In this document: piece after piece, positions 1 through 64,000 of the stretch | How positions within the stretch are numbered: the stretch's first letter is position 1 | Layout: each line of letters starts with the position of its first letter | Assembly: GCA_010093745.1 (NCBI GenBank) | Contig: MU005987.1 | Span: forward strand, 62,001 to 126,000 | DNA from: Piedraia hortae CBS 480.64 | Lineage: Eukaryota | DNA: 64,000 nt | Direction: 5' to 3' | Notes under the pieces: model-generated | The model's input: the letters and a program-made list of their open reading frames with translations, nothing else | What the model was told of the DNA's origin: nothing | The model's database searches: none | Program-made: the position numbers and the translations under genes

Positions 1-639
1 TTTCGGGGATTTGCGTCCGCATTCCTATAGGACTCTGGAAGTCAATATCTCTACAACGGCCGTTTTACCCACCCGAGAAGAACAAAACGCAAGCATGCAG
101 CAGAAAAACAGAAGGAGAAGTATGCTCCAGTGCAAGAACGCAAGATTGATGTTAATAACGCGTGCTGTCCCCTGCTAGGCCAGCTAACACCGCATACACA
201 TCGACTTCCAAAGCAAGGCAGTGGACAAGCCTTCTCAAGTCCATCCACTGGCAGGAAGGAAAGAGAGCCACAGTCACTTCTTACATATAAAGCGTCGAAA
301 GAGTCGTCCTAGAGCAAGAGTACGTCTCTTTTGAGCATTCTAGCTTCCCCTAAGACAGCCTCGAAGCAGAACATTGCACCGAACGGATACTTTCTCAAGG
401 TCACCCGTCGACTAGACGGCAAGAGATACGGCGAGTGCCTATATCCTGCGAACAAACGACCCAAGTACCTGACGTCAGAAACATCTATTCGCCCTCTCCC
501 TAGCAGTGAACCAGCTACAATTGAGATACTAATGACACCTAAAAGGAAGACATTACACCATGTGGCCTTGGCGTTTCTCCTACGTAGTTATTGTTTCTTT
601 TCCTGGTTTCCTGGCTGTCCTCGAGGATTGAATCGTTAT

Positions 640-1060
640 GAGAGGTATGCGCATGACAACCCTGTGTGGGGTTTAAACCTCAACAAACGAAGTCCGGCAG
701 CAGCATCTCCATGCACAATAAGTCGATGTTGCACTCTCGAGGAATAAGTTGTCAATGGAGAAAGGCTATGCTTGCCTGAACGTATGGCAGGCGCTTGACA
801 AGCCTGTTCACCAACACGGGACGTGGCAAAAAGACTGCTAAGAACGGTTATTACGTATGGTATTGGGGTTGAGAGGAGGCCATTGCTATCTTGTCGCGCA
901 GCCTGCTAAATCATGAGATCTTGTTGTCTGGGATTGGTTATAAATATTTAGCGCGAGATTGTGGGTGCACACAGGGGCAGGCGGTTGTTGGATATCTAGC
1001 TCGTCAGAACAAAGATTTGTTCATCTTATTGTCCTATCCTGTTAATTCACCTTCATCAGC
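640..1060 (+). mobile_element. Possible highly degraded Ty1/copia 3' end (RNase H-like fragment, PPT-like tract, LTR-like segment)
   Basis: Frame-broken text 'HDN...VDV...LEE*VVNGE...ERMAG' loosely follows the copia RNase H end. It is followed by purine-rich TTGAGAGGAGG (~869-879) and TATAAATA (~938). The similarity is weak. Confidence 0.3.
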
Positions 1061-2603
1061 CTGTTGTAGCATCCTTAGAGCTCTTCAGGCGACGCATTGA
1101 GCTTAGTCATCGAATTCACCGATTTGTGTGGCATGATGTAATTCTTGGCGGGAAAACAACTGCATGTGAACATCACTCAAGTCTCATTACATTCAATCCA
1201 ACTCACCCTCATCTTCTGGTCGTTAGCCAGTGGACGATCTGAGGGACAAAGTCGGTACGCCCAACAAAAGAAGGTAAACTACAAGAAGATAAAGAACGAT
1301 ACAGGCATGCATGCCTCACGGGGCCGCAATACCGACCCTTCACAAGTGCAAGCAAATATTGAGTTGCTCAAGGACATACTCGAGTGTTCAAGCGAGGGTT
1401 GCTGATTTGATATGCAAGGTGCATTTGACCTTCCACGCCTTGAAGATCTTGTTGCCCCGAAAAGGATGTTTCATTTCGTCCCGCTCTCTCCCGGGAAACA
1501 TCGTGTCTCTCAACATGAACACGCTCAGAGCTGCAATCGCCCACAGCATCCCCTCGCACAGACGCTCAATTTAATTCGGCAAAAGAACGCCGGCCGACTT
1601 GCCGGAGGGATACCGGTGTGATGTGCAGTTGGCATTAAGCCAGTTCAAGGATCTGATAAGTTCGTCGAGGACATAGTTAGGTGCAGTAATTTGTACTGAT
1701 GTTCATGCAGGACAGATCAAGCCTTCCGGCAGAGATGTACTCAAAGAATGTGTCCACCACAAGTAGTCATATCCCTCCTATCATGTTGTGGTGAACTTGA
1801 CTGGTAGGTTTTGGATAGCTCCAATCGAACAAGTCCAAGAAAGAGCCGGGAAAGAGAGTGGTTGGCGTGCGGTTCTTCCTCCGCAAGTAGCACGCGGCAT
1901 CCATCCATGCCAACGATGACTGCCGGTTTAAGGCCGCGCACGAGAAGACTGTCCTCGCGGTGCAGCATGGTCCACAAAGCGGAGGTTCTCACGCGCAAAA
2001 CCCTCCCAAAGGCCTCGGGAAGGTGCGAGATAGAGTTGAGAAGCGGCAAGGCGGTCGAGAAAGCGGTGCAGACGGCGTTCCGTTAGCAGGTTGACGAGAA
2101 AAGGCAGTGGATTGAGGCGGACAAAGGATCTGCAAAGGATACGGAAGCGAAGGAGCGAGCCATTAGGACTGCCTTTTGAGAAAGTTTTCGGGCGATAGTT
2201 TTGGTCGAGAGAGGCAGACGTCTGTGTTGTCACGTAGTCTTTGAAAATGATTGGTCTTGGTCGACGACAAGTTGCAATGAAGACCCTTTACGAGATGGAA
2301 TGCATATGCACGAGTTTGAATCTAGACCAGATCGAGAGGACATAAAGACCAAATTACTTGTGTTTGTGCCCTTGCGCTATACAAGTTATGCAGCAGTAGC
2401 AGAGGCCATGCGCTAAAAGGGCTCGGTCGGACTAATATGCCATCATAAATTCATAATATCTATCCGCAATCGCCAATCATGACTCTCACGCAAAGCTAAC
2501 CACCTCATATCATCATAAATGCATGAAATTCTATCCATCATAGCCTTCTATCGTCAATGGCTCAAAGCTGATCCACCAAGTCATACCAGCATGAAAGCCC
2601 AAC

Positions 2604-3062
2604 CTAACCTCTTCCCCTGGGAACAAAAGGAACAGAATATGCCACAACCCCAAATTGTCCCGTCGGCTTTCTCGTAAACTTTAGGAAGAACCTCGTGTGT
2701 TCCCTCTTCGAATGTGCATCTCTCATGGCCATTCTATTCCGTGTGCTTCTTCCACTTACGCCCTTGAATCTCTTCGGAGAGTCCCTTTCCAACACTTGTA
2801 CCCTCTTCGTGCTCGGCGGGGAAGATTCCAGGGATTTGACCCTCTTCGCGGGAGGGGGACAGTTCGTTAGGTCTTTCAGGACTTTCCTTTTTTTGCTGGG
2901 AGGGGAGTCCACCTCGCCTTGCGGTAACCCCCTCTTCTTGTTCGTTGGGGAAGGGTTCATTTCGTCTTCTAGTGATAGTTCCCGTTTCCGAATGGGTAGG
3001 GAAGCCCTCAAGATAATCCTCGGCGAGGGAGGGGGTGAGAGGATTGCAGTTTCTTTGAACAT
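2604..3062 (-). CDS. Small basic orphan protein (152 aa) with D-box-like motif and NLS-like repeats
   Basis: ATG-initiated ORF with a TATA-like element about 100 bp upstream. It contains RKVLKDLTN (RxxLxDxxN) and four S/C-P-x-x-(K)KR units. No family recognised. Confidence 0.5.
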   Translation of the reverse strand: MFKETAILSPPPSPRIILRASLPIRKRELSLEDEMNPSPTNKKRGLPQGEVDSPPSKKRKVLKDLTNCPPPAKRVKSLESSPPSTKRVQVLERDSPKRFKGVSGRSTRNRMAMRDAHSKREHTRFFLKFTRKPTGQFGVVAYSVPFVPRGRG

Positions 3063-3482
3063 CTTAAAGCACTACGACAGGGGAGATATGTTGGAGCTTT
3101 GAGTTGTAGGGATTCCGCTTCCAGAAGTGGGTAATAAAGGAGGAGAGAAGGGGGGCTATATGTACGTCTTCCACTCCCACCCACCCCATCCCAACGAAGA
3201 AGTCATCCGGTAGAGCCATCAGTCGATGCCTCCGAGTGACACAGTCCTGTGATAGCACCTTGCATCATCTCTGTGGCTGGTCGTGGCTGGATCCCAACGG
3301 TCCCCTCGGTGGTTGAGCGAGATCAGGTGACACATGACCACGCCACACTTTCACCTCCACATCGAAAACCAAAACCCTGTCAGTGGCTAGGAACTTTGTA
3401 ATGGCCACCCATCCACCCTGTACAATTCCCTCGAAACAAATCTATCATTCCCATGTATGTACAAAAACACCCGACAAAACTC

Positions 3483-5613
3483 TCAAGACCAAACATCCTC
3501 CTGATACTGATTACTCGCGCGCATCTTCTTAACCTCCTCCTCCGCCCTCTTCTTCTCCACACGTCTCTCTTGTTCAATAATCTGGACCAAAGTGTCGTTC
3601 ACATCGCGTGCCATACGCGCCGCATCGCCACAGACGTAGAAATATCCCTTCTGCGTCAGCAGAGAATTAACTTCCTTTGCGTGCTGTTTAAGCAAATGCT
3701 GGACATAGACCTTGCTGGGACCGTCGCGGGAGAAGGCCGTGTAGAGGTCGAAGCGGTCGCCTAGGATTTCTTTGCATTCCTGATATCGAAGTTAGCGGGA
3801 GGGTGGGATTGTGGAGAAGACGTACCTTCCACTCGTCCTCGTAGAGAAAGTCTTGGGTTCGATGTCTACAGCCAAAGAATAGGATGGTCTTGCCTACTTC
3901 CTCCCCGTTCTTGGCTTGCTGCATGCGTTCCTGCACGAACCCGCGGAAGGGTGCTACGCCCGTTCCGGGCCCGACCATAATGACTGGTCTTTGCGGGTTG
4001 GAGGGCAGCTTGAAGTTCGTGTGGCGGACGTGGACCGGGACGTGGATTCCGTCGTATTTGTTTCGGGGCCCGTTGAGGGCGTAGTCCAGTCCGTAGGGGT
4101 CTGGATTCTCTACGCCGTGCTGCTTCATCATTAGTGCGGCGAGGTAGTTTGTTGTTACGCCGCGAACGACGTGTGGGGATAAGTCAGATTCCAAGGGGGA
4201 GACAACGGCTGTGATTGCGATTTTGTTCTTTTGGACTAGAGAGCTGGAGGAGATGGAGTAGTAACGTGCTTGGATCTTGTGGAGGCTTTCGATGAAGATT
4301 GTGAAGGGAATGTTGGTCCATTTCTCGCCTTTGGACATGTGCGAGAGGAATTGGGCAATATTGTAGTTCTTTTCAGTCACGGCTTTGGAGAAGATGTCCT
4401 TGTCGCTGCCGATTTTGGCCATCTCTGCTTTGATGGATTCGTTTGGTGAGAATTGGGCGAGTGAGGCGACGAACTGTCGAGAGACTGGGGCGCAGATTTC
4501 CAATTGATAGCGAACAACGGTGTCATAGGTCGTAGGTGAGGGGAAGGGCACTCTGGCTGTCAAATCAAGGCCTTTGACGGCAATGACAGTGTGGCGTTTC
4601 TCTGTCAAACCGAGAATGTCAATGAACCGATCCACTTCCTTTCCAGGATTATTCGGCCATACGGCGATATGGTCACCTGTCTTGTAGGACAAATTCGAAC
4701 CTGAGATGTCAACTTCCAGGTGTAGACAGCTCCGCTTGGGGTCTTTGAACAGATCCTTGGATTCGGTGATGGGCGCAATATACGGATTGTGCTGGTTATA
4801 CGGGCCTCTGGAATGGCCTTCGAGATGGTTCTTGTTTGGCTCTCCCAAATAGACCGTGTTGTCCTCGATGTTCATGTCTGGCTTTTCGGTGATTTCAAAC
4901 ACGGGCTCATATATAGCCTCGCGCTCCTCCAAGTTCATGGACTTGGCAACTGCCGCCCACATTGGTTCTTTCCATGCCAAAAAATCCTCTTCCATAGTCC
5001 CGGCTCCATCGTCTCCCTCGCCTGCCTCACCGATGCGCTTTGCGCCGAGCTTGTCCAAGAACTTTGTGACATTTCGAACCATGGAGTTGTAATGCTCATA
5101 AGTATTATTACCGAGACCAAAAGCCACATAATTCAGAGAGCTGAGAGGCTGCGAGTCGACACCACCCTTCTCCGAGAACGAAACATCTTCATCGCTGATG
5201 AAGCCGTAGAACTCGACCGCGTTGTCCGTCGGTTCGCCCTCACCGTACGTTGCGAGTACAAAAATAGCCAACTTATCCTCCGGGAACTGGTCCAGATTTT
5301 CGTAGTCATAGTCTTCCAAATCGGCAGTCATTGTCTTGAGTCCGAAGCGAGATGAACCTTCCTTTGCAAGACGGGAAGCGTAGTCCTCGGCTGTGCCGGT
5401 CTGGGATCCATAGAATACTACGCAGTTCTTGCCTGACTCCTCCATGCTTTCCAGCACATCGCGGCCTGAGGCGGCCTTGGATGCGCCGTTTGCCAATGAA
5501 GCGGCATAGGGATCTTTGGGAACAGCCCAGTAGACGCCTTTGGTGAAGTAGGCGATCGTGGCGATGGCAAGCACCACCAGCACCACGATGTCCAGAGTGT
5601 CTAGCTGTGCCAT
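3483..5613 (-). CDS. cprA: NADPH-cytochrome P450 reductase
   Basis: N-terminal membrane anchor MAQLDTLD; FMN motifs YGSQTGTAE and ATYGEGEPTDNA; RYYSISSS; GPGTGVAPFRGF; C-terminal YQEDVWS. One 46-nt intron at 3780-3825 (GTACGT..GCTAAC..CAG) joins the two ORF-track pieces. Confidence 0.97.
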
Positions 5614-5895
5614 TTCTATCAAAGGGGCGACAATACTTCTTTGAATCGGACATGATGTGGGGCACACGGGAACGGCAGCGGGGTCGGGATGACGCATGAC
5701 GTCGGCAGAAGCCAAACTTTGATTTTTCACAGCAATTTTTTCATTGCTACATTCACACATCTTCACTGGTGCACTGGACATCAAGACGTTATAGTCAGTG
5801 AAGGACAGCAATATTAGGATTCCATAGTTGGCGCTACGAGACTAGTAATGTTTACACTACATCCTTACGAAGCATAGAATAGGCGATTAGGCATC

Positions 5896-8800
5896 CTACC
5901 AGAACGGGGCAGGAGCAGCTTTCTTAGGCGGCTTGGCCCACTGGCTAGACCTGCGATGGTTGGTCTTCTTCGTGCCAGCCGCTCCACTATTTTTGGCATT
6001 CTTCTTGCCCTTCTTCTTGATATTCTTGTTGACCAGGGTCGTGCCGGGAATGCTGACACGGATAGACAAATGTGAACTTCCGAAATAGGCCTGGACATTG
6101 CGCTTTGAACAAATGTCATGTTTGGTCCGAGTATCGACAGCGCGAGGTGCGCGATCAGTTTTGGGCACCGGCGCCGCTGCGTACATGGAAGAAGAAACGT
6201 CGGGTACACGTACGCGAGGCTGTGAGCCAAAGCTTAGCTCGTCGCTGAAGATAAAATCGGTAGTAGGTTTGGTCAGCATAGCATCAGGCTCAGAGGCTTT
6301 GGTAGTCGCATAAGGAAGCGACACAGTAGCCGGAGCTGCACCGTGTGCATCTGAAGTGGCCTTGCTAGTAGCTGCAGGAGCGAGTGCCGAGTCTTGTGCC
6401 TTGGGCGGCGTGCGCGGAGGAGAAGGCGGAACCTCGGTAGTGACAGCGGTGCGGCTGAAGAGTCCGTTGAAACGGGCTTGCCAGTCCTCGACCGGTCGGA
6501 TGTTGCTACGACTCGGACCCGAAGTAGCCTGTTTCTGCGACGGCTTGGCCACCTGGGGAGGGAGCCGGACGCGCGGGGAATTCGGGGGCAATTTCACGTT
6601 AGGAGATCTTGAATTGCCGTCAGCAACGTGATCATCGCCCGGCGGAGGCGGCTCTATGCCCATGAGTGCATAAGTGAATGACAACAACGGCTCCTTTGGA
6701 TAGTGCTCGCGCGTCTTTTGGGCACTTGGTGGAGCGGGACTCACTTGCTTAGATTTGGCTGCGTTTTCGCCACTGGCAGTGCTCGAAGCACTGGCTGTAG
6801 GGCCTGATGCACCTGTAGAGCCCCAGGGTCTGTCCCAGATGTTGGACGACAGTTTGGTCTGATCGTGGTGGCTCAGCATTGCCGGGAAGGGCGTCGGGGC
6901 GGCCTTGCCCTCGGCGGATTTGGTTACGAGGTGGGCCAATCTATCTCCCGTCGCCTCCCGTTCCAGACGGCGAGCTGCTGTGTTTGCTGCAATCTGTTCT
7001 TCGTGCTCCTGCGTCTTGCGTTCTGCCAGTCTGTTCCACGCCGAAGCTCCTGGACGGCGCTGATTCGGCTGAGGCTGAGATGCGCGCGATGGGGGCCCTA
7101 TGGGACCCGGCGCATGTGCAGGGCGTCGAGTCTCGGGTCCATTGTCGGAGAGTCGAGGGGCCGACGGTCTGTTAATGCCAAAAGGTGGCGGGAGAGAAAC
7201 CTGGTGCGACATTGGAACAGGCGCGAAGCTACTGGCCTTGTCAAACGTGCCGTTTCCAATACCCGATGCTCCCCACACATTACCTCCGAGTGCGGGATTG
7301 CTCCAACCTTGGAAAGCGTCTTTGGTAGGAAGGGGTGATCGGTAAGGAAGAGGTTTGCGATCACTAGGAGGGGAATAACCCGACTGTGGTTGCGAGAGAG
7401 AAGTTTGTCCACGTGACTGAGGTGTTGTTGTCACGTGTGGTTGAGTCTCATGTGACAGCACTGGCTCAGATTGGGTCGATGTTTGGACCGACACAGGTGA
7501 AGGCGAGGGAAGTTTTGCCTCTTGTGGCGGCACTAACGGCCACTTCTCTTTGGTATTCTCCTGGGTGTTCTCTTGAGCATTTTCCTGCACGTTCTCTTGC
7601 ACACTTTTCTTGGCGTTTTCTTGGGCAATTTTCTGTTCCTTTTCTTGGCTCGAATCTTGAGTTTTAGGTTCTGCGGGCTTAGCCGCAATGACGGTCTTTT
7701 TCTCTGCTGCCGGTTCTTTTGATTTTTTGGCAGCTTTAGCCGCTGCAGCTTCAGCTTCGCGCTCTTTTCTAGACTTGCCCGCGTTTTCGAGCGCTGCTAG
7801 TTTCGCCTTGAGCCTTTCTTGTTTCTCCTTCTCCAGACGTTCTTCTTCCTCTCTCCGGCGTTTAATTGCCTCTTGACGCTTCTCGCGCATGATCCGTTCC
7901 TGAATCCTGACTACATCCTCTGCTGGTTCAGCTGGCTGCGTCTCCGTATCCTCGCCCGGTTTGTTGGGAATGGGCTGATCTTCGGGTGCCGCTTCTGCCA
8001 CCAGCTTATCCTCTGGTTTAGACGCTAGATCATTCCGAACGGCCTCTCTGACTGCATGTGAACTACGCTGGCTGAGGACAGAACTCCGTCTGCGGCTCCA
8101 AGCAGGAGTGTTTACCTCGCTTGAATCCGCTGTAGTGGACGGCCTCCGTAGCACTGCTGGCTTCCGGAAAGAGTCTGTTCGAGCTGCACCTCGACGATTG
8201 CTTTCGGAAACTGGCTCATATCGGCCGCTGGAATAATTGAAAAGTTCACGGGGCGCACCGTCATTTTCGCGCCAAGACCTGTCAAACGTGTCAACCGCGA
8301 TTTCCCGCGCAGGTGTCTGTGCTGAAGGTTCTTCCAGCATACGTGCGTCTTGCATACGCAAATGCGACTGAGATCTCGTCTCCTGCTGCTGTGTTGGCGG
8401 GAGAATGGGGGAAACTGCAGCGACTGGCGGAAGGACAGCCCAGGGCGACTTTGCTGGAGCTGGAGCCGACGTTCCTTTTTCACTCGCCTTCTCGATTGAT
8501 GGAGAGGCCTGGTCAGCGCGAGCGCCTTGAGCCAAAACGCCAGGTCTGAGGATGGTTTTGGGCTTGACATCTTCAGCCTTTCCAGAAGGCACAGATTCTT
8601 TAGTAGGGGGAGATCGCTCCACTGGCGCTACGATTGTCTTGGTGCCGTCCATCCACTCCACCGTCTCTGGCGCCCCACCATCCTCCTCATCGTCTAGATC
8701 AGCCCACTTGGCCGCTTTACCAGCTCCATCTGATTGCAAACGCGTTGCCAGATGTATGCCGTACTGCTGCTGGAGCTCCTCGTCTGTGACTGCCTTTGCA

Positions 8801-9309
8801 GGCTGTGGAGGTGGAGCTACATGGGTCAGGTTTATGACATCGAGATCCTCAACATACTTACGTTTGTTTCTATTCCATACATTGCTCGGCTCGGGCTTCT
8901 TGCTCTCCGGGCCTGCGCGGGCCTTTTGCGAATTTTGCAGAGCTCCAATCTTCGCAACAAGCCTGGGCTTCGCAGCTGATAGAGCTGGTTGAGCAGCAGA
9001 GGCCAGTGGGCTCGGCTTATCACCAACACTGGCGGCAACAGGCGCTGGAGAAGCGGTTTTCGCCAGGAAATTCTTAGTCACTGCAACCTTGCTGAACGTC
9101 GTCGGCTTCTTAGCCGTGTTTGTCCGGCTTAACGGGGGACCGCTGTCCTTTTTCTCCACATCCGAGCTCACAGCCTCGCCTTCTGCGTGATCGGCTGCGC
9201 CGTCAGCGACAACATCGATGTTGGCTCCGCTCGCAGTCGCGTCGGCCGACGCTTTGGCAGCGGTCGCTGACTCCGTATCCTTTACCACATCGGGACTTTG
9301 CTCTGCCAT
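5896..9309 (-). CDS. Large low-complexity, coiled-coil hypothetical protein
   Basis: Open frame of over 1100 codons, with a conserved-looking block YGIHLATRLQ..KWADLDDEED and an R/E/K coiled coil. Probable in-frame 45-nt intron at 8817-8861 (GTAAGT..CTGAC..TAG). Start could be 9309 or 9348. Confidence 0.8.
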   Translation of the reverse strand: MAEQSPDVVKDTESATAAKASADATASGANIDVVADGAADHAEGEAVSSDVEKKDSGPPLSRTNTAKKPTTFSKVAVTKNFLAKTASPAPVAASVGDKPSPLASAAQPALSAAKPRLVAKIGALQNSQKARAGPESKKPEPSNVWNRNKRKYVEDLDVINLTHVAPPPQPAKAVTDEELQQQYGIHLATRLQSDGAGKAAKWADLDDEEDGGAPETVEWMDGTKTIVAPVERSPPTKESVPSGKAEDVKPKTILRPGVLAQGARADQASPSIEKASEKGTSAPAPAKSPWAVLPPVAAVSPILPPTQQQETRSQSHLRMQDARMLEEPSAQTPAREIAVDTFDRSWRENDGAPRELFNYSSGRYEPVSESNRRGAARTDSFRKPAVLRRPSTTADSSEVNTPAWSRRRSSVLSQRSSHAVREAVRNDLASKPEDKLVAEAAPEDQPIPNKPGEDTETQPAEPAEDVVRIQERIMREKRQEAIKRRREEEERLEKEKQERLKAKLAALENAGKSRKEREAEAAAAKAAKKSKEPAAEKKTVIAAKPAEPKTQDSSQEKEQKIAQENAKKSVQENVQENAQENTQENTKEKWPLVPPQEAKLPSPSPVSVQTSTQSEPVLSHETQPHVTTTPQSRGQTSLSQPQSGYSPPSDRKPLPYRSPLPTKDAFQGWSNPALGGNVWGASGIGNGTFDKASSFAPVPMSHQVSLPPPFGINRPSAPRLSDNGPETRRPAHAPGPIGPPSRASQPQPNQRRPGASAWNRLAERKTQEHEEQIAANTAARRLEREATGDRLAHLVTKSAEGKAAPTPFPAMLSHHDQTKLSSNIWDRPWGSTGASGPTASASSTASGENAAKSKQVSPAPPSAQKTREHYPKEPLLSFTYALMGIEPPPPGDDHVADGNSRSPNVKLPPNSPRVRLPPQVAKPSQKQATSGPSRSNIRPVEDWQARFNGLFSRTAVTTEVPPSPPRTPPKAQDSALAPAATSKATSDAHGAAPATVSLPYATTKASEPDAMLTKPTTDFIFSDELSFGSQPRVRVPDVSSSMYAAAPVPKTDRAPRAVDTRTKHDICSKRNVQAYFGSSHLSIRVSIPGTTLVNKNIKKKGKKNAKNSGAAGTKKTNHRRSSQWAKPPKKAAPAPFW

Positions 9310-9771
9310 CACAATTCTGCGACTGGGGTCTGTCAGCTTGGAAGACATTTTGGAGAGTTTCCTGTCCCATCCAAGGCACATACGCAACGTACCTCTGCCG
9401 TGCTTGTGGGTATGCAGGCGCACTTTCAAGGCGCGTGAAGACTTGGGCTCTTCTGCTTGTCGGGCTGGTCGTCCGGCAACTCGTGACCAAAGTGGCTCGT
9501 GCACTTAACTTTTCCGAATTTGGACCACTCTGCGGCCGCCGATGTCTGGAATGCGGCTATGCACGATGAAAGTTGGTTTTTGCGCTTCAAAACAGCTTGG
9601 AAACTGTTACCAGCAGTGCTGCCCTCTTTGACCAGCCTGGACAGGCGTCGTTGGGAAGGGTGGTGGGGGTGGGGATGTTCGTCTTGACGTCGCGCGAAGT
9701 GGGGTTGTCTAACCGCAATAGGCAAATATTGCCTAGCACTAGTGTCACATTGAAATAAAGGCTAACAATTG

Positions 9772-10674
9772 TTACAGCCTTCCACGATAACCATGTTCGT
9801 GATCAAATGCCTTGATCAATCCCATAAAGTGTGATGTAGCTGCGAGCAGGACAAGGAGATGGAATATTTGATGTGAGCTTCCAAACAGGTCGAATCGTCC
9901 CGGATGGAATCTCTCTGGTATTCTCGCCTATGTCGTCAGAACCAGCTCAGGATGTTATCAGAGACTTACAGCGTAAATGGTGGCACCAGCAAGGTACAAC
10001 ACACCTTGAAGGACCAGCCATGAGAGCCCAATCTGTTTTTCGAGCTTGGCAAATCCATACTTTGACAATCCGTGGATAACGGGCACGACAGCACTGATAC
10101 CCAGGCACACATACGTCTTGGCCCGAAAAGAGCGCCACTCGGGCGTGCGGAAGCGCCGCAGCAGCACAACACTCAGGGTCAGAGCGCTCATGCTGGTGAT
10201 CATGCCCCAGTACAGATTGACTAGACCAGGCTCACGGCTGAAGCCATAATAGATGGACGGAACAAAGCTGCCCCAGATCATGAAGACAATGCCAACGTGG
10301 TCTAGCATGTTGCCTATCCTCGAGACCGTCTGGGAATGGTTGGAAATGGTGTGATAAGTGGCTGACATTCCCAGACATGCTATAGCTCCAAGGAAGAAGC
10401 AGGAGAAGACGAGGGTGTCTTCGTGCGTAGCCAGAATGAAGCGAGGTTGAATGACCCTCCACATAACGAGTCCCACAACTGCTGCGGCGATTGCTCCAAT
10501 GAGATGTGTCCATATGTTGACCGATTCATTGTGCAGCTGTGCAATACTCGTGACCGACTTGCGCCACGAATTGGACGGCGGACGGTAGTGTCCGCGAATG
10601 TAGTGATTGTCCTGCAGCCAGCTGGGCAGGTCTGGGAAAAGGAGTGTAAGGGCATCTTTCTGCCGTTTTTCCAT
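9772..10674 (-). CDS. PAQR / hemolysin-III (IZH-like) membrane protein
   Basis: Motifs DNHYIRGHYR, HNESVNIWTH, SATYH, LDHVGI. A 42-nt intron at 9928-9969 leads to exon 2, ARIPERFHPGRFDLFGSSHQIFH, ending in TAA at 9772. Confidence 0.93.
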
Positions 10675-10720
10675 TTTCGATGTTGATGTTTAGTGCAGGT
10701 GGGGCGGATCCACAACAACA

Positions 10721-11619
10721 ATGAATACGGAACCCATACGCCGCCAGTCGATACGCTGGGCGCGGCGCAGGGTGGGCAATATAGATCCTTTAGAAGCTTA
10801 CGGATTGCCTTCCAGAGGCGAAACAGGGTGGGTCAACCTTTTGACATGAGTCCTTCAAGTTAACCACTCAAAAGTCTGTTCGACTACAAGGCCCAGGAAA
10901 AGTACTACAATGAAATCGTCGAGCGATATATCAAATTTTATGCCGCTTCCAAAGGTGAAAGCGGAATGGTAGATTTGGAACAGTCTTTTGCGGATATGTT
11001 GATCAAAGATGACTCGCCCAAGGGAACGTCCAAGGACATGTCCGTCATCCTCATGGCAATGCGTAAACTACGTGAGGGCATCACCAGCTCCAGGAGATGT
11101 GACCACTTTGCTCAACGAGCCTATGTTTTTATCGTGCATGCAGGCATCCTGGCTCGACATTGGGAAACATATCAGCCGGCGCTGAACTACCTTTTGAACT
11201 GTATTCATCCTCAAACCCCGCTCTCGCCTCCGGAATTGCAAGAGGTAGTTAGCTATCAAGCCTTGGATCTTGCTTGTCGCCAGGACGAGCTCATGGACGC
11301 TTTTGCAGTGAAGCAGGCGCATAAGATTAATGATCGAGTTGTCAATGCCGTTCTGATCTCCTTGGTCCAGGACAACTGGGTTCGCTTCTGGAGGCTGCAG
11401 AAACTCGTTGATGGATATCAGCATGCACTGATGGAGTTTTCCCGCGAACGAATGCGTACTCATACGCTGAAATGTCTTGGACGTAGCTATCTCAAAGCGG
11501 ATCAGGACTTCGTAGAGCGTTCTGCTGATGCGTCCTGGTCTGAACTGGTCAAAGGCGGTGTCGGCTGGCAATTGCAGGAAGACAAAAGCGTCGTGATCCG
11601 GAAGCCGAGGGCTGGCTGA
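10721..11619 (+). CDS. PCI-fold (SAC3/GANP/CSN8-like) domain protein
   Basis: ATG 10721, exon 1 ...DPLEAYGLPSRGET, 47-nt intron at 10828-10874 (GTGGGT..TTAAC..AAG), then LFDYKAQEKYY.. continuing into the ORF-track protein with MRKLREGI and TLKCLGRSY. Confidence 0.78.
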
Positions 11620-11728
11620 GTTCCAACCAGCATGATCACACCATCTTGAATTCAGCATAATTGACCAGTACCAGGTCTCCATGATGATCAGCACAGCATC
11701 GGAATTTCCCGCATGATCAGCACCAGTT

Positions 11729-13214
11729 TCAATCTGTCCGACGGTCCCTTTTACGTCTCCTTTGACGAGAGGCCCGTGGACGAAGAATATACTCACACGT
11801 ATCCTGATCGTACGCAAGCAGTTCCCTCTCCAACGGTTTTAGAGGCGCCTCAGGTAGAATATCCGTAAACCCCTTCTGTTTCGGCTTTGACCTCCAAAAA
11901 ACACCCTGTCTTCCATCTTCCGGGTCATCAATCGTCAACTTCCAATTCCTCAAAGCCTTGCATTCATATGCGCCATGATCATCAATCCCGGGGCCCTTTA
12001 GTTTTATCCTCGCCCTCACCACCGGATGGATATACTCATGCGTATCCTCAAGGGGATCATCCGTCGGCTTTCCGTTATGTGGATCAGTAGCACAATACCT
12101 CCCCGGCGTCCTCACCGCAACACCCCCACCATAATAAATCCCACTCAATCCATCGAGAATCTTCCCAAACCCCCACGGCCTTGGCCTCTCCCCTTTTTCC
12201 TCATAGAACTCGTCGACCGCATCCCACTCATCAAGCACATAATTCAAATCAAAGGCCAAAAAAGGCAGACACTGCGCGATCATCCACGCAAGCGTAATCG
12301 TAGCAATCTGCTGATCATCATATCCACCCCCAATATTCGAATGCGCCCCGGGGAACCACACTTGCCTCAACACCGTATTCCCATCTCCCCGTTCCCATAA
12401 CGTCGGCTGAAACGCGAAGCGTCTCTCATCCAGGGCAAGCGCCTGGAACGCATTCTCGACACACGCACTCAACCTCGTATCATAAAATGTCAAATCCTTC
12501 ATCGCGGAGCTCTGCAGTCCCAACCTCTGCAGAATCCCAATCTTCGGCACCCCAAGCGCACCCACCGTATCAAAAACACCCACAACCTTAATCTGCACCT
12601 TGAGTCTCGTCATCCCCCGTCTCCTCAACTCGTCCCTATACCCCGGATCCCTCACACTCGGCTTGCCCGGGAAGGGCAAGTCCGGATACCTCGCCCTATA
12701 GCGATCATCGTGTTGATGTTGCGCATCCCTAAACACCTCTGGCAAATACGGCAATCCCTTCTTCGTCAACAAACCCACATCCCCAATCAACCCCGCGATC
12801 GCGCGCGCAGTCAACGCCCCCCTTGAAAACCCAAAGATAAAAATCTCATCTCCCTCCTCATAGTTCGTCCCCAAAAACGCGTACCCCTCTCGTACAATCT
12901 CCGCGATCCCGCTACCCGTCGCGCCGCGGAGCCGGTCGACGAGACTTCCCGCCGACCCGACGCCGAAGTGATAGTACGTAATCTGCGGAATCCCGTCCGC
13001 CGATTCGGATTTAATTGCGCGGCTGAGACGAGTAATGTTGGATGCGATGTTGAGCGAACTGTGCAGCGACGCAGAGTCGGAGTTGAGCCATGTTCCTTTT
13101 TTGTTCTTAGTATCGTGTATGGAGGGAGGGAAGGAAGGAAGACATACCGTCTTCGCAGAGGATGAGGCGTTTATAGGGACTTGTTGTTGAGGAGGAGCCA
13201 TCAGAGGGAGGCAT
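11729..13214 (-). CDS. DUF2235 (Tle1-like alpha/beta hydrolase) protein
   Basis: KRLILCEDG|TWLN across a 52-nt intron at 13096-13147; GFSRGA nucleophile elbow; GVFDTVGALG; ALALDERR; QVWFPGAHSNIGGG. Confidence 0.9.
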
Positions 13215-13431
13215 GACTTTATCGATGATATGGCATTGTTTTAGGGATGCTGGCGGGTAAAGAATGATATGCACAGTACAACGCCGGTGCAGTTTTCTCA
13301 AGCCATGGTTGTTTCGCGGTCGATAGGAGCTAAATTTAAAGTTGGGATATTTTTTCTTTTTGGCGATCGACAGCCTCGGCAGGGGTTGTCAGGACAGAAT
13401 TTCATTACGCAGACTTCATTCATTACGATAG

Positions 13432-15582
13432 CTAGGCTAAGATTTTACCAGGCATGGGCCCCTCGGGCCTAAACTCCTTCAACGAAATGGGAATATCCCT
13501 AGAATACCCAACATCGCCATATGCTTTTTCCAATTTCGAGGCTATCCGACCAACCATCTTCGCAATCCAGCGGTCGTTGATGGCTCCGCCAATGGCGGCT
13601 TTTTTCATCCCGTCTTTGGCGGATTGATGTAAATCCTTGGCGAATGCCTTGATGGCATCGGGGTTTGTACCCTCTTTTATGCGCTCGCGCATTTGGTTGG
13701 CGAAGCTCTTGATCTTGGTGCTCTTGTTTGTCATAGAGGAGGAGATCGACAATGCGTCGTCGTCTTTGGGCGTCACGGGAAGGTCAATTTCCGTTGGGCT
13801 GTCGGCTTCATCGGCTTGCTTTTCGATTTCGATGATCTTCGTTGCTTTGACGAGTGCGGCGACAAAGTTGAGGAGGGAGAGGTCGAGAGCGATGGGCAGT
13901 TGAGCGTGCACGCTGACGTTCATGGTGGTTTCGTCCTTTTTGACCCGTTTGAGCTTCCGCTCGGCTTGCACGGTCTTGGGTAGGCCATCAGCTTGGTCTA
14001 CCTCGTCCTGCTGTTCTTGTTCATCACTCTCGTCTGGTGGAGGCGGGAGGAGATGCTCGTGATGGGGAAGTAAAAAGGAAGGAATGGCAACGGTGGCATC
14101 TGCTCCGCCAAGACGCACGACTTGAGTTGGTGTCCCACTCTCCAACAACGTGCGATAAGCAATGATATCAGAAAACTGCAAAGAGCCGGTAATGTCAAAC
14201 TCTGTGCTCAGCGGCACCTGCCCGAGCCCTTGAATGTCCGCCAGCTGGACGCAAAAATTCGCATCAGCCAGCCAGGTCAAGACGCGACGCTCAAGCTTTC
14301 TAATATCGCTGTCGAGGGTCGAATAGTGCTTGAAAACCTCCCTCTGCAGCATAGCAGTGAGCCATTTCCCTGACCCGGCGGCGGTGATGGATGCAATTTC
14401 CACTATGTGGCAGTAGCTCAGAACACTCAGCAGCATACGAAGCAGAAACGGCATGCGGTGCAAAAACGATCGCACTCTGGGATTCGTCAACAATCGCAAA
14501 GTCGTCACCTTTACCGACCGCTCAGGTGCATGAGTTATGGACGGAAGATCATGCATTTCCGAGCATATTGCAGCTCTCAGGTCCGTCTCGCTGTCAATCG
14601 GCACACCATCTGTCCTTCTCCGCTTCAGCACTTGCTGTCGACATTGGTACACGGCACTGCTCGTCTTGATGTCCTTCAGATACTGGCGATATTTCTGGTC
14701 CGCCTCTGCCTCATCCGGCGAGAGCGTAGTCACAGTATCGACCGCATCCTCTGGCAACGAGTCCTTAACAAGATCAACCCCAGTAAGAGACTTGCGCAGC
14801 TTCGGACGGACACTGTATTTCTCGGAACCAGCCGTCGCGGCACGGAGGAGAGGCGTATCATTGACGAAAAAGTCATCACTCTCCTCGTTAGACGGCACCC
14901 TTTCGCATTCAGCAAAAGTCATCTCCGCGGCGCCGCCCTTGAGATTCGCATATACATCCCCACAATTAATCCGTCGAAACAGCTTGATAGTAACCTCATC
15001 CGCCATCAACGACAACTCCAGATCATCAGCAAGTTTGATGCCGACATTAACGCCATGCGCGACAATCGTAAGGCTGGAGAGAGAAATGCTGATCCCGCGA
15101 ATTACCAGCAATCCATGGACATCCGTATCAATCTCCAGGCCGGGGATATTGAAGAAGGCGATTCTATCCCTCGTAAACTGCAATCCGCGCAGCAATTTCC
15201 TCAGAGACCGGCGCGCATGTTTCGCGGCAAAAGGGAACTGATTCAAACAGGTGACGACAATGAGCGGGTAACAGCTAAAGTTGAGGATCCAGCGAAGAAG
15301 CCAAGAGGTCGAACAGACGGCATACACGAGGTTCAGCGTCGTCACGACGGGCCAGAGCGGGACCTGAGGGAGAATTCTATACCCACGCATGCTTCCATAG
15401 GCGAGCAGCAACGTCTCCCACGCACAGCCAGAGAACATCCACCTTCGCGTCCGTGGCGAGGCATAAGCCAGGAGGATAAGTGTGAGGAGACATGTTGCGA
15501 GCTGAACCGGCGTGATCGAAGTAGAGGCCTCAACCTTTCGGACTTTGCCTGAAGATCGTCTGCTTCGTCGACGGGGAAGCAT
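13432..15582 (-). CDS. Hypothetical protein (716 aa) with N-terminal transmembrane segments
   Basis: Long ATG ORF with a hydrophobic N-terminus. No family recognised. Confidence 0.85.
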   Translation of the reverse strand: MLPRRRSRRSSGKVRKVEASTSITPVQLATCLLTLILLAYASPRTRRWMFSGCAWETLLLAYGSMRGYRILPQVPLWPVVTTLNLVYAVCSTSWLLRWILNFSCYPLIVVTCLNQFPFAAKHARRSLRKLLRGLQFTRDRIAFFNIPGLEIDTDVHGLLVIRGISISLSSLTIVAHGVNVGIKLADDLELSLMADEVTIKLFRRINCGDVYANLKGGAAEMTFAECERVPSNEESDDFFVNDTPLLRAATAGSEKYSVRPKLRKSLTGVDLVKDSLPEDAVDTVTTLSPDEAEADQKYRQYLKDIKTSSAVYQCRQQVLKRRRTDGVPIDSETDLRAAICSEMHDLPSITHAPERSVKVTTLRLLTNPRVRSFLHRMPFLLRMLLSVLSYCHIVEIASITAAGSGKWLTAMLQREVFKHYSTLDSDIRKLERRVLTWLADANFCVQLADIQGLGQVPLSTEFDITGSLQFSDIIAYRTLLESGTPTQVVRLGGADATVAIPSFLLPHHEHLLPPPPDESDEQEQQDEVDQADGLPKTVQAERKLKRVKKDETTMNVSVHAQLPIALDLSLLNFVAALVKATKIIEIEKQADEADSPTEIDLPVTPKDDDALSISSSMTNKSTKIKSFANQMRERIKEGTNPDAIKAFAKDLHQSAKDGMKKAAIGGAINDRWIAKMVGRIASKLEKAYGDVGYSRDIPISLKEFRPEGPMPGKILA

Positions 15583-15827
15583 GGTGTGTATGTCCCGCCA
15601 CTAACGGTTTGCTTTGTGTGGGCGCCAAGGAGTCACTGACTCGCAGCAGACTTCGAACTTCCTTTGACAGTCAAAACCAAAGACAATCACAGTAGCAATA
15701 CAAACACTTTGCGACGGACAGCAATCAGTTTGTTTGTTCCATCCAAGATACGGGAGTGCTGATACCACTTTTCATCACGCGCTAACCCGGAAACAGTAAG
15801 CAGTATACATTGGCCCAGTGACATGCG

Positions 15828-15835
15828 TGACGTCA
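15828..15835. promoter_or_regulatory. CRE/ATF palindrome TGACGTCA
   Basis: Exact 8-mer in the short intergenic region upstream of the 716-aa gene. Confidence 0.4.
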
Positions 15836-15856
15836 TAATAAATTTCTCAGATGACA

Positions 15857-17143
15857 TTAGCGGTTAACCGTTACCATGACTCCGTCTCCATGCACTTTTC
15901 CATCTGGAGCGATGCCGCCCCAGATGATAGCATTCGCTCCGTCAACCTCAGAGCCCTTTGCTACTGCGAGACCTCGTCGTGATCCTATTCCCTTTTTAGA
16001 GTACCCTGACTCGTCAGATGTGTATTTTATTTCCTCCCACCGCGGGTCTTTAGGTTCGCGTTTGAGTGCGTTGTTCACTGCGTCTTTGATCCAGGCGCCG
16101 GCTGAGGCATCGGACTGCACTTGCAGGATCCAAGCGTCTTCGAGTTGATGTCCTGAGGTTGTCTGGCCGCCGATAAGTAGGAGGTAGTTGCGGTTGTGAA
16201 TGACCGGGACGTGTATCAAGCTCGCGTTGATCCTGTCCCCTGGGTGGGAAAGCTCTGGTGAACTTGGGGTTGGGGGTAGAGTATTCCATGACCCTGAAGC
16301 GATGAGTGCCGTAGTTTTTTTCCAACCTGGTGTCGTGACAGAAGACTGCGCTAGCTCTAGGAAGGTCGTCTGCCCCCGCGAGAAGGTGTATATCCGTTGA
16401 TTCACAATTGTTAGACAAGGCGCCTCATCTACCGGAGGCGGCGGCTCAGGCAAAGGAGTCCAAGTCCGACTCGAGACGTTGAAAGCCCAAACATCGTTCA
16501 TCGCCTGTCCCGCAGCGTTCTGTCCCCCTTTGATAACCAACGTCCCGTACGATGCAGCAGACGGCACATGCGGCACAATCTTCGCCGGATCAACCGGTCT
16601 ATTGGGCGGAACATCCTTATCCGTACGTTCCTGCTCAAATTCAGGCCGTTCACAGGCCACCATCGCGTGAAGCACCCTAGGCGGGGGCACCTTCCCATCA
16701 CTCGGCGGGTCAAGGTACGACCAGCTCTCCGTCGGAGTATGAAAAACCCACACCCTGCCATGCTCATCGACCGGCTCCCCACTGTCATTCGTACTCCCCC
16801 CAAAAACAAACACATCCTTCCCAACAACGCAAGCAGCATGCATCCATCTCGCAGAAGGCGAAGCAGCGGTCGCATCCAGAGCCCTAAAATCCGTACCTAC
16901 AACCCCTGACGATGGCAGTATCACAACATCAACCCCATTGCCCGCCAACCTCTCATCATCCGTCTTCCCCCCAAAAATATACGCCCTCCCATCCACAACC
17001 GCAAGGGAATGCCACGCCCTAGGCAAGTTCAAATCATCGAGCGGTCGCAGCGAGGCTTTGATCGGATAGGCAGCTTCGTAGGTATTTTTCGCGCGATTGA
17101 TAGCGCCGTGGATGGCGGACGTCATTGTTCTTAGGATGGCCAA
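15857..17143 (-). CDS. Kelch-repeat beta-propeller protein
   Basis: Repeats of the form R-x-x-H...[YF]-[IV]-F-GG...W (PRAWHS..YIFGG; ARWMHA..FVFGG; PRVLHA..IKGG; LLLIGG). Confidence 0.88.
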   Translation of the reverse strand: MAILRTMTSAIHGAINRAKNTYEAAYPIKASLRPLDDLNLPRAWHSLAVVDGRAYIFGGKTDDERLAGNGVDVVILPSSGVVGTDFRALDATAASPSARWMHAACVVGKDVFVFGGSTNDSGEPVDEHGRVWVFHTPTESWSYLDPPSDGKVPPPRVLHAMVACERPEFEQERTDKDVPPNRPVDPAKIVPHVPSAASYGTLVIKGGQNAAGQAMNDVWAFNVSSRTWTPLPEPPPPVDEAPCLTIVNQRIYTFSRGQTTFLELAQSSVTTPGWKKTTALIASGSWNTLPPTPSSPELSHPGDRINASLIHVPVIHNRNYLLLIGGQTTSGHQLEDAWILQVQSDASAGAWIKDAVNNALKREPKDPRWEEIKYTSDESGYSKKGIGSRRGLAVAKGSEVDGANAIIWGGIAPDGKVHGDGVMVTVNR

Positions 17144-17171
17144 TGTTTGGCTCCTTGGAGCATCAAGTCTC

Positions 17172-17179
17172 TGACGTCA
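17172..17179. promoter_or_regulatory. CRE/ATF palindrome TGACGTCA
   Basis: Exact 8-mer 28 bp upstream of the Kelch gene ATG, within a 92-bp intergenic gap. Confidence 0.4.
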
Positions 17180-17235
17180 TATGCATATACCTCATGCCAA
17201 GACCACACGGAGAAATAATGGGATACTCGCTAACG

Positions 17236-19086
17236 CTAAAAAACCTCATCAACCCAGACTTCGCCCTTTCCGTCCCACTTTGCTGTCTCGACGACTTTGA
17301 CGGTCGTTTCTGTTGCCCGGCGTAAGAGTTCTTCGTAGACACGATCTTCTACGTAGTCTTTCATTGCGTCTTTGGCTGGGGCGGGGGTGGCTGTAGGGAT
17401 AGGCGTGGTATCTCTGCCCCCCTCCCACCTGTTCTCGTAGCTCTCCCAAACGGGCCTCCAAAGTGGACGAAATGTCCTGAGTAGTAGCGTGGGAATCACA
17501 AAGGGATACTCCGGCGCATCCGGGTCGACGCCCCAGCCTTCCATGTATGCTCCCTCGCGGGGGTAGGAGAAGAACCAACTTAGTACGTTTTCGAGGAGGT
17601 AGTACACCACCGCGAAAGCCAGGATGCGGCCGAGGGGGGTGAGTTTGATCCTTCGGTGCCATCTGGCGTCTGGGGTGTAGATGTATATGAGGGATAGTAG
17701 TTCGGAGAAGAGAGCGCGGAGGAGGCTTCCTTTGTAGGACTGCCCGCCGCATGTAGGACACGTGGAGCCATGGTCGGGTGTCTTCACCCTCACCGGCGGC
17801 GTGTTAGGTGTCTTGGGCGGGGTGTGAACGATTACCGGTATCGCATCCGAAGCGGGTTTCAGTACCTTTGCCCCCGGCGAAGCGTTTTTTATAGCCAAAG
17901 GCGGCTTAGGTGCAGAATTGATTTGATCCTCAACCCGCTTCATTTCCTCTGTTGCATCTTTGACGACTTCGTGCGCTTTGGTGAGCTGTTTGTCTAGGGT
18001 GTTTAATATTGTTTGGTCTTCTTTGGGTAGATGCGCCTTTTCATCCCGGACGTTATTCAGGATTTCCTGCGTTTCTTCCCCGAGGTCTGAGACAGTAGGA
18101 TCGCCGGGCGCGTCTGCCACGTTCTCTAGCGACTGGATGGTCGCATCGCCGAATTGGTCATCGTGGTGGCTTTTGATTTCTTTCAGGACATCTGTGAGAG
18201 CCGATTTTGCCTGTGTTGTTCCTGGGACGCTGAGGATTGATTCAATCCTGGGCTTTTCAGGCGGTTTCGATTTGGATACATTGACTTGCCGCCGCGCAGG
18301 CTTCGGCCCTTCCAGATCCAGCTCCTTTAAAGCTAGTTCCTTGAGTCTCTCCCTTCGCGCGCGGCATGCTTCACTGGTGGTGATACTCCTACTTCCCTCC
18401 AACTCGGAAAGGCTCGTAGGCGGTTTGAGATGTGCAAGCGAAGCCTCCGGATCGGTCAAGAGATGGGTTGGTTCGAACCCCATAGCGTCGCTCCTCTTCG
18501 CCCAGTCCCTATCCTCAACCCTATTGGGACTAGGGGAGCCATTAGACACCTTGGCCAGCTGTTTAAGCAGCCCATACGATCCCGAACGGCCCTGAGGCGA
18601 CGGAGTCTCCGCGTATCCAATCTTACCGGACACGGATTCCGTCCATTCTCTCGACGGGAACTCTGGAACCCTCAACTTAGACGGCGAATGGCTCGACGTA
18701 ATCCGCCGTTCGATAGTCCTCCACTCAACCCTCTCAACGCCCCTTTGCGTAAGCTCATCAATCTTGCGATTCCGTCTATTAACCGCCGCGGCGGAAGGTG
18801 AACCGTCCATTCTGCGGCAATGTTGCGGTGACTCCTGGCGGTATCTATCAGGATCCGCTCCTTCCCTCTGTCGTCTAGACCTGCGTCCCCACTGCGGCGG
18901 GACATTGAGCGGAGGCTCAACAACCATTTCGGACGCGTCTTGCGTTGCCAAAACGCTACGACGCGATTCTCCTCGTCGCACTTTCCTCTGATGCTGAACA
19001 ATCCGTCGGCCGAATTCGTCCGTCTCGTTCTCCAAAACGCTCAGATTAGAATAGTCGGAATCGACTGACCCTGTTCGATGGTACAT
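17236..19086 (-). CDS. Hypothetical protein (616 aa): disordered N-terminus, coiled coil, CxxC, C-terminal TM segment
   Basis: Long ATG ORF with TCPTCG and the hydrophobic segment ILAFAVVYYLL. Confidence 0.8.
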   Translation of the reverse strand: MYHRTGSVDSDYSNLSVLENETDEFGRRIVQHQRKVRRGESRRSVLATQDASEMVVEPPLNVPPQWGRRSRRQREGADPDRYRQESPQHCRRMDGSPSAAAVNRRNRKIDELTQRGVERVEWRTIERRITSSHSPSKLRVPEFPSREWTESVSGKIGYAETPSPQGRSGSYGLLKQLAKVSNGSPSPNRVEDRDWAKRSDAMGFEPTHLLTDPEASLAHLKPPTSLSELEGSRSITTSEACRARRERLKELALKELDLEGPKPARRQVNVSKSKPPEKPRIESILSVPGTTQAKSALTDVLKEIKSHHDDQFGDATIQSLENVADAPGDPTVSDLGEETQEILNNVRDEKAHLPKEDQTILNTLDKQLTKAHEVVKDATEEMKRVEDQINSAPKPPLAIKNASPGAKVLKPASDAIPVIVHTPPKTPNTPPVRVKTPDHGSTCPTCGGQSYKGSLLRALFSELLSLIYIYTPDARWHRRIKLTPLGRILAFAVVYYLLENVLSWFFSYPREGAYMEGWGVDPDAPEYPFVIPTLLLRTFRPLWRPVWESYENRWEGGRDTTPIPTATPAPAKDAMKDYVEDRVYEELLRRATETTVKVVETAKWDGKGEVWVDEVF

Positions 19087-19362
19087 TATGCAATATCAAA
19101 ACATGTCTCCAATACTACTCTCCCGCGTCGCAACGGTGGATGTAAACATTGCTTATGTAAGCAGAGTATACCAATGACACGTGATGGGGGTTGGAGCATT
19201 TTGGTGTGAATGTTCCATTCATCTATGTAGCTAGCTAGCTATCTCTTTATATCCAAGTCATCTCCTGGCAGCTCAGAGTGCAACCTCCGCCCCACTTGCG
19301 TTGACGAAGGCGCAACTCACGTGCCAACATCCCAACCTCAACCGCACCACCCCATCAAAACC

Positions 19363-20025
19363 ATGGCAGAAGTCAACTGGAGGACGATCAACATTGATGC
19401 TTTAGAGCCAGATTCATGCTATAATTTCGATCTCGCGACTCTTACCCCCGCCGTGGAACCCATCTCTCATGACCAGGTCCAGACGCTTTGCGGTCAGATC
19501 AGACAGCTCCTCCGCGGAGGGGATGCAGAGGGCGCGTTGAGGGGCGCGCTGGAGAACGTACCTTACGGGGCTGATGAGAAGGATAAGGTTGGTTATCTTT
19601 TACGATCATGGTTTTGTCGTTTGTGAGAGTTTGTGCTGAGATGGCAGACAATGTATCTGTCCGCCGTGGCGGAAATTCTGGGCCAGATCCGTCAGGCGGA
19701 AATGAGCCCCCTTTTGGAACGCATCTACCAGAATGGAGAGGGCTCGGAGCTGTGTGATGCTCTCATGAAGTTCCTCTATAAAGGAATGGGACAGACGGGA
19801 CAGACAAAGCCTACACTTGCTACGACGTCGATGACGGGGTTTAGTCAAGCGGGCGGGAGGCATTTCGGTGGTGGAGGTGATGGGAATATGAATGTGTTCC
19901 TAAGTTGGCACGAGAAGGTGAGTTCACCACTGACATCGATTTCTCTAAACTAATAAATCAAGCTGGTGGAAATGGTCGGCCCAGGCAGTATCGTTAGAGT
20001 GATGACCGATCGAAGGAGGGTATAA
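19363..20025 (+). CDS. ARC15: Arp2/3 complex 16 kDa subunit (ARPC5)
   Basis: NWRTINIDAL, DALMKFLYKGM, LSWHEK|LVEMVGPGSIVRVMTDRRRV*. Introns at 19588-19647 and 19918-19962. Confidence 0.95.
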
Positions 20026-20034
20026 CTTAACTAT

Positions 20035-22218
20035 TTACTTCCTCGTCGGAGCCCAATTTCTTAACCACTGTTTCGCTCCATCTACATCCCCGTCTTCTGC
20101 CTCCAAAGCCCCTAAACACCACACAAAATCATACCCACCTCCCTGCATCAAACCCCCCTCGGCAGCTAGCACCTCCGCCACCGTCCTCCGTGTCTGACTC
20201 TTCTCATCCACGCAAAAGTGCAACGGCCCGTTTCCATCCAAAAACGGCCTAACCATAGGAACCGCCTCCTTCGTCGAAACCTCCGTCTCCAACCCCCCCA
20301 AATTCCTCCTTCCAGTCTTACAAAACTCATTCCTACACCAACCTCTCCCACACCCAGCAGCCAACTGCTGCAAATACCTCCTCTCCACCCTTCGACGTAA
20401 GGCTTTCCCCTCGGGGTCATACATGCTCACATACAGCGGTCCAAAACAAACATTGCAAACCCCAAGGTCGTTTTCTTTCCTCCTAACAACCCTCGTATCC
20501 CCCGACCTACTGCACCTATCAAGCGTACACCCACAATTAACATTCCGACACGGCACGGGCGGCGGACGTACGTAGCGATCCAAATCATGGTTTTTCAAAT
20601 GCGCATCCATGTCCCTTAGTCTGATTATCTTACCGCAGAGGTGGCATTCCGTCGTGCGGGCCCCGTCGGCTAGTTCGTGGGGTGTCATACCTGAGAGTAG
20701 GGCTTCGGCGTTGGGGACGTCGGGGTCGCCTTCTTGTGGGACGACCAGGTGGCAAAAGCGACAGAGGATAAGTTTCGCGGGACAAGTGCTTGTTCGGTGG
20801 TGGGCTAAAAGGGGGAAGGAGGGGAATGTTTCTTCTGTTTCGCATTCGGTGCAGCGGAGGATTTGGGGTGGGTGAATCAAAGTGTTGTGTTTTTCGTGGG
20901 AGAAGGGTCCGTTGCCGTAGGCATCGTCGTGGGGACAGTGCCAGTGTTGGGCGAGTTCGAGGGAGTCCTTTTTGAAGATTTGGCCGCAGCCTTTGGTACA
21001 GGCTACGTTGTTGCGATAGCAGAAGTTATGGTGAAGGATTAGCGTCCCGGAGGGAACCCATTGCTTGCAATTCTCGCATCGGACATCGCCTTCGTGAGAG
21101 TCTGGTTTCTTGGAACTGGGGCTGGGGCTGGGATGGTGGGCTCGTATGGTGAACTTTCTTAACCGTGAATCATGGCTATCTTTGGGTGCGTATGAATGTA
21201 CCGAGATGTACAAAGCTTCTGCATTCTCAAGCTTAACATTGGTCGGTTCCAGCCTTATGCGTTTACGCGGCCAGCTGTCAAAGTCTGCAAAGACGTGTTC
21301 GTCCAGCCTCGGTCTTGCCCGCTGTGTAGCGGATAACGGACTTAGGAGCAAGTCTAGTCCAGCAGAGTCTTCACCTTCAAGTTCAATTTCCACCGTCTGT
21401 GATTTATCCCACGACGGTAACGTGTAATCCACGTATTGTCCCTGCAACACCTGACCTTGGACGGGGTTGAAGATATCCAGATCCCCGCCGGCAGAAGGTC
21501 CCCCTACCGTCTTCTCATGGATCCGTTTCAGCGTCTCCCTAGCCTGATCCTCATCTAGAGCCTCGATATCCACTTCCAAATCCGTGTCTACGATGCAAAT
21601 CCCATCCGACTCTGGCTTGAGCTCATCCACCAAGAACGTGAAAGCCTCAGCGGTGCCAGCTGCCTTCCCTCCACTTATAGTCAAGGTATCACCCTTCGTC
21701 AGTGTCGTATAATTCGTCCGCAAATGCTTCTCCAGCAGGGCCTTCCAATCATCAACGTCGTAACCAGCCTCCAGAGGTCGGAGTTTGACAAATGTCCCTT
21801 TGGGCAGCTGCGCAGCATGGACTGTGACTTGCAGTCTCTCCGGGCCTAGTCCTAGGGCATCTTGCAGGTGCGCACTGACCGCCACCTCGCCTTCTTCAGC
21901 CGAAAACTCCCGGATGCCAGCGTAGATGAGGCGGCCCGAGTCTGGCTCCACCAGGCGGAATGTAAGAGGATGTGGCAGCTGGTGTCGTCGTTCCAGATAC
22001 TCTGAGTCTGCACGACGGTAGGCGGAATGCGTTGAATGGTCGAAGGGATCGTAGGCAGGCAGATTCTGTCGCGCATTCGCCGCCGCGAGGTCTGAGTTAG
22101 CGGATAGAAGAGCTTCGAGGGCGGATGGCGGTAGGATGATTTTGTCACCTGAAAGCTGCTGTTTGGGCGACTGCGATAGCTTGTATTGCGCCGACCATGT
22201 AATCCATCGTTCCGTCAT
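20035..22218 (-). CDS. Ufd1-like domain protein with TRAF-type zinc fingers and C-terminal AZUL-like zinc finger
   Basis: GDKIILPPSAL, YAGIREFSAEEG, LPKGTFVKLRP (UFD1 domain); multiple CxxC/H motifs; RRYLQQLAAGCGRGWCRNEFC. Confidence 0.88.
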   Translation of the reverse strand: MTERWITWSAQYKLSQSPKQQLSGDKIILPPSALEALLSANSDLAAANARQNLPAYDPFDHSTHSAYRRADSEYLERRHQLPHPLTFRLVEPDSGRLIYAGIREFSAEEGEVAVSAHLQDALGLGPERLQVTVHAAQLPKGTFVKLRPLEAGYDVDDWKALLEKHLRTNYTTLTKGDTLTISGGKAAGTAEAFTFLVDELKPESDGICIVDTDLEVDIEALDEDQARETLKRIHEKTVGGPSAGGDLDIFNPVQGQVLQGQYVDYTLPSWDKSQTVEIELEGEDSAGLDLLLSPLSATQRARPRLDEHVFADFDSWPRKRIRLEPTNVKLENAEALYISVHSYAPKDSHDSRLRKFTIRAHHPSPSPSSKKPDSHEGDVRCENCKQWVPSGTLILHHNFCYRNNVACTKGCGQIFKKDSLELAQHWHCPHDDAYGNGPFSHEKHNTLIHPPQILRCTECETEETFPSFPLLAHHRTSTCPAKLILCRFCHLVVPQEGDPDVPNAEALLSGMTPHELADGARTTECHLCGKIIRLRDMDAHLKNHDLDRYVRPPPVPCRNVNCGCTLDRCSRSGDTRVVRRKENDLGVCNVCFGPLYVSMYDPEGKALRRRVERRYLQQLAAGCGRGWCRNEFCKTGRRNLGGLETEVSTKEAVPMVRPFLDGNGPLHFCVDEKSQTRRTVAEVLAAEGGLMQGGGYDFVWCLGALEAEDGDVDGAKQWLRNWAPTRK

Positions 22219-22307
22219 TGATGTCGTTTTCTGACCGTTTCGTCGAGCGCCGAGACTCACGTCATGGTACAAGGTTTGGACCCTGCATCTGTCGACCGGG
22301 ATGCGCG

Positions 22308-22374
22308 CATCTTCTAGAACGGGATGGAAGAATTGCTGCGTCTTCTAGAACGGAATGGATGCATCTTCTAGAAG
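22308..22374. promoter_or_regulatory. Three heat-shock-element cores (TCTTCTAGAA)
   Basis: TTCtaGAA occurs three times about 90-155 bp upstream of the Ufd1-like ATG. Confidence 0.55.
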
Positions 22375-22422
22375 AGTTTAATTACAGATGGTATCGTACA
22401 GGTATCATACACCCAATTAATG

Positions 22423-23265
22423 CTATTGCTCGCGGACGACTCCTCCGCTCGCCTTCCACCACACGTCTCCGCCCCATCGCAGCATGCGCTCGCAAGCCGC
22501 GACCGGCCCGTCCACGGCTGGTCTGACGTCTAGATAGAAGACAGGCTCGCCCGTGGGTTCTGGCGGGCCCGAGTAGTAGTCGATAACGTATCTGACTTCC
22601 TTCTTCCCCGTAGGCGTGTTCCTCTCTACGAACCAGTCGTGTCTGTCAAAGGGCGGGTTGTCGGGGAACTTCGCCGGGTACAGCCAGGCCAAGACGCCCA
22701 ACATCCGCGCCTTTGGTGTGGGCTCGCCAGGTCTACCCATGAATCTGATCAGCTTCGGCTCCTCTGATTTTTGCAGTGACGGTGGTAGTGGTGTGTTCTC
22801 GCCCTTTTTGCAGGCATTCCAACCCTCTAACAGACCGTGAGAGAATCGTCTTTCCCAGCCCCTGATCTCCTCCCACGCGCCCTCGTTTAGGAAGTTGTGC
22901 ACTGCCACCATGGCTTCAACGTTCTCGGCCGGCGTGTCCGAGTAGCCCTTGCGCAGCATCGCATTATACATTTGCTGCGGACTTGGATACTCCCAGTTGC
23001 CCGTTCCGTCGCCGCGCGGGATCGTCGACAGTTCGCGCTCTCGCGGAAGGGCCACGCGCTGTTGCGGCGCGTCTCGTGTGTTGGAGATGTGCGAAAACAT
23101 GCGGTTTAGCGGGTTCATGGACGAGGGTTTCGGGTCTTGTTTGTGCATAGGACACGATGGCTTTGGGCAGTCAGCGCGGGAAACTGCACAAGTCGTAACG
23201 ATTCTTACCGGTGGTTTTGCTGCGGTCGTAGAAAAGGGAGTCGGATCGGCCCATATCCAGCCCAT
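22423..23265 (-). CDS. CYC3: Cytochrome c heme lyase (holocytochrome c synthase)
   Basis: MGWIWAD start, CPMH heme-regulatory motif, [40 protein letters not shown]. Probable in-frame 48-nt intron at 23161-23208. Confidence 0.94.
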
Positions 23266-23624
23266 TGTGTTGTTGCAGTGTTGTTGCGGCGCGGAGATGC
23301 GGGAGGAGACGCAATGCCAAAACGGGAAACCACTTCTATGAACAGTCGCACGTCCACGAAGTGTTTGTTCACCAAGTTGAGAGATCACCTTGATTCAAAT
23401 GTCAACGTGTGCACGGCCGTACCTATGTCCTTTGAATACATCAGAGTAATGCTATTTAAACAGACCTCTATTCGCCTCAGAATCTAGTCTCCGCATTAAA
23501 TTCGTGTCGTGCCCAGACTCTATATTGCCTTCAAATGTCGTGTACTCGTCCATCAAAACTGAAGGTTCTGCCACTGGAGAAGCCGGTTCAGCCTCTCAGC
23601 TTCGAGGCACGAAATAATGTGCCC

Positions 23625-24484
23625 TCACTGAACCTCCTCGCGGGCATGGTCTCCAAAGGCCGAGAATTGAGCGAAGATGACCACATCCTCGACCATTGTC
23701 CCCAGAGAACCAATTAACCACGGAAGGTTAGTGATAAAGTACCTCTTCTCGACCGAATGAAAGAGAATCTGCCCCTAGTTAGCATCACCCACCCCAAAGA
23801 TCTCAAACATCAACTCACCCCAGCACCGTAAGTAGCATTCCCCAATAAACTCAGCATGAAGAACAGCAGACTGAGTCCCTCACACGACCTCTCCCTCTGA
23901 TTCTTAATAATCTGCGGGATCCTCGCACCAAGATAGCAAACCGCAGACATGTACCCCAAAAACTCTGCCCCCGCAGGGGTGGGCACGCCTCCCTCACCGT
24001 CCTCAGCAGGAGACGGCTTCCACGCCCCTGTCCGCCAAGCGACCGCCCACCCCGCCGTACCCACCACCAGAATCGCCGCAATCGAAAGCGTATTCCTCAC
24101 CCAAGCCCTCATCCTAACCGCCCTTTCCGTCCCATTCCCCTCACTCTCCCTCCCACTAATCAACGGCTCATTCTCCCCCTCCATAACCCTCTTCCCCCTC
24201 ATCCTATAATACACAACCTGCGCCAGTAACACCACATCCGCCGCGCAAAAGTACACTCCAAGCGCAATTACCGTCGGAACGAGATGTGCCCAAAGCGCGC
24301 CAGCAAAGTTTGCTATATCGCCTATCATCCAGATTATGATAAAGGAGAGACTGAGTCCGTCGGCGTGGCTTTGTGTGTAGTTTTCCGCCATCTGGGGGAC
24401 GAGGACGAATATCCATGATGCGATGGATATCGAGCCGAAGATGCCACTTAGCGCTTCGTTCCATGTTAGTGGGACGGGGTCCAT
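23625..24484 (-). CDS. PQ-loop repeat vacuolar amino-acid transporter (YPQ family)
   Basis: Two PQ loops (LVPQ, RIPQI). A 50-nt intron at 23769-23818 leads to exon 2, ILFHS..NLPWLIGSLGTMVED, ending in TGA at 23625. Confidence 0.92.
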
Positions 24485-24546
24485 TGGCGGTTATAGTGTT
24501 AGTTGTGGATCGGAATTTCTCAACTTGAGATGTGGGATGTGAGTTG

Positions 24547-24604
24547 GGGTTGGGATTGGGGGTGAGGGGGGTATTGGGGTGGGGGGGGGGGGGAAGAAGG
24601 GGGG
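24547..24604 (+). repeat. G-tract cluster with G-quadruplex potential
   Basis: Seven runs of 3 or more G, including one of about 13 G, within about 60 bp. Confidence 0.7.
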
Positions 24605-24710
24605 TATACGGGATGTGCCAATGTGGAGTCTTATCGGGGGAAAATGTGTGGATCTTGGCATATTCTCTTAGATTAAGGCCTTGGCATTATTTTGCTTGCT
24701 TCTATCTAGC

Positions 24711-26969
24711 TCAGCCTAAGAGTTTCGCAGCCTCGGCCTCGAGATCGTCAAACGTCTCAATCTCTCTTGGCTCACGTCTCTGTGCTTTGGCAGGCTGCTC
24801 ATCGACGTCACTCTCCTCAACAGCAGCCGTATCAGCCAAGAACGCTGCGCGGGCATCGCCAGCATCTTCATCCACAACCTTTCCTTCCATCCTCGCCTCC
24901 CTCTCCCTTGCCTTCCTCTTTTCTTTCTTCAACCTCTTCTTCTCCCTTGCAAGCGCCTTATCATCGATATCAGCAGCTTGCACCTTTTCAACCTCTTCCT
25001 GGACAAACTGCCTCCTCTGATCCTGAGGCACACCCTTTGCCTTGAACGCTTCCTCATCCTCCAATTCATAGATAGGATGCATATTTCCCTCATCATCAAA
25101 CACATGTTTAACCCCCTTACTCTTCAACTTCGCAATCGCCTTTTTGGAATGAAGCCTCTTCTCCCCCCTCTTAGAATCAATCCGCAACGGCTCCGGTATA
25201 CCCTCAATATGAACAAACTTTGCCCCTTTCCCTTCCGCTTCAACGGGCTTAATATCCTCGGGCGCAATCCGCTGTTTCGCGTTTAGCAAATCCCCATCAC
25301 CACTATCCTCCTCCTCCTCCTCCTCATCATCATCATCCCTCATCAACTTCGCATGATGCTCAGTAAGCACATCCTGATTCTTCCTCTCAAACAACCTCTC
25401 ATGTCTCGTCCTCTCGGTTTTCTTCTTCCTTACCTCATCATCATCATCATTATCATCAAGAAACAGTTCCGCGCGGGAGGCATTCTTCCGCAGCTTAACC
25501 GCTTCCCCATCCGCCTTCAAAAACTTCACTCTCGGCATCCCATGAATCCCCAAACTCTCCGCAAACCCCTTGAGATCATATCTTTCCAGCGCAAAAACCT
25601 CACTGTCCTTCTGCAAATGCAAGCTCCGCACATGACTCACAAAAGCCTTCTGCCCGAGATAATTCAATTCGGGCTCTTTATGGCACATATTCTGCATTTC
25701 AGCGGTGATGTTTTGCTGTTTCTTGTGTCGGATGTTGATCCTCGCGATCGGCACACGCGCAGCTTCTAATCTTTTCAGCATACCGTTCTCCTCGCTGGGG
25801 TCGAGAAAGAGAACCGCCCTCCCGCGTCGTCCGTCTCGCGCCGTGCGGCCTACGCGGTGGATATGTGTTTTCGCATCGGGTGGACTATCGACTTGAACAA
25901 CCCAGTCTATGTTTGGAAAATCGATCCCGCGTTCCATCACGTCTGTGGCGAAGAGACAGCTGTGTTTCGCTTGGGTGAATTTCTGAATCGTCTCGAGGCG
26001 TTGTTTATCGCTTTTGCGGCCTAGGATGTGCAGGAGGGGAATGCCGGGTTGCATGCGGCGGAAGGTTTCGTATGCGAACCGAACCTGTTTCCCCGAGGAG
26101 AAGAAGACGAGTATTTTGCTTTTCGTGCTGGATTTGAGGAAGGACCAGAGCGTGTTGAGTTTCTCCGGGAGGGGGGTTAGGACGTAGTGCTGTTCCAGGG
26201 TCTCGGGGGTGGCGGTTGAGGCGGATTCGTGGACGGAGATGTATTCTGGATCGCGCAGGGCCAGGCGTTGGAGATCGGAGAGTTGTTGGGTTTGGGTCGC
26301 GCTGAAGAGGAGAGTTTGTCTTTCCCGTGGGAGGTATTCCAATATGGCGTCTACGTCGCGCTGGAAACCCATGTCCATGATTCGATCGGCTTCGTCAAGG
26401 ACCAGCATGTTTAGTGCGTCGACGTTAAGCCCTACTGTCTGGCTTAGATGCTGCAGGATTCGTCCAGGCGTGCAGACGACAATGTTCAAGCCGTAGAGAG
26501 CGGCCTTCTCCTTCTCCAAGCTGGTGCCGCCGATGATGAGTCCCGCGGCGAACTGATGACCCGCTTTTCCAACTTTAACCAACACCTGGAAGATCTGAAT
26601 CGCCAGTTCCCGTGTAGGACTGATTATCAGCGCTCCCAGTCCCGCGTCTGGCCCGATATGTTGTGCCCGATAGAGGTTTTCCAGCACGGGAATGACAAAA
26701 GCAAGCGTCTTGCCACTTCCCGTACGCGCAGCTCCCGTTACATCTTTTCTTTTCAACGCCAGCGGGATTGCTTTCGCTTGAATGTCCGTCATCGTCTCGT
26801 AGTGCGCCGCCTTGAGTCCTTCCTGAGTGGGTTCCGAGAGCGGCAGTTCGGAGAATTTCTCAACGGCGACGGTCGGATCAAGTTGCGAGACGGTCACCTG
26901 GAGCTCCTCGGCACTGACATGATTGCGTTTCCTCTTATTCTGGCTCTTCTTCGACTTGAACTTGGGCAT
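24711..26969 (-). CDS. DBP4: DEAD-box RNA helicase Dbp4/Hca4 (DDX10)
   Basis: Q motif, ARTGSGKTLAF, SPTRELA, DEAD, SAT, HRVGRTAR; C-terminal ERLFERKNQDVL. Intronless. Confidence 0.93.
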   Translation of the reverse strand: MPKFKSKKSQNKRKRNHVSAEELQVTVSQLDPTVAVEKFSELPLSEPTQEGLKAAHYETMTDIQAKAIPLALKRKDVTGAARTGSGKTLAFVIPVLENLYRAQHIGPDAGLGALIISPTRELAIQIFQVLVKVGKAGHQFAAGLIIGGTSLEKEKAALYGLNIVVCTPGRILQHLSQTVGLNVDALNMLVLDEADRIMDMGFQRDVDAILEYLPRERQTLLFSATQTQQLSDLQRLALRDPEYISVHESASTATPETLEQHYVLTPLPEKLNTLWSFLKSSTKSKILVFFSSGKQVRFAYETFRRMQPGIPLLHILGRKSDKQRLETIQKFTQAKHSCLFATDVMERGIDFPNIDWVVQVDSPPDAKTHIHRVGRTARDGRRGRAVLFLDPSEENGMLKRLEAARVPIARINIRHKKQQNITAEMQNMCHKEPELNYLGQKAFVSHVRSLHLQKDSEVFALERYDLKGFAESLGIHGMPRVKFLKADGEAVKLRKNASRAELFLDDNDDDDEVRKKKTERTRHERLFERKNQDVLTEHHAKLMRDDDDEEEEEEDSGDGDLLNAKQRIAPEDIKPVEAEGKGAKFVHIEGIPEPLRIDSKRGEKRLHSKKAIAKLKSKGVKHVFDDEGNMHPIYELEDEEAFKAKGVPQDQRRQFVQEEVEKVQAADIDDKALAREKKRLKKEKRKAREREARMEGKVVDEDAGDARAAFLADTAAVEESDVDEQPAKAQRREPREIETFDDLEAEAAKLLG

Positions 26970-27092
26970 TTTGCGACTGAATTTTTGTTCGGCCAACGGC
27001 GCCGGTAGAGGAATGTGGGGAAATGCGGGGGTCACTCATTACAGCCTTGTGTAATCAACGTAACCGGAAACAACCTCGCCGCACCGCCGACG

Positions 27093-27761
27093 ATGGCAGA
27101 GCGAGACCTGGCCAAGCTGGAGGCGGAGCAGACAAAGGAGGATGCATCGTTTCTTGCGTCCCTAGCAGAGGAAAGCAAAGAGTTTGACAAGGATTCAGAA
27201 ATCGAGCGCATCAGAAACGCCTTTCGCGCAAACGCCTACGATGTGCTGGACCTGCAGCCTGGTGTGCCAGAGGAGGATATCAAGAAGGTCTACCGCAAGA
27301 AGTCGCTATTGATCCATCCTGATAAATCGTCAAACCCTTACGCGCCAGATGCATTTGACCGCCTCGCCTTGGCCCATCAGACCCTCATGGACGCCGACAA
27401 GCGCGCGACCCTGGACGAAGCCATTGCTGATGCGCGCATGCTGCTCATACGGGAGCGCAAGCTGACCGTGGACAGCGAGGAAGTCAAGGATCCAGACACT
27501 GAGTTTATGAAGGCGTGGAAGGAAAAGGTCAAGTGGGTGCTGGCCGACAACGAGGCGAGAAGACAGCGGCAGAGAAGGGCTCAGATGCGGGAGGAGGGAC
27601 GCCAGCAGCGGCAGGAGGAGGAAGAAATGGCCGAGAGGAAGAGGAAGAGGGAGCAGGAGCAGGACTGGGAGCGGACGCGGGACCAGCGCATCGATTCTTG
27701 GCGGCAGTTTTCCAAAAAGGAGCCCAAGACGAAGAAAAAGAAGATGAAAGTGCTCGGCTAA
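27093..27761 (+). CDS. DnaJ-domain protein (DNAJC8/Spf31-like)
   Basis: J domain with YRKKSLLIHPDK; C-terminal WERTRDQRIDSWRQF. Confidence 0.9.
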   Translation: MAERDLAKLEAEQTKEDASFLASLAEESKEFDKDSEIERIRNAFRANAYDVLDLQPGVPEEDIKKVYRKKSLLIHPDKSSNPYAPDAFDRLALAHQTLMDADKRATLDEAIADARMLLIRERKLTVDSEEVKDPDTEFMKAWKEKVKWVLADNEARRQRQRRAQMREEGRQQRQEEEEMAERKRKREQEQDWERTRDQRIDSWRQFSKKEPKTKKKKMKVLG

Positions 27762-27822
27762 TGTCGAAGAGGAGAGGTATGATACAATTAGATGCTTGAA
27801 ACGCTGCAATGTACTGTACAGA

Positions 27823-28277
27823 TTACTCTTTAATCTTGGCGAGGATGCTGCCACATCGTCAGTAAAAAGTTTCTTTCAATTTGCAGAAGACGCACTCGTG
27901 GTCGCGGAATATCGAATATTCCTCTTCGCCCACTTTGATAGGGCTGCCGCCGTACTGTTCTCCGTCAGTTGTGTCCGACGTCTAACACGCTGCATGTACT
28001 GACCTGAGGAATCAAGACCTTGTCCCCGGCAGCCACTCCCATTGGGATCCGCTTGCCTTCCTTGTCCAATAGTCCGGGGCCGACAGCAAGGACTTTAGCC
28101 TCGTTCAACTCCTTCACGGCGCTATCAGGAAGGAAAATGCCGCCGGCCGTCTTGGCCTCTGCCTTGACGCGCTGCACGAGCACGCGATCCAGCAGCGGCG
28201 CCAGCGATTTGATCGATTTGATAGCAAGAGACTGCATTTGTCAGCGCATTCCCCCGTCTCCCTGGCAAACCCACCAT
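27823..28277 (-). CDS. HSP10: Mitochondrial 10 kDa chaperonin
   Basis: PLLDRVLVQR, TAGGIFLP, AVGPG, YGGSPIKVG, ILAKIKE*. Introns at 28232-28274 (after an ATG-only first coding exon), 27955-28003 and 27848-27895. Confidence 0.96.
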
Positions 28278-28325
28278 TCCGTTATTCGTATCTACTCGAC
28301 TGAAGAAGTGAAGTCAAGAAGTCCA

Positions 28326-28341
28326 GAGAAATTTCTCGACG
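28326..28341. promoter_or_regulatory. Heat-shock element in the HSP10/WD40 divergent promoter
   Basis: aGAAatTTCtcGAc, about 50 bp upstream of the HSP10 ATG. Confidence 0.6.
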
Positions 28342-28388
28342 CACGGACCACTCGCACCTCCTCCACCTCCGATTGGTTCAAACAACCA

Positions 28389-29519
28389 ATGATGCCTCCG
28401 CCGTGTTTGGCCACGACCGGCAACGATTACAACAACTCGGTCCAGAAACTTACCCACACCGAGTCCAATTTCTTCCGAGAAGCTCGGTTCAGCAGCGACG
28501 GAACTTCGATCGTCACCCACAACGAAGACCAAACCCTCAGGACATTTGTCTTGCCAACAGATTTACTGCAGCATGAAGAGCAACACTTGAACGTATATTC
28601 AAACATATTCTCTCCAAGCCCGATTCAGAGTTTTTCTCTCTATCCCTTCTTCAACCTCTCAGATGTCTCTACTACCGTTGTGCTGGTCGCATCCAAGGAC
28701 CAACCCATAGTCCTCCGAAACGCACTTCACTATGAGACGCTCCATGCCTCGTACAGCTTCATTCACCCGCAAAGAGAGACGTACATGCTCTCGTATAGTC
28801 TAGCTTTCTCTTCAGATGGACAGAGCTTCGTTGCGGGCAGCAAGAATGAAATCGCTGCGTTTGATCTCTCGCGCTCTGGAGAGGGTCCGGTTACTGTTTT
28901 AAAAACCGCTGGCGGTCGGAGAGAGAGGAAATTCCAGGGCATGAGGTGTCAAGGTCCTGTTAGTGCACTCAGCTTTGGGCCCGATGGGCTACTGGCTGCC
29001 GGTACGTTTGAGCGTGAGGTTGGTCTGTATAGCAATGGAGAGTTTGTCACTGCGTTTGCTTTGCCTCACGGTGAGGGCACCGGTGTAACTTGTTTGAAGT
29101 GGAGTCCGTTTGGGACTCATCTCATCGTGGCAGAGCGACAGAGTGATGTTTTGCAGGTGTATGATGTGCGGAATACGATGCACAGGGTATGCACCTTGAG
29201 AGGTCGGGAGGCGTTTACTACGCAGAGGCTGGGCTTCGATATAAGATCCGTACCAGATGGCTACCAGATCTGGGCTGGTGGAACTGATGGGATGGTAAGG
29301 ATCTGGGATAAGCCTGGTTCCAAAGCTGATGCATGTCCTCCAAATGGGGAATTCAATATGCACTCGTCATCCGTGTCTTCCACACTCTGGCACCCGAGTT
29401 GTGCGGTCTTGGCCACGTGCTCCGGACAGAGGCTGAAGCATGATCCCAGTGGAGACGGCAGATCTGATCCTTTGCCTGACAGCAAACTCAATATCTGGTC
29501 AGCCGAGCACATGTCATGA
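28389..29519 (+). CDS. WD40 protein, WRAP53/TCAB1 (Swt21-like)
   Basis: NFFREARFSSDGT, LRTFVLP, SKDQPI, GTGVT.LKWSP.G..L..AERQSD, TTQRLGFD, WHP...LATCSGQR. Confidence 0.85.
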   Translation: MMPPPCLATTGNDYNNSVQKLTHTESNFFREARFSSDGTSIVTHNEDQTLRTFVLPTDLLQHEEQHLNVYSNIFSPSPIQSFSLYPFFNLSDVSTTVVLVASKDQPIVLRNALHYETLHASYSFIHPQRETYMLSYSLAFSSDGQSFVAGSKNEIAAFDLSRSGEGPVTVLKTAGGRRERKFQGMRCQGPVSALSFGPDGLLAAGTFEREVGLYSNGEFVTAFALPHGEGTGVTCLKWSPFGTHLIVAERQSDVLQVYDVRNTMHRVCTLRGREAFTTQRLGFDIRSVPDGYQIWAGGTDGMVRIWDKPGSKADACPPNGEFNMHSSSVSSTLWHPSCAVLATCSGQRLKHDPSGDGRSDPLPDSKLNIWSAEHMS

Positions 29520-29787
29520 CATTGAGCTAGAAATATCCATGAATAGGGGTTCGCCATGGAACATTCAACCAGTACAGCTGCCCGAAGAGGCAGTACTCGG
29601 ATCACACGTCGTCTACTCGGCTTCGAATGCAGTTAGCTAGGTATGATGGCCTCAGCCGCCAGAACCTTTCTGCACGTATACCAAATTGGCCCATGCAGCA
29701 GCTCGCAAATGGCCCCTGTTGAAACCAACCGGCCTTCGCGGCAGCTGCGAAAGTTATGATCCATCCTTCTGGCCTTGTCCTGGCAGC

Positions 29788-31569
29788 ATGACCAGCGAGA
29801 TTACGCCATTCTCGTGGCGTCCAAAGCCAAGAAGTTATGGCATTCGCCGGACCAAGGAAAACGCAAGAGAGCAACTGGACACGTTCGAATATCAAGACGG
29901 CCCTCGTCCTGAGCATCGGGCGGAAAGGCTTGGGCTTGGGGCGACGTTGAAAATCATGAACGGCGGTATGGGCGTTTTGTCAGACAACTCGAGCTCCTTT
30001 TCGGAAATTCTGAGTCCATTATCCCAGGATTATTTCGAGTTCTTGCCAGACGAAGTGCACCATTGTATCCTGAGCAAACTCGAAGAGTTGCACCGACAAG
30101 GGCTGGAGATTGATGCAGTTGGCAGACAGACCGATCTCAAAGCCTTGTTGTTGGTGAATAAGCATTGGCACCAGTTAGCCAGGGAACATCTTTTCCGGGA
30201 GATATGCCTGCCTAGTAATTCCAAGTTGCCGTGGCGCATCTTCTCCTTCATCCGACCAAAATCACGGTTAAGACTGCTGTTTGACCACTTGAGGTTGAAT
30301 GGAACGGATGCGTGGATGGTTCGGCACTTGCGCATCTCGGTAGACCTGGCCTTTCAAATGGATTCTGTCGGATATCCAAGACGACGAAAGGCCGCTTTTA
30401 GGCTTCTCACTCGAGTAATTTCTCGGTGCCCCAATCTTGAACAGCTCAGTGGCTATATCCCCCGGACCCATGACGAGACTGGCACCAGCTTGATCAGGAC
30501 ATTGTCCAAATGTGTGAAGCTCAAGACTCACGTATGGAATTCCGAATCCGTTTCCGCAGGTCATTGGAATCGGAGCAAGATGCGGCCACAAGAGTGGCTC
30601 AAAATGCACAAGCACTGGCAGCGCCTAGAAACGCTTGTCATATGCTCGAATAAATACCTAGTTGGTGGTCCTCCGGATATCATCCCTGCGGCCCTTTCAC
30701 ATCTGCCAAACTTGAAACATTTGATGCTGTCGAACCTTGAAAGAACACAATTCCATGATGGGACGCTAACAAGATTGCCGCCCTTGCGTTCGCTGCGGCT
30801 GGAGAAACTCGAAGGAGTGACGGACGTGGGAGTTGAACAGCTGGGCCGCGGACGAACGACGCAGACACTGGAACGGCTCGGCCTAATTGGCCTGAGACTG
30901 ACGTCGTTGCGAACGATTCATGAACTCGTCTCTGCGCTGCCACACTTGCACCGCTTCTCCGTTGTGCAGAGCCAGTGTCTGGAATACGAAGCAGGGCTGG
31001 AACTGATGCAGTCACCGGTCCTGCGTCATCTCCATTGGGATTTGCCCACGGCAAGATACACGGCGTCGCTGATAGCAGATGCCATGGCAGCCGGGCGATT
31101 GCCGAGCCTGCGCAAAATCAAAGCGCCATGCGATCACACTGGCGCCATCCAAGCACAATGCCGACCCATACGACGACGAACACTTAGCGTTACTGACTGG
31201 GAGGTGCTTGAGCACTTCCAACAAGAGGCCGAGCAGGCAGACAGGCTTCTAGCTGTGGTCGAAATTGAGGCTCAGGCTCGGCTCCTGTTTAGCAAACGAC
31301 GGTCGGAACCTTTTGTGTTTGTGGTTGAAGATACCGATGAGGTCGATGAGGAGAACAATCACCCGGTAAGGAAGTACCTAGTTGGGGCTTACCTCGGCCG
31401 CCTTGATTCTCTCGTCGAGTACGATCTGTCGCCGGACATGGAAGGGTCAGATTTTGCTGTGACTCAAGTGTACGACATTGAAGCACCACGATGGTTATAT
31501 GAACGGGCTGAGGAGATGGAGAGGAGCGTGGCTGAAGAACAGGATATGGATCCTAGTCTGTTGTTCTGA
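29788..31569 (+). CDS. F-box / leucine-rich-repeat protein
   Basis: F-box-like LPDEVHHCIL...LLLVNKHWHQLAREHLF followed by LxxLxL repeats. Start uncertain: first in-frame ATG used. Confidence 0.8.
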   Translation: MTSEITPFSWRPKPRSYGIRRTKENAREQLDTFEYQDGPRPEHRAERLGLGATLKIMNGGMGVLSDNSSSFSEILSPLSQDYFEFLPDEVHHCILSKLEELHRQGLEIDAVGRQTDLKALLLVNKHWHQLAREHLFREICLPSNSKLPWRIFSFIRPKSRLRLLFDHLRLNGTDAWMVRHLRISVDLAFQMDSVGYPRRRKAAFRLLTRVISRCPNLEQLSGYIPRTHDETGTSLIRTLSKCVKLKTHVWNSESVSAGHWNRSKMRPQEWLKMHKHWQRLETLVICSNKYLVGGPPDIIPAALSHLPNLKHLMLSNLERTQFHDGTLTRLPPLRSLRLEKLEGVTDVGVEQLGRGRTTQTLERLGLIGLRLTSLRTIHELVSALPHLHRFSVVQSQCLEYEAGLELMQSPVLRHLHWDLPTARYTASLIADAMAAGRLPSLRKIKAPCDHTGAIQAQCRPIRRRTLSVTDWEVLEHFQQEAEQADRLLAVVEIEAQARLLFSKRRSEPFVFVVEDTDEVDEENNHPVRKYLVGAYLGRLDSLVEYDLSPDMEGSDFAVTQVYDIEAPRWLYERAEEMERSVAEEQDMDPSLLF

Positions 31570-31874
31570 ACTGAAGCCATTGGTGGAATGGGTTTGTTTG
31601 GGTGTCTACTAGTAATGATGGGCTCAGCAGTCAATCCTGAGGATTGACAGGTAAACTGGGAAATGAAGTCAACCAACGCTTCCCCTGACTTCCTGTCGTT
31701 CTGCCTGGCCCACAGCTGGATATATCCTTTAGTGTTCCACTCGAGAACGAGATGACGTAAAGACTGCTGTGTGATGTCGATCACCCGGAGCGGCCCGAGC
31801 CTCTCAGACCAGCCATGACATTTGGAGCTCCAACTTCTTTTTGCCACCCTGTTCCAATCCACAAGCTCTACAGA

Positions 31875-33135
31875 ATGTACTCCTCTCGTGTTGCTGCTCG
31901 ATCGGCGCGGACGCTGGCCGCCAGGCGCTGCAATGTTCGGTTTGCCAGTGATGCAACCAATGCTGGGCGCTCAGGAAATGCCGGCGGCGGCTTTCACCCG
32001 TCAGTCCATGGAGCCATTGGGGGCGCTGTTGCTGGTACTCTGGCCTTTTATCTCTTCTATACAACCACTGGACTGCGCAAGGCGACCAACGCTGCGACGC
32101 AAACCAAGCAGTATGTAGACGGTGCAATGGAAAATGTCAAGGTTCAGTTCAAAGAGAAAACACCTGACACCAATGAGATTATAAAAACGCTCAAGGAGAC
32201 GGCGCACAAATACGCTCGTTGGCTCCCAGGTGGACGTGAATACGTCGACAAGACATTTGCTGATTTGGACACGATTCGCGCCAAGCACGGCGACGAGGTC
32301 GACCGCATCATGCGCGAGGCTTATGAGGAGCTTCGTGATACGAGCAAAAATGGGTTGAGCTTGACCACTGCTGCCCAGGTTTGGGACGTTTTGACCAAGC
32401 ACATGCAGCGTCTTGGCTCTCTCGCTGTCGATGCTGGTCAGGATATCCTCAAGAACCATCCTCAGCTTCGTGATCGTTTCGGAAACTCGTTCCAGCATCT
32501 GCAGGACCTCGGTAACTCTGTCGGCCCCGAGGCCAAGAAGCAGGTTGATGATACCTGGAAGCAGGTGCAGGAGATCCTCAGGCAGGGCATCAACTTTGGC
32601 ACCTTGGACCGCATTCAAAAACTCATACAAGACAAAACGCAGCAGGTTCGCAAACTCAGCGGACAGGCTTTTGACAAGGGCATGGAGCAGGTGAAGCCCA
32701 TGCTCGACAAGAACCCACAGGCAAAACAACTCGTCGAGCAAAATTTGGATACTTTGAGGTCGAGCAATAGCGTCTCCGAAGCACTGTCGCGCATTCGCGA
32801 GGCCGCTTCCTCGGGTAGCACGCTGGATTTGGAAAAATACATTGTGCAGTAAGTTATCATTCCTGAGGCCGTTTAGGCCATATCTGACCTTGAACAGCGC
32901 CAAAGAAAAAGCTCGCACCCAGTTCACCTCTGGGGGCGGTCTTAGCGATTGGCTCTCGCAGCTTCCACAAGGAGGCAGAATCCTGCCACAGCTCCAGAAG
33001 CTGAAAAATGCCGCTGAGACGCATGGGCAAGACGCTCAACAGCTGGCACGGGAGACTGTCGATGACTTGTACTCCATCCTGGAGCGCAGGGCCAAGCAAG
33101 CCGAAGAACTGGCCAATAAGGCATCGAAGCAGTAA
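31875..33135 (+). CDS. Probable mitochondrial helical (apolipoprotein-like) protein
   Basis: Arg/Ala-rich presequence, one TM segment and amphipathic helices. A 49-nt intron at 32849-32897 (GTAAGT..CTGAC..CAG) joins the two ORFs. Confidence 0.8.
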
Positions 33136-33639
33136 ATCAGTAATCAAACCACTCTGTATTGTAAACACTGTGGAAATGTATTGACATCCGTCATTCATGT
33201 ACTGGTATAGCGAGGAAATAAAATTGTGGGGTTCCTCACCGTGAATGCCAAGCCGCGGAACCTATATTCACAAACCGCACCTCCATTCAAGATGTACGTC
33301 TTGCACTCCTTGTTCTCGCCGATGTTCGTACTCCTAGCAGAAGTCCGGCGACGTCGAAGCCTTGCTCTGTGATCGATCCATCCAAGCAGCTTGTTCCTTG
33401 TTTATCAGAATCTGTTGGAGTAAGTTTATCGAGTTTCAATGCTCCTTCGTCCACATGACACCAGGTCGACACATGGGACATGCTACGAACGCCGAACGCA
33501 TAACGTACAGGTACGACCGTTATGGTCGACCTATTATCTACCACAACGCTGGCAAAGCACCACAACGAACCCATACTCGCACAACGAGCTCGAGGGATGG
33601 AGGAGAAAATGTGTGGCGATGATGCAGACAAGAAGATGA

Positions 33640-34880
33640 CGAAGTCCCCATCGATATCCTCACTGGTGGAAGGGCTCTATCTAAATGAGGACCAGCCTTT
33701 GTCTAAAGCCAGGCCGCAATTCGCAGAAAAGCTTAACAATCTGAAAACCACAAAGAATCTCACCCGCATGTGTGCTATTAGGCACACAACCATCTAGCTC
33801 CACCCGCATCACAGTGGTCACAGTGGTCAAAGCCGTATGACATGAGTGAACAATAAATCCAAGATCGCAGAAAGCGACGTTGTTCGGCCAGGGTATACAT
33901 CAGTCACGATGCAGGATTTCCAAAACCATACCGACAGGAAGGAAAGATACCTTGGGATAGCGCACGTACACCGTGATGCATACTATACCTTCGCCGCAGA
34001 AAGGGAAGAGCAAGAAGACTGTGAAAAGGCAGTAATCGGGATGCGGACCGCATGGGGGGAAAGGGGAGCAACGATCTGACGGTAACGTGGAAGAGAAGGT
34101 TGTGGTCAACTTTTCTTTCAAGTAGCTGTTCATGGAAGTCTCCTACCTCTGGAGATGTGTGCTGTGAGAAATGGAGGAAACTCGTCAACGGCCAACTATT
34201 TGTCACTGTATACCACAGGCTCGCCGTAATCAGACCACGAAACAGACAAGCAGTGTGAAGACAAGTAGCGTGTAGTTGGCCAACCAGCCATCTTTTGCAG
34301 ATCGCCTCACTGGCCACATTATCGGAGTCTTGCAAAAAGACCTCGAGCAATTTGGCTGACCCAGGCACAGGGCAAACACCGCTTATCTCCGCATTGGGCC
34401 CGCCAATAATTTCGTCCTGCATGATGACAAGCTCCACCGCGCGATCAACAACAAGGAGATCTCGGCCAGTGATCCTCCAGGCCCAGCAGGCGCCGTCGTT
34501 CTTCTTCAAGTTTGGAGTATGCCTACTATTTTTCTCTGTCACAGGCTTAGCCCGCAATGTATCGAGCCACATAATACCAGATGGACGCTCTGACGGGATG
34601 CTACAAAGATACAAGGCACGCATTTGCGTAAGGAGCGATGTGCAGGCAGCTGCTTACGACAATTATGTGTCAACACTAGCCGCTGAGGTGTTCCGGTTGT
34701 AGTGCAGCCTCATTGCTGTGTATGGTCTCGAAACGGCCCAATTCGACGTTACAAATGCCTTTTTGAATGCAACCTTTCCTTACACCATGTTTGTCAGGCC
34801 ACCTGAAGGACGGAAAGGAGAAGTGTATGTGCTGAAATCAAAAAGGCCCAGTATGGGTTAAGGAGTCCCTTTGCTTTAGC
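33640..34880 (+). mobile_element. Degenerate Ty1/copia pol fragment (integrase-like part plus reverse transcriptase N-terminus)
   Basis: At 34600-34880: YKARICVRSDVQ..DNYVSTLAAEVFRL*..QFDVTNAFLNA..FVRPPEG..KKAQYGLR, matching copia RT (RVT_2) motifs with a stop and a frameshift. An upstream RSDG (~34072) resembles the integrase core. Confidence 0.82.
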
Positions 34881-35479
34881 GTGCATCTCGTTCGGGATTC
34901 AACGACACAGCCAAGAAGTCCCTCATTTGATAATGTTTCGGCCGACATGAAGAACCTTTTAAAAAAGCAATCACATCGCTCCTTGCCCACAGATGAGTTT
35001 GTGCTGCAATGCAGAAAGCTAGATGCCAGGCTCCTGCATCACAGAGTCTCGAGGATCCCCATCCGCACCTTTGCTTCTGCACCCTCGGCCGCTGCCCCTC
35101 TACCGTTTTTCCTCCTATCGCCGCTATCTCTCCGGCCGCCTTCCTCTCCGCCGCACCTTTGCAAGGATCAACTAACCACCAATCTGATGGCAGCCCCGAA
35201 TTAGATTGGCAGAGGAGTGTATGCGTGGGTGACAGATCGCGATCCACTCTATGTCAACGGGAACATCTCCACAAAACTACAGTCAAGAATTCGACATCAT
35301 GGCAAACAAACCACAAGATAACCATTCCACTGGTCAATCGGCCTCCACTGACTCTGATGCGTCGGAGAACCAGCAGTTTTCAAATCCCAGTGCCGCCGAC
35401 CCTGCCAAGCGCCAGTCAGAGCGGGTCGCTTCTGCGCAAAGGTACCTGCTCGATTCACCGGGAGGCACATATCAGTCGG

Positions 35480-35620
35480 CAGCCAGCAGCCCCTTACACT
35501 CAAGAACAAAATCCTGCCGAACGCGGTGGAGCAACTATTGTTCGCCATGATCAACTGATTACTACGGAGGGTGGCATGCCAACGATTTGTTGTCCGTGCC
35601 TCCTGGATGCAACATCTCTT
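35480..35620 (+). mobile_element. Second copia integrase-core fragment
   Basis: APYTQEQNPAERGGATIV resembles the integrase motif PYTPEQNGxAERxG. Confidence 0.65.
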
Positions 35621-36805
35621 CCTATATTCATCACAATGCATTGCTGGAACCAAGAAGTCGACCGTCAATTTTAATATGATCTCCGAAATGTCGGTAGACC
35701 AAGGATAGGCCAATTTGAGAGCCCTGGTTAAGTAGGCTGAGGGCGTCCAAGGCTTGCGCCCGCGCGCCCGTCGCTGCATTGAAGCACTCCCACCTCGTTT
35801 TGATGCGGCCTCTTCACGCAAAGAACTCAGAAAACTAGTTGCGGAGACCTCTCGTCAAGCGCAAAGACAGGCCCAATACACTGCTGGACCACGCTTACCG
35901 TCGAGGATGGGCCAGCCGGCGCCGATAGCATGTTCGATGGAGGGCGCAACTCAAGGACCCCTGATGTAGACGCAGCGGAGTTGATTGCCACACACCTGAG
36001 CAGTCAATACCACGACCTGGCTGGATGACGGTACCCAAGAAGCATTCAGAACCCAAGAAAGAAGCGAACAGCCGACGCGACCGAGCCAAAACACGAAGAA
36101 CGACCACGCAGCAGCCCATTGCCGCGGAGCAAGCTGGTCCGTTTTTCCTACTCCTGGTATCCAGGACATCGTCGCGACGAGCCTTTCGTTTCCAGGATTG
36201 CCTAGACTGGATAAAAGCCGCAAAAGCATATTTGCATTACAAGACAAGTCACTTGTCTTTTTTTTTCCCATGTAACGAGATTGCCGGATGGACTAGGACG
36301 AACATCACCGGTGGACTGAATGGGACAAGTTCGATGTCTAGTTCCACGAAGATGTAAGCCTGATTCTGAGACAACGTATCAGGCGGGTTGTGGGGGAAGG
36401 ACTGTGGTTGAAACATGATAGATGGGTTTCAATCTTGTGTGTATATATTTGACCTACGGAATTCGGGCATATATGGCTAAGTTTTACGAGGTGGATTTCA
36501 GGGTTTGAATGCTGCCGTATGGGTTTGAGAGGACCTCAATGTGAAGCTGGCGGTGATGGAAAGGGATCTTGATGACGAGGTAGGATGTACGGGCGATCAG
36601 GAGGGCCGTGACTTATGTAAGGCACAAACTCGACAGGGTGTATACATTGACACCAAAGATGACTTTGTTCAGTGACTCTGTCTAAGGTCGAAAGTCCCTG
36701 GCAGAAGCTCGCGATACATTCGTCGCTTTTTCTTCGCTCGCCAGACACCTTTAATGGTTTTAGAGTATATCGAAAGGCACTGCCGGAGATACCAATGGGC
36801 ACGGT

Positions 36806-37614
36806 TTGACACCATGTTCTGTGGCGGCACATCCTCCTCGCGATTGCGAACACCTTTCCCTCGCTAAGGACTCCAACATGGTCTGGGCCATGATCGGCAA
36901 AACGATCAAGGAGAGCGACCTCATCGTCATTGAGCATGACCTCACCTCGCCTAGCCCAGGCTACACTTCTCGATCCCACGTCGCAGACCTCAAGGCGAGG
37001 CTGCTGGAACATTACAGTGGAAAAGTATTTCAGCAGGACAACGCCAGAATCCACACCCCACTTCAAGCAATGGGTTTTCTGCGGGACCACAGAGTCAGAG
37101 TGATTGACGACTCGCTGCCGAACAGCCCAGATCTTAACCCTATCGAGCGAATAAGGGTGCATCTGAAATGCAAGGCCTACGAGATCAAACCGGATAACGA
37201 ATAAAGAACAGCAAGGAGCCATGCTCGAAGAAGTTCTGCCTATAGCCTGGAAGCAGATACGCCGTGAAATCGTGGAGGATCTGTTGGACAGAATACGAGA
37301 GTGCATCGAGGCCGTCATCGCGGCAGACGGCTGGTACACTCGATTTGAATTTACGGTGGATCGTTCATTCGTTTTCTCGACCCCTTTGCATTGGTATACC
37401 TATCTCATGTCTTTGCGATGATCGGAAAGGTCTCGAATTTCGGGCTCTCGCAAACGCGCAAACTTGATTGAACACACAAAAATAGCAACAGGTGGGCTGG
37501 CAATGGTGTTGGTTATCGTCTACTGTTGCCTATAGCTTTGTTCAATGTTCGTGTGTCATGTGGCACGAATTCAGGGATGGTGGCTGAATTCCTAACTTTT
37601 TGGTCACGACTATA
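36806..37614 (+). mobile_element. Tc1/mariner DNA transposon remnant (3' part of DDE transposase plus right TIR)
   Basis: MVWAMI..., FQQDNARIH, PNSPDLNPIE, then after a stop/frameshift AWKQI..AVIAADGWYTRF. Right TIR at 37586-37612 (reverse complement TAGTCGTGACCAAAAAGTTAGGAATTC) is followed by TA. Confidence 0.9.
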
Positions 37615-38546
37615 TGGTCTTTACTTCGGTGGCATATCAGATCATATTGCGTAGACGGTCTGGGTATTGATCTCGCAAAGGGATTTTCAATAGCACCTCG
37701 AAAGAGCCTGATAATGCAATATAGATGTTATGGTTGTGGAGACGGTGGGAAGGTGTGAGGCTGGGATTTTGGAGGCTTCATTCCATGTTGGAGGTATCAA
37801 AGCTGCGTCCAGCACGTGGCTTCAATTTCAGTTCGCCCCAGAGTGGGTACACCTGGACCACAGATTGATGTATCGTTCTCCATAGTGACGTATATTCAGG
37901 GATGTCTTCACGAGCATGTACCTGCTTCAGTAACGACACTGTGATTCTAGCGACGAGTCTCATCGGTGCTGAGCAGCAAGTCTCGGGTCTGTATCCATCC
38001 AACGTTGCTGCCTTAGTCCCAGCAATACCACGATAATCTCACACCAAAGTGGGCGAGCTAAACGGCGAAGCCCCCAGCAAGTTTCACCGCGTGATCCTTG
38101 CTCCACACCGAGCTGATCAAAAATCAAGAATTCAAAACATCAAAATAGCAGTCTTGCCCGAGACCTTCGTTCATCCAATTTACATACCAAACCCTCTCTT
38201 TCCCTCACCACCATGGCCGGGCCATCAACATTCCACACGCCAAGAACTGCCATCCCGGCCCGCTCCGCCCTCTATCGACCCCAAAATTTTCTCCCACACA
38301 CTCATCTATCTATAATGACGAGCAAAACAATTCCAGGCAGCAAGTTCATTCCTGGCTTCATCGAGTTCTTCGAAGGATTGGAAGAGGTCATCAAGGAGGA
38401 TATGATCGTTTCCGAGAAGAGATGTTAGGCCATTGCTAAGAAGTTGGCGGTTGAGGTTATAAACTCGCTTCGACGCGAATATAATGAGAGGAGCTGGGAA
38501 GCGGGGACGAGGGTGATTATGGGACTGTGAAAGGTGTGGGGTTAAC

Positions 38547-38606
38547 TGGTAAGGCGATGACTGGTAAGGCGGAAAATGGTAAGATGGCAAGTGGTAAGAT
38601 GAAACT
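38547..38606. repeat. Imperfect 15-bp tandem repeat, 4 copies, TGGTAAG core
   Basis: TGGTAAG at 38547, 38562, 38577 and 38592. Confidence 0.7.
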
Positions 38607-40426
38607 TCTCAAGACGGCATATCACGAGATGATAAATTGTAAGTCGGAATTCACGTCCTGTGTAGATGCTAACTAGGAAGTAGCCGTCACTGTCACCACA
38701 AAGAAGAGGGCCAGGAGATCGAAGAGGAGTGAGCCTCGTCTTGAACAAGGAAGAAACGTACAAGAGCCGCTGAACGACGTACACAGCGTTGTAGTAAACC
38801 CATCAATGACTGAATTGGCTATGCGCTTGCGAGCGAGAGTTGTTGTAGGGAGAAATCTTTGTTGTAGGGCAATCTTGGTATGAAGACGCGTTGCCATCGG
38901 CTGATTGATATTCTGTCTACTCATATAGCCTCTCTGGAGGACGCATGATGCCCGGGCTTTCTCACGGTCATTTGTCCAATGCTGTTTCCGTCCGCCAGGA
39001 CTGCCTTTGAAACATGTACATCACGACTGTTTGAGACGTGGATTGCGATTTTTTCGATTTATCTGATGCAAGCATGTCTTTGTGTACAATAACAAATGTA
39101 TACTCTAGAACGCCGCGCTACATCGTTCAGCCTTTTAGGTTTTCCGCCCACAAAAGTAATTGACCTTCCGTAAAGCCCTTTTCCATGGTTCCTCTCGCTC
39201 AACAGACGTCTTCAAAGCGATACTACCAACCGCAGTCTTCTAGCTTCTCACCACCGAGACAGGTAGCTGTTACCTTATCAATGTGCGCTATAAGCCGTTG
39301 CGAGCACTCAGCCAGTCAACGATAGTGCTCAAATAAGTTGTTAAAGGACTATACCACCGCTCTTGCTACCATTCTCCTATCCGCAGAGTTATAATGAACG
39401 TCCATCCTGTTTGCTTCCCATCAGCTAGTCTATCGCAAGTGTCAGCGGGAGTGGGCAACATTCTCGAAAAGCCGGATCGTGATGCCGTCGTCTTGGTTCA
39501 TTGTTAGTGGTGTTCTCCACGTTAATCTACTCAGCTAAACATTTTGCGGGATGGGAATCCCAGTCATGGAGTCAGTGATACGTCTTTGACGTTCTATAAG
39601 GAGCCAATTGGTGAGATAGGGAGCAAGCTTGATGCTCTTCCTGTCGAGGTTTGGGATAGGATGTTACGGATAGATAGATGGTAGGCGTGTTCGTTATCAG
39701 GTGGTATATCATCTCGCTGGATAATGATTATGGTGAGAGAACGTTCGTTTTTTGACTTTTGGTGGAATTGATGAGGCGGACACAGTCATGTTGGTAGAAG
39801 ATATGTGTAAGCTATTCCCAAGTCGTACATTGGAGGAGAGATATGCCCTTTGTGCCGCAATGTTGAGAAATTATTGACATTTATTGCAATACTGTACCGA
39901 TAACTGCGATATTGCGATATTGTACCAGTTGTTACAATACTGTTCCGCTTGATACAGTGCTGTCCCACCTATAACAAAGTGTACTTCAACCCTTCATTAT
40001 GGAAAAATGTAAAAGTTATAGCAAATTGTACCTTTTCCTGCCAAAATCATACCTCGACGTGAACAAATGTAACGCCTACCACAAATGTTGTCATGTCATT
40101 TCTCGGGTCGGCCTGCCCACGCGCTCCTCGATCATATGTAGGCTTATGAGTCGTTTCAATATGCTTTCCTACTCTTATGCGTTCGAGCACACGCAGTAAT
40201 AGTCTATTGCAGTCCTACTGATCGAGCGTACTCTAGAGATCCACACATGCTATGTTGCCCCAACCCAACTTCTCTGTTCTCGATACCAATCGTTCAGTTC
40301 GTGAGGTTTCTTGACTCTGCCAAATGCTACAGCATAGGCAGGTTCGCAGGAGTTCCAAAGTCTTCTTAATACGTAATGTGGTTTCCGCAAATCAAGTAGA
40401 TATACTGCCCGCCCCACTGATCTGCC

Positions 40427-40545
40427 ACGTACGGCCATAGGTTGCAGAGAACAGAGGATCCCGTCCGCTCTCCTGAACTTAAGCTGCAAACCGGCGGATC
40501 AGTACTACGGTGGGTGACCACGTGGGAATCCCCGCTGCTGTACGT
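40427..40545 (+). rRNA. Dispersed 5S rRNA gene
   Basis: 119 nt. Helix I ACGTACGGC/GCTGTACGT, conserved CCCGTCCGCTC, CTTAAGC and GGTGGGTGACCAC..GAATCC. TATA-like GATATA about 28 bp upstream. Confidence 0.95.
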
Positions 40546-40548
40546 TCC

Positions 40549-40558
40549 TTTTTTTTTT
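40549..40558 (+). terminator. RNA polymerase III oligo-T terminator
   Basis: T10 run immediately after the 5S 3' end. Confidence 0.85.
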
Positions 40559-40691
40559 GCCCTTGCTCCTGTAAATGTGCCCCGGTCAGATCTAGTGACT
40601 TCAGAAACCCCGATTTCTCTGCCACTAACAAAGCTTGTACAATTACCATAAAATGCGTCACTGCGCATGCTCGCCAAACGGTTATAATCTA

Positions 40692-43337
40692 TTATACACC
40701 AACCCCTACGCCCTCAAATCCCCTCTTCCTCATGAACGACAACGTCCTCTCAAAATGCTTCTTCGCATTATCCAGGCCCGACGAAGGCGTATTCCCCGCC
40801 GAAGCGGCAGTCGCAAGATTACTCTCAATCAGCTCAATCAAACCAGAGAGGTATTTGGACGTGACAGCTTCGTTTTCCTGTTCGTAGTAGTATGCGTATC
40901 GGTTTAAAATTTCGATAAAGAGTTCGACCGAAACGGATGTGTCCATGCATGCGTCTGCTACTCGGAGAGCGCGTTGGAGGCATTCTAGGACTCGCTTCCC
41001 GTCACGGTAGGTTTGTGGTTTGGAGGTTTCTTTTTGATCATCGCTTCCTTCGGCTTTGGTTTCGGATTCTGATTCGCTTGGGGGTTCGGAGTCGATGACA
41101 TCAGATGTCCACCATAGATGACTGGCGAGATAGACGGCTCGACATTGATCGGGCTTTTTGAGCAATTTGCTTCCGTGTAAGGCCGTTTTGGTGATGAGAG
41201 TGTCGTAGTTATCCCGGCTGAACCGTGAAGAGCAGCCCATGAGGGCACCTGCGATGGCGCAGATGGCTTGGTATTGGCTCCGAGAATCGCTGATGCTCTC
41301 TTCGTAGATGGTGAATGCTTGTGCAAAGCTCTCGTATGCTACGTCCTCGTTCATGCAGTGACTGGATACCTGTCCGCATGAGATGAAGAGGCGTAGGACC
41401 AGGTCCGGCACGCCGGGAATAGCGACACGGGAATAGAGCGAGGTGAGGATGGAGTGGGCAAACTTCCAGAGCTGACTGGCGTCTGTGGATGTGTCTTTTT
41501 GAACGTGCATGCGACGGGCGAGTTTGAGACAGGCGGTGATGAGTGCGGGCGATGTGTATCTCGTGCGCTCGTTGCCTTCGCTAAACTCTGTGCGCGTGAG
41601 CTTTAGAAGCTCAAACTGAGTGCTGTTGTCAGATGCACCAAGCAGGTGCACCATCCGCGCGAGCCAGCCTTGCTCTTCAATCATCTCGTCCGTCTCGACT
41701 GCTGCCCTCCGGATGGCACCGCTGTAGCTTGAAGGCGTTTGCATGCCTTCTTTTATTAATACAGAGAGGATTTTGAGCACGCCCTCAAGCTGCTCGGGTG
41801 TGGTAATTTTTGTTTCTGTGCGTAGCAAAGTGCGCGCTACTTCACCGGCGACGGCGCGGCGTGTCGGATATGTCTGCTGTTGGTAGAGGGGGACAAAATG
41901 AGGCAGGGCAAGTGCAGTAAAGAGGGAGCAATATGCCTTGATTGGTGCCTGCAAAAGGCCGAGGAGGTTGGCCTGTGCTGGCTGCGAGTGCATATCGGCT
42001 GAGTTCTGAAAGCGAGAGACTTCGTTCGATGCGTGGCGAAGGACCTGATCGACGTAGTCCAGCCGTTCGGGGTAGATGCTGATGGCGAGGTTCATGAGGG
42101 AAAGGAGAAGAGCGGTGATATCCTGAATCGGTAATTGCTGAATGGTGACGACTTGCACAATCTGATCATAGAAGATTTCAAACAACTTGACGTTCTCCGG
42201 AATGCCTTTGGCACCCTCTCCATCCGACGTGACTGCGCCATCCACCGTCTCGCTGGACTTATCAGCCTCTGGCACATCAGTTTTGTCCGTCTCTGCCTTA
42301 TCATCCTCGGCTGTCTCAGACTTGGCTTCGTTCTTCAACTTCAGCTTTTCCAGGGCCGAAACAGCTTCATTCTCCAGCTTTTGTTTATCCTCGGCTGATC
42401 TTGGCTCCGCTTCTCGCGTGGCATATGCCGACAGACGGTCCATGAGGCCTATGACGATGGACTTGACGTTTACATTCGGATTTAGCTTGGCTGTGGCCGA
42501 GAGAAATTGATCGAGGGTATGCAGATGATATTCGTCCGGGAACACTTGAGTGATGACCTCGAGCAGGTATTCCTGAGCCAGAACATCGCGGCACTGGACA
42601 ACCTGCTCCAAGAGCGGCTGGAGGATGGAGTTCTTGTAGCTTTGAAGGTCAACAAGCTGGCTAAGCCTCACTAGATTGCTACCAACTAGCAGCTGCAGCT
42701 CCTGGCGCTCTTTTGTGCGCAAATCCCGCTCCCTTGACGGACCCTGATGCTGCAGCCGCACCCATAGCTTGTTCATCTCGACAAAATTGGTCAGCACGAA
42801 GTTCGTACTGTCCTGTAGATTTCCCTGTGGCCCATCACCGGAGCCCGTCGGCACATGGTCTCGCGCTTGGCCGCTGAGATAGTAGCGCAGGAAGAGGCCT
42901 CGCACGGGGTGCTGCACGCCGCGACTCATCTCCATCATGTCCTTCATGATCTCTTTGACAGGCGCATCCTCAATGCCCATGTAAACAGTTCCAACCGTGA
43001 TCATCAGGTACAGACGCGGCACGACGTTGCCGGCATACTGCACGAGCTCGTAGAGGTCGGCCAAGTGGTTCGTCGGGTGCGAATCGCGCAGGTAGATAGA
43101 AAGATGGCGTAGCGCATCAAAGACTGCCATATAGAGCTCATAATATTGCTTCGGTCCAAGGCTTCCCGTGCGCAGCTCCGACACCAGAGTCGAGCTGCAC
43201 TTGAGGGCGTCCATGAGCTTCCCAGGCGTCTCCAGACATCGGCGCATCTGCACAGTCTGCTGGCGCACAACCCCAAGCGCTTCCTCCAACAGACGCGCCT
43301 GGTCCTCGGGCGGCGGCGGCGGCGGCAGCGAGGCCAT
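40692..43337 (-). CDS. VPS35: Retromer subunit Vps35
   Basis: LMDALKC, ELRT..LGPKQYYELY, LYELVQYAGNVVPRLYL, QHPVRGLFLRYYL, KRVLECLQRALRVAD. Intronless. Confidence 0.97.
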   Translation of the reverse strand: MASLPPPPPPEDQARLLEEALGVVRQQTVQMRRCLETPGKLMDALKCSSTLVSELRTGSLGPKQYYELYMAVFDALRHLSIYLRDSHPTNHLADLYELVQYAGNVVPRLYLMITVGTVYMGIEDAPVKEIMKDMMEMSRGVQHPVRGLFLRYYLSGQARDHVPTGSGDGPQGNLQDSTNFVLTNFVEMNKLWVRLQHQGPSRERDLRTKERQELQLLVGSNLVRLSQLVDLQSYKNSILQPLLEQVVQCRDVLAQEYLLEVITQVFPDEYHLHTLDQFLSATAKLNPNVNVKSIVIGLMDRLSAYATREAEPRSAEDKQKLENEAVSALEKLKLKNEAKSETAEDDKAETDKTDVPEADKSSETVDGAVTSDGEGAKGIPENVKLFEIFYDQIVQVVTIQQLPIQDITALLLSLMNLAISIYPERLDYVDQVLRHASNEVSRFQNSADMHSQPAQANLLGLLQAPIKAYCSLFTALALPHFVPLYQQQTYPTRRAVAGEVARTLLRTETKITTPEQLEGVLKILSVLIKEGMQTPSSYSGAIRRAAVETDEMIEEQGWLARMVHLLGASDNSTQFELLKLTRTEFSEGNERTRYTSPALITACLKLARRMHVQKDTSTDASQLWKFAHSILTSLYSRVAIPGVPDLVLRLFISCGQVSSHCMNEDVAYESFAQAFTIYEESISDSRSQYQAICAIAGALMGCSSRFSRDNYDTLITKTALHGSKLLKKPDQCRAVYLASHLWWTSDVIDSEPPSESESETKAEGSDDQKETSKPQTYRDGKRVLECLQRALRVADACMDTSVSVELFIEILNRYAYYYEQENEAVTSKYLSGLIELIESNLATAASAGNTPSSGLDNAKKHFERTLSFMRKRGFEGVGVGV

Positions 43338-43360
43338 TTTGATCCGAGTCGAGGTGATGA

Positions 43361-44209
<849 letters not shown>

Positions 44210-44302
44210 TAATCATCAATACATTAATCATTGTTGTCTATTTACATCTATGCCGCTCCAGTGCTGCACTAGCAGAGCGTGATCAAAACTCCCATCTATG
44301 TT

Positions 44303-44326
44303 ATGCCATGCCATGCCATGCCATGC
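44303..44326. repeat. (ATGCC)n microsatellite
   Basis: About 4.8 copies between the convergent 3' ends of DPM1 and the KEP gene. Confidence 0.8.
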
Positions 44327-44391
44327 TTCCATGCGTCATGCTCTATGCTTTCTGTTTTCCCATGCCACCATTCCTCCATTAACATCATAAT

Positions 44392-45003
44392 TTACTCAAA
44401 GCGAGTCTCGTTCCAGCTGACCACATTGATGGCCGTAGGGGCGGCGCGGGCGGTAATGAAGCCACTGGGAACCATAAGGATATTACCCGTCGAATCAGCG
44501 CGCTTGTTGTAGTAGACGGCGGTGCCGGTGGGAGCTGAGCGCTTGAAAACGGCGGTGCCAGTGCCGACCTCACGCTTGAAAACAGCAGTGCCGGTGCCAA
44601 CCTCACGCTTGTAGAAGATGCCCGTGCCGGTAGGGACCATACGCTTGTAGTTCTCGATCGTCGAAGGTTTGATGGGGTACGACGTGTGCCATTGGCCGTT
44701 GTCGTAGTACGACGTTGCGCTGGGAGTAGGCGTCGTTGTCACGGTAATCGTCGTGGGCTCCACAGAAGTTGCGACGCTGGCAGACTTGAAGCTGGGCTCA
44801 ACCGTTACCGACACCGTCTGGGATGCATCCGAGGTGATCGTCTTGTACACGGTGGTAGGAAGGTTGGAGACTGGCGACACGGCGGAGGTGGATGTGGAGG
44901 CACCAGAGCCGTCGACGTCGACCACAGAGTAGCTGACCCTCGGAAGAGCGCTGGTCGAGAAGGCGAAGAGGGCGGTAATGAAAAGAGTGCGCGTAAAGGC
45001 CAT
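44392..45003 (-). CDS. Secreted Kex2-processed repeat protein (KEP-type peptide precursor)
   Basis: Signal peptide MAFTRTLFITALFAFSTSA, Ser/Thr-rich linker, YYDNGQWHTSYP block, then five KR sites delimiting four 9-11 aa peptides with a GT[GA] core. Confidence 0.8.
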   Translation of the reverse strand: MAFTRTLFITALFAFSTSALPRVSYSVVDVDGSGASTSTSAVSPVSNLPTTVYKTITSDASQTVSVTVEPSFKSASVATSVEPTTITVTTTPTPSATSYYDNGQWHTSYPIKPSTIENYKRMVPTGTGIFYKREVGTGTAVFKREVGTGTAVFKRSAPTGTAVYYNKRADSTGNILMVPSGFITARAAPTAINVVSWNETRFE

Positions 45004-45745
45004 GAGTGTTGTTGATTAATGTGGATGTTTGGTGTAGGGGGTGTTGGTGCAAGTGTTGTAGGATGTGTGTTGAGTGTTGGTATTAAAGATTAGAAGAGTG
45101 CGTGTAGAGTGTTTGAGTGAAGAATGCAGCAGCGTCGCCGCGTCCTCGCCTTTATCGCGGCCATGGCCAGCGAGGCTGGGAGTGAATGGCGTCGTCGTCG
45201 TCATGTTGAGGTGGTGAATGGCTGGGTGCTGGAAAATACGCGCGCCGTGCCCCGCTTTACGCCGGGTGGCTGGTCACTCCAGCTCTGTCACCAATCCCTG
45301 TTACGGGCCGTCACTGGAACCTGACGGCTGTCTGCCCAGCCATGTTATAGTCTAGACACGCTATGGCAGTTTCATCTCTTAAACTCTGTCCAACTTGGGC
45401 TTAGAGGCCTTCGAGAAGAGGGCAGGCTGGTTAGCGGAGTGGTTGGCCCTGAGACGTTGGGACAACGTCACACCCAATAACCAGTGCAAACAGCCCCTAA
45501 AGCATGGATGACGGACGTTGAGATGGTAACGTCGGGTACCTGTTGCCTGGCGCACGCTTCCATGTCTCGGCACTGCCGAGACACAGACAATTTGCCTAAG
45601 AGAAACCCACCTATTGACAGCAGCTTTTCATGATCGCTCTGCAGTACGTAAAGATTTCGCAGAGACACTGACTTTGCACGATCAACAACACACAAAAAGT
45701 TAGGACTGTGCCATGAAGGCATTCTTCATTTGCTTTACCCACTCT

Positions 45746-46372
45746 TCACCACTGTCCCTTGACCAATCTTGTCAGCTCAGGAAAGGTCCCATTGAACACA
45801 CTCCAGTCCTGACGCTCTTTCTTCTTATATTGCCAGAAGGTATAGTTTGTCCACCCACCAGGTATAGGCCCCAGGGTAGGGGCATAGCTTGCTAGCCAAA
45901 AGTAATTGGTCTTAGCCAATTATTTTTATCATCTATTCATCTGATCTGACCAGCGCCTGATCCAATCAACTGTGATCTTGCTGCACTCCTCTGATAAGTC
46001 TCTTTTAAGGTCAAGCACAGCTGGAAGTGTCAGGCCATTGTCAACCCACAGCCCACCGTGATTGTAAACAAAGTCTTGGACTTCATCCATTGGGTCGTTT
46101 ATCCTATTGCCAAAGTGATAAGCTCCATGGTATAGGTCGGCCGCTCTGGCACCGGCTAACAGATTCTCAAAGCATGGGTTCGGAGAACCTATGCCACGGT
46201 TTGCCCTGATTAATACAAAGTGCGCACAGAGACGCTTGATGGCCTCGAAATCTCAACTGTCTCCGTATTTCGACATACCAGTCCCTAAGACTTGATTTGC
46301 CTCTGCATCGTTAAGCCCAGGCAGAGCGAAAGCCGTCGCAGTAAGAGTAAAAAGGGCCAAACTGAGCTTCAT
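45746..46372 (-). pseudogene. GH25 muramidase (Chalaropsis-type lysozyme) pseudogene
   Basis: One frame of 209 codons: signal peptide MKLSLALFTLTATAFA, FVLIRA, GAYHF, HGGLWVDNGLTLPAVLDL, WLASY, IPGGWTNYTFWQY, FNG. In-frame stops at 46253-46255, 45929-45931, 45926-45928 and 45920-45922. Confidence 0.88.
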
Positions 46373-46801
46373 TGTGACTGCAGGTGCTGAACGAAGGAGG
46401 TAGAAAGCTTATCTAGTCGGTCCATGGAGAGACGGGCAAGGACAAGCGACTACCCACTCGCCAAGCAAAAAAGACCAACATTGCCCTTCCCTGAGGACCA
46501 ATTTACCTGGTCCTCCATGAATTGTATGCACGGCCGCAGTGCTGCCTGTTACTGATCCTCTTCCAAAGCCCTGTGGAGGCGCAGTCGTCATTTGAGATAT
46601 CACTTGGATCTGAAAACCACTGTGTTGCTGGACAACTGAGCAGCTTCATCGCACGCCTCTCTGCGATCTGTGCAGACTCTTATTGAACATTAGCTACAGT
46701 TCAAGTAGGCAGTCACATCCTCAGTTCATCGTCTCATCGTCTCATTCCTCCCGCCCCCAAGAAAGGTCCATCGTTATTCGTAGCCATACACCGGTCAAAC
46801 A

Positions 46802-47098
46802 TCACAATGATACCTTCATATTCCTGGTCTCTCCTGCCTTCAATTTTTCTGCAAGCACCGTTTTCTTGTCGGTATCCTTGAACCCCAATTCTTCATCGTT
46901 CGGCTCCGTCAACACTCGAGTGATGGTCATGCAGCCTCCAACCAGGACGTTCAACCCCGTGACGTTGACGCAGATGGCCGCGTCGCGGAACCCTGCAAGC
47001 TCCACGCAAAGGCTGAGGAGGGCGAGAGCGAGAGCGAGAGAGGCTCGTAAAGGAGTGGGAAAATCGAACGTTATGTTGAATGACATGAGTGAGGTCAT
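46802..47098 (-). CDS. Possible small membrane protein (98 aa)
   Basis: ATG ORF MTSLMSFN.. with two hydrophobic segments and a charged tail. No family recognised. Confidence 0.3.
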   Translation of the reverse strand: MTSLMSFNITFDFPTPLRASLALALALLSLCVELAGFRDAAICVNVTGLNVLVGGCMTITRVLTEPNDEELGFKDTDKKTVLAEKLKAGETRNMKVSL

Positions 47099-47624
47099 GG
47101 TGCGTCGAGCCGCATGTATTGTTGCGGCGATGAAAGCGATGAGTTGGGTCTTAGAGGAGTCCAGGCGACGTTGGCAAGGCTGAGGCGCATTGGGAACTTT
47201 AAACCCCACTCTGCTTTCGCCAAGACGCGCAAGTACACTTTTGCTCAAAAGATAAGGGTTGTCAACTGCGCAGCGGCTTGGGTTTGCTTATCATCAGGAG
47301 GCTATTAGATCTAGTAGGGAGTGGTTTGGCATGATCGAACAGGCAAGACTTGTTTGTCGCGCCTGAGGTAAAAGCAAAAGACACGTCGGTCAACATGAGC
47401 AAAGTCTTTCTTTTTGAGGCCAGACCCTGATTCCAGTTGGCAAACGTCATCTTTCAGCTATAGTTGAGTGCGTGCTAAAAAAAAGAAACGTATCCGCTAA
47501 ACAGTACACCCGGTTACCGTCGTGTAATAACATCCAATTGGAATTTACATGTAACGCACTACGAACCTCACCAAGAACTGAACCTGAATGGCAGAGCTAC
47601 TCCAGAACCACACTCATTTCAAGC

Positions 47625-49058
47625 ATGTCCTCGACAGCATCATCGCGCGCGCTAGATTACCTTGAGCTGCTCCCTGGTACCACTTTCCTTAAGCTCTATC
47701 GTCAACCGTCAACATGTCTCGCAATCTTCCGGCGTATGCTGCCACATCTAGCCAAAACCCTTGTAATGGCTCTTCTCTATATGCCTGAGCCTCTCTCAAG
47801 GTCTGATCTTCATATGTGGTTCAAAAATGATAACGCCAGTTCGAGCGCGCGCACCAGAGCAATCAGCATTCTACAACGACTGCGAATCCTTTTTGATGCT
47901 CGAGATGCCAACAGTAAATCTGCCTATGTCCTCAGTACAGAGTTCAGCAAAGGTTTGCGTCTGGCTCTGACAGGCGGTGGTCAACATTACAGCTTTGGCG
48001 TACCCAGCCATACTCCAGATACGAACCCGCCTGACATAGCAGACCTGGATATATTCGCTCGCCAACGCTGGGAAGCCATACTATATTTTGTCGCAGGAAG
48101 CTCAGGCCTCGGTTTTGTTGACACAGTAAGGCCAAGCGCAAGCACAAAACAAGTCCTAACCGATGCCCGATTTGTCGCCGGATCGGTCAACAGCCCCAGG
48201 ATTACCAAAGAAGGGTTCGAATTCCTACTCCAAGACGTGAACACGCAGGTCTGGACCCTTCTAATCAAGTATCTATCCATGGCAGATAAATTAGACATGG
48301 ACCAAGTCGAAACCATGACCTTTCTCTTTATGCTAGGTAGCGCAGAATTGGGCATGGGCTACGCCCTACCTGCCGAGAACGAGCACAGCTCCAACCAGTC
48401 AAAACTGCTTAGCGATCTACAAGATTTTGGCTTAATCATGGTCCGCGGGGAACGATATTACCCTACCCGTCTAGCAACCACACTAACCAACGATGCGCCC
48501 GCCCTACTCAGCACAACAAGTGGCTCAGGAAAAGGCGAGGGAGAAAAGGGCTTTGTGCTTGTGGAAACCAATTTCCGTCTCTATGCATATACCTCATCAC
48601 CCCTCCTCATCAGCATCATACAACTCTTCGCTGCCTTGCGAACACGCTATCCTAATTTGATAACTGCAAAGATCACCAAGTCGTCTGTTCGAAGAGCAAT
48701 GGAAGCTGGCATCACCTCTGATCAGATCATTTCCTACCTGCAGACTCACGCGCATCCTATTGTTCGTCGCCAGGTGCCGTCATTGCCGCATACTGTGGTC
48801 GATCAAATACGGCTTTGGCAGATCGAGGGCGAGCGTATGGTTACCAATAGTGGTTACCTGATCAGGGACTGCGGCTCTGAGCAAGATTTCAACAAAGCTG
48901 TGGAATATGCTGATAAATTGGGTGTGCTGAAGAAGACCTTTAAAACAAGAGGATCCTTCTTCGTCACCAGGATGGACCAAATGCAGGAATATTTCAAGGC
49001 GGAAGCGAGAAACAAAAAGGAGGCGGAAAGAAAAAAGACTGGTGGTCGATTGGATTAA
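47625..49058 (+). CDS. TFB2: TFIIH subunit Tfb2 (p52)
   Basis: LYRQPSTCLAIFRRMLP, ITKEGFEFLLQD, YYPTRLA, VETNFRLYAYTSSPL, TVVDQIRLWQIE. Confidence 0.96.
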   Translation: MSSTASSRALDYLELLPGTTFLKLYRQPSTCLAIFRRMLPHLAKTLVMALLYMPEPLSRSDLHMWFKNDNASSSARTRAISILQRLRILFDARDANSKSAYVLSTEFSKGLRLALTGGGQHYSFGVPSHTPDTNPPDIADLDIFARQRWEAILYFVAGSSGLGFVDTVRPSASTKQVLTDARFVAGSVNSPRITKEGFEFLLQDVNTQVWTLLIKYLSMADKLDMDQVETMTFLFMLGSAELGMGYALPAENEHSSNQSKLLSDLQDFGLIMVRGERYYPTRLATTLTNDAPALLSTTSGSGKGEGEKGFVLVETNFRLYAYTSSPLLISIIQLFAALRTRYPNLITAKITKSSVRRAMEAGITSDQIISYLQTHAHPIVRRQVPSLPHTVVDQIRLWQIEGERMVTNSGYLIRDCGSEQDFNKAVEYADKLGVLKKTFKTRGSFFVTRMDQMQEYFKAEARNKKEAERKKTGGRLD

Positions 49059-49063
49059 ATGGT

Positions 49064-50143
49064 CTATGGACCGTGAAGCTTCCCCATCCATCTGGCTACG
49101 TAGCGTTTCTCATTGCTTGCGTCCAACCTGGTTTGAAGGCTCGAGTTTTTCAACTCGTCTGCCAGCCTCCGCTGGAAGAATATCAAACTTTGGCGAGCTT
49201 CAGCTGTAGTACACTGGTTGTACAAGTATGTCAGTGCACGCAATTGGCGTTCTGTCTCGGCCTCGCTGGTGTGGTGGCTTGGACAGTCATCCTCTGCGTC
49301 TTCGGTTCGGTAACGGTCTATGAGTGCTGAAAATCGCCCGCACCAGTAGGATATCGGCTGCGCATGGTCAATGCTGTGCTTATTGATGCTTGTAACCTCG
49401 ATTTTCTCAGCGATGCTGGCTTGCTCTGCGAAAGGAGGTTTTTTGCCGGTGGGGCCACGTTCTTTCGCAGCTTCTTGATTATCATCGCGCTTTTTACCAC
49501 TGCCAAAGAGGTTTTCCCGAAGGTTGTCCAATGTGAGGCGTGTTGCAGCCGACCTGATGGGGGTCTGAGCGGGACTTGATTTCTGGGGAGGGCTCCCAAC
49601 CGGACATTTCGTGGCGTTCTTTAGGCTGAGGGGGCTTGCTATTTTCTCGCCTTCGCCCTGGGAGACGTATGCGGGCCTTGGGGTACCTCCACTGACGGTG
49701 ACAGGCGTGGTCGAAATCTTGGGCGGGGGCGTGGTCAGCTTGCTTTTTTCTATCATGGTGTCCTCTTTGCCTTGAGGACAACCTATCATATTATCTTCTG
49801 AGGAAGCCATGTTTCTCAGCTTAACTCTGCTTTTCTTTTCAACTATCTTGTCTTCTTGCTTCCTAACGAAACTCGCCTCTTTCCACAACAGCGTCGGCAG
49901 GCTCTTAAACTTGCAGATCAACGGCTTGATCGAAGAAGTTCCTGCTCTCTGCGTTGCAATAAGTGGTGTCACATCGCAATCGTCAAAATGGCTTGGTGCG
50001 TTGCTGTTAAGCGTGGATGTCACATGCTTGCTGGTGGTGTCGCTGTGTGAACAATTATCGTCAAATACGCCGTATACATTCCCACGACGACGAGTGAAAG
50101 GATTCATTCGACGGAAAGATGCACGATGGCTGAGTTCCGGCAT
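49064..50143 (-). CDS. Hypothetical protein with conserved-looking C-terminal helical domain
   Basis: ATG ORF with a disordered N-terminus and C-terminal AQPISYWCGRFSALIDRY..CTTAEARQSL. Confidence 0.7.
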   Translation of the reverse strand: MPELSHRASFRRMNPFTRRRGNVYGVFDDNCSHSDTTSKHVTSTLNSNAPSHFDDCDVTPLIATQRAGTSSIKPLICKFKSLPTLLWKEASFVRKQEDKIVEKKSRVKLRNMASSEDNMIGCPQGKEDTMIEKSKLTTPPPKISTTPVTVSGGTPRPAYVSQGEGEKIASPLSLKNATKCPVGSPPQKSSPAQTPIRSAATRLTLDNLRENLFGSGKKRDDNQEAAKERGPTGKKPPFAEQASIAEKIEVTSINKHSIDHAQPISYWCGRFSALIDRYRTEDAEDDCPSHHTSEAETERQLRALTYLYNQCTTAEARQSLIFFQRRLADELKNSSLQTRLDASNEKRYVARWMGKLHGP

Positions 50144-50488
50144 ACTGAACCTCGTCGCTGTGTGATGAAGTGAGACGTCTTTGTGAAAACAACCGGGGTT
50201 ATTCCTCTCCCCAGTGAGGAAGGCACGATCCCAGGTTACGCGAGACAAGCAAAGGTATCACATCACACAGATTCTTAGCCAACGTGACCGGAAAAGCTTT
50301 AGTGCTCTGTAAGAAATTGTAAGCCTTGACTCGCAAACCTTGTGAGTGGCATCGCTTAGAAGAGTTTGTCCATGAATGATCAATCCAACCAATACCCACG
50401 CTGGGTGGGTGAGAGAATGCTCTAGCAACCTTGCATCGCGCATGTGGGATTCACGAGTCATTTCAAAGGAAAAGAGTACCCACAGCTG

Positions 50489-51318
50489 ATGGGTACGAAT
50501 CACCTGACCACATTTCAATTTTTCACTGGAGAGCCTTTTCCTGCAATGCACGTATTGCACAGTGACTTGGCCGCATTTGGAATGTCTGAGTCTTTCGAAA
50601 ACTGTACTATGCAAGCGGAACCAACACCAACGATCCCCCAAGTGCCCCAGCGGCTACCATACCAAGAAATCGTCTCAGCCAAGATAAATCCCGAACAACA
50701 TTACAACCCAGACATGGTTGTGACATGGTACAGACACGTTTTGAGCAATCACCTGGGGACGGATCGCAGCGTATTTAATAGTGTCACCTGCAAGCTGCAA
50801 GTAGGGTTTCAACACGGTAAGCCGAACGATTGGAGGGCTCTCTTCGATTGGGTGGCGAAGCAGCTTATTAAAATGTGGCGACGGTATGAAATCTACTACG
50901 GCCAATTCACTACACCCACGGCTAAGGTTGCTCACGCTATCGCCGACTTTTTTTCTTGGGAGGCGAGTTCAGTCATGCAGCGGCTTGGTTAAGGCAGGCG
51001 ATGGAAGGGTTCATGCTGGGCCTGGGCACGTGCAGTCCAGTTTCCCTCGCCGTGGTTGAGAGGATGTTCTATTGCTATGATGCGATGAAGAAGTATGGAG
51101 ACGCAAAAGATATGGCTGAGTGGCTGAGAAGGCATGACCGTACACGACAATTGAAGTCCTTGACCGGATATGATTATTCTAAAAGAGATGATTCAATGCC
51201 AGACGTTGCAGTAAAGAGTTTCAATCTCTTTGACCTGTTCAAGCAAGGCAAGAAGAGGGGCATTGAGGATGTCGCGATTGAGGACGATGAGCGAGCATTC
51301 AAGAGGCCTAGGAGTTAG
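50489..51318 (+). pseudogene. TPR-like (kinesin-light-chain-type repeat) gene interrupted by a frameshift in a T7 run
   Basis: Two overlapping ORFs fuse if one T is added at 50948-50954. The join gives YG..TPTAKVAHAIADFFFLGGEFSHAAAWLRQAMEGFMLGLG...KYGDAKDM. Confidence 0.6.
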
Positions 51319-53286
51319 GAAACCAAATCGCCTTGGAGTAGGACATGGAGAGTTATTAGTAGAGGAGACTGGATCGTCATGCTTATATTGGATGTCTGGG
51401 GATGCATACCACGTGCAAACGTTACACAAGCCCAGGGAATTGGATGGGCTAAAGCAATGCTAGTTGAAAAACATCAAACAGGTGAATTCCAGATCGCAAG
51501 CTTAGTGGCATTGTCTCACCAAGGAGCGTTATTAGCCAATCACAATAAAAGGCGGCTAGTGTGAAAGTTAGTGGCCAATCATCGCGCAAGGCGGCTGTGC
51601 GCTAAAGGCTACTTACGCCACCTCTTCTCAAGTATTGCCACCAATTTTCTCAAAAATATCACAGCCAAACCAAGCCCCCGCCAATGGCGTCCAGAACTTT
51701 CCGATGACGTCAACGTTGGCTGCAGCTGTATCACTCCTGACCTTCAACCGGGCGGCCAATGGCGATCATTCCTAGGTAAAACTCAGTCACCATGGTCGGC
51801 GGCATTAGCAGGAAGTAATCTTCGTGCCTCGATTGACATGGACATTGTACAACACGGACGCGTCTAAGTATTCGATGTTGAGTGACAATTTGCCAAACTA
51901 CAGTTTTAGTGAAGTGATTCAATCCAACCCCGAAAATTTTCAGCCCATAAAAAGAAAAGCAAACGATTAGAACGCAAACAACATAGCAACCAAACCTCTC
52001 TTAATCACGGCACTTGAAGGTTTTGTAGGGCCCAACTTCCTGGAAGCTGCCATGTCAAATCCCCCATCATCCTCAAAAAAGCACTTAAATTTGGAGCCAT
52101 GCCAGCCATGTGAGCATCTTCAAGTTAAGACCTCCATCTTGATAGGACTAGGACACAACCATGCCGGTGTCATTCATTCAGGCAAGTTGGCTGGTACACC
52201 CAGGAGCTATAACCTGGCTGTTCGCCTTGATAATCAAGCCTTGGTTCTCCATTGCAAAAACATTTATATCTTGTGAAAAGTTGGGTTCAAAGGATGCCAT
52301 TAACTTCCGAATCGCTTCGATTGTGCAGTCAATCTGATGGTTTTATTCATCCCAACCCATTAGCAAGAACGCAGTGAAAATCCCCCATCAACTTTCTTAG
52401 ACGAGAGATCCAGTGCAAATTGACCAAAAAGCGGCCAGCAAGTGGTCTACTTACACTGTCAGAGGATGTTCGTGAGCAAAAATGGAATGGGGAAGTAGTG
52501 AATGTTGGATTCAAGCATCGCCGCTAGCGCGTATGCGGGGCACTTGCATAGCAAGTCAGCGATACCTCTTACACTACCAGCTGCACCCTAGGTTTTTCCC
52601 TCACAGAGGATTTCCCTCAGGGTCATGCCATATGTGACATGGTGAATGCGCCCTGCTAGTGTACGACGTGACGTCAGCGGCCCACCGGTACAGAATTTTC
52701 ATTCTGAAATCCCCTCATAGGGATAAATAGTCATCACACTGTCATATCGACACTGGTATTAACTCAGATACATCTGCATCTGTCCTGTTCCTGTTTCCGC
52801 CTATCGCCTCGTCCTCTTCGGGCCGCTGTGCACTCTCACCCACGGGAGCCCAATCGCTACAGTGAAGTCACTTGTGGGCTTGGCATTTGACACATCTGCG
52901 CAACGAACTTAAAGCCTGCATTTGCAGATCAAGGAAGTGCCTTCCGTTCTGGCGATGTCAAAGAGCATGGAATTCTCGACACGATAAAAACTTGAGATTA
53001 TGCGGGAGGATTTGCTCTTGTAAGCTTCGGTGCGTGGGTCTCGCACCAGGTTTCCTCTACATGACCTTTCGACTTCTGATGTACGGATCGACAAGAGTGC
53101 AGCGTGAAGCTAAAGCGTTCTCTAAAGTATTAACCCTTCTTCCAACCAAGCCTACAGACTGTATTGCTCTTGTCCCCAGTAACAGCACTGTGCTGCATGA
53201 CATGATGTATCAATCCCACCGGTAAAGTAATACCATGTACCTAAATATGTACACGGAAAGTGATAATGACCGTCCTCTACCAGTTT

Positions 53287-54285
53287 CTATGACTTTCCAT
53301 CCCCGGTACTCGCCTCAGGCAGTTCAAGGCCAATAGCCTTCGAAAGCTGATCAAAGTCCACACCATGCTTCTCAAACTCCTTCTCCACCCTCCTCTTAAC
53401 ATTCTTTTGCCCTTGCTCCGTGAACCCTCCATCTCGATCCCGTTCCTCCTCAACAATCTCCATCCACTTGAAAAACAACGACTCCTTCCCCATATTTGTT
53501 AAATGATCCTTGAACTTAACCAACGCCATGCGTCTCTCCTCAACGAGATCCTGTTCCGTTTCAAACTTCCAGATCAACCACCCATCAGACCCGCCGGAAT
53601 GGACAAAAACATGTCTGTCAATATCACTCAGCTTGACTTCGTTCCTCTTATCCAGGGTATGTGCATCAAGCATGGCCTGGAAGTCCAGATCCCAGCTACC
53701 GTCCATTAAGATATAGCCCGTCTTGCGCAGGTGCTGTCTGTCAATGGCGGGCAAGATTCGGGTTTTGAAGAATGGGCTTTCCTCGCCCTTCTTCGCACCG
53801 CGCATGAGATCATTCGCGCCCCAGTTGCGGCTTACGCGCACAACGGCCTCGCGGGGGAGGAAGCCGAGCTGCCAGCGCCATGTTACGGGGTTGGCCGGCT
53901 GTTCGAGAAAGAATGTCAGGGGCCAGGGGCCAATGTAGCGAAAGAGGAGGAAGTCGAAGGCAAACATGAGGAAGCGCCGCAGGAGGATCGAGACCTGCTG
54001 ACGCCGCGTCGTCGTGTCCGGGTCGACGGTTGCGCTGGTGGGATAGCCCAGCATGGTGAGGGCCAGGACATAGTAAACGGGCGCGGCGACCCACAGGCGC
54101 CAGATGAGAAGCGCGGCGATAACGGCATTGAGGACGACGGGAATGAAGAAGATGCGCCGCTTTGTGTCACTCGGTAGCGAGTCAATGTGTACAATGTAGA
54201 CGAGCGACGGGTCCAGCTGGGCCAGAAACGGACCCAGGGACGTAGGCGCTTTTACAAAGGGAACTGGCGGCTTTGGCTTGGCCAT
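53287..54285 (-). CDS. Hypothetical membrane protein (about 332 aa)
   Basis: ATG ORF MAKPKPP.. with 2-3 TM segments. No family recognised. Confidence 0.85.
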   Translation of the reverse strand: MAKPKPPVPFVKAPTSLGPFLAQLDPSLVYIVHIDSLPSDTKRRIFFIPVVLNAVIAALLIWRLWVAAPVYYVLALTMLGYPTSATVDPDTTTRRQQVSILLRRFLMFAFDFLLFRYIGPWPLTFFLEQPANPVTWRWQLGFLPREAVVRVSRNWGANDLMRGAKKGEESPFFKTRILPAIDRQHLRKTGYILMDGSWDLDFQAMLDAHTLDKRNEVKLSDIDRHVFVHSGGSDGWLIWKFETEQDLVEERRMALVKFKDHLTNMGKESLFFKWMEIVEEERDRDGGFTEQGQKNVKRRVEKEFEKHGVDFDQLSKAIGLELPEASTGDGKS

Positions 54286-54371
54286 TGTGCGTTTTGTATA
54301 CATGGAAGAAGGGGAAAAAAAAAAACTCCACAATTGACCTACAGACCCGAGTTCACTCATACACTTTCCTC

Positions 54372-57300
54372 TCAATGCCCATTGTAATTGTTGCCCCATC
54401 CTCCGCGTGGGTACGAATAGTGCGCATAAGGGTAAGGGTATGCCGGGCCTTGCTGGTGACCGCCCAGCCCGCCCAGCGCTCCGTACTGTCCACCCTGACC
54501 GGGAAAGCCTGGGTATCCTGCGCCTCCGAGACCGGAGTGCTGCGACTGCGACGGCGGGAGACCGCCGGGAGTACCGGCCGCGCTGTTGGCAGCCGAATCG
54601 GGACGTCCTGGCTGGCCTAAAGCTGGAGACGCGCTATTCTTGGAATCGAGATGCTTCAGCGATTCGTCTGGACCGCTCATGGCCTGCGGCCCATACTGCT
54701 GGCCACCAAAACCAGAAGCGGAGCGTCCGTACGCGTCAAAGCCACCCTGAGAGGTGGGACCAGAACCTCGCCCGTACTCGTCCAACCCGCCGACACCAGA
54801 GCCCATGCCGCTCGCACTACGCATCGAATTCTGTCCAAATGCGCCCGCGTTGGCTGGTGACCCCGAGTGTTGGTCGAACGAAGAGTGAGAGCCTATGTAG
54901 CCCGGTGGTCCACCGTACATGCCGCCCTGTTTGCCAGCAAGGCCAGCATTGTAGGCATTATTGTAGCCAGTAAATTGATTCTGATAGGCTTGCTGGAAAG
55001 GGCTTGGGTAGTAAGCGTGCCCGTACGGAAAAGCGCCTGCCCCCGCCCCGTATCCAGCCGGCGGCTGATGGTGGTGATGAGCCGGGCCCTGGTGCATCGA
55101 ATGCGGCTGCGCATTTGCGCCCATGAGCGGATTAGGCGTATTTTGGCCCGAACCCTGGTTGTCGCCGAAGCGAGACTGGGCGGATTGTAAGCCGGGATGC
55201 GCAGCAGAGTTCTTGGTACTAACCGGATGAGCCTGGCCGGCAAAGCCAGAGTCAACGTGACCGCCCAGTCCACTAGCAGAGCGTTGTTGCCCCAGCACGT
55301 GCACGTCCTGGTGCTGCTGGGCGCGGGCGTCCTGGGGTCCGTAGCCTGCTGCACCGCCATGATATTGTGGGTAGGCGTTGCGCTGGCCTTCGCTGGACGC
55401 ATATTGCATAGGATATTCCATCGGGCCTGACGACATCGCGCCGAACCCGCCTGTCTGGTTTTGATGCGGTCCTTGCTGTGGCCCCTGGGGTGCGTATTGG
55501 TCATACCCGCCGGGTTGCGATCCAAAGGCATCATACCTCTGCTGTTGCGGCTGATGCGCACCTGGCTGAGCATTGCGGCCATATTGGTCGTACGAAGGAG
55601 TCTCTTGGTGGTTCTCAGACTCTGCCGGCTGTTGCGTCTGGTGAGTCTGCGGAGACATGAATCCCGCGCCCTGCTTGTGTTGCTGCATCTCCGGTGCCGC
55701 TACCTCCTGTCTTCGAGGCATCGGGGGTAGAGACGTCCGCGGCTGCGAGGGGGGCGAATGCTGCAGAATCTTCTGAGTCTCTGGCTCCTCCCTGTCTTCA
55801 TCAACGTCGGGGCCGGAGTCGCTTCCCAAGCCCATGCTGCCAAACTGAACAGCGGCCCGGTCTACGGCGTTGTGGCCAGGCAAGACAACGGCCTCCTGTT
55901 GTTCTTGAATCTTGCGATGATAGCTTGCGCTTCTTCCGAGGCCGCTTGCCGCGCGTTGGGCAGTCGCAGCGTAACCCATGGTAGGGCGGCTGCCGATCGG
56001 CGGATGCGCGCTGGGCAGCGGCGTCAGATTACGGGGATCAACCGAACCGGTGGTGCTAGCTGCCGTATGAGTCATGGGGGGATGAGAGGCATCGGGAAGA
56101 TGCTCTACGTTTTCCTCCGTCAGGGGAGCCTTTGGTCCAGGAACCTTCAATTCTCCGGACGTAGTCTCGGCATGGCTTTCATTTTGCATCGCACTGGGCG
56201 TTGTAGGTGCCTGAGCAGCGTGTTCTTTGGAAGCAAGCCCGATATTAGGCACCGCGGGTCTAACAAGCCCGCTCTTTGGTTTGGACTGAGACACTAAGCT
56301 TGCCCACGTCTTCTTTGGTCCATCTTGGGGAATCAAACTGCTCTTTGCCGGTTCTGCAGGCTTTGCGGGAGCGACATTACCCCATCCAGAGCCTGTATCG
56401 GGCGCGGTATTGGGCGCACCCCAGCCGCTCGACGTGGGCTGGCTGTCCCATCTACCAGCCGCCGCTGCAGTCGGCTTGGAGTCCCCACTGCTAGAAGTCT
56501 CCGCTGGGGCGGAATCCCAACCGCTCGACGCCTCGGCCGGCTTAGAATCCCAGCCGCCAGATGCCGGAGCTTCCGGCTTAGAGTCCCATGCAGCGGTAGT
56601 CGTTGCAGCTGGTTTCGCATCCCATGCGCCGGAAGTTGCAGCTGGCGCCGCGTTCCATCCACCTGAGCTTGCGGCAGGTTTCGCGTCCCATCCAATGGTC
56701 GAGCTCTCACCGGTCTCGGCCTTGGGCTTGTCCCAGCCCGACGCGGAGTTATCCCCTCCTCCGGAAGCAGCATTAGTAGCCGAGTTTTTCCACCCACCGG
56801 TAGCGGCGGAATTATCCCATCCGCCGCCGCCGGCAGAGGTGTCCCAGGCACTGTTGGATGTCTCCCAGGTACTCGAGTCGTCAGCCGGAGTATCGTAGCT
56901 TGAGGAGTGGCCGCCCCTTCCGCGGCCCCGGCCAGAACCTCTCCCGCGTTCGCCGCGCGCTGAGTCGTAGCCGCCGCGACCACGTCCACCACGGCCGGGC
57001 TTGTCCGCGGCCGGCTCCTCCTTTGCTTTGGAGCGCGCGCGATCTTTTGGCTTCTTCACTTCAGCAAACTGCGACACGTTGCCGCGCGTGATTTTGTCCA
57101 CCGTATCTGAGAGATCGCCATGACACTCTTGAAGGGCAAAGACAAGGTCGTCGTCGGTCCAGTCGGGAAACATGTCCTTGAGAATTGGCAAGTCATTGTG
57201 GTATTTGCGCTTCATTTCGCCGATCTCGCCTTCTTCTTCCACGGGCGCTTCAAGCGAAGTCGCTTCGCGTGAGCCATTGGTGGTTCGTCGGGAGCCGCGC

Positions 57301-57377
57301 GGCCCTCCTCTGCCATGGCCTCCTCTACCTCCACGGGCAGTGCTTCGGCCACGGGGTCTCACGTCGCCTTCCGACAT
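54372..57377 (-). CDS. DEF1: RNA polymerase II degradation factor Def1-like CUE-domain protein
   Basis: N-terminal RGG, CUE-like LKDMFPDWTDDDLVFALQE, EQQEAVVLPG..VQFGS, Q/G/Y-rich C-terminus. Possible in-frame 48-nt intron at 55176-55223. Confidence 0.85.
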   Translation of the reverse strand: MSEGDVRPRGRSTARGGRGGHGRGGPRGSRRTTNGSREATSLEAPVEEEGEIGEMKRKYHNDLPILKDMFPDWTDDDLVFALQECHGDLSDTVDKITRGNVSQFAEVKKPKDRARSKAKEEPAADKPGRGGRGRGGYDSARGERGRGSGRGRGRGGHSSSYDTPADDSSTWETSNSAWDTSAGGGGWDNSAATGGWKNSATNAASGGGDNSASGWDKPKAETGESSTIGWDAKPAASSGGWNAAPAATSGAWDAKPAATTTAAWDSKPEAPASGGWDSKPAEASSGWDSAPAETSSSGDSKPTAAAAGRWDSQPTSSGWGAPNTAPDTGSGWGNVAPAKPAEPAKSSLIPQDGPKKTWASLVSQSKPKSGLVRPAVPNIGLASKEHAAQAPTTPSAMQNESHAETTSGELKVPGPKAPLTEENVEHLPDASHPPMTHTAASTTGSVDPRNLTPLPSAHPPIGSRPTMGYAATAQRAASGLGRSASYHRKIQEQQEAVVLPGHNAVDRAAVQFGSMGLGSDSGPDVDEDREEPETQKILQHSPPSQPRTSLPPMPRRQEVAAPEMQQHKQGAGFMSPQTHQTQQPAESENHQETPSYDQYGRNAQPGAHQPQQQRYDAFGSQPGGYDQYAPQGPQQGPHQNQTGGFGAMSSGPMEYPMQYASSEGQRNAYPQYHGGAAGYGPQDARAQQHQDVHVLGQQRSASGLGGHVDSGFAGQAHPVSTKNSAAHPGLQSAQSRFGDNQGSGQNTPNPLMGANAQPHSMHQGPAHHHHQPPAGYGAGAGAFPYGHAYYPSPFQQAYQNQFTGYNNAYNAGLAGKQGGMYGGPPGYIGSHSSFDQHSGSPANAGAFGQNSMRSASGMGSGVGGLDEYGRGSGPTSQGGFDAYGRSASGFGGQQYGPQAMSGPDESLKHLDSKNSASPALGQPGRPDSAANSAAGTPGGLPPSQSQHSGLGGAGYPGFPGQGGQYGALGGLGGHQQGPAYPYPYAHYSYPRGGWGNNYNGH

Positions 57378-58264
57378 TATGTGCAAGGCTGTAAGAAGCG
57401 GTCGCACTGGACAGGCTGTACAGCTCAGCACAGAGGCAGAGCTGAATGGGACTGTGAAACGGAAATCAAAGACGAATAAAAAACAACAAACCGTTGCGGC
57501 ATGCAACCGGGCGGGAAAAGGCTTGGGATGTGTGTGTGCGTGTTGAGTCGTGGTTTGAGACGCGAATGCCACGCAACGCACGGACCATCCATCTCTCCAT
57601 TTCTCCCACCACTCTTTGTCCCAGCCCTAAGCGCCCGTACAGGAAATCGCCATGTAGGATTAGACGCCGAGCAGCTGTGGGAGCTCGTAGCTTTTGCGCC
57701 ATTGACAGGCGTCCGTTACCATACTTACTTGCCTAGCTGTCACGACCATGACCTGCGAATTGACACGTATCCCACCACCTATCTGTGAATCTACATGTTC
57801 TATCATAATGTGGACCAACCCTAGCAGCTCTGCCGGAGCAGCCATTAAGCTCTGTGCGCTGTCGACGGGGCATACGCTCCACAGCTGTCAACGGTGACAT
57901 GTAGCGGTCATGAACCGTGCGGCAGGTGACACGGAACAACTATGAACACCAAAGTCGTGCCAGCTTTCGAGAGCTCTGCATTGCAGCTTGCCACGTTTGA
58001 CTGCCAGCTGCTGTAATCCCAGACGCGTCGAAGCAACTCCTCAGCTACAATTGAGAGAATGGAAAACTTGCTGCAGCACAACATTCTGTAGTCCTGTACA
58101 CGGTTGTTACTCATTTGCCCACCCGGTCCGCAAAAACGCCCGTCAAGGCTTTTTGATATTCATACAACACTCCTTTTCGCCCAGTCCCCGGCTATACAGA
58201 CCACTTCTCCAGGAACCACTATGTACAATATTGGAAATGAGCATCGTAAATTTGTGCCGTCAAC

Positions 58265-59853
58265 TTAGAGTCGTTTGCGCTTCCTCTCTTCTGGGCCTGA
58301 GCCGGATTCCTCCTCGTCACACTCAGCCGTGTCGGCAGGATTGAGCAACGAGTGCACGTTGCTGGTCATGCTGCTGCGACGAGACGTGTCCAGTCCCCGA
58401 AACGGAAAGCGCACGCCCGGAATCTGCCATCCAGCATCATTTGGGTTGGCAAAGCTGCTGAAGCTACTTGCAAAAGAAGCCGCACTCGACTCTTGCGCCG
58501 GCGGTGACGGCTGGCGAGAACTCGCTTGGCTGTCCCTCGCTCGGGTATTGCCTTGTGGCAGTTCATATGCAGACAGACTGTCGCGTAGGTTCTGATCCAC
58601 GTGTGGAGACGATGGCCATGCCGAGGGATTATGGGTCGAATGGGGCGAAACGTCCCTTGCGCCCTGCTGCCAGCCATTGACGCGAATGTTGGCAAAAGTG
58701 TGGCGTCGGCCTAAGTTTGCTGTCAAGGACGAAAAGGGCGGCGGTGGCGGGGGACAAGCAGCCCCTCGAGATGGAGAGTAGGTGCACCCGCTCATAGACC
58801 CCTGGCGCGCGGCCTGTACATGCGTCGGCACCGGCCCACGTATGGGCATACGAGCTGCTTGGGACGGATTCAACCGTTGACGGGGCGATGCAGGTGCGCC
58901 CGCATCGTTCAAGGAATCATCACGCAGCGACTCTATGTGCCGGGAAATACTCTGACGCAATGCACCAAGTTCACGGTGCGTCCTCGTGTCCGATTCGGGC
59001 ACCAGAGCCAAAACGTGGCCAGACAGCTCCAGATTGAGCCTCTGGGCTTGGGTAAGGCCGTCAAGAAGCCGACAGCACTGCACCCTCATTGCATTATACG
59101 CCTCCTCTGTACGAGCCAGACGGGCATGGAGATCTTGCTGGTGCCACTCGAGTATTCCGATGCGCGCATCGGGATCCGGCATGGAATCAACTGTTGGCGT
59201 TGCCAACGGGAGCTGCTTAGGCCCAGTAAACGAATCACGCTGGATGAGGGCATGGCGAGAGGCTCGCCTCCGAATCTCTCGAAGACCCGCCAGATCACCG
59301 CGCTTGAAGTTGCCTGCTCCGTGCCGAAACTCCCAGAGAGCCGAATCAGGGGAGCCCGTGTGGAAGACGTCGCTGACTGAGAGTGTCAGATTCGTCATAT
59401 GGTTATCCAAGTCCTACCTTTGTGGAACCCGTAGATGTTAAGCTGTCGCACAAACGATGAGATGTTTCCGTGTTTGAAGTATTGACTGTTGGTCAGCTGG
59501 AGCTTTACTCACCAGGCTCGAAACGTACGCAAGAACTTTTGCAAAATCCGACGACGGCGACATTACGAAGCTGTCGTTGGAGGTTGACCAAGAGATCAAA
59601 TGCTGTATCTTAGGATCTTCCAACATACTACATACGTCAGCCACTTTCGGCGAATAAAGACAACGGCCTACCTATAGAGCTTGTGAATGAAAGCTGTTTG
59701 GACCACCTTGGGCTGCTGCGCCGCAGCGGCAGAAGCTCCACCGGTGGAAGCACTGCTAGATGGAGGAGGAGGAGGTTCGGGAGCATTGGTAGCATTTGGG
59801 GCACCGGGTGGCTCCTCAGAAGGCCCCGCCTTAGGAGGAGGAGACGTATCCAT
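58265..59853 (-). CDS. HSF-type DNA-binding transcription factor (Sfl1-like)
   Basis: Spliced HSF domain QTAFIHKLYSMLED..YFKHGNISSFVRQLNIYGFHKVSDVFH..WEFRHG. Introns at 59628-59671, 59486-59528 and 59377-59417. C-terminal VHSLLNP. Confidence 0.9.
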
Positions 59854-60000
59854 GGGGAGCTAGCAAAACTCCTCCCCCTCGTATGCTGGAGGAGATGCAG
59901 TCCGACACGGGAAGTCCCGAAGCCGGAACGTTTCCGCCCCCTTTGACGGGCAGCAAATCTGAAACGAATGTTTCTCCATAAAACGCTGTTTATGCCGGGT

Positions 60001-61614
60001 CTATGACAGCATCGTCGTCACTTTGTACATCATGTCCTCAACATCGTACGCCTCCTGCGCTTCAGCGTAGACGCGCACCGCGTCCTCTGTTCCAGACGGG
60101 CGCACAAAACACCTTCCATTCTTGTACTTGCGCACAACCTCGTCGATGCGCTTCTGCATTCCTTCCGGTCGCGCAAGTCGCTGTTCGGCGGTATTGGGCT
60201 CCACTTGAAACCGTGACCGTGGAGCATCGACTCGCGCCAGTTTGTTGGGCAGTTCCTTGTATGTGCCCAACCACTCGTTCACGGTCCAACGGCGATGAGC
60301 GAGAATGACTTCGACCAACAGCAGGTCTGACAGAGCATCTCCAACTGTCTGGTTGATAAGTTCTGAAAGGGCTAGCAACAGCTCGAGCGCCTCCAGCTCG
60401 GCCGGCGACTCAGGCTGATGCTTGCGCAGGGTACGCAAAGCTCGATCTGAGAACAGCACAGTTCCATGTCCATTGGCCTCGAAGTAGACGCCAATATCGT
60501 GGTGACCAGCTGCGTGATGCAAGTGTTTGACGCCCGTCGCCGTGCACTCAATATCGAGCTTCAGCGTCTGTTTGATGTACTGGGTGGATGCACCATTGGC
60601 ATATGCGGTTTGTACCACTGCCATTGATAAATCCTTATTTAGCTTGGTCTTACGCAGCAAATCTGCAATGAAGGAAGCAGCCAGTGTGGCAATTCGGTCG
60701 CCATCCAGCAGCTTGAAAACGCTTCCTGGCGCATAAAAGTAGTAAACGACACGGTCAGCGTCTCCATCAAGCGACGCCCAGCGTTCGTTGGTGTTGCCAT
60801 CAAAGTTTCCAGGCGCGCGCTGATACGTCTTCACAAAGTCAGCTCCGCATCTCTCATTCAAAGCCGCTGGGTCGTCGATTTTATCATTAAAAACACGAAT
60901 GTCTACCGCCTTGGGAAGGTGTGCAATCAGTTTGCGCAGTTGGGGAGCGCCAACTCCATTAGCGCAATCTACGATGACCGGCGATGGACTGGGCGGTACA
61001 TCTTTCATAAGAGTGGTAAATGCCGTAGCCAGCTTTTCGTAATACCCTTCCTCGGAGACTGGTCCGTACGGTCGGCTCAGCTGCTGCGTATTTGCCGCGC
61101 GGACTAGATAATGCAACTGCGGAGTCGTCAGACACCCAAAGTCGGTGTATTCTGCCCCTACGGCATCTAGAGCGGACTTGATGACCTTGACCAAACGCAC
61201 GCCGCTGGGACGCGTATCGCGAGCGAAGATGACCTTGGACGGCTTGGTTTCGTTAACCCGCAGGGTCTCAAGCATGTCACCGTAACATTTGACTAGTTCG
61301 TCGGGCGTGCGGGTGTTGGAAAGCTTCGTGGAAGCCCCTTCCCAGTCCTGCACCATCATTTCTCCCAGGGGATCCACGATTTTGACGCCGTTGTCCTCGG
61401 CCTTGTTGTGCGATGCGGTGATCATGACTCCTATCGTGTGACCGCTCACTTTACGGGACCGAGTGGCTGCCGTAACGCCCACAGTGAAGACAACATAGTC
61501 GAGCAGTTGCTCCTTCATGCGGAAACCGGCGGTGCCGTAGCTGAAGTCGTCAACATCTGGGCGGGGTACCTTGGCCGCCGCAGCATGTAGAGCCTCTCCA
61601 AACCGGGTGTCCAT
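60001..61614 (-). CDS. PCM1: Phosphoacetylglucosamine mutase
   Basis: YGTAGFR, MITASHN, DGDADR, YFEANGHG, RPSGTEDAVRVYAEA. Intronless. Confidence 0.96.
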   Translation of the reverse strand: MDTRFGEALHAAAAKVPRPDVDDFSYGTAGFRMKEQLLDYVVFTVGVTAATRSRKVSGHTIGVMITASHNKAEDNGVKIVDPLGEMMVQDWEGASTKLSNTRTPDELVKCYGDMLETLRVNETKPSKVIFARDTRPSGVRLVKVIKSALDAVGAEYTDFGCLTTPQLHYLVRAANTQQLSRPYGPVSEEGYYEKLATAFTTLMKDVPPSPSPVIVDCANGVGAPQLRKLIAHLPKAVDIRVFNDKIDDPAALNERCGADFVKTYQRAPGNFDGNTNERWASLDGDADRVVYYFYAPGSVFKLLDGDRIATLAASFIADLLRKTKLNKDLSMAVVQTAYANGASTQYIKQTLKLDIECTATGVKHLHHAAGHHDIGVYFEANGHGTVLFSDRALRTLRKHQPESPAELEALELLLALSELINQTVGDALSDLLLVEVILAHRRWTVNEWLGTYKELPNKLARVDAPRSRFQVEPNTAEQRLARPEGMQKRIDEVVRKYKNGRCFVRPSGTEDAVRVYAEAQEAYDVEDMMYKVTTMLS

Positions 61615-61687
61615 TTGGGAGGGAATGAGAGGAGAAGGTTGGGATTGACGTGTGATGGCAGTGGGGGAGGGGCAGAGAGACTTTTGG

Positions 61688-62058
61688 TGCCTCAGGCATC
61701 CATCAGGGGAGCTGTGATGCCACGAACTTGACCAATCACCTCCGTCATGTCTGCCATGCTGTAGCTGCTGATGTACGTAGAGTTACCTAGTTCTGTATTG
61801 ATGATCTTAGAGCTCACTGGTTTTGCCTCCATGGCTTTAGCACTTCTGTAGCTTCGGTCCAGTGCAGATTACACAGCTGCCGGGGAGCGGCAAGCCGCAT
61901 CTAAGGTCTCGGCGGTCATGCATATTCGTGAAAACTCTGAGCAAAAGTCAGTAGCGTGTGGTCGACTTAGAAATGGCCTGACTTGGGAAAATGTGCCTGA
62001 TTGTTGTCGTGTTGGCTTATCGTTCATGCGACATTAGGTGACACTGATGCCTCAGGCA
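61688..62058. promoter_or_regulatory. Two copies of quasi-palindrome TGCCTCAGGCA in the PCM1/MRPL28 divergent promoter
   Basis: Exact 11-mers at 61688-61698 and 62048-62058, each 37-73 bp from an ATG. Confidence 0.55.
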
Positions 62059-62095
62059 AATACAACCCACCGCACTTCACATCAACAAACAGACC

Positions 62096-62745
62096 ATGAA
62101 GATATTACCGCCCAATATGACCTTCGTTCAAGCTAGGACGGTTCCTACACTACGGCGATCACTGCCTCTACAGCCATCATGTCCGCTTCCTTGCCGACCG
62201 TTCTCCAACACCACCACCAACATGGCGCGCAAGAATGCAGGGCCCAAAACCGACATGCGAGTCAGTAGGTGCGGTCTACGCAATGGAAAACTGGGCTAAT
62301 AATGTCTCAGCGGTAATCAGGTATCACATGCGACATCCTAAGCTGCCTCGAACACTGTCTTTTGCGAGGTTCGAGATCCAATCATATATTCTTCCCAATC
62401 AGCTCACTGGTATATAGGAACCGTCATCTCCGACACTGGACCATTCATAGAGCATGGCAGCTTCATCAAGCTAAACTCCGGCGGGCACGTAAACTCGAGC
62501 TTGAGCGACAGTTCAACTCTATGGCTGCAGCGTGCGAGCACCTGCGCCTCATGGATGGGAATGGACTTACTGCTGCAGATCGTACTCGTCTTGGTGTCAC
62601 GGCTGACCCAGGTAAGAGTGAGGGGCGGCTCTTCCGCACTGCAATGCAGAAGAATAAGATTTGGGACAATGTCCCTATAGAATACGCCCGGATCCAGACC
62701 GATACGCCGCCAAAGGATGGCTGGAACTCAGTATGGACTCGATAA
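62096..62745 (+). CDS. MRPL28: Mitochondrial large-subunit ribosomal protein mL40
   Basis: Presequence; LPRTLSFARNRHLRHWTIHRAW after splicing introns 62265-62310 and 62369-62417; PIEYARIQTDTPP..GWN..W. Confidence 0.88.
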
Positions 62746-62862
62746 GCCATTGTATTATTGAACATAGTACTGTAATGTTATTAATCAAGCAGAAGACGTC
62801 GTCCTATGTGTATGAACGTGAACATAACAAAATCATCCTCAGGAAACTAGATGCCCCACGGT

Positions 62863-64000
62863 TCAGCACTCCATCATCTGCAACACTCTTCTCAACTCAT
62901 CAACAGCCTCAATCCCCCTCTCCAACCCCACCATCTCCTCCGGACAAAACAAACCCACGTCCAATCCGCCATGCTTATTAATCGCAAACTCCACATCAAC
63001 GGAAAATAAAACCCCCTCCGTATCCACGTCTAAGACCCCACCCTCTCCAGGTTCAGGCGAGCCCACAACCTTCTCATACCCCACCCGCTTTTCCTCAACA
63101 GACACAATCCACCTCTCCCCATCCTCATGCTCCGGCACCCTCAAAAAATTCACAAACCCGTCAACCTTAACACCAGTCCACTCCCAAACCTCATTCAACC
63201 CAACAAACGCATTCGCCCCGTCACCCAACCTCCCAAGATCGTCCGCAACCTCACGCGCCACCTCCCCCAACGCCCTCGTGGGTTCTCTAACCCGTAACGG
63301 AACAAACCCTAGCGTAGGAAACCTCAACTCCTCCATCCCATGGATTTGCGAGCGATTAGAGAGGTAAATCCCTAACACGACTTCCCTTCCCCCCGTAAGG
63401 TGAGAGTAAATCTTCGCCCAGGCCGCGAAGATGATTGATTGGATCATCAGATCTTTTCGCTTTGCGAGGGATGCGATCTTCCCGGTGTGCAGGAGGTTGG
63501 GGCTGAAGATCTCAGTTCGTGAATGCCTAGGGAGTGGTTGCGGGAGGTAGGTTGGTTGGAAGTTGGAGAGGTAGGTTTTGTAGAATTTCTGGCGGGAGTA
63601 CTTTGAGGTGGGTGAGTGTTGGAGGGAGAGCAAGTCCCGTTCGTGGAGAGGTGTGGGCGGGAGGGGCCTATCGGAGAGAATGGCTGCGTAGTCTTGGATC
63701 AGGAGGTGGAGGGAGACAGCGTCATATAGAGCGTGATGGATTTTGAGGTGGATTTCGTTACCTTCTGGGTGTAGGGTGGCCATTGGGTTTTTGGGTTGGT
63801 GTTTGAGAATGATTTGGTAGACCTCGTCTTGATGGGTATGAAAGATTGTGCGTAAGATTGGACGTATTGCGACTAGTTGCTCCCATGCGTTGAGAACTTG
63901 TTGAGGAGGGAAGCTCCGCTTTAGTTTGTATCGGAACGTGGGATAGAAGAGGCTTCCATTACTTTTGGCCCATACCGAAAGCATGTAGGCTTGGCCTGTT
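62863..64000 (-). CDS. 3' end of an NRPS: terminal condensation domain, SidC/ferrichrome-synthetase-like (5' part outside the window)
   Basis: PILRTIF, IHHALYDAVS (HHxxxD), VVLGIYLSNRS, FVNFL. The frame is open to the window edge. Confidence 0.85.
   Translation of the reverse strand, partial: TGQAYMLSVWAKSNGSLFYPTFRYKLKRSFPPQQVLNAWEQLVAIRPILRTIFHTHQDEVYQIILKHQPKNPMATLHPEGNEIHLKIHHALYDAVSLHLLIQDYAAILSDRPLPPTPLHERDLLSLQHSPTSKYSRQKFYKTYLSNFQPTYLPQPLPRHSRTEIFSPNLLHTGKIASLAKRKDLMIQSIIFAAWAKIYSHLTGGREVVLGIYLSNRSQIHGMEELRFPTLGFVPLRVREPTRALGEVAREVADDLGRLGDGANAFVGLNEVWEWTGVKVDGFVNFLRVPEHEDGERWIVSVEEKRVGYEKVVGSPEPGEGGVLDVDTEGVLFSVDVEFAINKHGGLDVGLFCPEEMVGLERGIEAVDELRRVLQMMEC

Follow-up and report, generated by a model that had tools for sequence, protein, structure and literature searches.

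KEPs are secreted precursors in which similar motifs recur between Kex2 sites, and two surveys have laid down rules for recognising them. The rule of Le Marquer 2019 (PMC6339444) asks for a signal peptide and the absence of a membrane span, for cuts at KR or RR to produce four or more fragments, and for at least three similar motifs, with repeats that make up at least 15% of the length; that of Umemura 2020 (PMC7329392) asks for at least three repeats of at least 8 aa between dibasic sites and no piece longer than 100 aa. With 7878 of them counted across 1461 strains (PMC7329392), such precursors are common and a further example would be ordinary. Alpha-pheromone precursors and dikaritin precursors of the UstA type likewise combine a signal peptide with short KR-bounded segments. 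Pir proteins are Ser/Thr-rich and have internal repeats, with a PIR repeat and a four-Cys domain. They are wall proteins processed by Kex2 (PMC2515848), and Rep1 of Ustilago maydis gives rise to repellents of 34-53 aa that are described as amphipathic amyloid (PMC3133707).

The gene examined here occupies 44392..45003 on the minus strand of the window, i.e. the whole 64,000-nucleotide stretch that was analysed, which is ascomycete DNA with housekeeping genes. The initial annotation had placed this open reading frame correctly, without stating its strand. The coding sequence (P0001) is a single exon for a 203-aa protein with no Cys, the gene is single-copy in the genome, and an identical protein sequence is already present in NCBI/UniRef. 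One sequencing run of uncertain type covers the gene and contains no joints there. Residues 1-19 are predicted to form a signal peptide (44947..45003, minus strand), the cut being placed by inference before Leu-Pro. Hydropathy scanning finds a hydrophobic stretch at residues 7-15 and a highest 19-residue value of 1.04 past residue 25, and the ALP junction is conserved, its Pro being present in 90% or more of the 77 relatives aligned. A hydrophobic GPI-type tail was not found at the C-terminus. The mature protein has near its N-terminus a first family motif recognised in the alignment of relatives, YSVVDVDG (residues 25-32; 44908..44931, minus strand), followed by a stalk defined by its composition of 48% Ser plus Thr (residues 34-98; 44710..44904, minus strand), which we presume to be O-mannosylated and disordered, and by a second family motif, YYDNGQWHTSYPIK (residues 99-112; 44668..44709, minus strand), whose W, H and last Y are invariant in 77 aligned sequences. 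Pfam holds no family for this protein or for 23 aligned members, with only two weak matches below the cut-off; a PDB sequence search returned a single match (E 0.61), and the ESM Atlas returned unnamed clusters only, under 0.9. AlphaFold2 predicted no fold for the protein (pLDDT 55.5, pTM 0.21; 77 sequences) or for a short tail-less relative (pLDDT 56.1, pTM 0.17; 57 sequences).

A repeat tail follows, also read from the minus strand. Its first KR (residues 120-121; 44641..44646) closes an N-terminal fragment of about 100 residues, and the KR-delimited peptides originally quoted are present as described, with KR at residues 120, 132, 143, 154 and 167 (44646 down to 44500). Unit 1 is MVPTGTGIFY plus KR (44605..44640); unit 2 is EVGTGTAVF plus KR, encoded by 33 nt (44572..44604); unit 3 has the same peptide as unit 2 with five synonymous differences (44539..44571); and unit 4 is SAPTGTAVYYN plus KR (44500..44538). 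Beyond these four, unit 5 (residues 169-186; 44446..44499) carries the monobasic site ITAR with Ile at P4, which is the site form usual in relatives, and the last unit (residues 187-203; 44395..44445) carries the conserved VVSWNET end and N198, the sole N-glycosylation sequon of the protein. Where four peptides had been proposed, the tail is therefore predicted to give six pieces, with the ITAR-ended 17-mer and the last 17-mer with its sequon in addition. TRF reports the array at 44516-44611, with period 33 and 2.9 copies. Five or more KR sites arose in none of 100,000 shuffles of the whole protein and in one of 100,000 shuffles of residues 120-168. The claim that the two EVGTGTAVFKR units differ only synonymously also holds: 5 of 33 bases differ, all at third positions and all silent. 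Of the 99 single changes that could occur, 27 are silent (11 of 33 among transitions), which puts the probability of five silent differences out of five at about 0.002-0.004.

The description of the peptides as amphipathic did not survive calculation, as their hydrophobic moments lie within the range of their own shuffles (for the four short peptides, 28th-85th shuffle percentile at 100 degrees and 2nd-37th at 170 degrees). These four are mildly hydrophobic (GRAVY about 0.8 for three and -0.2 for one). In beta propensity, four of the six pieces rank above the 75th percentile of a set of 1344 control 10-mers, and EVGTGTAVF itself is middling at 1.17 (control median 1.12, 75th percentile 1.23).

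Judged by sequence criteria, the feature is real and fits the known KEP class; what is new is a conserved unannotated family with mostly monobasic sites. Cutting at the five KR sites gives six fragments, four units with a GTG[TA] core were recognised by eye and with TRF, and the repeats account for 9 x 4 / 203 = 18% of the protein against the minimum of 15% in PMC6339444. The repeats also agree with the rule of Umemura 2020, under which the N-terminal piece is borderline at 100 aa without KR and 102 aa with it. Like KEPs, the protein has a predicted signal peptide and a cluster of three or more similar motifs of 9-11 residues, set between KR sites and accounting for above 15% of the length. 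It differs from them in that the repeats form a tail on a conserved two-motif Ser/Thr-rich protein and in that its relatives mostly use monobasic [LIV]xxR boundaries. Because both surveys, by the rules given in PMC6339444 and PMC7329392, cut at dibasic sites only, most relatives would be invisible to them. Section 10 of PMC6339444, which names conserved KEP motifs, does not include the core of these units. Rep1 resembles the protein as a secreted Cys-free repeat precursor with Kex2 sites, and is a possible model for surface or wall material; the pieces here are 9-17 aa with unremarkable hydrophobic moment, however, which sets the protein apart from the Rep1 type. As for a Pir wall protein, the 203-aa protein has no PIR repeat by pattern search, no Cys and no Pfam match.

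The wider family, which is unannotated, is characterised by a signal peptide, YxVVxVDG, a Ser/Thr stalk and YYDxGxWHTxY, and usually stands beside VPS35; the protein has both motifs, the stalk and the VPS35 linkage. A single-sequence search found one relative and a representative library gave 25 further matches, 23 of them with the family motifs, while profile searches gave at least 74 and at least 84 proteins among the best 8000 candidates each; two unrelated matches (P0009 and P0018) were dropped. Named members belong to the Dothideomycetes and Leotiomycetes and are nearly all 'hypothetical'; the dothideomycete orders are presumably Pleosporales, Dothideales, Botryosphaeriales and Capnodiales in the wide sense. 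In one lineage the protein is extended by a tail whose xx[PAG][TS]G units are bounded by Arg and which finishes with YxVVSWNxT, and Hortaea, Neophaeotheca, Vermiconidia and Cladosporium are the named relatives with the same tail. Members seen from Pleosporales and Aureobasidium have no repeat tail, and for that reason we regard the repeats as an addition to an older gene. The initial annotation missed this point, namely that a conserved protein family carries the repeats as a tail confined to one lineage. Across the family, members have anything from no units to many, and the units vary in sequence, whereas the non-repeat motifs are invariant. Three proteins (P0081, P0147 and P0160) lack the otherwise invariant YYDxGxWHTxY and keep the N-terminal motif and the repeat tail, so either each module can vary without the other or gene prediction has overlooked an exon. 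In seven others (L023, L024, L026, L027, L037, L011 and P0142) the terminal WNET sequon has become WD, with no N-glycan. The family motifs were absent from the full-text literature searched, and a search on the topic brought up PMC6339444 alone, most subscription journals being outside the scope of these searches.

Tail to tail with the gene stands a GT2 glycosyltransferase (43439..44209, plus strand), which we take to be the dolichol-phosphate mannose synthase DPM1 and which is syntenic in some relatives. Next comes VPS35 (40692..43385, minus strand), the conserved synteny partner of the family, and TFB2 lies upstream of the gene. Among the 26 metagenome loci with at least 2.5 kb downstream (59 loci in all, some of them mutual duplicates), VPS35 is present at 20, and the six without it all have Cladosporium-type tails. 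Loci L003 and L004 share the order gene-DPM1-VPS35 with the window and have a four-unit tail, which identifies them as true orthologues. A VPS35 tree of 16 rows resolved little, with 3 of 13 branches starred. A role for the neighbours as suppliers of mannose donor and Golgi recycling was considered and treated as coincidence. The Cladosporium-type loci that have lost the VPS35 linkage are L012, L013, L020, L021, L025 and L037; L013 and L025 adjoin pyrophosphatase and actin-family genes amid several F-box genes, and the group has two tail types, one with PTG units and one with a KR-EA spacer. Directly upstream of the gene, at 45700-46372 on the minus strand, is a gene with a signal peptide that matches the GH25 lysozyme type (PF01183, E 1.8e-8); the frame read has in-frame stops at two places and one run shows no joints. 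It is possibly a pseudogene. Elsewhere in the window, an unrelated second array with 33-nt period (56602-56694, 2.8 copies, 73% matches) lies within a CUE-domain ORF (54372-57377), an ORF at 11729-13201 (minus strand) has a Tle1-like phospholipase catalytic domain (PF09994, E 6e-77), and one at the window edge (62863-63984, minus strand) has an NRPS condensation domain (PF00668).

To examine the boundaries in relatives, 206 tails were reduced to 93 representatives at 60% identity and then to the 42 that end in W[ND]x[TS]; two unrelated matches and four proteins with mispredicted tails were removed by hand before counting, and four more had no anchor motif. In the 42 tails, 95 of 166 [PAG][TS]G cores have an Arg 2-4 residues ahead of them, as against 29 +/- 4.5 (maximum 43) in shuffles, a test that overstates significance because neither the repeats of one protein nor related species count as independent. 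Lys alone precedes only one of these 166 cores. The stalk contains little Arg (27 of 3966 residues), the tails much more (224 of 4755), and 46 of the 74 tail Arg residues away from boundaries fit the loose motif, many looking like degenerate boundaries. It had been proposed that KR sites not conserved in orthologues would speak against a processed precursor. Taken literally that is what we see, with only 3 KR and 7 RR among 91 sites in relatives; the sites themselves persist as [LIV]xxR, however, so the case for cleavage is weakened rather than refuted. Leu, Ile or Val occupies P4 in 72 of these 91 sites (background 14%), and 97 of 110 boundary Arg residues, the last unit included, are either dibasic or have Leu, Ile or Val at P4. 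The two features trade off: an aliphatic P4 is found at 76 of 89 boundaries with a non-basic P2 and at 9 of 21 with a basic P2. Last units with a 3-residue spacer have KR or RR in 23/23 and continue with XA/XP of Ste13 type in 21/23 distinct forms, whereas those with a longer spacer are dibasic in 1/23 and have Leu, Ile or Val at P4 in 20/23; the short-spacer set appears to be one Cladosporium-type clade. Among the 15 representatives with at least three boundaries, only the 203-aa protein has at least half of its sites dibasic.

These patterns resemble what has been described for Kex2, for which Arg at P1 with an aliphatic P4 constitutes an extended motif (PMC8528282; bioRxiv 10.1101/2020.05.27.120113). 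Small or acidic residues at P1'-P2', reported as a mark of cleaved sites (PMC2515848), occur at 99 of 110 boundaries, and single-Arg cuts have been seen in the peptidomics of expressed KEPs (PMC9769878). The commonest P2 residues of the family, Ala (38 of 95 sites) and Gly (20 of 95), are not among the top alternatives given in PMC8528282, namely Arg, Thr, Pro and Glu as well as Ile, and good Kex2 sites left uncut in native proteins have been reported (PMC2515848). The residue after the cut is Ala at 73 of 95 family sites and Glu at two, both in the 203-aa protein, so N-terminal pyroGlu, suggested earlier, is not supported as a feature. The genome encodes a kexin with a P-domain and one membrane span and a DPP-IV-type (Ste13-like) peptidase that has a membrane span at its N-terminus; of 10 matches to S10 peptidases, five were examined and none was identified as a Kex1 orthologue. 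With Arg kept at unit boundaries and a kexin gene present, the earlier view of a Kex2-processed repeat precursor with linear peptides gains support, and from these sequence patterns we consider Kex2 cleavage of the tail probable.

Our best reading, to which we give slightly less than even odds, is that cutting by Kex2 sets free a glycosylated fragment from the N-terminus together with six linear peptides serving as material of the wall, surface or matrix, in the manner of the Ustilago Rep1 repellents or of Kex2-processed wall proteins. A conserved single-copy dothideomycete gene for a secreted, largely disordered glycoprotein would have gained a tandem tail in a Capnodiales-type lineage, each unit consisting of Arg, then xx[PAG][TS]G, then a short hydrophobic stretch. 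Because that stretch also supplies P4 for the site that follows, a single Arg would be enough in most relatives. Golgi Kex2 would then cut after each Arg to give an O-glycosylated fragment of about 100 residues with both family motifs, four 9-11-mers, one 17-mer and a last 17-mer that is probably N-glycosylated, and these linear products would most likely act as structural material of the cell wall, the surface or the extracellular matrix and not as a pheromone or a toxin. Secretion, glycosylation and the structural role are all inferred. We favour the last because the invariant parts lie outside the repeats, the units drift freely and the gene, surrounded by housekeeping genes, exists in one copy; beta propensity lends modest support, and EVGTGTAVF, with no amphipathy and middling beta propensity, speaks against it, as do pieces of 9-17 aa when set beside the 34-53 aa of Rep1. 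One class II hydrophobin gene was found in the genome, and a search for class I hydrophobins was blank, as was its control; the idea that a repellent replaces hydrophobin is thus unsupported.

Alternatively, the released peptides, or the last unit with its x-Y-x-V-V-S-W-N-E-T, might be diffusible pheromone- or hormone-like signals read by a receptor, which we think unlikely. The two copies kept identical at the protein level would fit such a role, as would the nearly invariant W-N-x-T end of tailed members and the Ste2-type receptor gene in the genome. Alpha-pheromone precursors share with this protein a signal peptide (here predicted) and the short KR-bounded repeats and, in the 21 of 23 short-spacer variants of Cladosporium-type relatives, the KR/RR plus XA/XP spacer before the last unit; they differ from it in that the units here are heterogeneous and stand behind a long Ser/Thr stalk with conserved motifs of its own. 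Against a signal, the protein has 0 Cys and lacks both the two-Cys pattern and the PYG[LM]P[IV]G motif given in PMC6339444 for Dothideomycete alpha pheromones, so a pheromone precursor of that kind is not supported. No XA/XP run follows four of its five KR sites, those of the EVG and MVP units included, and the fifth reads SA and then Pro. The initial annotation had listed signalling as a candidate role, which is not supported; unit number and sequence vary widely among orthologues, internal units differ strongly even between syntenic ones, and the members seen from Pleosporales and Aureobasidium have none.

A different product is suggested by YxVV, which occurs twice, near the mature N-terminus and in the last unit (as INVV in the 203-aa protein). 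The N-terminal copy has Arg within eight residues upstream in 30 of 40 distinct contexts, and short leaders have Ala or Pro at 49 of 87 even positions against 25 of 110 odd ones, as expected for dipeptidyl trimming. Such leaders are common in fungal secreted proteins, and the pattern is therefore a lead and not a result. The family might be a hidden class of precursor cut at monobasic [LIV]xxR, in which the true product would be a short strand, x-Y-x-V-V, that each precursor places two times at a free N-terminus or close to one (after the signal or pro-peptide, and after the last Arg with Kex2 and Ste13-type trimming), serving as an assembly strand or ligand conserved across Dothideomycetes and Leotiomycetes; this we offer as speculation with a low chance of being right.

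It is distinctly unlikely, in our judgement, that the protein stays largely intact as an O-glycosylated wall or matrix protein whose Arg-bounded repeats are a structural array cut little or never. That most family sites are monobasic with Ala or Gly at P2, and that the 203-aa protein alone among the 15 is at least half dibasic, would suit an uncut array, and glycans on the Thr or Ser of each core could shield the sites. Selection for a kexin site, however, predicts just the strict preference for Arg over Lys at P1 and the trade-off between P2 and P4 that we observe, and likewise the switches to KR or RR at the same boundary in two lineages, and Kex2 could hardly spare five perfect KR sites that lie in a disordered region. 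More doubtful still is that the tail is cut and its small peptides are disposable spacers, the functional product being the two-motif N-terminal fragment, perhaps with the last unit. Many family members are tail-less, only the two motifs are universal and unit number is free to vary, as such spacers would allow; the silent-only divergence of the duplicated unit and the [PAG][TS]G core kept across the lineage nevertheless indicate selection on the peptides themselves. A dikaritin-type cyclic RiPP, which the initial annotation had also disfavoured, is highly improbable despite the predicted signal peptide, the KR-bounded repeats and Tyr in two of the four short peptides, since the conserved neighbourhood is of housekeeping type, there is no EDYXI-type core (PMC6339444) or other conserved Tyr core, EVGTGTAVF and most family cores lack Tyr, and no UstYa/DUF3328 turned up in scans, which may overlook short exons, of 29 of the 75 window ORFs and of 57 of the 105 long ORFs around six related loci (not counting the family gene, DPM1, VPS35 or frames that overlap). 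A genome-wide UstYa search likewise came back empty and carries little weight, its control having done the same.

The locus ties a KEP-type array to a conserved, syntenic and unannotated family, which provides orthologues with and without the tail for direct comparison. The relatives suggest that single-Arg repeat precursors exist and have been filtered out of KEP catalogues. If the organism is a hair-nodule fungus, wall or matrix peptides of this kind may be candidate nodule material.

Follow-up and report, generated by a model that had tools for sequence, protein, structure and literature searches.

The minus strand at positions 45746-46372 of the window (the whole 64-kb stretch analysed, positions 1-64000) carries a GH25 muramidase pseudogene in a single exon, which comprises 208 codons plus a terminal TGA and contains four internal stops. 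A sequence-only reading had proposed this translation, these coordinates and the four in-frame stops, all of which we reproduced exactly. The frame opens with an ATG and a signal-peptide-like hydrophobic N-terminus (approximately codons 1-16; 46325-46372, minus strand), read by eye, which resembles the starts of three GH25 genes elsewhere in the genome, L001-L003. The pseudogene sits in a 2.6-kb gap that extends from a gene for a secreted Ser/Thr-rich repeat protein (44392-45003) to TFB2 (47625-49058), and close to it lie VPS35 and a DPM1-like GT2 glycosyltransferase gene, which we take to be DPM1. No other DNA-level copy of the 2.1 kb around the pseudogene exists in the genome, and its flanks show neither transposon ends nor notable repeats. 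The window as a whole is a very compact, intron-poor, housekeeping neighbourhood.

Other features border this gap or lie within it. The minus-strand gene at 44392-45003 encodes a secreted-looking Ser/Thr-rich protein of 203 aa, in which four repeats of 33-36 bases correspond to Lys-Arg-delimited units of 11-12 residues. This protein has no Pfam family above cut-off, its Atlas matches all fall below 0.9, and it resembles Kex2-processed repeat proteins. Upstream of the pseudogene, two small ORFs overlap (46802-47098, minus strand, 98 aa; 46923-47183, plus strand, 86 aa), neither of which has a Pfam match.

GH25 muramidases cut the MurNAc-GlcNAc bond of bacterial peptidoglycan via a D-x-E pair. 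The frame had been assigned to this family from its motifs, with a HMMER search named as the check, and the assignment held: the Pfam profile PF01183 (Glyco_hydro_25) matched the read-through translation, with X at the stops, at 64.3 bits (cut-off 27, E 2.4e-17). In a search of PDB sequences, all four matches to the translation were GH25 muramidase chains (E 1.8e-22 to 1.6e-11), the best being the fungal 6ZMV, 6ZM8 and 2X8R. A fold search with a model of the read-through product (pLDDT 80.9), which relies on aligned GH25 homologs, listed at E <0.001 only matches that are GH25-type lysozymes or lysins by title. In a homolog search with the X-containing protein alone, none of 498 word-sharing candidates reached E 0.001, which we attribute to a sequence too diverged for that index and do not read as evidence of novelty. 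Taken together, the profile, the sequence and the fold agree that this frame is a GH25 gene by descent.

The best sequence and fold matches are the Chalaropsis-type N,O-diacetylmuramidases TzMur of Trichobolus zukalii (6ZMV), AaMur of Acremonium alcalophilum (6ZM8) and AfMur of Aspergillus fumigatus (2X8R), with TM 0.66-0.71 and 26-29% identity in structural alignments. Like these enzymes, the pseudogene encodes a single secreted catalytic domain with the same order of motifs. In contrast to them, it has three conserved acids replaced, including the catalytic Glu, lacks strand 5, a helix and a Cys through deletion, and carries four stops. Streptomyces coelicolor cellosyl (1JFX) and the actinobacterial GH25 enzymes have family and fold in common with the pseudogene but are more distant from it than the fungal homologs.

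We scored the conserved acids against two sets of homologs, namely 239 outside proteins, which a filter (45% identity over 185 residues) retained from 268 fetched, and a further set of 114 that are mostly fungal. In fungal GH25, catalysis is assigned to the pair Asp95 and Glu97 of the D-x-E motif (PMC7954357). The corresponding motif of the pseudogene (46004-46012, minus strand) reads D-L-K, such that D121 is kept and the Glu, present in 237/239 and 114/114 homologs, is replaced by K123. At codon 32 (46277-46279, minus strand), the strand 1 Asp of G-x-D-x-S, which every one of the 239 and 114 homologs retains, has become Gly (G32), and at codon 59 (46196-46198, minus strand), the Glu of K-A-T-E-G has become Arg (R59), a position that is Glu in 229/239 homologs. 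The invariant C-terminal Asp is kept (D189). The earlier statement that both catalytic acids are lost therefore stands for the two positions it had named (G32 and K123) but not for the D-x-E pair, of which D121 remains. By every functional feature tested, the product is predicted from its sequence not to be an active muramidase.

The description of the gene as full-length fails between the helix Trp and strand 6, a stretch that measures 22 residues in the pseudogene as opposed to 41-42 in its four paralogs, 36-43 in the 239 homologs and 42 in all 114. The P-x-x-Y...W-W...C stretch is missing, as had been suspected of a P-x-I-Y-T..WW segment. Residues 162-181 of L002 have no counterpart in the pseudogene, and in the L002 model (pLDDT 90.7) they comprise a strand (165-168), a helix (170-177) and Cys176, which indicates that the deletion removed barrel strand 5, the next helix and a Cys that is invariant in the family. 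The read-through model has seven strands of at least three residues versus eight in the intact L002, and both the eight-stranded (beta/alpha)5 beta3 barrel and the conserved Cys pair are incomplete. Even a full read-through product would thus lack both the catalytic Glu and strand 5 of the barrel.

Alignment places the net 60-base in-frame deletion at the A+T-rich codons 145-151 (45920-45940, minus strand), which also hold the stops at codons 148, 149 and 151. Relative to the paralogs, there is also a one-codon in-frame insertion at about codon 103 (46064-46066, minus strand) and a two-codon in-frame deletion ahead of the C-terminal Asp codon 189 (45806-45811, minus strand), such that all three indels preserve the reading frame. 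A frameshift-aware codon alignment gave a best path without frameshift in 8/9 settings, which bears out the earlier claim of no frameshift in the sense that there is none net. Seven of the nine settings place one 20-codon deletion, one places two deletions with stops 148-149 falling on the conserved Trp-Trp, and one explains the codon-40 stop by a compensating pair of small indels. Since the stops at 148, 149 and 151 lie within four codons at the deletion, they need not represent three separate events.

We also assessed whether the stops are real. The first is the TGA at codon 40 (46253-46255, minus strand), which leaves a 39-residue product and has identical letters in two sequencing runs, X1 and X2; the others are codons 148 TGA, 149 TAA and 151 TAA. 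Run X2, a separate sample and study, provides one contig at depth 685 that covers 43519-47055 with no other letters, no gaps and no joints, and run X1 provides one contig that covers 43300-47046 and is equally free of all three. The depth of X2 contigs varies (685 and 315), a difference to which we give no weight. The contigs of both runs break at a short repeat at about 47026-47125, where X2 has minor variant contigs. The divergent gap between VPS35 and the GT2 gene (43300-43518) is covered by X1 and bare in X2, which an RNA library would fit but which proves nothing.

Because the contigs of the two runs match the window letter for letter across the gene, the stops and the other lesions are in the DNA of the strain. 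An assembly or sequencing artefact over a truly intact gene would gain some credit from the possibilities that X1 supplied the assembly and that X2 derives from the same strain. However, X2 comes from another study and shows no differing letter or gap at depth 685, X1 is alike, and base-calling errors do not yield changes at 16/76 fixed sites together with a 60-base deletion. The agreeing contigs refute the artefact for this strain, which leaves that explanation with next to no probability.

The same contigs bear on whether the gene might be alive, with its stops repaired in RNA by A-to-I editing, read-through or splicing. In favour of this, two of the stops align with the conserved Trp-Trp in one of the nine alignment settings, GTATGT at codon 32 resembles a donor consensus from which splicing to codon 62 or 73 would keep the frame, and X2, which is RNA only by guess, covers the locus. 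In-frame candidate introns include 13 (8 with GT donors) that could remove the first stop and 6 (2 with GT donors) that could remove the stop cluster. However, those with GT donors all excise GH25-homologous coding sequence, and neither run's contigs, which would drop rare variants, contain a splice joint or any other letter, which agrees with the earlier statement that the gene has no intron. Furthermore, no RNA process can restore the 20 missing codons. Correction of premature stops is described in PMC11156358 as a UAG to UGG change with U preferred at -1, in Sordariomycetes and one Pezizomycete, with its range elsewhere open. The editing-rescued 'pseudogenes' of Fusarium graminearum resemble our case in having in-frame stops without net frameshift, but they feature UAG stops in otherwise conserved genes, whereas the Piedraia pseudogene has no TAG among its four stops, has lost catalytic residues and bears a structural deletion. 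Rescue in RNA is thus extremely improbable.

The extent of decay was gauged from 59 columns that are each at least 90% conserved in the 239 outside homologs. The pseudogene spans 54 of these columns and keeps 30 (0.56), as compared with an outside minimum of 0.73, values of 0.84-0.90 for L001-L003 and 0.67 for a fourth and much more diverged paralog, L004. Among fixed codon positions, 16/76 are changed (d approximately 0.25), a count that omits codons 89-104, where the aligner shifted register, and the deletion site, and that becomes 21/82 with them; the same leave-one-out count gives 0-2 differences in L001-L003. Simulated random mutation of that size produces 3.8-5.4 stops per 200 codons, and four are seen. 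When the clustered stops are treated as one event, the probability of at most one stop is 0.03-0.11 at d 0.2-0.25. The pairwise DNA alignments between the pseudogene and its paralogs are too noisy to date it.

One route to such a state would be repeat-induced point mutation (RIP), which would have killed the copy quickly after duplication. Both G+C at third positions (0.51 versus 0.61-0.75 in L001-L003) and CpG observed/expected (0.51 versus 0.91-1.14) are low in the pseudogene, and the C-to-T and G-to-A changes of RIP can create TAA and TGA stops. However, C>T and G>A account for only 5 of the 16 changes inferred, and transitions (9) do not outnumber transversions (12) in the count made before the mis-registered stretch was removed. 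In each of the window's 64 one-kb bins the composite RIP index lies below zero, with values of -0.44 and -0.71 at the pseudogene, and the surrounding 2.1-kb region is without a DNA-level second copy. The base changes and the negative indices argue that RIP is not the cause, which makes it very improbable, and with approximately 0.25 changes per fixed site the decay is instead consistent with neutral drift.

Another possible history has two steps, in which the copy was first translated as a catalytically dead secreted peptidoglycan binder, or otherwise repurposed, and acquired the deletion and the stops later. The start, the signal peptide and the terminal stop are in place, 3/3 indels are in frame, the replacement of several conserved acids took two or three base changes, and the deletion site holds all stops but one. 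The single outlying stop and the in-frame indels suggest that part of the divergence may predate the loss of selection on the frame. Nevertheless, drift predicts four stops if all are counted, the losses extend to structural Gly and Pro and to further conserved residues that are not catalytic, and intact homologs as well as L004 carry small in-frame indels in the same loops. Moreover, an unbroken frame is also the reason that the gene could be spotted from sequence in the first place. On balance, we consider a two-step history unlikely.

A search of the genome (16.9 Mb, 132 contigs) identified five GH25 loci among six candidates scored, which are the pseudogene and L001-L004 on four other contigs (L001 on C9, L002 on C20, L003 on C58 and L004 on C46), all above the Pfam cut-off. 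L001-L003 have an open frame, a signal-peptide-like start and all conserved acids. They share only 48-66% identity with one another, and most outside fungal homologs sit on shorter branches. The N-terminal extensions of the three are dissimilar, and that of L003 has an acidic, pro-like segment some 55 residues long. The fourth paralog (L004:1411-2108, minus strand) keeps the D, D-x-E and C-terminal Asp and has no stop in its domain. However, the domain is not in frame with the ATG and signal peptide, which points either to an assembly error or to a young lesion that would make L004 a second pseudogene; its public model is labelled 'partial'. Among proteins labelled as Piedraia hortae GH25, L002 is identical to one, a second is contained in L003, and a third matches the domain of L004 on inspection by eye. 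Identity between the pseudogene and the paralogs is 33-36%. The GH25 domains of the paralogs are likewise intron-free, and so the loss of introns cannot serve to distinguish duplication from retroposition, and the flanks no longer show DNA-level homology.

This count bears on two readings that had been offered as alternatives, namely that the fungus has lost an antibacterial enzyme or that the gene is a dead duplicate. We found no evidence for the loss of the only antibacterial muramidase, and against it stand the four further GH25 loci, three of them intact, such that the first reading has virtually no probability left. A search of the genome for an intact paralog, proposed at that stage, thus returned three, and the second reading is strengthened by these intact copies together with the disabling lesions and relaxed constraint of the pseudogene. 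Piedraia hortae is hair-dwelling and, according to PMC7082219, has the smallest genome and the fewest genes (7,572) of 101 Dothideomycetes. Table 3 of PMC7954357 shows more than one GH25 for several fungi, and GH25 counts, read by eye, are 0-3 in 16 fungi (PMC3893384 supplement 3, part 1 of 2). Against those 16 tabulated fungi, four or five copies at 7,572 genes would be at the high end. GH25 counts are absent from the supplements of PMC7082219, six genera of related or skin fungi looked up by name in one CAZyme table have no rows there, and a literature search, whose coverage excluded subscription papers, found no paper on Piedraia GH25 genes or pseudogenes.

We next consider how the five copies are related. 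An Asp-Pro that follows the Y-H motif is present in 5/5 own copies and in only 1/239 and 1/114 outside homologs. The loop from Cys to Trp is 7-8 residues in the five copies, a length found in 0/236 and 3/113 scored outside homologs, and it measures 11 residues in 233/236 of the mostly bacterial set. However, in the 113 scored of the 114 further homologs the loop is 11 residues in 77, 10 in 19, 5 in 14, 7 in 2 and 8 in 1, and this variation among mostly fungal homologs makes the short loop a weaker marker than first apparent. A column test showed that the pseudogene shares 0/13 residues private to the paralogs, although three of those columns fall in the Asp-Pro stretch, where the aligner was out of register by one.

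In a tree with 29 chosen outside sequences, which include Hortaea, Cladosporium, Zasmidium, Polychaeton and Acrodontium, the five copies form one branch (92/95, unstarred) inside a starred ascomycete branch (100/99), and the four paralogs still group when the pseudogene is left out (SH-aLRT 93). Support for the five-copy branch was 67/68 and 74/66 in a smaller, poorer-sampled tree, and in a first tree (123 rows, quick stage) long branches met. The branch of the pseudogene itself is very long (3.9-6.7). AU tests on the smaller tree rejected no placement, whether with L004 (p 0.36), with L002 and L003 (p 0.42) or with bacteria (p 0.26), and the sister copy therefore cannot be named. Taken together, the Asp-Pro motif and the tree grouping support the pseudogene as a probable dead member of a lineage-specific GH25 expansion.

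The sequence-only reading had also pointed to a proposed entry of GH25 into fungi from bacteria, and had suggested a phylogeny with both. That background is published: PMC4241558 describes a transfer that was ancient and preceded the split of the Dikarya, with weakly supported deep branches and with actinobacterial GH25 lysozymes as the proposed donors. For this locus, the phylogeny yielded the ascomycete branch (100/99), but a bacterial placement was not rejected in the smaller tree. Grouping with ascomycetes and with its own paralogs gives no sign of a new transfer, and the pseudogene adds nothing to the question of the bacterial origin of fungal GH25.

Our preferred explanation, which we hold with high but not complete confidence, is that the pseudogene is a dead duplicate of an expanded, inherited GH25 muramidase, which drifted neutrally and from which no enzyme is made. 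An ancestor would have expanded an inherited secreted GH25 muramidase to at least five dispersed, fast-diverging copies, one of which became dispensable and drifted by approximately 0.2-0.3 substitutions per site. Drift would then have removed the catalytic Glu, two other conserved acids and 20 codons with one of the eight barrel strands, with stops gained along the way, the first of which would leave only the signal peptide and some 23 residues. Muramidase activity would presumably be supplied by the intact copies. In this account, the data establish the family, the lesions, the existence of the paralogs and the reality of the stops, and the order of events, the neutrality and the activity of the paralogs are what we infer.

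A bolder picture, which is possible but doubtful, is that of a lineage-specific, fast-turning arsenal of antibacterial muramidases in a gene-poor hair fungus, of which three are intact, one has a recent or spurious frameshift and one is dead, with copies at 33-60% identity under competition from hair and scalp bacteria, and in which the pseudogene was once a secreted dead binder. By itself, the pseudogene changes nothing, as unannotated dead paralogs are common, and it represents ordinary gene birth-and-death within a small, fast-evolving family that is mildly interesting. As a marker, it brings the number of GH25 loci to five in a small genome and indicates a family that is turning over. If the intact copies are active against different bacterial targets, they would offer a tractable case of a fungus that invests in antibacterial enzymes while shedding genes. 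If active, they would furthermore be new divergent members of an enzyme family that, according to PMC7954357, is used in animal feed.
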